Part shown: positions 1-7,932 of the stretch, one piece after another
Layout: every line of letters begins with the position of its first letter
Position numbering within the stretch: the first letter of the stretch is position 1
Origin: a virus
Lineage: Duplodnaviria > Heunggongvirae > Uroviricota > Caudoviricetes
DNA length: 7,932 nt
IMG/VR virus record: IMGVR_UViG_2529293240_000012
Location: 1 to 7,932 of that record
Strand: one strand, 5' to 3'
Position numbers and translations under genes: made by a program
Notes under the pieces: model-generated
Told to the model about the DNA's origin: nothing
The model's input: only the letters and a program-made list of their open reading frames with translations
The model's database searches: none

Positions 1-34
1 GTGTCGATGAGTCCGGAAAGTGCCGGTACATCAT

Positions 35-319
35 TCAGGCCGGGAAAATGGTGCTCTCCATCCACATATCCAGCTCTGAATCCGGTGCCTGTGCCCGAAT
101 GAAGACGGCAATATGCAGAACAGCCTGCCAGTCATCTTCATCCGTCATTTTTCCGGTGTACTGAGCATCACTCAGCCACACCGCCACGGCAGGCAGTTCC
201 TGCGCATCAATAAATGCCGGAAGCCCGTCAAAAAACGTGGCGCTGTCTCCACACTGTTCCCGAAGGCGTGCCAGTACGACCTGGCGGATCTGTGTATGTC
301 GGTTCATCGGGTCAGCCAT
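35..319 (-). CDS. Tail terminator protein, lambda gpU-like; reading frame broken near the 3' end (frameshift relative to gpU)
   Basis: The 94-aa ORF resembles lambda gpU as I recall it (ATFFDG..PAVAV..YTG...W...LHI.VF..AQ.PDSELD.WMES). A second ATG at 307 forms an ATGA overlap with the stop of the upstream Z-like gene and gives an N-terminus of gpU-like length; a GAGG lies just before the ATG at 319. The ORF stops at 35-37 (TGA), but the -1 frame continues LNDVPALSGLIDT to the window edge, matching the gpU region that follows (my recollection: DIPALSDLIT). Confidence 0.7.
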   Translation of the reverse strand: MADPMNRHTQIRQVVLARLREQCGDSATFFDGLPAFIDAQELPAVAVWLSDAQYTGKMTDEDDWQAVLHIAVFIRAQAPDSELDMWMESTIFPA

Positions 320-888
320 AACCTCAGTTGTTGTTTCAGTGCATACCCCAGCTGTTTCGGCATTTCCGCAGCAATGATGCGGTCGCGGGCATCTTCAAAT
401 GCCTGTGTCAGCGGTCCGGACAGCGGGATTTTCACCACATCAATGGGGTAACGATTTTTGCCGTCAATACGCCGCATCACATGCCAGCGACCATTCGCCA
501 GTTGCTGAATAAACGCATCCCGGAAAAGGTATTTCCCCACTTTCAGTACGCTGCCACGATGACGTGAGTTGCTGCCATGCCGGGAGCGGGCCAGTCTGAC
601 CTGTGCGGTACCCAGCTTAATGGCGGGCAGGTTACCCCGGTTAACACGCATGCGGGCATACATTTTTCCTGAGGGGCTGGCTTTAAGCAGCCTGACACGC
701 TCCCTGACCGTTTTCAGGGGAATACCTTTCACCTGGTTATCCCCGGCAACGGTATTCTGCGCAACCTGCCGTGTGGCGACAGAAATAATCTTTGCCGCCA
801 CACGGTTTACCGCCCATGCGCTGGCCTGTGGCACCATGCGGGTATCGAGGCTGTTCAGATTACGGATGGCATTCTCAAGCCCCTTCAT
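304..888 (-). CDS. Minor tail protein Z-like (lambda gpZ family, tail completion)
   Basis: 194-aa ORF whose size and position (just upstream of U) match lambda gpZ (about 192 aa). AGAGGTG Shine-Dalgarno about 6 nt upstream of the ATG at 886-888. Family assignment is from gene order plus recalled similarity. Confidence 0.65.
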   Translation of the reverse strand: MKGLENAIRNLNSLDTRMVPQASAWAVNRVAAKIISVATRQVAQNTVAGDNQVKGIPLKTVRERVRLLKASPSGKMYARMRVNRGNLPAIKLGTAQVRLARSRHGSNSRHRGSVLKVGKYLFRDAFIQQLANGRWHVMRRIDGKNRYPIDVVKIPLSGPLTQAFEDARDRIIAAEMPKQLGYALKQQLRLWLTR

Positions 889-899
889 CCCACACCTCT

Positions 900-1175
900 T
901 TACTCAATAAAGATCATTGGTTTACCGTTAAAGCGTTCATGCCGTGTGACCGTCCATTGTTGTCCGTCATAAACAACGCGGTCCCCGCGCCGTGGGCGGT
1001 ATCCCGAAGAAAACACCACCAGAGAGACCGCCGGTCCGGACAGAGCGTTCAGCTCTGCCAGAGTTTCTCCCGGGAGCACAGGCATATAAACATCATTAAT
1101 CGAGGCCATCTTTCCCATCTTTCTGACCGTGATCGCATCCATACGCGCTGCCAGCCGGGAAAAGGGATCAGACAT
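900..1175 (-). CDS. Head–tail joining protein at the lambda FII position (family often annotated as prophage ATP-binding sugar transporter-like)
   Basis: 91-aa ORF between the DUF2190-like gene and the Z-like gene, the position FII occupies in lambda (E-FI-FII-Z-U). Its ATG (1173-1175) overlaps the end of the upstream gene in an ATGnnTGA arrangement, suggesting translational coupling. Family call is from memory and is not certain. Confidence 0.5.
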   Translation of the reverse strand: MSDPFSRLAARMDAITVRKMGKMASINDVYMPVLPGETLAELNALSGPAVSLVVFSSGYRPRRGDRVVYDGQQWTVTRHERFNGKPMIFIE

Positions 1176-1491
1176 TGAGTTTTACCGGCACTTCTTCTGC
1201 ACCAGCTCCGGCATCTGCCCAGACAACCCCGACCAGCGGATCAGAGCCGCTGTTAGTCAGCTGAACTTTTCCGGACTTCAGAAAAACCTTCTTACCCGTT
1301 TTCATGTCATCCGTTTTCAGCTTAGGCAGCATAAACACACCTTCGGTCAGGCCGTCGCCTGTTTCACCCTGTGGAATATCGGTCAGCGCCACCGCAAAAA
1401 CATCACCCACCTGCACCAGATCTCCGCTGCTGATGGCTGCACTGGCAACAATCGCCACCGTTTTTCCTTCTTCTACAAAATTCTTTGCCAT
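1168..1491 (-). CDS. DUF2190-family small head protein (head decoration/cement-like)
   Basis: The ORF track starts at 1536, but an internal ATG at 1489-1491 is preceded by GGAGA 5-6 nt upstream and gives MAKNFVEEGKTV..., the typical DUF2190 N-terminus as I recall it. Sits immediately downstream of the capsid gene. 107 aa from this start. Confidence 0.6.
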   Translation of the reverse strand: MAKNFVEEGKTVAIVASAAISSGDLVQVGDVFAVALTDIPQGETGDGLTEGVFMLPKLKTDDMKTGKKVFLKSGKVQLTNSGSDPLVGVVWADAGAGAEEVPVKLNV

Positions 1492-1534
1492 AACTGTCTC
1501 CGCACAGCCCCGTTCAGGGGCTGATTTCAGGTAC

Positions 1535-1554
1535 AAAAAAAGCCCTTACGGGCC
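1535..1554 (-). terminator. Putative intrinsic terminator or attenuator downstream of the capsid gene
   Basis: On the minus strand, 21 nt after the capsid stop: G-GCCC-GUAA-GGGC-U followed by seven U (plus strand a7-gccc-ttac-gggc-c). The stem is only 4-5 bp but all G:C with a GNRA-type loop and a U7 tract. Lies in the 43-nt gap between the capsid stop (1578) and the DUF2190 start (1491). Confidence 0.35.
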
Positions 1555-1577
1555 ATCAGAGTTGTTGTCTGCGACGT

Positions 1578-3212
1578 TTACGCCGTACATTTCACCAGAC
1601 CGCGGTGATCAACTGGCGCAACACCAGCGTCAATACGCACTTTCGTTGTCACGCCATCCACACTGAAGCCCTCCATCTGATCAATATATGGCGTATCCAC
1701 ACCGTTGAGATAAGCCACTTCAATCGTATCGGAGCCTTTGGACGCTGCCAGATAAAAAGTGGTCTGGCTGTTATCATCAAGACGAGGCTCTGCAATAACG
1801 GTCGCAAAATCTTTCACCGGGTTAATAATACCGGCGTTAATGTCAGCCCCCTTGACACTTGAGGAGCGAATGACCTGGTTAGCAACAGACTCCATCGCCG
1901 TCGGTACCAGTACGAACGCAGGACGAATATTCAGATGACGCTCACCCTCTTTCTGAACACGCATCAACTGGCGGGCTTTATCCAGCGATGCCACGTCCAT
2001 TGCTGCGCTCTCCAGTACGTTTGCATGTTTCGCTTTATCGAACAGGCTTACATTATCTGTGGAGATTTTCGGGTTAGACGTCAGAATGGCATAAACCAGA
2101 TTGGCAATAGTGGATTTCGCCGCACGGCCCAGTTTCATCGGGACATCGGTCAGCATATTCAGATCATCGTTGATAATGGCCTGACGGGTGATACTGAACA
2201 GTTCACCATAGGTCGCCAGTGCAATCGTGGCCTGTTTATCTCCGGTAGTAACGTATTTATATTCCGCCCCTTCACGCACCTGACGCAGAGCACTGAAGCC
2301 CCCCATACCCACACGATGGGCAATTTTAAAATCAGACAGTTGACCTTTCCGCGTCCACTGTTCATAGGTTTCAGGGGCATCTTCCCAGCCCTGCAGAATG
2401 GCTTTGTTCGCAACATCCAGCAGAATATTACCGAAGTCAGACGTACTGTGTGTGAACGCTGCCCCGACCATCTGCATCGGGTTATAACCGGAAACCCCAA
2501 TACCCCGTTCAGTCAGTGACATACGGGCATATTCACGCAGGGTCATCCCGTTGTAGACATTATCACGTTCAGTTTTTTCAAACCCGGCACGCGCCATCAG
2601 CGCCTGGCGGATCCCGTCCCCCACAAAATTACCGTTTCCGGCATAAATATGGGCCGGGGTATTTTTATTTGATGGTGAAAATTCCTTACCCATTTCGTTA
2701 AGTAATTTCTCACGGGCCTGCTCAAGCGAGCACTCCGGATCGGAAAGACAACTGGCCTGCAATGTCTGATAACGCCCGCCAAACATACCAAACAGTTCAT
2801 TAATACCACTCACACGTGCTTTTTGCTCTGCCAGTACCTGCGCACGGATACTGCTTTCATCTGCGGAAGGTGCATTTGTGGTGGTCGCGGTTGTGGCAAC
2901 CTGAGCCGTAGTCTGCTCCTGTGTCTGAGATGCAGTATTTTTGTTTTCAGGTTCACGCGTTGCACTGTTGCGTGGCGGAGTAATCATGTTTCGAATGGAT
3001 TCCGGCATCTTTTTAAATTCCTCTGTACGTTTTGACTGAATACATGCCATTGCCTTAACGGCTGGCGTCACCTGATCAGCAAATCCATGTGCCAGACATT
3101 CGGCACCGGACATCCAGGTCTCATCCGCCAGCATGGCAGCAACTTCATCGGTGGTTTTCCCGGTTTTCTGTGCATAAGCGGGTAACAGAACCGCCTCAAC
3201 TTTATCGAGCAG
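1578..3212 (-). CDS. ClpP-like prohead protease–scaffold–major capsid fusion protein, 5' end interrupted by IS600 (probably a pseudogene)
   Basis: 518-aa ORF from the ATG at 3132-3134. The same frame stays open a further 26 codons upstream to the IS600 boundary at 3212 and only stops inside the IS. The residues just before and after the ATG (..AYAQKTGKTTDEVAAMLADETWMSGAECLAHGFADQV) match the C-terminal helix region of ClpP-type proteases. This is followed by a Thr/Ala/Gln-rich linker and about 400 aa of capsid-like sequence. The catalytic core of the protease is absent from the window. Confidence 0.75.
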   Translation of the reverse strand: MLDKVEAVLLPAYAQKTGKTTDEVAAMLADETWMSGAECLAHGFADQVTPAVKAMACIQSKRTEEFKKMPESIRNMITPPRNSATREPENKNTASQTQEQTTAQVATTATTTNAPSADESSIRAQVLAEQKARVSGINELFGMFGGRYQTLQASCLSDPECSLEQAREKLLNEMGKEFSPSNKNTPAHIYAGNGNFVGDGIRQALMARAGFEKTERDNVYNGMTLREYARMSLTERGIGVSGYNPMQMVGAAFTHSTSDFGNILLDVANKAILQGWEDAPETYEQWTRKGQLSDFKIAHRVGMGGFSALRQVREGAEYKYVTTGDKQATIALATYGELFSITRQAIINDDLNMLTDVPMKLGRAAKSTIANLVYAILTSNPKISTDNVSLFDKAKHANVLESAAMDVASLDKARQLMRVQKEGERHLNIRPAFVLVPTAMESVANQVIRSSSVKGADINAGIINPVKDFATVIAEPRLDDNSQTTFYLAASKGSDTIEVAYLNGVDTPYIDQMEGFSVDGVTTKVRIDAGVAPVDHRGLVKCTA

Positions 3213-3276
3213 TGAGGTAGCCTGAGTTTAACGGACACTCCTTCCTGAAATAGAATGGCATCAGAAGGAGCTAATA

Positions 3277-3579
3277 ATGAGCAGAAAAACCCAACGTTAC
3301 TCTAAAGAGTTCAAAGCCGAAGCTGTCAGAACGGTTCTTGAAAATCAACTTTCGATCAGTGAAGGCGCTTCCCGATTATCCCTTCCTGAAGGCACTTTAG
3401 GACAATGGGTTACCGCCGCCAGAAAAGGGCTCGGTACTCCTGGTTCCCGCACGGTGGCTGAACTGGAATCTGAAATTCTGCAACTGCGTAAGGCGTTAAA
3501 TGAAGCTCGCCTTGAGCGAGATATATTAAAAAAAGCAACAGCGTATTTTGCACAGGAGTCGCTGAAAAATACGCGTTAA
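3277..3579 (+). CDS. IS600-like transposase OrfA (HTH DNA-binding subunit)
   Basis: 100-aa ORF with AGGAG 8 nt upstream of the ATG. C-terminal leucine-zipper-like region (ELESEILQLRKALNEARLERDILKKATAYF) typical of IS3-family OrfA. Slippery run A AAA AAA at 3528-3534 near the 3' end. Confidence 0.85.
   Translation: MSRKTQRYSKEFKAEAVRTVLENQLSISEGASRLSLPEGTLGQWVTAARKGLGTPGSRTVAELESEILQLRKALNEARLERDILKKATAYFAQESLKNTR
3528..3534 (+). other. Probable programmed -1 ribosomal frameshift heptamer (A AAA AAA) joining IS600 orfA to orfB
   Basis: The heptamer is in the X XXY YYZ phase of orfA. A -1 slip gives ..KKSNSVFCTGVAEKYALIEQWRQQFPIEAMCQVFGVSRSGYY.., which is the orfB frame and a typical IS3-family OrfAB junction. 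Confidence 0.6.
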
Positions 3580-3614
3580 TCGAACAATGGCGACAACAAT
3601 TTCCCATTGAAGCG

Positions 3615-4434
3615 ATGTGTCAGGTATTTGGTGTATCCAGGAGCGGTTATTACAACTGGGTACAGCATGAACCCTCAGACAGAAAACAAAGTGATGAGCG
3701 GCTAAAACTGGAGATTAAGGTGGCACATATCCGCACTCGCGAAACATATGGAACCCGGCGGCTCCAGACGGAGCTGGCAGAGAATGGCATCATCGTTGGT
3801 CGTGACCGACTGGCACGTCTTCGTAAGGAGCTAAGGCTACGCTGTAAGCAGAAACGCAAGTTCAGAGCGACTACGAACCCGAACCACAATCTGCCAGTTG
3901 CGCCAAATCTGCTGAACCAGACGTTCGCTCCTACAGCACCAAATCAGGTCTGGGTGGCGGACCTGACGTATGTTGCCACACAGGAGGGATGGTTGTACCT
4001 CGCTGGCATCAAAGATGTTTATACGTGCGAAATTGTCGGCTACGCCATGGGAGAGCGCATGACAAAAGAGCTGACAGGTAAAGCCCTGTTTATGGCGCTC
4101 AGGAGCCAGCGCCCACCTGCCGGGCTAATCCACCACTCTGATCGAGGTTCACAGTACTGCGCATACGATTACCGGGTCATACAGGAGCAGTCTGGTCTGA
4201 AAACATCAATGTCGCGTAAAGGTAACTGTTACGACAACGCTCCGATGGAAAGCTTCTGGGGAACGCTAGAAAAATGAGAGCCTGAGCCACTATCGTTTTA
4301 ATAACCGGGATGAAGCCATCTCAGTAATACGGGAATACATTGAGATTTTCTACAATCGTCAGCGTCGTCACTCTCGTCTGGGGAATATCTCCCCGGCAGC
4401 CTTCAGGGAAAAATATCATCAGATGGCTGCTTAA
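3615..4434 (+). pseudogene. IS600-like transposase OrfB (DDE catalytic subunit), interrupted by a frameshift near 4265-4277
   Basis: The ORF from the ATG at 3615 ends at TGA 4275-4277 after 220 aa (..ESFWGTLEK*). The +1 frame continues immediately as NESLSHYRFNNRDEAISVIREYIEIFYNRQRRHSRLGNISPAAFREKYHQMAA to 4434, the conserved IS3-family OrfB C-terminus. 218+1+53 = 272 aa, the expected intact length. Consistent with a single-base insertion. Confidence 0.75.
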
Positions 4435-4477
4435 AAAAAGAACAAATGGTAGTGTCCGCTATTGCCAGTACACCTCA

Positions 4478-4602
4478 CTGTTCAGCATGGTTGTAACGAC
4501 AATTTCGGTGAAATACTTAGTGGGTAGCTCCTGACCGAATACCAGTACAGTTTCTTTGTCAGCGCTTAGTGCGATATCCAGTTTGCGATAAGTAATAGAC
4601 AT
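4478..4602 (-). pseudogene. 5' stub (41 codons) of a gene cut off by IS600; possibly the N-terminus of the ClpP-like protease
   Basis: ATG at 4600-4602 with AAGGAG 7 nt upstream. Encodes MSITYRKLDIALSADKETVLVFGQELPTKYFTEIVVTTMLN, then runs into the IS600 right end and stops 6 codons inside it. Weak resemblance to the ClpP N-terminal beta-strand region (..KERVIFLTGQVED..IVAQML..). Not in frame with the 3' part across the IS. Confidence 0.35.
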
Positions 4603-4707
4603 ATTTGTTTCTCCTTTTGAAAAGATGTTTTAAAAAGATTGAACTTATCGGTCTTCCATAGGTATTCCTACGGCGTCTCCCCGTATCTTGGTCAGTTCAA
4701 AAGGTGG

Positions 4708-4724
4708 TGCTAGCTGTGCTAGTG
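4708..4724. repeat. 17-bp exact repeat TGCTAGCTGTGCTAGTG containing the palindrome CTAGC-TGT-GCTAG (copy 1, intergenic)
   Basis: Identical 17-mer also at 4937-4953, with flanks similar over about 21 bp. This copy lies 34 bp downstream of the 74-aa ORF stop and is followed by a (TGA)4 run. Confidence 0.6.
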
Positions 4725-4757
4725 GTGATGATGATGACGATGAACTACGTGGGTTAA

Positions 4758-4982
4758 TTACATGAAATCTCTTGGGGTCAGCCCTGCGTCAACCGCCATG
4801 AGACAGAGGGCAGCCTTAGAGTAATACGGGCGGATTTCCTTGGCAGGCAGACCCAGAGTAGCTATCAGCGCCTTGGTGGGTACTACCATCAGGCGTAACG
4901 CCTTACGGCCTTCTGGTGTCCTTGGGTCAATCTTGATGCTAGCTGTGCTAGTGATGTTGGTGCCATTTGTGTTATTATTCAT
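4758..4982 (-). CDS. Hypothetical small protein (74 aa), translationally coupled to the upstream Rha-family gene
   Basis: ATG at 4980-4982 overlaps the Rha gene stop (minus strand ..CATGAATAA..) and is preceded by GGAGGAGG. Asn/Thr-rich N-terminus followed by a more ordinary 50-aa region. I recognise no family. Confidence 0.5.
   Translation of the reverse strand: MNNNTNGTNITSTASIKIDPRTPEGRKALRLMVVPTKALIATLGLPAKEIRPYYSKAALCLMAVDAGLTPRDFM
4937..4953. repeat. 17-bp exact repeat TGCTAGCTGTGCTAGTG (copy 2, inside the 5' end of the 74-aa ORF)
   Basis: Exact copy of 4708-4724 in the same orientation, 229 bp away. On the minus strand it encodes ITSTAS near the N-terminus of the 74-aa protein. Confidence 0.6.
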
Positions 4983-5676
4983 GAATTACCTCCTCCAGCC
5001 TTGCTACTGCCTGTAGGTGTTGCTGTTTAGCAGCGTCGCTTCCATGAACCGCTATGACCTTTCCGCGCATCTTGAGTACGTTTTCAGGTCGGCTGAAGAA
5101 CTCCAGTCCCTTGGCGTTAAACCGAATGTTTATACCGTTCGGGTTGAATCGATGGTCAGTAGGTTTGATAATTCGAAAGTATTCCGCATAGTCTGGATTG
5201 ACTGACCACTCGCCACTGAAAGGATGTACTCGGAACAACTTGCGCTCTTTCTTAAGGATGGTCATCAGTTTCTGAGCGGGTAGACCATTGGCCTTGCAGT
5301 AATCGCCCCAAGTCACGCCTCGACGGTTAGCCGACTGAATGACCGCTCGTTTCTTCTGGTCTTCCAGTTGAAGGACTCTCTGTTCTAACGCCTGAATATG
5401 GTCGTAGCATTTAGCACGGAGGCGAGCAGAATAACCAGCGACCAGAATAAAGGTATGCTTTCGGTCTAGGCGATACATTACCCGGCTCTCGCCTTTAGCG
5501 TCCTTGTATACTTCCTCGCTAACCGGCTCAGTTTTGAGCGCGTTAAGCTCCTCAACCATATTGCGAATATCACGCAGGACATTTCGGTGTGCCTTGCCTG
5601 TCATCTCGGCAATTTCAACTGAGGTCATGGAGATAAGCTGGTCAAGGTTAATGACGCTGATTCCTTGTTGAGACAT
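4975..5676 (-). CDS. Phage regulatory protein, Rha family (antirepressor-like; N-terminal Rha domain plus a C-terminal domain of uncertain type)
   Basis: From the ATG at 5674-5676 (AAGGAAA about 8 nt upstream) the product is 233 aa. N-terminus MSQQGISVINLDQLISMTSVEIAEMTGKAHRNVLRDIRNMVEEL matches the Rha-domain signature (..EIAE.TGK.H.NVLRDI..). The longer ORF-track start at 5772 adds an implausible Leu/Val/Arg-rich extension and has no ribosome-binding site. Confidence 0.7.
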   Translation of the reverse strand: MSQQGISVINLDQLISMTSVEIAEMTGKAHRNVLRDIRNMVEELNALKTEPVSEEVYKDAKGESRVMYRLDRKHTFILVAGYSARLRAKCYDHIQALEQRVLQLEDQKKRAVIQSANRRGVTWGDYCKANGLPAQKLMTILKKERKLFRVHPFSGEWSVNPDYAEYFRIIKPTDHRFNPNGINIRFNAKGLEFFSRPENVLKMRGKVIAVHGSDAAKQQHLQAVARLEEVIHE

Positions 5677-5818
5677 AGCTTGATTTCCTTTTGTTTGCAC
5701 CCTGAAGCCGCACCCCACTGGCCTACTCAAAGTCCCCAAGCGAAGGGAGACCAGCAGGACAACAGGATGCAAACAGAATGACTTTGAGATTGAATGAATG
5801 AATGGTGATGATTGTGTC

Positions 5819-5836
5819 GTAGCTGTGCGGAGCTAC
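5819..5836. repeat. Inverted repeat GTAGCT-GTGCGG-AGCTAC upstream of the Rha-family gene; shares TAGCTGTGC with the 17-bp repeats
   Basis: 6-bp arms with a 6-bp spacer, about 145 bp upstream of the Rha start and about 50 bp from the IS2 left end. The 9-mer TAGCTGTGC is common to all three sites. Confidence 0.3.
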
Positions 5837-5977
5837 TGTATGGTGAAGCGCGAGAGGTGGAACTTTGGGAGAGACACGTGGTGCTATAGACTGGCCCCCT
5901 GAATCTCCAGACAACCAGTATCACTTATTTAAGTGATAGTCTTAATACTAGTTTTTAGACTAGTCATTGGAGAACAG

Positions 5978-6343
5978 ATGATTGATGTCTTAGGGCCGGA
6001 GAAACGCAGACGGCGTACCACACAGGAAAAGATCGCAATTGTTCAGCAGAGCTTTGAACCGGGGATGACGGTCTCCCTCGTTGCCCGGCAACATGGTGTA
6101 GCAGCCAGCCAGTTATTTCTCTGGCGTAAGCAATACCAGGAAGGAAGTCTTACTGCTGTGGCCGCCGGAGAACAGGTTGTTCCTGCCTCTGAACTTGCTG
6201 CCGCCATGAAGCAGATTAAAGAACTCCAGCGCCTGCTCGGCAAGAAAACGATGGAAAATGTACTCCTCAAAGAAGCCGTTGAATATGGACGGGCAAAAAA
6301 GTGGATAGCGCACGCGCCCTTATTGCCCGGGGATGGGGAGTAA
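5978..6343 (+). CDS. insC: IS2 transposase OrfA (InsC)
   Basis: 121-aa product [41 protein letters not shown].. from the ATG at 5978 with GGAGAA upstream. The ORF track starts at 5933, but that start lies partly in the terminal inverted repeat. Slippery A AAA AAG at 6295-6301. Confidence 0.9.
6295..6301 (+). other. IS2 programmed -1 frameshift site (A AAA AAG) for the OrfAB fusion transposase
   Basis: The heptamer is in the orfA phase (gca AAA AAG tgg) at the start of the orfA/orfB overlap. This is the known IS2 frameshift window. Confidence 0.8.
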
Positions 6344-7206
6344 GCTTAGTCAGCCGTTGTCTCCGGGTGTCGCGTGCGCAGTTGCACGTCATTCTCAGAC
6401 GAACCGATGACTGGATGGATGGCCGCCGCAGTCGTCACACTGATGATACGGATGTGCTTCTCCGTATACACCATGTTATCGGAGAGCTGCCCACGTATGG
6501 TTATCGTCGGGTATGGGCGCTGCTTCGCAGACAGGCAGAACTTGATGGTATGCCTGCGATCAATGCCAAACGTGTTTACCGGATCATGCGCCAGAATGCG
6601 CTGTTGCTTGAGCGAAAACCTGCTGTACCGCCATCGAGACGGGCACATACAGGCAGAGTAGCCGTGAAAGAAAGCAATCAGCGATGGTGCTCTGACGGGT
6701 TCGAGTTCTGCTGTGATAACGGAGAGAGACTGCGTGTCACGTTCGCGCTGGACTGCTGTGATCGTGAGGCACTGCACTGGGCGGTGACTACCGGCGGCTT
6801 CAACAGTGAAACAGTACAGGACGTCATGCTGGGAGCGGTGGAACGCCGCTTCGGCAACGATCTTCCGTCGTCTCCAGTGGAGTGGCTGACGGATAATGGT
6901 TCATGCTACCGGGCTAATGAAACACGCCAGTTCGCCCGGATGTTGGGACTTGAACCGAAGAACACGGCGGTGCGGAGTCCGGAGAGTAACGGAATAGCAG
7001 AGAGCTTCGTGAAAACGATAAAGCGTGACTACATCAGTATCATGCCCAAACCAGACGGGTTAACGGCAGCAAAGAACCTTGCAGAGGCGTTCGAGCATTA
7101 TAACGAATGGCATCCGCATAGTGCGCTGGGTTATCGCTCGCCACGGGAATATCTGCGGCAGCGGGCTTGTAATGGGTTAAGTGATAACAGATGTCTGGAA
7201 ATATAG
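6301..7206 (+). CDS. insD: IS2 transposase OrfB (InsD, DDE catalytic domain)
   Basis: 301-aa ORF starting at GTG 6301, matching IS2 InsD as I recall it; uninterrupted. Confidence 0.9.
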
Positions 7207-7830
7207 GGGCAAATCCAGAGAGTTCTCCGCTTCATATTGCTCAAAGAGGCTCGCTATGGTAATGCTAGGCGTAACTTCTGGTTTTACTTCTGGAGCACTA
7301 ACAGATAGGGACACAGGGGCTTGGTCATCTTGCCGATCAATATCATTAAAACGATCGACGTAATCTATCAGAGGCTGACTATCTCCCGCTTCGATACGCC
7401 TCATACAGGCTTTTAGCACCTTCAGGGCCTCATTGATGTAACGATGCTGGTCAATACTTAGCGGCTCACTAGCCAGAGCATCGGTAAGGCTCTCACCAAG
7501 TTCTCCGTATTGGTCCCGGTAGATATCCCTCATGTCAGGCTCAAAGAGATCTGAACGGCCCATAGACAGTTCACACTCAGCGATGTCCTTAAGGTGCTCC
7601 CTCATCTCCTCATAGGTAGCGTTGGGTCTGTCTGCGTGTATTGCCTTGAGTGCTGCCTTGATGTGCCTTGAGTGAGCCATAGCGGTGCGTCTATCCTTGG
7701 TCCGTAATGATACTGAGGTCATTCTATCATTGTTTGATTGTCTGACCCGAAGACGGAAGTAGTAGACGCCGTTACGCTGGTAGAGATAGGAGACGGCTGG
7801 AAGTTTGTGACTACTGGATAGCTGAATCAT
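7177..7830 (-). CDS. Tyrosine integrase-like protein, N-terminal fragment (arm-type DNA-binding domain); 3' end replaced by IS2
   Basis: N-terminus ..[38 protein letters not shown].. fits the arm-binding motif of phage integrases (compare the ..SLGTKDKRQA.. segment I recall from DLP12 IntD). The last 13 codons and the stop lie inside the IS2 right inverted repeat (7177-7217), so the native gene is cut at 7218. No downstream catalytic domain in the window. The frame is also open upstream of the ATG at 7830 to the window edge, but that extension does not look coding. Confidence 0.45.
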
Positions 7831-7932
7831 ATGTCTGTATGCCCTGAGAGGGTTACACAGTGGGTTACAGTAAGTAACTCTGCAAGGAGGCTTAAAGCCA
7901 TATCCCTTAGGATTCAGTAAGTTGGAATACTT

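Follow-up and report, generated by a model that had tools for sequence, protein, structure and literature searches.

The IS600 element at positions 3213–4477 of the window is very probably the scar of an IS600-mediated deletion in a lambdoid prophage of Shigella flexneri, and not the product of a simple insertion. (The window is the whole stretch of DNA that we analyzed: 7,932 nucleotides, a contig of S. flexneri J1713.) The original prediction, which was made from the window alone, was that IS600 splits a gene for a protease-capsid fusion protein. Instead, the two flanks of the element come from two different genes.

IS600 and its flanks

The element and its immediate flanks are:

3213..4477, + strand: IS600 (IS3 family), 1265 bp, with near-identity to known copies over the full length, terminal inverted repeats, and HTH_Tnp_1 and rve domains
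3277-3579, + strand: orfA of IS600, 100 amino acids, HTH_Tnp_1
from 3615, with a normal end at 4434, + strand: orfB of IS600, HTH_21 and rve
3210..3212: left flank, CAG, where homology to the intact prophage gene ends
4478..4480: right flank, CTG, which differs from CAG

The element had been correctly named: across its full length (1–1265), it is 99.8–99.9% identical to 1264-bp annotated copies of IS600 on plasmids of Shigella and E. coli, which are annotated as "IS3-like element IS600 family transposase." It begins with TG and ends with CA (TGAGGTAGCC... from 3213 and ...ACACCTCA to 4477) and has imperfect terminal inverted repeats at 3213–3239 and 4451–4477. It has the two overlapping ORFs of IS600, with an A-rich –1 frameshift site (TTAAAAAAAG) at 3527–3536, close to the end of orfA. 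The window's copy has an additional A at 4264–4268, possibly a homopolymer error of the draft, which makes it 1265 bp instead of 1264 bp and breaks orfB by leading to a stop at 4275–4277. The extra A is not present in J17B, where the IS600 product was called as a single protein of 385 amino acids.

As the original prediction pointed out, there is no 3-bp direct repeat at the flanks of this element (CAG vs. CTG). Control copies of IS600 at two independent loci do have 3-bp duplications (AGC/AGC and TCC/TCC), so the missing duplication at 3213–4477 is meaningful. The alignment to the prophage of E. coli FDAARGOS_944 ends exactly after 3212, and homology to an uninterrupted DUF6971 gene begins at 4478 (or at 4477, with an ambiguous A included). 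A proposed check was to see if an uninterrupted homolog has the two flanks side by side, and 3212 and 4478 were adjacent in none of the intact homologs that we examined. In homologs, the left flank runs on through protease codons 142 to 1 and into the portal gene, while the right flank runs on into codons 42–136 of DUF6971.

In our own comparison, the two target sites are alike at 12 of 19 positions around the junction. Despite these shared bases, we rejected a microhomology-mediated deletion: the break is exactly at the terminus of the IS, which implies IS-based events and not microhomology joining.

The truncated protease-capsid gene

To the left of IS600 is:

1578..3212, – strand: the 3' 1635 nt (codons 143–686 and the stop) of a gene for a fusion of a ClpP-like prohead protease and a major capsid protein; the N-terminal 142 codons are absent

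The translation of 1578–3212 on the minus strand gives 544 amino acids without a stop, and as originally reported, the capsid frame is open from 3134 up to the left end of IS600 at 3212. These 544 amino acids are 98% identical to residues 143–686 of the intact 686-residue protein from E. coli DS26-1. Pfam's Phage_capsid_4 matches residues 246–541 of the truncated protein (E = 2e-54), and CLP_protease matches over profile positions 132–179 of 182 only; in the intact protein, CLP_protease is at residues 34–191. Part of the protease had been expected to be missing, and indeed all 142 of the N-terminal codons are absent. However, the protease residues that remain number about 49, and not about 90 as had been estimated, because the 41 codons on the other side of IS600 are not from the protease. 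The missing 142 residues include the motifs GVAASMA and MMIHKP, which by analogy with ClpP we take to be the ClpP-type motifs with the presumed catalytic Ser and His.

Positions 1–3212 of the window are 99.3% identical to the FDAARGOS_944 prophage, in which the gene extends for another 426 nt (142 codons) and has the portal gene before it. The start of the protease overlaps the end of the portal gene in intact homologs, with no stub or intergenic region there. Among 10 genomic contexts of the cement protein, none had IS600 in the protease gene: all of them have the portal gene and then an uninterrupted protease-capsid region. Like the fusion genes of Gifsy-like lambdoid prophages in E. coli and Shigella, the window's copy has the usual cement (DUF2190), Gifsy-2-type, Z-like, and U-like genes downstream. 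It differs from them in lacking the N-terminal 142 residues, with the ClpP-type Ser and His motifs, and in that the portal gene no longer precedes it.

The 41-codon ORF and the DUF6971 family

To the right of IS600 is:

4478..4602, – strand: the first 125 nt (41 codons and 2 nt) of a gene in the DUF6971 family, identified with Pfam PF22318 and an alignment of homologs

The original prediction correctly described a 41-codon gene start that abuts the right end of IS600 and has a strong ribosome-binding site: the ATG is at 4602, and AAGGAG is at 4611–4616 (minus strand), 8 nt upstream of the ATG. But the prediction took this stub to be the N terminus of the protease and proposed a comparison to the ClpP family. 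The stub matches DUF6971 instead (PF22318; E = 1.5e-15; 57.5 bits, where the gathering cutoff is 27 bits; profile positions 1–35 of 89). In alignments with eight full-length homologs (the intact DUF6971 protein has 136 amino acids), the stub begins at residue 1, and it differs from a full-length protein from S. flexneri (P0002) at just 2 of 41 residues. At the DNA level, the stub is homologous to the uninterrupted gene of E. coli LR-64-1, with the start codon and the ribosome-binding site conserved. In contrast, BLASTP found no similarity between the stub and the intact 686-residue fusion protein. Judging by these alignments, the stub is the start of an unrelated island gene and not the N terminus of the protease; the original prediction had itself named this outcome as evidence against its reading.

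The open capsid frame on one side of IS600 and the gene start that faces its other end are what made a simple insertion into the protease-capsid gene seem plausible. Given that the stub is from DUF6971 and is not similar to the fusion protein, that no intact homolog that we examined has the flanks next to each other, and that there is no 3-bp duplication (unlike the control copies), we consider a simple insertion to be almost certainly wrong. Also, as had been noticed from the window, the two parts are in different frames (125 mod 3 = 2).

Comparison to an intact prophage

The complete chromosome of S. flexneri 3a J17B (CP100042) contains both of the IS600 junctions, and its arrangement is identical to that of the window, with 4 differences in 7932 bases. 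(Our reading of J17B covers the prophage region.) The order in J17B is the antiterminator gene Q, four tRNAs, the truncated integrase, IS2, Rha, the 74-residue gene, truncated DUF6971, IS600, the truncated capsid gene, and the tail genes. Because J1713 and J17B may be one strain that was sequenced twice, J17B is an independent assembly but not an independent isolate. In several further draft genomes, we found contigs of 1.40–1.47 kb with Rha and the 74-residue gene, most of which also have the DUF6971 stub; the size of these contigs fits the segment from IS2 to IS600. The window is a draft contig from the short-read era that contains two IS copies, so it could in principle have been misjoined through the repeated IS600. 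Given the identical arrangement in a complete chromosome (an independent assembly, if possibly of the same strain) and the fit of the other drafts' contigs to the IS2-to-IS600 interval, we view such a chimera as very improbable.

When we compared the J17B locus (L004) to an intact E. coli prophage (L011), L004 2189–7038 and 11770–14087 corresponded to L011 15414–10565 and 2317–1, with 99.1–99.4% identity and with strand and order conserved. The sole gap, at 2318–10564 of L011, runs from the holin through the first 142 codons of the protease. As measured on this E. coli reference, the prophage has lost 8247 bp. From a related copy of the island, we estimate that another ~2.0 kb of the island was lost, so the total loss would be about 10.2 kb.

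The unmatched flanks, together with collinearity to the intact prophage except for the gap, bear out the original suggestion of a deletion or a recombination between IS copies instead of a simple insertion. The suggested loss of part of the protease holds up as well, but the deletion is far larger than was supposed: the lysis, terminase, and portal genes are gone along with the 142 protease codons. Without those genes and without the protease's active site, the prophage cannot form particles, so it is defective, as predicted.

Hybrid flanks can also arise from an inversion between IS copies, and Shigella genomes contain many such rearrangements (PMC7373316). If there had been an inversion or translocation via distant copies of IS600, then the portal gene and the N-terminal part of the protease gene would survive elsewhere, beside another IS600. 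This seems very unlikely: both flanks retain the order and orientation of the intact prophage, while a single inversion would flip one of them, and, immediately upstream, the island occupies the phage tRNA.

An island at a phage-borne tRNA-Gly gene

The rest of the window, to the right of the DUF6971 stub, contains:

4758..4982, – strand: 74-residue island gene, function unknown, the syntenic neighbor of DUF6971
4975..5676, – strand: Rha/anti-repressor-like island gene (Pfam Phage_pRha; PHROG anti-repressor, E = 2e-42)
5887..7217, + strand: IS2, 1331 bp, with ends read directly; it matches an IS copy of S. flexneri CP024470 with 100% identity
7218..7830, – strand: the first 204 codons of the tyrosine integrase gene of the island, cut off by IS2 (544 amino acids when intact)
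7831..7932, – strand: island DNA from the start of the integrase towards attL; position 7932 of the window is position 7051 of the J17B locus

The gene order in the window (truncated integrase, Rha, the 74-residue gene, truncated DUF6971) is the same as in an island module of ~6 kb, which comprises the integrase, Rha, a small ORF, DUF6971, and a 379-residue protein. The module is complete in E. coli LR-64-1 and in S. flexneri CP024470. Klebsiella pneumoniae ATCC 13883 has the integrase, the small ORF, DUF6971, and the 379-residue protein, with no match for Rha. All three of these copies are at tRNA-Gly(CCC). The DNA of the integrase remnant is 93.6% identical to the integrase beside tRNA-Gly in LR-64-1; the remnant has the N-terminal domain DUF6538, and residues 335–523 of the intact protein match Phage_integrase. 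IS2, which is 1.4 kb from IS600, usually duplicates 5 bp, and this duplication is absent as well (TGCTA vs. GAGAG).

The contig ends 12–13 nt short of a phage-borne tRNA-Gly(UCC), whose end is at position 7038 of the J17B locus. In J17B, attL is a hybrid: the phage's tRNA-Gly(UCC) has a glyU-type 3' end (TTCGCCCGCTCCA), while the empty phage tRNA ends with GCTGCCCGCTCCA. The layout of this hybrid is the 5' part of the phage's tRNA-Gly(UCC) and then TTCGCCCGCTCCATGACC. The corresponding attR is seen in S. flexneri UGYR01000001, to the right of intact DUF6971 and the gene for the 379-residue protein: the end of the island is followed by CGATTCCC GCTGCCCGCTCCA and then by phage DNA toward the holin. 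These junctions place the crossover inside GGTTCGATTCCC and show site-specific integration within the prophage. When we searched the LR-64-1 island and J17B for the tRNA's 3' end as an attR copy, with at most 3 mismatches, we found none; the attR of LR-64-1, which we later found by alignment, is more diverged (AGGTTCCC TTCGCCCGCTCCA). The island copy that shows attR (L024) has ~90% DNA identity to the window's copy and resembles the glyU copy of S. flexneri, so we use it as a model of the undeleted arrangement and not as the direct ancestor.

The usual home of the island is the chromosomal glyU, which encodes tRNA-Gly(CCC); in S. flexneri, it is also found within the prophage's tRNA-Gly(UCC), immediately after Q. 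A search for loci with the DUF6971 alignment gave just two, which is too few for a survey of integration sites.

Proposed history of the junction

The ancestral prophage would have started with Q and then a tRNA cluster (Met/Ile2, Arg, Thr, and Gly-UCC). Next would have come the ~6-kb island, with the integrase, Rha, the 74-residue gene, DUF6971, and the 379-residue protein, in the 3' part of the phage's tRNA-Gly; the island was probably complete at this site at one time. The rest would have been holin, lysozyme, Rz, KilA-N, DUF1441, the large terminase, portal, the protease-capsid fusion, and the tail genes, with all of the ancestral genes read in one direction. Copies of IS600 in the same orientation would then have arrived at a CTG target in DUF6971 and at a CAG target in the protease gene. 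The two copies would have undergone homologous recombination, with the loss of the DNA between them, and the single remaining IS600 would have taken one flank from DUF6971 and the other from the protease gene.

Intramolecular transposition of IS600 from one site into the other would give an identical product: one IS, unmatched flanks, and collinear flanking DNA. In that case, IS600 would have inserted once, into either DUF6971 or the protease gene, and there would never have been a second stable copy. The likeness of the two targets (12/19) fits with target choice by the transposase, but it fits equally well with two independent insertions. IS3-family elements transpose by a copy-out-paste-in mechanism, via a circular intermediate, which does not by itself delete the adjacent DNA. 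Recombination between IS copies is the documented route in Shigella, for instance on pINV, as reported in PMC5629016. We therefore favor homologous recombination between two copies, and we regard the single-IS600 route as possible but distinctly less likely.

If two copies were present, or if there had been an inversion or translocation, the ancestral (or reciprocal) junction in the protease gene is predicted to be CCAGTACACCTCA (the right end of IS600), CAG, and GTCGGCATAGGTGC (the N-terminal side of the protease, which starts with GTCGGCATAGG next to CAG). The predicted counterpart has the C-terminal side of DUF6971, ...GTACTG, and then the left end of IS600, TGAGGTAGCCTGAG.

Occurrence in other genomes

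We recovered the junction between codon 41 of DUF6971 and codon 143 of the protease only from S. flexneri J1713/J17B and from a few assemblies or read sets. Across 5426 complete E. coli genomes, no record covered at least 80% of the query for either junction of the window or for the attL of the island in the phage tRNA, and therefore that collection has no intermediate or identical arrangement. We found no genome that carries the presumed intermediate, in which IS600 would be at either site within a matching duplication and the far side would be intact. Exact-protein look-ups, with the 74-residue protein and the 47-residue product of the stub as queries, led to just two long contigs (the window's own and J17B), both with the deleted arrangement; the others were short and ended near the IS600 junction. 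Finally, we used a degenerate 27-nt pattern that fits the window's right junction, as a positive control, as well as the predicted reciprocal junction (the right end of IS600, CAG, and the N-terminal side of the protease). Against collections of genome and metagenome contigs, it gave 0 matches, even for the control, so these collections do not contain this lineage, and the result carries no weight against the predicted junction.

Implications

Shigella chromosomes contain 229–348 IS copies, and the expanded elements are IS1, IS2, IS4, IS600, and IS911 (Hawkey et al. 2020, PMC7373316). With its full-length IS600, hybrid flanks, deletion junction, and cryptic prophage, the window resembles the IS-mediated deletions and pseudogenes that are described there, and it is no different in kind. 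The deletion is an instance of known Shigella biology: ordinary genome decay.

For annotation, the 41-codon ORF and the capsid gene should not be merged into one "IS-interrupted" pseudogene, as they are the remnants of two genes from two mobile elements. As a rule of thumb, non-matching flanks around an IS indicate the scar of a rearrangement, and the partner of each flank should be identified before concluding that a gene is split.

The wider interest lies solely in the island: a glyU-specific element that attached at a phage-borne tRNA-Gly gene, which put it within a prophage, at the start of the late operon. This is reminiscent of the helper-embedded satellites, or HE-PICIs (Mageeney et al. 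2023, PMC10111431), which are also small integrase-bearing islands within prophages and co-oriented with the late operon. The window's island differs from them in that its site is a phage-borne tRNA-Gly gene and not a gene for a late protein, and in that it has no match to a primase, AlpA, or a capsid-related family. One known insertion site of HE-PICIs is in the protease gene (CLP_protease:110; PMC10111431). We considered if the island is a HE-PICI in the protease gene and rejected this: attL is at tRNA-Gly, and the break in the protease is bounded by IS600, with no att site.

Phage satellites are recognized by genes for primase or replication, AlpA, and packaging or capsid redirection, and by mobilization by a helper (a list drawn in part from PMC10111431). 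When we scanned the five island proteins with profiles, only the integrase and the Rha/Ant-like regulator were informative; the other three had no informative match, and DUF6971 had a weak match to a PHROG of unknown function. Thus, the scan did not identify satellite genes.

It is doubtful, but conceivable, that the island is a phage-parasitic, satellite-like element that lands in phage-borne tRNA genes, and that its presence here is not an accidental off-target event. If so, the island would be co-transcribed with the late genes of its helper and would travel with it, and DUF6971 and the 379-residue protein would act on the phage. Both partners would simply have been killed later by the IS600 deletion.

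The flanks of IS600 come from two different genes

The window is the entirety of contig AFOW01000038.1 from assembly GCA_000217895.2, the assembly given for Shigella flexneri J1713 (PMC6397287). Its minus strand encodes phage head and tail genes (35 to 3134), and it also contains two insertion sequences and a few small genes. All 7932 bases are present, with four differences, in the complete chromosome of S. flexneri 3a J17B (CP100042; PMC10732043), so the join that we describe is not a chimera of the draft assembly. Judging from their names, J1713 and J17B may be one and the same.

The element at 3213-4477 is IS600. Over its full length, it is 99.8-99.9% identical to annotated 1264-bp copies of IS600 from Shigella and E. 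coli plasmids. It encodes orfA, with an HTH_Tnp_1 domain, and orfB, with an rve domain, and it starts with TGAGGTAGCC and ends with ACACCTCA; these terminal inverted repeats are imperfect. We set its ends to the base by alignment to uninterrupted relatives: homology to an E. coli prophage ends after 3212, and homology to an intact DUF6971 gene begins at 4478 (the A at 4477 is ambiguous). The flanks are CAG and CTG, without a 3-bp duplication. Two independent control copies of IS600 from other loci have clean 3-bp duplications (AGC/AGC and TCC/TCC), so the absence of a duplication in the window is a real signal.

The window's IS600 has a run of five A at 4264-4268, versus four in the J17B copy. 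The extra A brings the element to 1265 bp (the plasmid copies have 1264 bp) and shifts the frame of orfB, with a stop at 4275-4277. This could be a homopolymer error in the draft or a real inactivating mutation.

To the left of IS600, the minus strand has a stop-free translation of 544 amino acids (1578-3212). It shares 98% identity with residues 143-686 of an intact 686-amino-acid protein from E. coli DS26-1, annotated as [quoted passage not shown] In Pfam, the intact protein has CLP_protease at 34-191 and Phage_capsid_4 at 388-683; in the window's copy, CLP_protease is reduced to profile positions 132-179 of 182. The 142 absent residues include GVAASMA and MMIHKP, which we take to be the Ser and His motifs by analogy with ClpP. 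In all of the intact homologues, the start of the protease gene overlaps the end of a 501-amino-acid portal gene.

To the right of IS600 is a stub of 41 codons (4602 down to 4478), preceded at a distance of 8 nt by AAGGAG. The stub matches positions 1-35 of 89 of Pfam's DUF6971 (57.5 bits; the cut-off is 27) and aligns with 136-amino-acid DUF6971 proteins starting at residue 1. It differs from a full-length DUF6971 protein of S. flexneri at just 2 of 41 residues, and BLASTP found no similarity between the stub and the 686-amino-acid fusion protein. The stub is not a protease. The original prediction was right about IS600 and its unduplicated CAG and CTG flanks, as the alignments and the control copies confirm, but it took the stub for the protease's N-terminus. 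Because the stub belongs to an unrelated gene, IS600 does not split the fusion gene, and the predicted remnant of about 90 protease residues must be given up.

Features to the right of IS600 in the window
4478-4602, minus strand, DUF6971 stub
4758-4982, 74-amino-acid gene
4975-5676, Rha
5887-7217, IS2
7218-7830, integrase, first 204 codons

This gene order matches that of a small island in E. coli LR-64-1, where an intact DUF6971 gene lies in an island adjoining tRNA-Gly(CCC), presumably the glyU that E. coli K-12 has between actS and the yqe genes. The LR-64-1 island encodes an integrase (544 amino acids), Rha, a small ORF, DUF6971, and a protein of ~375 amino acids. The same module is found at tRNA-Gly(CCC) in S. 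flexneri CP024470 and, without a match to Rha, in Klebsiella pneumoniae ATCC 13883. Beyond the integrase and the Rha/Ant-like regulator, family searches gave no informative match for the island's proteins. The glyU-resident copy in CP024470 (1245-13400), a second copy of the island in S. flexneri, is full of IS elements, and there a different IS interrupts DUF6971 at codon 66; the gene has therefore been struck independently at least twice in S. flexneri.

The island lies within a prophage

In J17B, phage replication genes, ninH, and Q are followed by four tRNAs: Met (as called by ARAGORN; the matching gene is annotated as Ile in the E. coli record), Arg, Thr, and Gly-UCC. Then come the integrase fragment, IS2, Rha, the 74-amino-acid gene, the DUF6971 stub, and IS600, and beyond IS600 are the truncated capsid gene, cement, and tail genes. 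On both sides, J17B shares 99% identity with a prophage of E. coli FDAARGOS_944. From Q onwards, this prophage has the same four tRNAs, holin, lysozyme, Rz, KilA-N, DUF1441, terminase, a small gene, portal, and protease-capsid, uninterrupted. The two J17B segments align to it collinearly and without a change of strand, and the only part absent from J17B is 8247 bp (2318-10564 of this locus, L011).

FDAARGOS_944 has at least five lambdoid prophages (L011, L016-L020) whose cement proteins are identical and whose head modules are nearly so. The annotation marks frameshifts in several genes of these prophages; they may stem from errors in the assembly and not from true decay.

In the empty phage site, the 3' end of tRNA-Gly reads ...GGTTCGATTCCC GCTGCCCGCTCCA. 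In J17B, it reads ...GGTTCGATTCCC TTCGCCCGCTCCA, followed by island DNA. The J17B end is of the glyU tRNA-Gly(CCC) type (TTCGTCCGCTCCA in LR-64-1 and TTTGCCCGCTCCA in CP024470), and the attR fragment at the opposite end of the LR-64-1 island has exactly the same sequence as the J17B end. The reciprocal junction is found in S. flexneri UGYR01000001 (L024): an intact DUF6971 gene and a 379-amino-acid gene precede the island end, after which come CGATTCCC GCTGCCCGCTCCA and then phage DNA that leads toward holin and lysozyme. (The regions compared were window 7831-7932 and just beyond, or 6964-7152 of the J17B locus L004, and 12094-12115 of L024.) These junctions carry the signature of integrase-mediated insertion, with the crossover in the T-loop core. 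The insertion places the island within the prophage, where it has the tRNAs on one side and the lysis genes on the other and is co-oriented with the late genes. The UGYR01000001 island is ~90% identical to the window's copy and resembles the S. flexneri glyU variant, so it shows the undeleted arrangement and is not a direct ancestor.

An island whose usual site is chromosomal glyU sits in a phage-borne tRNA-Gly(UCC), downstream of Q and at the head of the late operon. On reading the hybrid attL tRNA, we saw that the glyU-type 3' end brings two stem mismatches. A search of 5426 complete E. coli genomes for the attL between island and phage tRNA found it in none. Helper prophages with embedded satellites have been described, but the satellites' sites are late protein genes (PMC10111431), whereas this island's site is a tRNA gene. 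Literal-phrase searches of the literature turned up no case of an island attaching at a tRNA gene carried by a phage, which is a weak sign that this is new. It is conceivable, though improbable, that the island is a phage-parasitic, satellite-like element that uses phage-borne tRNA genes as landing sites.

A very probable deletion, with IS600 at the join

With the island in the prophage, the DUF6971 and protease genes would have been ~10 kb apart on a single stretch of DNA, both pointing the same way. What is seen now would then be exactly this stretch without the part between DUF6971 nucleotide 125 and protease codon 143, and a single IS600 joins the two ends. The lost phage DNA measures 8.2 kb, and we estimate the lost island DNA at ~2.0 kb (from 10127-12115 of L024). 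An inversion is unlikely because both flanks retain the order and orientation of the reference. An IS600-mediated deletion is very probable. If so, we lean toward homologous recombination between two directly oriented copies, one in DUF6971 (target CTG) and one in the protease gene (target CAG), which would leave only one copy, flanked by the DUF6971 site on one side and the protease site on the other. An intramolecular attack by one IS600 on a second site would yield an identical product; we consider this route possible but less likely. Exact-protein look-ups returned only the deleted form and no intermediate with two IS600 copies, and the collections that were scanned by pattern did not include this lineage. 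The original prediction's fallback, an IS-adjacent deletion or recombination between IS copies, agrees with the collinear flanks and the absence of 8247 bp of the intact prophage, and a prophage lacking this segment is indeed defective.

The inferred target sites are alike (GAGCAGGTCGGCATAGGTG versus GTACTGTTCAGCATGGTTG, 12 of 19 positions), in a comparison of window 3204-3212 and 4478-4496 with L001 6505-6532 that covers only four sites. The present flanks, GAGCAG and CTGTTC, are near reverse complements. The likeness may reflect target preference or chance.

IS-bounded decay of the prophage

A full-length IS2 (5887-7217, 1331 bp) lies 1.4 kb from IS600. IS2 usually makes a 5-bp duplication; this copy's flanks are TGCTA and GAGAG, without duplication, which is consistent with IS-bounded decay of the prophage. 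IS2 cuts the island's integrase after codon 204, and the C-terminal 340 codons are lost. The 234 bp on its other side (5653-5886) have a weak match to the Klebsiella island (86.7% over ~100 nt). Here a second IS-associated deletion, of about 2.5 kb, probably took place.

Five IS, IS600 among them, have expanded in every Shigella species, and Shigella chromosomes contain 229-348 IS copies (PMC7373316). Deletions by IS-IS recombination are well documented in Shigella, for instance for pINV (PMC5629016). Given this background, an IS-bounded deletion in a decayed lambdoid prophage is to be expected, and the IS600 deletion junction is of an already known kind.

Follow-up and report, generated by a model that had tools for sequence, protein, structure and literature searches.

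Gene content of the locus

The stretch of DNA analyzed here (hereafter the window) is 7932 nt long and constitutes the entire draft contig AFOW01000038.1. Read along the minus strand, it opens with the left arm of an island (7831..7932), delimited by alignment and running from a tRNA-Gly attachment site to the start of an integrase gene; this arm aligns with the sequence following tRNA-Gly in the complete chromosome of Shigella flexneri 3a J17B (CP100042) and at glyU in Escherichia coli LR-64-1. No tRNA was detected within the window by ARAGORN, and the hybrid tRNA-Gly(UCC) gene ends 12 nt past its right end. The tyrosine integrase is represented by a 5' fragment of 204 codons (7218..7830, minus strand), assigned to the DUF6538 N-terminal type by a weak Pfam match (E 8e-6) and showing 93.6% DNA identity to the 5' part of a gene encoding a 544-amino acid integrase in E. 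coli LR-64-1. This homology ends exactly at the end of IS2, near codon 209 of 544, and the catalytic Phage_integrase domain, located at residues 335-523 of the LR-64-1 protein, is missing from the 204 N-terminal codons preserved in the window.

On the other side of IS2, a stretch upstream of the Rha gene (5677..5886, minus strand) was recognized by alignment with LR-64-1, in which TAGCACCAC at the IS2 junction corresponds to the remnant of a CACCACTAG repeat of the intact relative. No T7-group promoter was found in the window, this stretch included, when up to 4 mismatches were allowed. The Rha-family (anti-repressor-like) gene (4975..5676, minus strand; 233 amino acids; Pfam Phage_pRha, E 1e-17; PHROG 10324, E 3e-42) is apparently intact and bears the Rha family name in S. 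flexneri. Its end is overlapped by an intact gene encoding 74 amino acids (4758..4982, minus strand), which has no match in Pfam, PHROG or PADLOC and belongs to the conserved island module, a homolog (69% amino acid identity) occupying the same position in the island of Klebsiella pneumoniae ATCC 13883. The third gene of the module, DUF6971 (4478..4602, minus strand; Pfam DUF6971, E 9e-16), is cut by IS600 at codon 41, so that the fragment covers profile positions 1-36 of 89 of a protein which comprises 136 amino acids in the relatives; homology to LR-64-1 on this side begins at position 4477. The fourth cargo gene is missing, and the far-end attR, which directly repeats the last 23 nt of the tRNA, is absent from both the window and the J17B locus.

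The two insertion sequences, IS2 (5887..7217, plus strand, 1331 bp) and IS600 (3213..4477, plus strand, 1265 bp), are complete members of the IS3 family, as seen from their ends and their Pfam matches (HTH_Tnp_1 and rve in IS2); both have the length, terminal inverted repeats, and orfA/orfB with HTH and rve domains of that family. The IS2 copy is 99.6% identical to an annotated copy in locus L014, and the IS600 copy is 99.2-99.4% identical to three annotated copies, although an additional A at position 4268, compared with J17B, shifts the reading frame of its orfB. Simple insertion of these elements duplicates 5 bp of the target site in the case of IS2 and 3 bp in that of IS600. Here, IS2 is flanked by TGCTA and GAGAG and IS600 by CAG and CTG, hence neither is bordered by a duplication, whereas the 3-bp duplication is seen in two of the three reference IS600 copies. 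The missing duplications are the expected signature of deletion or recombination at each element.

Beyond IS600 lies a series of phage head and tail genes, all on the minus strand. The first encodes a fusion of a ClpP-like prohead protease with the major capsid protein and was identified from Pfam and from relatives (1578..3212). It is 5'-truncated, lacking 142 codons, the start codon and most of the protease domain: the full protein comprises 686 amino acids with CLP_protease at residues 31-191, and the window retains profile positions 132-179 of 182 (the last 48 residues) together with the capsid domain. It is followed by genes encoding a DUF2190/phage cement (head decoration) protein (1168..1491; Phage_cement_2, E 1e-19; annotated as DUF2190 in relatives), a 91-amino acid head-tail joining protein of the Gifsy-2 family (900..1175; PF13856, E 2e-16), minor tail protein Z (304..888; Minor_tail_Z, E 1e-73) and minor tail protein U (1..307; Phage_tail_U, E 1e-40). 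The last gene runs off the contig end; compared with its counterpart in J17B, which encodes 133 amino acids, it has lost 1 nt at position 37. Positions 1-3212 are collinear with annotated lambdoid head-tail modules (protease-capsid, DUF2190, FII-like, Z, U) at 98.7-99.7% identity, the protease-capsid gene being 99.7% identical to the intact gene in locus L001 and 98.7% to that in the prophage of E. coli FDAARGOS_943 (L010). The head genes are an ordinary lambdoid late module with its tail genes attached and its first head gene truncated. A Pfam search revealed no terminase or portal gene in the window, in agreement with the preliminary description, and both are present in the L001 and L010 relatives.

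That description had listed an integrase N-terminus, IS2, a pair of Rha genes and the protease-capsid gene within 3.4 kb (4478-7830). The integrase fragment, IS2 and a Rha gene are indeed present; however, the pair consists of one Rha gene and the unrelated gene for 74 amino acids, IS600, which separates the Rha module from the head gene, went unmentioned, the protease-capsid gene lies outside the interval, and 4.6 kb lie between the integrase start and the point at which the head gene is broken off.

Occupied and empty copies of the prophage

A 7.9-kb draft contig crossing two multicopy IS elements could be a chimera, mis-joined across repeated IS copies during assembly. Its arrangement, however, recurs in the independently finished J17B chromosome, which matches all 7932 nt at 99.95% identity in a single end-to-end block with all four IS junctions exact, and the two inner IS junctions were also found in unrelated read sets. 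Since an independent complete genome and independent read sets give the same arrangement, we rejected an assembly artefact, whose probability is practically negligible.

The J17B chromosome also supplied the flanks of the locus. The integrase fragment directly follows gene Q and four tRNA genes, abutting the hybrid tRNA-Gly, and tail genes V to J continue beyond the other end of the window; Q, the tRNAs, int, Rha, the capsid gene and the tail genes are all on one strand, as in the prophage of E. coli EPSSH018. The hybrid gene constitutes attL, in which the 5' part is that of the prophage tRNA and the 3' end is that of the island. The empty prophage tRNA ends with GGGTTCGATTCCCGCTGCCCGCTCCA, whereas the occupied one ends with GGGTTCGATTCCCTTCGCCCGCTCCA, the glyU/island type, and continues into the flank that is also seen at glyU; 20 of 23 bases agree between the prophage tRNA and the island att core.

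In the prophage of E. coli FDAARGOS_943 (98.7% identical), the island is absent and tRNA-Gly is unoccupied. Between this tRNA and the point corresponding to the break in the window lie lysis genes, ParDE, KilA-N, the small and large terminase subunits, a W-like gene, the portal gene and the gene for the 686-amino acid protease-capsid protein, over 10.7 kb (8.2 kb after subtraction of its two IS600 copies). In this prophage, terminase and portal genes separate tRNA-Gly from the protease-capsid gene, with no int-Rha block among them. In the closest intact prophage relative, an ipaH pseudogene follows the tail-fiber genes.

The int-Rha part of the window has its counterparts elsewhere. In LR-64-1, int, Rha, the small open reading frame and DUF6971 lie together beside glyU, with 89-94% DNA identity to the window, and in K. 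pneumoniae ATCC 13883 the same module lies beside tRNA-Gly(CCC); no phage structural genes were found near either island locus. These data bear on the view that the whole locus is a single lambdoid prophage collapsed by IS-mediated deletion, with the integrase and Rha as its own early genes. Such a collapse would be in keeping with the presence of IS2 and IS600, lacking target duplications, at both discontinuities and with the frequent occurrence of Rha-type genes in lambdoid early regions, two further examples of which lie upstream in J17B. Nevertheless, the four-gene block is syntenic in small glyU islands devoid of phage genes, the J17B integrase is located downstream of Q and the tRNA cluster at a hybrid tRNA and not at a prophage end, and the same prophage exists without the block in FDAARGOS_943, leaving this explanation very unlikely.

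Two further genomes document the island inside prophages. The E. coli EPSSH018 prophage is an independent case in which nothing is missing: attL, the 6.4-kb island and attR are all present, ahead of the holin gene. In S. flexneri UGYR01000001 (L029), the reciprocal attR is retained; it reads CTCGATTCCCGCTGCCCGCTCCA, and beyond it come the sequence that adjoins the empty tRNA and, further on, the holin and lysis genes. The island allele of this strain is just 90% identical to that of the window, and its attR may represent a separate integration event. In the same strain, an IS connects what is left of the island to P22-like structural genes, the orientation of which is inverted.

Proposed origin of the locus

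We consider it very probable that the window is a scar left by two mobile elements, an island nested inside a lambdoid prophage, which were subsequently reduced by IS-associated deletions. The unusual gene order would be explained because the island entered a prophage tRNA gene and two insertion sequences then deleted most of the island and a series of prophage genes.

The starting point was an S. flexneri lambdoid prophage with the order Q, tRNA cluster (Met/Ile, Arg, Thr, Gly-UCC), lysis genes, terminase, portal, ClpP-capsid fusion and tail genes. The junction sequences place the island, the usual target of which is the chromosomal tRNA-Gly(CCC) gene glyU, at the 3' part of the prophage tRNA-Gly(UCC) gene, into which it integrated site-specifically, presumably by the action of its own integrase; it came to lie between the tRNAs and the holin gene, co-oriented with the late operon. 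For this particular prophage, attL is the one junction that points to such an event.

Both deletions have observed end points. The one associated with IS2 most likely removed the catalytic two-thirds of the integrase gene together with approximately 1.1-1.3 kb, the region which holds the T7-type promoters in relatives. The IS600-associated deletion would have fused the DUF6971 gene to codon 143 of the protease-capsid gene, taking from the island the 3' end of DUF6971, the capsid-like gene and attR, and from the prophage approximately 8 kb comprising the lysis genes, both terminase subunits, the W-like gene, the portal gene and the protease N-terminus. IS2 marks a deletion inside the island, and it is at IS600 that the island and the prophage head gene were joined. 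Both elements are now immobile: the island lacks a recombinase domain and attR, and for the prophage neither cell lysis nor DNA packaging is possible.

The same nested composite could have arisen if the missing segments had been moved elsewhere by recombination between IS copies, through inversion or translocation, and not deleted. IS600 and IS2 are abundant in Shigella genomes, and the inverted P22-like genes joined to the UGYR01 remnant illustrate IS-mediated rearrangement nearby. On either side of the scar, however, Q, the tRNAs, the capsid gene and the tail genes keep their original order and orientation on one strand. Displacement would require two separate inversions that restored this order, so two deletions are the simpler account, and we regard displacement as unlikely.

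The preferred reading, two nested elements followed by deletions, retains part of each explanation offered in the preliminary description. IS-mediated collapse of a prophage accounts for the loss of terminase and portal, given the genes retained in FDAARGOS_943 and the missing target duplications, but not for the integrase and Rha genes, which belong to a separate island. The alternative of a compact element type does not apply to the head genes, an ordinary lambdoid module, but comes close for the int-Rha module, which does derive from a compact element of a type distinct from the prophage.

Intact relatives of the island

The intact islands are about 4-6.4 kb in length. Among the relatives, attR is present in loci L012, L015, L016 and L029 and degenerate in L002. 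Between the integrase gene (with or without the RAZR gene) and the cargo genes, they carry T7-group RNA polymerase promoters (L002, L011, L014, L015 and L016; variants in L012 and L028), in 1-4 consensus copies. These promoters match exactly those of T7 and also those of Klebsiella T7-like phages, and other specificities occur. The cargo follows the order of a Rha/KilA-N-like gene (the position held by the Rha gene of the window), a small open reading frame, DUF6971 (PDB 5EUR) and a protein of approximately 375 amino acids for which an HK97 capsid fold is predicted. Directly after the integrase gene, relatives carry a DUF4145 gene that matches PD-T7-4 (RAZR; E 8e-99), with 100% amino acid identity in Klebsiella; it is often present in intact islands and absent from LR-64-1 and the lineage of the window. 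The T7-type promoters and the capsid-like gene have been lost from the window. No AlpA or primase was matched by Pfam in the window or in an intact relative.

We tentatively suggest, with rather less than even confidence, that the remnant comprising int, Rha, the 74-amino acid gene and DUF6971 comes from a family of tRNA-Gly islands in Enterobacteriaceae which is apparently coupled, through these promoters, to the single-subunit RNA polymerases made by virulent phages of the T7-like kind. We found no published description of these tRNA-Gly islands of approximately 4-6.4 kb. The promoters would be expected to fire and to drive the conserved module of Rha/KilA-N-like protein, small protein, DUF6971 and HK97-fold protein. 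In a stronger version, the islands would be putative satellites of T7-like phages, or abortive or decoy defenses against them, and would make a capsid-like shell of their own, and perhaps particles, once the phage polymerase appears; they might also be mobilized or act in defense. Islands lodging in tRNA-Gly genes of lambdoid prophages could, in addition, travel with a second phage. The promoters and the capsid-like gene of the intact relatives are, in our opinion, a more interesting lead than the odd gene order itself.

Comparison with known systems

HE-PICIs insert into late protein-coding genes, for which 14 sites are described, share one integrase clade, carry AlpA and replication genes, and have an attP with a doubled TGTATTGC motif (Tommasini, Mageeney & Williams 2023, PMC10111431). 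The composite described here resembles them as a small integrase-bearing island nested in a lambdoid late region and co-oriented with late transcription. In contrast to HE-PICIs, its target is a prophage-borne tRNA-Gly(UCC) gene and not a late protein-coding gene, its integrase is of the DUF6538 N-terminal type with glyU as the usual site, and neither AlpA nor primase was found.

PICIs carry AlpA and a primase/replication module; capsid-forming PICIs (cf-PICIs) have, in addition, terminase, portal and protease genes and HK97-fold capsid genes of their own, and PICMIs are satellites of virulent phages of approximately 6 kb, located beside fis and carrying int, alpA and primase (PMC10803314). 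The intact relatives are similar in their size of 4-6.4 kb and in a final gene with a predicted HK97 fold; they differ in lacking terminase, portal, protease, AlpA and primase, in their location at tRNA-Gly and not fis, and in the presence of phage RNA polymerase promoters. The window itself could be viewed as a compact PICI or cf-PICI satellite, with the adjacent protease-capsid and head-tail genes as its own and the remaining functions borrowed, given the close grouping of int, a Bro/Rha-type regulator and capsid genes in a PICI-like order. Against this, what is left of the capsid gene has lost its 5' part and abuts IS600, the head genes belong, by identity and collinearity, to full lambdoid late operons, AlpA, primase, terminase and portal were not found by Pfam in the window, and the adjacent head genes run on into tail genes, which cf-PICIs lack. 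A satellite origin of the head genes is consequently extremely improbable.

According to Vassallo 2022 (PMC9519451), PD-T7-4 "often overlaps an integrase gene". Relatives of the window integrase show a comparable linkage, directly preceding the DUF4145 gene matching PD-T7-4, whereas the lineage of the window lacks the RAZR gene. The passages searched in that paper and in a Nature 2026 paper on RAZR (PMC13017515) say nothing of the tRNA-Gly site, of T7-type promoters or of a capsid-like gene.

The combination of IS600 and IS2 with adjacent deletions, and of head and tail remnants without lysis and packaging genes, recalls the IS-driven decay of lambdoid prophages in Shigella, as in ipaH-carrying remnants; unlike those, the present scar includes, in addition, parts of another and unrelated element formerly integrated within the prophage.

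Gene arrangement of the window and its relation to the prophage

The gene order of the window very probably results from a compact tRNA-Gly-targeting island having been nested in a lambdoid prophage and the composite then trimmed by IS2- and IS600-associated deletions. On the minus strand, beginning at the right end, a 102-nt arm (7831-7932) is followed by the 5' fragment of an integrase gene (7218-7830), IS2 (5887-7217), a 210-nt region upstream of Rha, a Rha-family gene (4975-5676), a gene encoding a 74-aa protein (4758-4982), a DUF6971 gene cut off after its first 41 codons (4478-4602), IS600 (3213-4477), a 5'-truncated ClpP-protease/major-capsid fusion gene (1578-3212), and lastly genes for a DUF2190 cement protein, a Gifsy-2-family joining protein, and the tail proteins Z and U. 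The parts named in the preliminary description all exist in the order listed, and the absence of terminase and portal genes from the window, also reported there, was confirmed. Four points required correction: the interval 4478-7830, said to hold the head gene, ends at the edge of IS600 and leaves that gene outside; IS600 itself had been overlooked; the "Rha pair" consists of one Rha gene and an unrelated small gene; and the head gene has lost 142 codons. The intact protease-capsid protein comprises 686 aa with a ClpP domain at residues 31-191, of which the window retains the last 48 residues.

The window is identical in full to the 7932-bp draft contig AFOW01000038.1; NCBI lists its proteins under Shigella flexneri. 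The same 7932 nt form one alignment block, differing at four positions, in CP100042, the complete chromosome of Shigella flexneri 3a strain J17B (PMC10732043). All four IS junctions are exact in J17B, and the two inner ones are also present in unrelated read sets; the gene arrangement is therefore real, and an assembly artefact was ruled out. Two of the differences from J17B are frameshifts, each of which may stem from an error in the draft sequence: the window lacks one nucleotide of a G run at position 37, which shifts the frame at the end of tail gene U, and has an additional A at position 4268, which shifts that of IS600 orfB. The other two differences are SNPs in IS2, at 6261 and 6638.

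Positions 1-3212 share 99.7% and 98.7% identity with the head-tail modules of lambdoid prophages in FDAARGOS_944 and FDAARGOS_943, respectively. In both strains, which are labelled Escherichia coli, genes encoding a DUF1441 small terminase, a large terminase, a W-like protein, and a portal protein lie immediately 5' of the full protease-capsid gene. The Q-tRNA segment of FDAARGOS_943 is 99.7% identical to that of J17B, but the island is absent; tRNA-Gly is followed there by the lysis genes and then by ParDE, KilA-N, terminase, portal, and protease-capsid, with two IS600 copies in between. Comparison with related strains thus bore out part of the earlier reading of a prophage collapsed by IS elements, since the relatives keep terminase and portal genes upstream of the protease-capsid gene, whereas the integrase-Rha block belongs to a separate glyU-type island. 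The FDAARGOS_943 region (NZ_CP065615.1, 270000-318000) also contains IS600, ISSfl3, and ISSso6 copies, and an ipaHe pseudogene ends this reference prophage. The strain resembles Shigella or EIEC; its prophage belongs to the ipaH-carrying kind.

Integration of the island into a prophage tRNA-Gly gene

Beyond the right end of the window, J17B carries the prophage Q antiterminator gene and four tRNA genes, the last of which is tRNA-Gly(UCC); the integrase gene starts ~100 nt past it. A tRNA search found none inside the window, the nearest ending 12 nt outside. The integrase fragment and the block of Rha, small ORF, and DUF6971 share 89-94% DNA identity with an island of E. coli LR-64-1, which is located beside the chromosomal tRNA-Gly(CCC) gene glyU, between actS and yqeG, and contains no phage structural genes. 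More distant versions occupy the same tRNA gene in roughly 100 E. coli genomes and also in Klebsiella pneumoniae ATCC 13883.

The empty prophage tRNA-Gly ends in ...GGGTTCGATTCCCGCTGCCCGCTCCA and the occupied one in ...GGGTTCGATTCCCTTCGCCCGCTCCA; past the shared T-loop, the bases of the latter are those of glyU and of the island att repeat, and downstream of it lies the island flank as found at glyU. The far-side boundary of complete islands is a repeat of TTCGATTCCCTTCGCCCGCTCCA, with which the prophage tRNA agrees at 20 of 23 bases. The reciprocal junction is kept in S. flexneri UGYR01000001, in which DUF6971 and a 379-aa gene are followed by CTCGATTCCCGCTGCCCGCTCCA, the original 3' end of the prophage tRNA, then by the flank sequence of the empty tRNA and by holin, lysozyme, and Rz genes. 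The island allele in this record is only 90% identical to that of the window, so its junction may represent a separate event. In E. coli EPSSH018, a complete 6.4-kb island with an integrase of this family separates a hybrid-ended prophage tRNA-Gly from holin, and its attR carries the displaced GCTG-type end. Based on the hybrid tRNA end, the reciprocal junction, and the complete EPSSH018 case, we conclude that the island entered the prophage tRNA gene by site-specific integration, and we infer that its own integrase catalysed the reaction.

Hand inspection of the hybrid tRNA-Gly(UCC) of J17B (locus L003, 6964-7038) revealed two mismatches and one wobble pair in the T and acceptor stems, owing to which the function of the prophage tRNA may be impaired, whereas integration at glyU restores its tRNA; ARAGORN calls the hybrid as a tRNA despite the mismatches. 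Islands whose usual target is a chromosomal tRNA gene can thus also land in tRNA genes borne by prophages. An island inserted there gains a way of riding inside a temperate phage, neither element being inactivated until IS decay.

When proteins were searched with the 204-aa integrase fragment, most hits were themselves fragments and none was a near-identical full-length integrase, so the search yielded no intact copy of this allele. Another S. flexneri allele (P0032, locus L025; 94% aa identity; 79 member sequences in its 90% cluster) covers residues 119-403 on 835-bp contigs, which indicates that S. flexneri has at least one more IS-bounded copy of this integrase family. A further IS-mediated rearrangement of this locus occurs in UGYR01 (L029, 1-9268), where an IS joins the island remnant to P22-like genes for terminase, portal, scaffold, and coat proteins that run the other way.

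Deletions associated with IS2 and IS600

Simple insertion leaves a target duplication of 5 bp in the case of IS2 and 3 bp in the case of IS600. The flanks in the window are TGCTA/GAGAG for IS2 and CAG/CTG for IS600, and neither element has a target duplication; among the IS600 copies of the reference prophage, 3-bp duplications were found in two of three. Homology to the intact island ends near codon 209 of 544 of the integrase gene on one side of IS2 and restarts ~200 nt 5' of Rha on the other, and from this gap we deduced that ~1.0 kb of the integrase gene and 1.1-1.3 kb of intergenic DNA are missing. IS600 is bordered by DUF6971 codon 41 on one side and protease-capsid codon 143 on the other; the rest of the island is missing there, together with 10.7 kb of prophage relative to FDAARGOS_943 (8.2 kb without its two IS600 copies). 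Each loss may have occurred via intramolecular transposition or via recombination between two IS copies, as the sequence fits either route.

Displacement of the missing segments to another part of the J17B chromosome, rather than their loss, is very unlikely, as the parts of the prophage on the two sides of the scar still have their order and orientation. A link between the IS600 of the window and the IS600 beside the empty tRNA was also considered, but it derived from a 10-nt extension of the alignment into the flank, in which inspection revealed no real identity. The IS scars represent ordinary Shigella genome decay, and the nested-then-trimmed history follows known processes in a modestly unusual variant. 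What appeared to be an aberrant phage plan becomes a readable history of nested integration followed by two IS deletions.

Gene content of intact islands

In the relatives, the island measures 4.2-6.4 kb from tRNA-Gly to attR and comprises, in order, an integrase gene, often a DUF4145 gene, a non-coding stretch, a Rha- or KilA-N-like gene, a gene encoding 62-76 aa, DUF6971, and a gene encoding 373-402 aa. A minimal version, found in E. coli SBF22 (L015, 7221-11423; 4.2 kb), consists of attL, integrase, one T7 promoter, two small genes, and attR. The DUF4145 gene matches the PADLOC model PD-T7-4 (E 8e-99), now named RAZR and characterized as an anti-T7 RNase (PMC9519451; PMC13017515). No PADLOC models were found for Rha, the 74-aa protein, DUF6971, or the 373-aa protein. 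DUF6971 (window 4478-4602) corresponds to PDB 5EUR, the S. flexneri 5a M90T hypothetical protein SF216, with 85-88% identity to the model sequence. In its model, long charged helices come after a small sheet, and a fold search matched solely this crystal structure, an entry with no assigned function.

The conserved last gene of the island (L002, the LR-64-1 island, 14111-15232; homologues in L016 5324-6532, L011 14787-15914, and L029 10513-11652) is predicted to encode an HK97 capsid fold. The 373-aa protein has no Pfam or PDB sequence match and was recognised by fold search alone. An AlphaFold model built with 30 homologues (pLDDT 73, pTM 0.69) yielded 102 PDB and 160 viral matches at E <= 1e-3, all of them HK97-fold capsid proteins or encapsulins; the best E values were 4e-8 (PDB) and 6e-10 (viral), with a probability of 1.00, at low TM-scores (0.25-0.40) and a sequence identity of 14% or less.

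Between the T7 promoters and Rha of LR-64-1 (L002 11371-12420) there are dense short-repeat arrays, including ~17 copies of CTCTAGGGTCTCT, AT-rich TTAACTTAAAGAC units, CTCAGTTTTGAGCAC units, and CACCACTAG units, none of which matched the T7 genome. The only repeat remnant in the window is TAGCACCAC, at the IS2 junction (5878-5886). Past the degenerate attR of LR-64-1, L002 15660-22100 carries a PDC-S67 candidate defence gene (PADLOC, E 4e-27), a short tyrosine recombinase gene, four iteron-like repeats (GATATACGGGAAAAACCCGTA), and a gene encoding a DUF6945 protein with a weak replication-initiator match; this stretch looks like an accreted second element.

Phage-polymerase promoters and proposed function

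All four E. coli glyU islands examined contain one or two copies of TAATACGACTCACTATAGGGAGA, located 140-170 nt past the integrase or RAZR stop codon and aimed at the cargo genes. These copies are identical over 23-27 nt to the T7 promoters just 5' of genes 6.5, 9, 10, 13, and 17 and near the right end of T7. Exact T7 consensus promoters were mapped at L002 11465-11487 and 11584-11606 and, in other island relatives, at L011 18309-18331, L014 9140-9162, L015 9149-9171, and L016 2957-3537, the L011 and L016 sets also including Klebsiella-T7-like and other variants. E. coli M217 and K. pneumoniae ATCC 13883 have four promoters with three different specificity regions. The genomes of T7-like Klebsiella phages of roughly 40 kb each carry many copies of the promoter type AATTAGGGCACACTATAGGGAGA, which is an annotated promoter in phage K30; further variants were found in the EPSSH018 island and in one metagenome contig. 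No T7-type promoter was detected in the control loci or in the window, from which the corresponding region is deleted, with up to 4 mismatches allowed.

When compared with the whole phage collection, the promoter/repeat region of LR-64-1 matched T7-family phages only. The idea that it mimics a T7 origin or pac site was rejected as lacking sequence support, because only the promoters match and no similarity of the region to T7 ends, origins, or packaging signals was found. A scan for exact T7 promoters in one genome per species yielded nine loci, of which only that of K. pneumoniae was informative; the other eight were on short contigs from unrelated taxa and probably represent vector carry-over.

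The position of T7-class promoters beside RAZR and ahead of a conserved module that has a predicted HK97-fold protein at its end suggests that the island may sense infection through being transcribed by the phage polymerase itself. An infecting T7-like phage would supply the polymerase that transcribes the island module, the products of which could act in abortive or decoy defence, e.g., through a capsid-like protein disturbing head assembly, or could form part of a satellite life cycle, the data favouring neither option. The island may be the first satellite-like or decoy system directed against T7-like virulent phages in enterobacteria. None of this could operate in the window, where Rha and the 74-aa gene are the only intact genes of the island module and the promoters are gone. 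The window is a lead to a compact island family with phage-polymerase promoters and a predicted capsid-like gene, key parts of which lie outside it, and the broader interest lies in the intact relatives, which carry exact T7-class and Klebsiella-T7-like promoters in natural chromosomes.

Comparison with known satellites

No papers on T7-type promoters in such chromosomal islands or on satellites of T7-like phages were found in the literature searched, the coverage of which was incomplete. The nested layout is closest to that of HE-PICI (PMC10111431); however, the island targets a tRNA gene and HE-PICI a late protein gene, and integrase type and gene content also differ. A cf-PICI was considered and dismissed, as the head genes of the window do not make one. 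The island resembles PICMI in size class and in the implied virulent-phage partner, but PICMIs adjoin fis, have alpA and primase genes, and contain no capsid gene (PMC10803314).

Follow-up and report, generated by a model that had tools for sequence, protein, structure and literature searches.

The exact 17-bp sequence that occurs twice in the window, as we call the whole 7,932-nucleotide stretch of viral DNA that was analyzed, is made of two units of a 9-bp direct repeat, and comparison with related loci shows that both of its sites are variable-number tandem repeats (VNTRs) that vary independently of each other. We consider the arrays to be neutral or nearly neutral products of replication slippage and template switching, and we give this reading a probability of about 0.7. 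The 17-mers would then be two-unit arrays of one 9-bp tandem-repeat family that sits in places tolerant of insertions and deletions, namely the disordered N-terminal tail of a small protein, ORF74, and the untranslated spacer past its stop codon. A sequence-specific regulatory function is not needed to explain the data. This result calls for caution in motif-based hunting for regulons, in that an operator-like "palindromic" pair of 17-mers appears to be the two-unit remnant of a hypervariable repeat.

The repeat pair in an IS-truncated island

The window is contig AFOW01000038.1 of GCA_000217895.2, and it holds an IS-truncated remnant of a small integrative island. An identical IS-flanked fragment is located within a lambdoid prophage in CP100042.1, and in the window itself lambda-like head and tail genes with 95% identity to mEp460-type phages fill positions 1-3212. 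They are followed by an IS3-family element (3213-4485) that cuts the DUF6971 gene, of which a 5' fragment is present (4486..4602, minus strand; first ~39 codons; PF22318, profile positions 1-36 only); relatives carry this gene intact, with 136 aa. The window genes relevant to the repeat are all on the minus strand, on which the DUF6971 fragment is preceded by ORF74 (4758..4982, 74 aa) and by a Rha/Ant-like regulator gene of 233 aa (4975..5676, from the ATG at 5676; PF09669, E = 1.2e-17; gene call in L146). The start of ORF74 overlaps the stop of the Rha-like gene (ATGAATAA, 4975-4982), and PHROG anti-repressor families match the orthologue of the latter gene in the intact island L138. Farther upstream are an IS2 (5887..7217, plus strand) and the N-terminal part of an integrase gene (7218-7830). 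The pentamers that flank the IS2 are unlike (CTCTC versus TAGCA), and the element is therefore associated with a deletion; when L001 and L138, which are intact, are taken as the reference, the region with the promoter and leader has been lost at this point along with the 3' part of the integrase gene. Abutting the IS2 end, at 5878..5886 on the minus strand, is TAGCACCAC, which may be what is left of a third array of the 9-bp unit, that of the leader; the leader arrays of L001 and L003 end in ...CTAGCACCA.

The first-pass annotation had reported an exact 17-mer in two copies of like orientation, had judged a chance origin unlikely, and had placed one copy early in a small ORF and the other past its stop, beside a (TGA)4 run. 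All of these observations hold. An exact search finds TGCTAGCTGTGCTAGTG in the same orientation, on the plus strand, at 4708-4724 and 4937-4953, and there is no third match in the window when up to three mismatches are allowed. Dinucleotide-preserving shuffles (n=200) gave a mean of 0.02 matches, and two matches were seen in 0/200. According to the repeat finder and gapped local alignment, the likeness of the two copies reaches 29 nt at 86% identity (4705-4733 versus 4934-4962). A long ancient duplication was considered as the source of the pair and rejected: in a gapped local alignment of the ORF74 5' region with the post-stop spacer, the flanks outside these 29 nt score the same as shuffled sequence. 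Because the likeness stops at ~29 nt, the pair is not the relic of a long duplication.

The 17-mer reads TGCTAG-CTG-TGCTAG-TG and so contains a 9-bp direct repeat twice, with ACTAGCAC(C/A) as the sense-strand unit. The period of 9 is also given by the repeat finder, which places in-register copies at 9-nt spacing in the window. The inverted repeat that had been noted in each copy does exist, as a 5-bp CTAGC/GCTAG stem around a 3-nt loop, but it is a by-product of the 9-bp unit, because CTAG is self-complementary and is extended by one flanking base per side. It would come with the CTAG-containing unit and at most may favor misalignment. One of the roles first suggested for it was that of an mRNA processing or terminator hairpin, and we also considered each copy as a 3'-end stabilizer on the operon mRNA. 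The 5-bp CUAGC/GCUAG pairing is predicted at both copies and, in 33-nt windows, has z = -3.1 and -4.8 versus shuffles. However, the stem of 5 bp with its 3-nt loop contributes only -4.6 kcal/mol as RNA and has no U-tract, in longer contexts the fold has no advantage over shuffled sequence (z = +0.22 and -1.5), and one copy is within a translated region. Furthermore, the pairing is not conserved, as the usual ACTAGCACC ACTAGCACC units of relatives keep just a 4-bp CTAG/CTAG pairing. A scan of positions 4400-5900 gave no terminator-like sites, and Rfam gave no match at E <= 1 on either strand of 4300-5950. A processing or terminator hairpin is, in light of these results, extremely improbable.

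Copy 1 (4937..4953, minus strand; an exact match of two units, CACTAGCAC AGCTAGCA in sense) is inside ORF74, where it begins at the last base of codon 10 and ends at the first of codon 16. Its sense reading, C ACT AGC ACA GCT AGC A, encodes T-S-T-A-S at codons 11-15. ORF74 is a real gene for a conserved small protein. In its 35 homologues the core (IKIDPRTPEGRKALRLM...LCLMA) is invariant, whereas the N-terminal tail is hypervariable and ranges from absent to ~20 residues of T/S/N. The AF2 model of the protein (pLDDT 80.7) contains a confident core of four helices, and residues 1-21 form a low-confidence tail that is predicted to be disordered. Searches of Pfam, PHROG and PADLOC with ORF74 gave no match, and a Foldseek comparison of the model with the PDB gave no match better than E = 3 and no recognized DNA-binding fold.

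Copy 2 (4708..4724, minus strand), likewise an exact match of two 9-bp units, is located in the spacer 33 nt past the TAA stop of ORF74 (4758-4760), at a place that is a 9-bp VNTR site in relatives. It adjoins the (TGA)4 run, which is (TCA)n in sense, at ~4727-4741, and both are held by a post-stop variable segment of 54 nt (4704..4757, minus strand) with 11% G in the sense strand. The 15-mer beside copy 2, CATCGTCATCATCAT (4728-4742), recurs in the leader of the L137-L144 islands. Directly 3' of copy 2 is a conserved intergenic element (4639..4700, minus strand) that is probably structured, with an outer stem UUGAACU/AGUUCAA, a conserved GACC..CGGGGAGAC plus GACCGAUA and a central hairpin. 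This element is not in Rfam; it is kept as far as the Klebsiella and Pseudescherichia loci, where the central hairpin differs. Just upstream of the ribosome-binding site of DUF6971 there is a 13-bp tandem repeat with 1.9 copies in the window (4615..4639, minus strand) and 1-3 copies among relatives.

Unit number among related islands

We tabulated the units at the tail and in the spacer for 27 related loci that encode ORF74 alleles. The tail site holds 0, 1, 2, 3 or 5 units and the post-stop spacer 0-9 (0, 2, 3, 4, 6, 9), and the identity of the ORF core across the compared loci is 88-100%, with 100% in the set that has 3-9 post-stop units. The ORF cores of L137-L144 are 99.4-100% identical to that of L138 (7/8 at 100%), and the post-stop CTAG units of these islands number 2, 3, 3, 4, 6, 6, 9 and 9. 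Their post-stop segment has the form TTAACCAAT(ACTAG[C/T]ACC)nACTAGCTATC with identical flanks. Other combinations are found elsewhere: L195-L199 have 0 units in the tail and 3 past the stop, L190-L194, at a different integration site, have 3 in the tail and 0 past the stop, and L200 has 5 and 0, respectively. In L001, which at 89% identity is the nearest of the E. coli loci, 1 unit is present in the tail and two units, in diverged form, past the stop, and the N-terminal site of L003 is without units. The lineage of the window, with 2 units per site, is represented by seven identical copies (the window, L145, L147-L150 and L146, which is the window's own reverse). Indels at the N-terminal site between alleles are 9 and 21 nt long and comprise whole codons, and TRF arrays in relatives have 2.7-8.7 copies. 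Overall, the units are arranged head to tail with a constant period, their number differs between conserved flanks, and the changes in coding sequence are in whole codons, as in VNTR loci. Replication slippage would make such arrays grow and shrink, probably to modest effect: the ORF74 tail would shift in length in 3-residue steps, and the distance from the ORF74 stop to the conserved element and the DUF6971 start would shift in 9-nt steps.

The window differs from its relatives in the sequence of the spacer copy, which is ACTAGCACA-GCTAGCACC as compared to the usual spacer units ACTAGCACC-ACTAGCACC. The two bases that set it apart ("AG", in the ...CACAGCT... junction) are those of the N-terminal copy, and the spacer copy matches the 3' end of the L001/L003 leader array at 23/24 nt. 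This accounts for the exact 17-nt identity in the window, which would reflect a shared origin of the copies.

The same comparison bears on the suggestion that the copies are operator sites. According to this proposal, the units are operators or iterons that stand before each gene and bind an island DNA-binding protein, for example the Rha-like one, or a protein of a helper phage. Related islands do have CTAGCA direct repeats with a fixed 9-bp spacing at as many as five junctions, the adjacent gene encodes a Rha/Ant-like regulator, and iteron numbers vary in some replicons. However, the number of units per site ranges from 0 to 9, and either site is empty in some intact islands; the sequence drifts from CTAG to CCAG or CTGG, the distance to start codons is inconstant, and with a period of 9 bp, neighboring sites do not face the same side of the helix. 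The gene strand nearby has no predicted sigma-70-like promoter (4400-5900 scanned), and ORF74, without a significant fold match, shows no DNA-binding fold. Finally, the motif is missing from the cross-genus homologues, namely K. pneumoniae ATCC 13883, a Pseudescherichia MAG, Enterobacteriaceae RIT691 and a Klebsiella-type island in E. coli, in which unrelated short repeats fill both corresponding places. With neither number, sequence nor presence conserved, we consider an operator or iteron role very unlikely.

Spread of the unit within the islands and its occurrence elsewhere

In the related islands the arrays are always sense-oriented relative to the genes and are located at gene junctions. 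L001 and L003 contain 4-5-unit arrays of CCACTAGCA in the leader, upstream of Rha, and in L001 a 36-bp repeat with the leader motif is found within the frameshifted Rha gene. L200 has three units also in the spacer that follows DUF6971, and the N-terminus of the next gene has a 36-nt in-frame insertion that carries the unit and has AAAGC at both ends. The inserted sequence contains 18 nt that exactly copy the Rha 3' end, located ~940 nt upstream, and a 15-nt copy of the array. The exact copy of the Rha 3' end shows that the insertion was templated, and we take the sequence of L200 as direct evidence for a templated, microhomology-mediated insertion. It offers a clear natural case of how a protein N-terminal tail may be built by an insertion of this kind. 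The 15-mer shared with the leader of L137-L144 and the repeat in the L001 Rha gene are further signs of ectopic copying. VNTRs are common in these islands in general: the copy numbers of the 49-bp AT-rich repeats, the CTATAGGTCTCT arrays and the 13-bp repeats differ between L138 and L142. In the slippage model, new sites would be seeded by microhomology-mediated template switching or, again inside the island, by ectopic conversion. Among the possible roles listed in the first-pass annotation, the "footprint of duplication or recombination" is thus the one that is supported, by copy number that varies between near-identical islands and by a templated, microhomology-bounded insertion elsewhere in them.

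A different role for recombination would be that the direct repeats are linkers, which serve the exchange of modules or a programmed loss of ORF74, or that they are the target-site duplication of an ORF74 cassette. The units do occur at gene junctions, motifs were evidently copied between sites, and ORF74 is bracketed by a 17-bp direct repeat, through which recombination could delete it. Deletion between short direct repeats is reportedly efficient in T7-type replication, according to deletion studies from the Masker laboratory. On the other hand, all homologous islands have ORF74, whether an array is found at either site or not, and the repeats are therefore not insertion scars. No ORF74-deletion allele happened to turn up among the loci examined, and recombination between the copies (predicted junction ...AACATCACTAGCACAGCTAGCACCACCTTTTG...) would leave a truncated product of 18 aa. 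In addition, one gene order is shared by the related islands that were examined (int, leader, Rha or KilA-N, ORF74, DUF6971, 373-aa gene). We strongly doubt that the repeats are recombination linkers or a target-site duplication.

Outside the islands, the exact 17-mer was found in 11 of 2.9 million viral contigs, which is about the chance level by our estimate. Five of these contigs are unrelated singletons, and six belong to one family of T7-supergroup phages from human feces (MT838157 and relatives). In the latter, the sequence is part of a 17-bp VNTR (1-5 copies) that covers the last codons and the stop of the portal gene, before the scaffold gene. This VNTR has the same orientation and the same type of junction as the spacer copy of the window, with identity up to 19 nt, and BLAST of the gut phages against the islands showed nothing in common beyond this 17-19-mer. 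Since five singletons and one family are close to what chance would give for a 17-mer, we treat the gut-phage junction VNTR as coincidence or convergence, but it counts among the observations that speak against our reading. The degenerate pattern TGCTAGN3TGCTAGN3TGCTAG was also tried on the viral contigs and was uninformative, with >120 unrelated matches, many of them in giant-virus MAGs. Exact 27-nt three-unit arrays are present in 39 unrelated metagenome contigs with a GC content of 23-64%, none of which is island-like. Nearly all of these arrays are in open frames, which measure from several hundred up to several thousand nt, and encode (TTS)n, (GAS)n or (PLA)n. Arrays of at least three units have arisen independently in these 39 contigs, and the unit is therefore a tri-codon repeat with a general tendency to expand and not a word for specific recognition.

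Among the loci examined, the arrays are confined to the islands. An array-based BLAST query against E. coli genomes gave no match, possibly through low-complexity masking, and the island variant of the window is present in only 2/5,426 complete E. coli genomes. The comparison of homologous loci that had been proposed as a check thus ties the motif to this operon by position, and at the level of the 17-mer, in the window, the loci examined and the viral contigs, it does not appear to be a common dispersed repeat; the nature of the link, a repeat family that varies in number at the junctions, differs from the one first proposed.

The base composition of the variable segments is an observation against neutrality. 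In the sense strand, the tail and post-stop segments have 4-11% G across genera despite their unlike sequences, compared to 23% for the operon. The post-stop position is G-poor even in the sequence-divergent Klebsiella-type and Pseudescherichia loci, which hints at selection on composition, and the siting of the arrays at junctions could mean function, not mere tolerance. The arrays might accordingly have been selected as C/A-rich, G-poor, weakly structured RNA tracts, for Rho loading (rut-like), for ribosome standby or against RNA structure past the ORF74 stop and near start codons, with the number of units tuning the distal genes. In a variant of this proposal, the distal genes could be silent under the host polymerase and be reached when a phage RNA polymerase reads through, in islands with T7-type promoters. 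The sense orientation of the arrays is invariable, and other N-terminal repeats of the islands are A/C-rich too: CAACAACCA in the Rha gene, which begins with a 9-bp coding repeat, and ACTAATAAC in ORF74. A 9-unit array folds more weakly than island 81-mers (-11.0 versus -15.9 +/- 4.4 kcal/mol). However, the same array folds more stably than shuffled versions of itself (-11.0 versus -4.1). The composition is rut-like (38-40% C, 10-11% G), but the tract of the window is ~54 nt long, compared to roughly 60-80 nt for a rut site, and some islands have none. Intact islands exist without post-stop units (L190-L194, L200) or without tail units (L195-L199, L003). The predicted accessibility of the start site is 0.61-0.65 with 0-3 units and 0.38 in L200, the sole 5-unit allele, and the units thus do not raise it. 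In the window, moreover, the promoter region is gone. We regard selection for such RNA tracts as unlikely.

The broader proposition, that the arrays are tunable cis-elements, e.g. G-poor tracts for Rho loading or standby, in a family of small Enterobacteriaceae islands that would be wired to T7-group phages through exact phage RNA-polymerase promoters, is similarly doubtful. The copy number would set a threshold, the distal genes (DUF6971 and the 373-aa gene) would be off until a T7-like phage supplies its polymerase, and the junction VNTR of the gut phages would reflect phage-island exchange, not coincidence.

The island family and comparison with known systems

The islands themselves are ~5 kb long, bear an integrase gene and were found in E. 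coli, Shigella-like genomes, Klebsiella and relatives. In every intact island examined there are 1-4 matches to phage RNA-polymerase promoters, which are on the gene strand in the region that separates the integrase from the first gene. The exact T7 class III consensus TAATACGACTCACTATAGGGAGA is found in E. coli-type islands, Klebsiella-type islands have TAATACGACTCACTATAGGGAGA together with AATTAGGGCACACTATAGGGAGA (exact T7 or K11-type sequences among the intact relatives), and other genera have variants such as GCTAGCGACTCACTATAGGGAGA. By BLAST, these boxes match annotated T7 promoters, and they also match 7-8 mostly unannotated places per genome in ~40-kb Klebsiella podophages. Below the promoter boxes there are AT-rich 49-bp repeats, followed by arrays rich in GGGTC/TGGTC. 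The layout of promoter boxes and AT-rich repeats presumably resembles a T7 replication origin, and the GGGTC/TGGTC motif may resemble the recognition sites of the T7 primase. The operon has the order Rha or KilA-N, ORF74, DUF6971 and a 373-aa protein, for which Pfam, PHROG and PADLOC gave no match. One leader type is present in 90/5,426 complete E. coli genomes, in each case on the chromosome and without annotation, whereas plasmids lack it; the Klebsiella-type ORF74 region is found in a further 111 genomes. A full-text search of the literature gave no description of islands bearing T7 promoters or of DUF6971. The T7-group promoter sequences of the intact relatives suggest a dependence on, or a sensing of, virulent phage, and if the islands are satellites of virulent T7-like phages, or defenses triggered by them, this would be new biology.

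The repeat pair can be compared to several known systems. It resembles intrinsic terminators and intercistronic processing hairpins, such as the RNase III sites of T7 mRNAs, in being a small inverted repeat between cistrons; it differs from them in having a 5-bp stem, no U-tract, no conserved pairing and no Rfam family. With the iterons and operators of plasmids, phages and phage-inducible islands it shares short direct repeats in non-coding DNA beside regulatory genes, whereas here the number, sequence and presence of the repeats are not conserved, one copy is coding, and no promoter or origin signature accompanies these sites.

With bacterial VNTR or minisatellite loci of the kind typed by MLVA in E. 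coli and Shigella it has in common that short units are head to tail and that otherwise identical alleles differ in copy number. As in other in-frame coding tandem repeats, copy 1 gains or loses bases by multiples of three and extends a disordered, low-complexity segment. What differs from such loci is that one 9-bp unit is found here at several sites of a ~5-kb element, always in sense and always at junctions, and that the sites of the window are down to two units, in which an array is not obvious. The arrays may serve as a typing marker, in that copy number differs between close Shigella/E. coli islands. For the mechanism, the work of Ripley and of Lovett in E. coli is said to have described slipped-strand mispairing and template switching at quasi-palindromes or microhomology. 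The islands are similar to those cases in the gain and loss of units, in a templated 36-nt insertion with 5-nt microhomology from ~940 nt away, and in units with a short inverted repeat, but the mechanism here is deduced from the comparison of alleles.

Lastly, the closest concept for the islands in the literature is that of the PICMI minimalist satellites of virulent phages (PMC10803314), which are likewise very small, integrase-bearing islands with few genes and no capsid genes. PICMI have other hosts, another integration site and other genes, and we did not find the use of phage RNA-polymerase promoters reported for them. In sum, the repeat pair itself is a known, ordinary kind of feature, and the island family that carries it is the more interesting lead.

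Small genes and intergenic elements of the operon

The stop codon of the Rha/Ant-like regulator gene (Rha) and the start codon of the 74-aa ORF (ORF74) overlap in ATGAATAA (window 4975-4982), and this overlap suggests that translation of the two genes would be coupled. The ORF74 product is conserved, with four helices in the predicted structure, and no relatives of known function or fold were detected in Pfam, PHROG or PADLOC, or by Foldseek against the PDB.

A conserved intergenic element of ~62 nt (window 4639-4700, minus strand) is located between the variable-number tandem repeat (VNTR) and the DUF6971 ribosome-binding site. It consists of an outer stem, UUGAACU/AGUUCAA, conserved boxes GACC..CGGGGAGAC and GACCGAUA, and a central hairpin, which is of other sequence in the Klebsiella and Pseudescherichia loci. 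The element, for which Rfam has no entry, may be a structured RNA. Directly upstream of the DUF6971 ribosome-binding site lies a second VNTR (window 4615-4639) with a 13-bp unit that reads CAAAACATCTTTT in the sense orientation and is present in 1-3 copies, varying by island.

Repeat arrays and insertions in related islands

In the homologous locus L200, the gene that follows DUF6971 carries a 36-nt in-frame insertion near its 5' end (L200 1443-1478), which adds 12 residues to the N-terminal protein tail. The inserted segment contains array units together with 18 nt that reproduce the 3' end of Rha (L200 508-525) exactly, and AAAGC microhomology is found at its bounds; it is a clear templated-insertion event.

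The post-stop array of 9-bp units is itself interrupted in E. coli 21AR0133 (L003), where the insertion point of ISEc68, an IS5-family element, is the second CTAG of the array. CTAG-rich arrays may be targets for IS5-type elements. In E. coli LR-64-1 (L001), the Rha gene is frameshifted and contains a 36-bp tandem repeat of 2.9 copies (L001 4912-5017) carrying the CTCAGTTTTGAGC motif, which elsewhere occurs in arrays in the island leader. An array of the 13-bp unit GTCATCGCCTATG adjoins the end of the integrase gene (5914-6088 in the island locus L018; L001 6381-6412). Its length is highly variable, from 2.5 to 13.5 repeats, and it is followed by (CACA[C/T]AGGAC)n; these arrays could be recombinase arm-type sites.

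Probable deletion within the island and relocation of the remaining fragment

The pentamers on either side of the IS2 copy in the window (5887-7217) differ (CTCTC vs TAGCA), so that there is no 5-bp target duplication. At one end IS2 directly adjoins the truncated integrase gene, and at the other it adjoins TAGCACCAC (5878-5886), possibly the last part of a leader array built from the 9-bp unit of the island. The lack of a target duplication, taken with the sequences at the two ends, implies that an IS2-associated deletion would have removed ~2 kb of the island. What is left, namely Rha, ORF74 and a truncated DUF6971 gene, has IS2 on one side and an IS3-family element on the other, and is linked to lambda-like genes for head and tail (window 1-4485; locus L145). 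In CP100042.1, the same IS-flanked island block is part of a lambdoid prophage, where it lies downstream of the region of the Q antiterminator. The IS flanks, this junction and the prophage location indicate that the fragment would have entered the prophage by IS-mediated relocation.

Phage-type promoter sequences and a repeat shared with one T7-like phage family

Intact islands are integrase-bearing, have four to five genes, and are located at tRNA-Gly adjoining actS or at a second site. Sequence comparison identified 1-4 phage RNA-polymerase promoter sequences on the gene strand of the interval that separates the integrase gene from the first gene (L001 5300-6420; L138 3200-4240; also L002, L004, L005, L006, L018, L019 and L190-L195). 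The promoters match the T7 class III consensus exactly, or are of the K11 type in Klebsiella-type islands; beyond them come AT-rich 49-bp repeats and GGGTC/TGGTC-rich arrays. The window does not have this promoter/leader region, which was lost beside IS2. Together, these features suggest that the islands may be satellites or defence elements functionally linked to virulent phages of the T7-like kind. A full-text literature search found no published description of such islands.

The exact 17-mer of the window also occurs in an uncultured family of T7-like phages found in human faeces (contigs L007-L010, L014 and L015), within a 17-bp VNTR of 1-5 copies at the post-stop junction of the portal and scaffold genes (for example, L015 10273-10351, sense orientation), with 19 nt identical to the spacer copy of the window. 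Beyond this 17-19-nt repeat, the islands and the phage family share no sequence, and the common 17-mer is probably a case of convergence.

Follow-up and report, generated by a model that had tools for sequence, protein, structure and literature searches.

IS2, a member of the IS3 family, transposes by a copy-out/paste-in route that involves figure-of-eight and minicircle intermediates and does not disrupt the donor site; a simple insertion of the element produces 5-bp direct repeats (PMC3299598). [quoted passage not shown] In the pattern described by Hawkey et al. (2020, PMC7373316), an expanded IS breaks up a gene and lies at the edge of missing DNA. The S. flexneri locus examined here conforms to that pattern, with IS2 and a nearby IS600 as the elements concerned, but here the junction is found within the remnant of a prophage-borne island and not within a metabolic gene.

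The closest relatives of this island are those in the chromosomal glyU gene of Escherichia coli strains such as LR-64-1, 21AR0133, 14EC001 and FT130, by actS/xdhA, which carry integrases of the same family (93.6% and ~82% nucleotide identity). They share with the S. flexneri island the tRNA-Gly 3'-end attachment sequence and the order of integrase, spacer and Rha/KilA-N gene. In contrast with these islands, the one in S. flexneri sits in a phage-borne tRNA-Gly(UCC) gene and has lost ~2 kb at IS2, as well as everything past the start of the DUF6971 gene at IS600.

Results

The arrangement is found in a closed chromosome

The window, by which we mean the whole 7,932-bp stretch of DNA that was analysed, corresponds in reverse orientation to AFOW01000038.1, a contig of the draft assembly GCA_000217895.2, which is tabulated as S. 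flexneri J1713 (PMC6397287). All 7,932 bp are collinear with the chromosome of S. flexneri 3a J17B (CP100042.1) at 99.95% identity, the only differences being two substitutions and two single-base indels, and the J17B chromosome was closed and circularised from PacBio RS II and Illumina data (PMC10732043). Both IS2 junctions are present together in this closed chromosome. The left junction is also crossed by the independent short-read contigs L009 and L010 (29 bp into IS2), and the right junction occurs, identical, in a second contig of the draft, AFOW01000009.1 (L006).

AFOW01000009.1 shares positions 5887-7932 with the window and diverges from it at the left end of IS2, beyond which it carries orfB of another IS3-family element, putatively IS629-like. 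Since J17B has the arrangement of the window, AFOW01000009.1 most likely passes, by way of IS2, into sequence that flanks another copy of the element. The window IS2 also has private SNPs at 6261 and 6638 that are absent from AFOW01000009.1, J17B and K-12, and these could be real changes or consensus noise from collapsed repeats. Taken with the fact that the window is an entire contig of a 2011-era draft, both the departure of the second contig at the IS2 left end and the private SNPs would suit a contig mis-joined through a collapsed IS2 repeat, in which the two flanks were never truly linked. Against such a mis-join, the circularised J17B chromosome has the exact arrangement of the window over 7,932 bp; tested in this way, an assembly artefact appears essentially excluded and scarcely merits credence. 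Because J17B, L009/L010 and L006 carry the junctions, the arrangement is genuine and does not stem from a misjoin at a repeat.

The IS2 copy is complete and lacks a target duplication

The complete IS2 occupies 5887-7217 on the plus strand (1331 bp), with ends that read TAGACTGG from 5887 and ...CAAATCCA up to 7217. An ungapped comparison with K-12 IS2A (NC_000913.3, 381260-382590) gave 99.3% identity, with nine substitutions and no indels. Identity was 99.7-99.8% to copies on S. flexneri virulence plasmids, and most among the plasmids listed have at least five IS2-matching places at that identity. The left inverted repeat (IRL, 42 bp, 5887-5928, plus strand) and the right inverted repeat (IRR, 41 bp, 7177-7217, plus strand) were delimited with lengths taken from PMC3299598. 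IRL, which starts with TAGACTGG, differs from K-12 at 5918 and 5928, with a further substitution just outside it at 5929; these correspond to element positions 32, 42 and 43, and the same variants are found in the J17B copy. By its identity to the virulence-plasmid copies, the window element belongs to the Shigella IS2 sub-population, unlike K-12 IS2A. IRR ends in CA-3' and is the same as in K-12 IS2A, with no mismatch between the two elements beyond 6786.

Both transposase reading frames are preserved. The InsC-type orfA (5978-6343, plus strand, 121 aa) matches Pfam HTH_Tnp_1 (E = 3.6e-19) and carries a single amino-acid change relative to K-12, E95V, and the InsD-type orfB (6301-7206, plus strand, 301 aa), which contains the DDE domain and matches HTH_21, rve and rve_3, likewise carries one, K113R; both changes are private to the window copy. 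The programmed -1 frameshift heptamer A AAA AAG was read directly from the sequence at 6295-6301 on the plus strand; it lies in the zero frame of orfA (6293 being a codon start), and a -1 slip leads into the orfB frame, which contains 6301. The window element is therefore like K-12 IS2A in its length of 1331 bp, its IRL and IRR ends, its overlapping orfA and orfB and its A AAA AAG site, features that identify it as IS2, and it appears structurally able to transpose, although this activity is putative.

The two copies differ in their flanks. K-12 IS2A has ATTAC on either side, a perfect 5-bp duplication, and since it is bracketed in this way both the IS2 boundaries used here and the expectation of a 5-bp duplication are validated. 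The window copy has no such duplication, a signature of simple insertion that is not required of IS2. The left flanking 5-mer, TGCTA (5882-5886), has no repeat on the right side, where the 5-mer GAGAG (7218-7222) forms the first bases of the kept integrase sequence, and the two match at none of five positions. Displacement of a boundary, such as by a minicircle spacer base at IRL, was rejected as an explanation, as moving either IS2 boundary by up to 3 bp yielded no shared 5-mer by eye. An earlier note on this DNA had described an IS2 with both transposase ORFs and the frameshift site intact and with no 5-bp target duplication; reading frames, Pfam matches and the comparison with K-12 agree with the former point, and the latter stands with boundaries checked against K-12 IS2A.

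IS2 truncates an integrase gene next to a Rha module

To the right of IS2 lies the 5' remnant of a tyrosine-recombinase (integrase) gene on the minus strand (7218-7830, 204 codons), with 93.6% nucleotide identity to relatives. The ORF runs from 7830 to 7177 and encodes 217 aa, comprising 204 integrase codons (7830-7219) and then 13 codons into the IS2 end, the first of which spans the junction (...EQYEAENS, followed by IS2-derived residues). Pfam returned only a sub-threshold DUF6538 match for this ORF, and no match to PF00589, the C-terminal catalytic domain (R..HxxR..Y), within 7177-7830. Full-length relatives (542-544 aa) have PF00589 at residues 334-523, past the break at approximately residue 204, indicating that the catalytic domain is wholly gone. 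The gene is without 335 codons and, judging by the full-length relatives, the missing 3' half would start with ...CAGAACTGGAAA, encoding QNWKPATL. The retained part is homologous to bona fide integrases and lies near a tRNA attachment site, which assigns it to this family, and tRNA-Gly is found directly past the window end in L006 and L007. The gene at 7218-7830 is accordingly a remnant and not a functional PF00589 member.

A protein search with the 204-aa remnant found no near-identical relative with an intact integrase: it returned only relatives at no more than 87% identity and fragments, one of which, the paralogous P0031, was 94% identical over 42% of the query. P0031 is an S. flexneri 'integrase, partial' cluster of 278 aa with 79 members, represented by an 835-bp contig. 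As a candidate for the missing half of the integrase it was ruled out: its DNA (L016) spans the breakpoint and overlaps the kept positions 7218-7477 at only 95.1% identity. P0031/L016 is instead a paralogue or another allele of the family.

To the left of IS2, a gene for a Rha-family regulator (4975-5676, minus strand, 233 aa) matches Pfam Phage_pRha (PF09669, E = 1.2e-17), scoring 64.6 bits against a Pfam gathering cut-off of 29.9 over residues 49-131 of a 265-aa ORF. Downstream of it, and part of the same island module, is a 74-aa ORF (4758-4982, minus strand) that always accompanies Rha. When the products of these two genes were looked up as exact proteins, they were present in J17B, in J1713 and otherwise only in ~1.4-kb contigs with IS600 and IS2 as their bounds. 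Between the Rha gene and IS2, 210 bp of upstream spacer are retained (5677-5886), with spurious ORFs only. A promoter scan of this remnant found none on the Rha strand, its sole match being no better than those in shuffled sequence, and Rfam models matched nothing but tRNA-Gly genes in the window and in the spacers of relatives. The gene content at both sides is thus as the earlier note had it, with an integrase-like ORF that reads from 7830 into the IS2 right end, finishes on IS-derived codons and is devoid of its catalytic domain, and a non-coding 210 bp, free of any credible ORF, that leads into the Rha gene.

IS600 (3213-4477, plus strand), identified by its inverted repeats and by an orfA and orfB with HTH_Tnp_1 and rve domains, forms the other edge of the island remnant, and homology to E. 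coli islands begins precisely at this edge, at 4477/4478. Its flanks read CAG and CTG and show no 3-bp duplication. IS600 abuts a 5'-truncated protease-capsid gene, and the genes for lysis, terminase and portal have been lost.

Both flanks of IS2 derive from one family of islands

Genes annotated as site-specific integrases match the right flank (7218-7932) in 138 complete E. coli genomes. Highest in identity, at 93.6%, are the 544-aa integrase genes of LR-64-1 and 21AR0133, which run 1,007 bp past the breakpoint and lie near tRNA-Gly (glyU), actS and xdhA. Alignment of the right flank to the intact integrase genes of the related loci L001 and L002 starts exactly at 7218. On the other side of IS2, the Rha region (4477-5652) matches the islands of LR-64-1 and 21AR0133, and the Rha gene is syntenic with the Rha genes of E. 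coli islands. In L001 and L002 the Rha gene is closely followed on its downstream side by homologous DNA and annotated hypothetical genes; there, a small ORF and a DUF6971 gene come after the Rha/KilA-N gene.

The spacer of L001 and L002, the loci with the best integrase match, is unrelated to 5653-5886. The left flank (5674-5883) is ~90% identical to positions 7001-7205 of L004/L005, which lie just upstream of a KilA-N/Rha-like gene and represent the first ~200 bp of a spacer of 990-1215 bp without a large ORF. Homology to E. coli relatives ends at 5883, with CTA at 5884-5886 unmatched and AGT in its place in the relatives, a mismatch that may reflect simple divergence or a mosaic boundary.

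All five E. coli relatives inspected (L001-L005) have the Rha/KilA-N gene, a gap and the integrase in this order on one strand, with a gap of 1.0-1.7 kb that contains no large ORF and integrases of 530-544 aa. The spacer without annotated genes measures 990-1289 bp; in L003 it spans ~1.0 kb and is followed by an extra 609-bp ORF. tRNA-Gly (glyU) follows the integrase in four of the five, and L003 sits in the ynfE/F region. The distance between the homologues of 5886 and 7218 is 1,792 bp in L004, 2,020 bp in L005 and ~2,060 bp in L001. As no relative closer to the window than 93.6% on the right or ~90% on the left turned up, the missing interval is sized on diverged and mosaic relatives.

A 420-bp query composed of the two flanks joined together found one or both halves in 370 E. 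coli genomes, at a median of two separate places per genome, but never as contiguous sequence (0 of 5,426 complete E. coli genomes). Scanned for exact matches to the flanks, viral contigs yielded the J1713 contig alone, or nothing. No intermediate or empty site was found either, be it an IS2 that still has its duplication, at one site or the other, or a stage with two IS2 copies.

The junction is therefore real, its flanks are parts of one element that keep their ancestral orientation and order, and the DNA that separated them has been lost. The view expressed in the earlier note that this IS2 marks a rearrangement junction is supported, the search for a genome in which 5886 and 7218 adjoin having found none, and its reading of IS2 at a deletion junction with loss of the catalytic half of the integrase holds as well. 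Its suggestion that two unrelated segments were joined does not, as the two flanks come from neighbouring stretches of a single island, in ancestral order and on the ancestral strand. A translocation or inversion need not be invoked for flanks that derive from the same element.

The island lies in a tRNA gene of a decayed prophage

Past the end of the window, J17B and AFOW01000009.1 carry tRNA genes for Met-CAT, Arg-TCT, Thr-TGT and Gly-TCC, and this four-tRNA cluster comes shortly after a gene for a lambdoid antiterminator Q. The cluster also occurs in free phages, PhiR47_1 among them, where holin, lysozyme and Rz genes come next. Homology between phages of the PhiR47_1 type and the S. flexneri locus stops exactly at the tRNA-Gly 3' end. 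The native tRNA-Gly gene of the phage ends in ...GGGTTCGATTCCCGCTGCCCGCTCCA, and that of S. flexneri in ...GGGTTCGATTCCCTTCGCCCGCTCCA, then TGACCTTTCTTAAAG, an ending that equals the glyU-type 3' end plus island sequence known from E. coli. These tRNA-Gly ends imply that the island integrated site-specifically into the prophage's own tRNA-Gly gene. The window as a whole is thus dead prophage DNA patched together at IS-bounded deletion scars.

Discussion

Based on the data presented above, the IS2 at 5887-7217 very probably marks an internal deletion of ~1.8-2.1 kb within one island of a decayed prophage. A small integrative island, consisting of an integrase gene, a repeat-rich spacer of ~1 kb and a Rha module, had entered a lambdoid prophage of S. 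flexneri. After one IS2 had inserted, a second would have landed nearby in the same orientation, and homologous recombination between the two direct copies could then have looped out the DNA between them. The deletion would have taken ~1.0 kb from the 3' end of the integrase gene, which encodes residues ~205 to 544 and with them the entire catalytic domain, as well as ~0.8-1.0 kb of the adjoining spacer. On this model, TGCTA and GAGAG would be single halves of two different target duplications, and the 5-bp flanks are unlike because the DNA between two sites was lost. Unlike flanks that bracket missing DNA are the classical footprint of recombination between direct copies or of an adjacent deletion mediated by transposase. 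As the reciprocal product of a deletion between direct repeats is a lost circle, partners of TGCTA and GAGAG are not expected at other IS2 copies. Following the deletion, the island would be unable to excise, and the Rha module would keep only 210 bp of its native upstream DNA.

The same internal deletion could have arisen in one step through the IS2 transposase, a variant that is compatible with our main conclusion and that we regard as possible but somewhat doubtful. Here, a single IS2 would have inserted at one of the two sites with a normal duplication, and an active junction, for instance that of a minicircle in the course of reintegration or of an (IS2)2 tandem dimer, would have attacked a nearby target in the same molecule, with loss of the intervening DNA. 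The ends, ORFs and frameshift site of this copy are intact, the resulting end structure would be the same as from the two-copy route, and tandem dimers of IS3-family elements are highly reactive and produce adjacent deletions. No feature of the sequence favours the transposase, however, and many IS2 copies are available in Shigella for RecA-dependent recombination; moreover, the usual minicircle pathway spares the donor site, and adjacent deletions are not its routine product (PMC3299598). While the sequence alone fits both routes, we lean modestly toward recombination between two copies, given the many near-identical IS2 copies, the deletions between IS copies that have been described and the intact donor normally left by transposition. 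Far less probable is recombination between distant IS2 copies, by inversion or translocation, that would have joined unrelated segments and left the 3' half of the integrase gene surviving elsewhere. Such an event would be in keeping with the heavy rearrangement of Shigella genomes at IS copies (PMC7373316) and with AFOW01000009.1, in which an identical junction between integrase remnant and IS2 adjoins a different left flank, but closed J17B agrees with the window and not with that contig, P0031/L016 overlaps 7218-7477 at 95% and is not the missing half, and the flanks keep the ancestral order, strand and approximate spacing of one island family. A simple insertion followed by point mutations that erased its 5-bp duplication has nothing in its favour other than the intact IS2, and is refuted by the spacing of the flanks in relatives (1.8-2.1 kb apart and never contiguous) and by the 335 absent integrase codons; together with the complete mismatch of the two 5-mers, this leaves that history with next to no probability.

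The preferred reading, an internal deletion bounded by IS2, is an ordinary, textbook result of the expansion of IS in Shigella. No description of this particular junction was found in the two S. flexneri genome papers citing these accessions. The context of the junction is mildly more interesting than the junction itself, given an island inserted in a prophage-borne tRNA gene and the repeat-rich spacer of its relatives. It is conceivable, though rather unlikely, that the interrupted element was a phage-satellite-like island residing inside its helper prophage, from which the putative origin and the recombinase active site would have been deleted by the IS2-bounded event. Its parts could have been a glyU-type integrase, a spacer of ~1 kb with iteron-like and AT-rich repeats as a putative origin, and a Rha/KilA-N regulator, and its site may have been the prophage tRNA-Gly(UCC) gene between Q and the lysis genes, where insertion may have left a hybrid tRNA. 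If this were true, the IS2 event would still be ordinary, and the novelty would lie in the destroyed element.

For annotation, the entry for the gene at the right of IS2 should read integrase pseudogene (5' fragment), cut by IS2 and accompanied by an IS-bounded deletion, instead of hypothetical protein of 217 aa. More generally, the absence of a target duplication is a reliable sign of deletion or recombination at an IS. Beyond annotation the importance of the locus is slight, but it provides a clean, well-documented example of IS2 and IS600 eroding mobile elements in Shigella and locking an island in place.

A second deletion junction at IS600

The IS600 copy at window positions 3213-4477 is not bracketed by a 3-bp target duplication (the flanking triplets are CAG and CTG), and it sits between the island's DUF6971 gene, truncated to 47 aa compared to 136 aa in E. 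coli, and a protease-capsid gene of the prophage that has lost its 5' end. Because IS600 lacks a duplication and joins a truncated island gene to a truncated prophage gene, it is a second IS-bounded deletion junction, in addition to that at IS2. The lysis, terminase and portal genes of the prophage are absent.

Comparison with the closed S. flexneri 3a chromosome of J17B revealed one additional A in the window at position 4268 (CTAGAAAAA in the window, CTGAAAAA in J17B), which introduces a frameshift into the IS600 orfB of the draft contig, as well as another one-base difference, a single G near position 37. A sequencing error in the draft could account for either of these, instead of a true mutation.

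The IS2 copy and a conflicting contig

The window IS2 carries private substitutions at 6261 and 6638, corresponding to OrfA E95V and OrfB K113R, neither of which was found in the orthologous J17B copy, in AFOW01000009.1 or in the reference K-12 IS2A. These changes may be true, or they may be consensus noise derived from collapsed IS2 repeats. AFOW01000009.1 (L006, 11945-12270), a second contig from the same assembly as the window, repeats window positions 5887-7932, comprising IS2 and the integrase remnant. To the left of IS2, this contig carries the orfB of another IS3-family element, with the flank GCCAC. This left side probably reflects either a misjoin at a repeat or the sequence next to a different IS2 copy.

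Integration site and a second integrase fragment

The island is inserted into a tRNA-Gly(UCC) gene belonging to the tRNA cluster (Met, Arg, Thr, Gly) of a lambdoid prophage, downstream of the antiterminator gene Q. The insertion does not lie in chromosomal glyU. Just past window position 7932 (L007, 7422-7732), comparison with L018 (3253-3360) and with an E. coli relative at glyU (L001, 9708-9814) indicated that the tRNA-Gly at the island junction is a hybrid, with a phage-type 5' part and a glyU-type 3' end of ~13 nt; by eye, this joining creates mismatches in the acceptor and T stems.

Other S. flexneri assemblies contain a further integrase fragment, from the family of the window remnant (protein cluster P0031) and spanning residues ~118 to 395; an example is the 835-bp contig L016 (GCA_026144965.1), whose DNA is 95% identical to window positions 7218-7477 and runs on past the IS2 breakpoint. 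This fragment may represent a chromosomal, glyU-linked integrase copy, and the very short contig perhaps lies between repeats.

The spacer lost at IS2

In relatives, ~1 kb separates the integrase gene from the Rha module (L004, 7004-7993, in E. coli). No Rfam match was found in this spacer, and its ORFs in L004 are all short (≤70 aa), with none annotated. The L004 spacer also contains direct-repeat arrays, with a 10-bp unit present three times, another 10-bp unit 4.5 times and an AT-rich 49-bp unit 2.9 times, that are reminiscent of a replication origin with iterons or of a regulatory region, a role that is putative. The IS2-bounded deletion removed all but the first ~200 bp of this spacer from the window.
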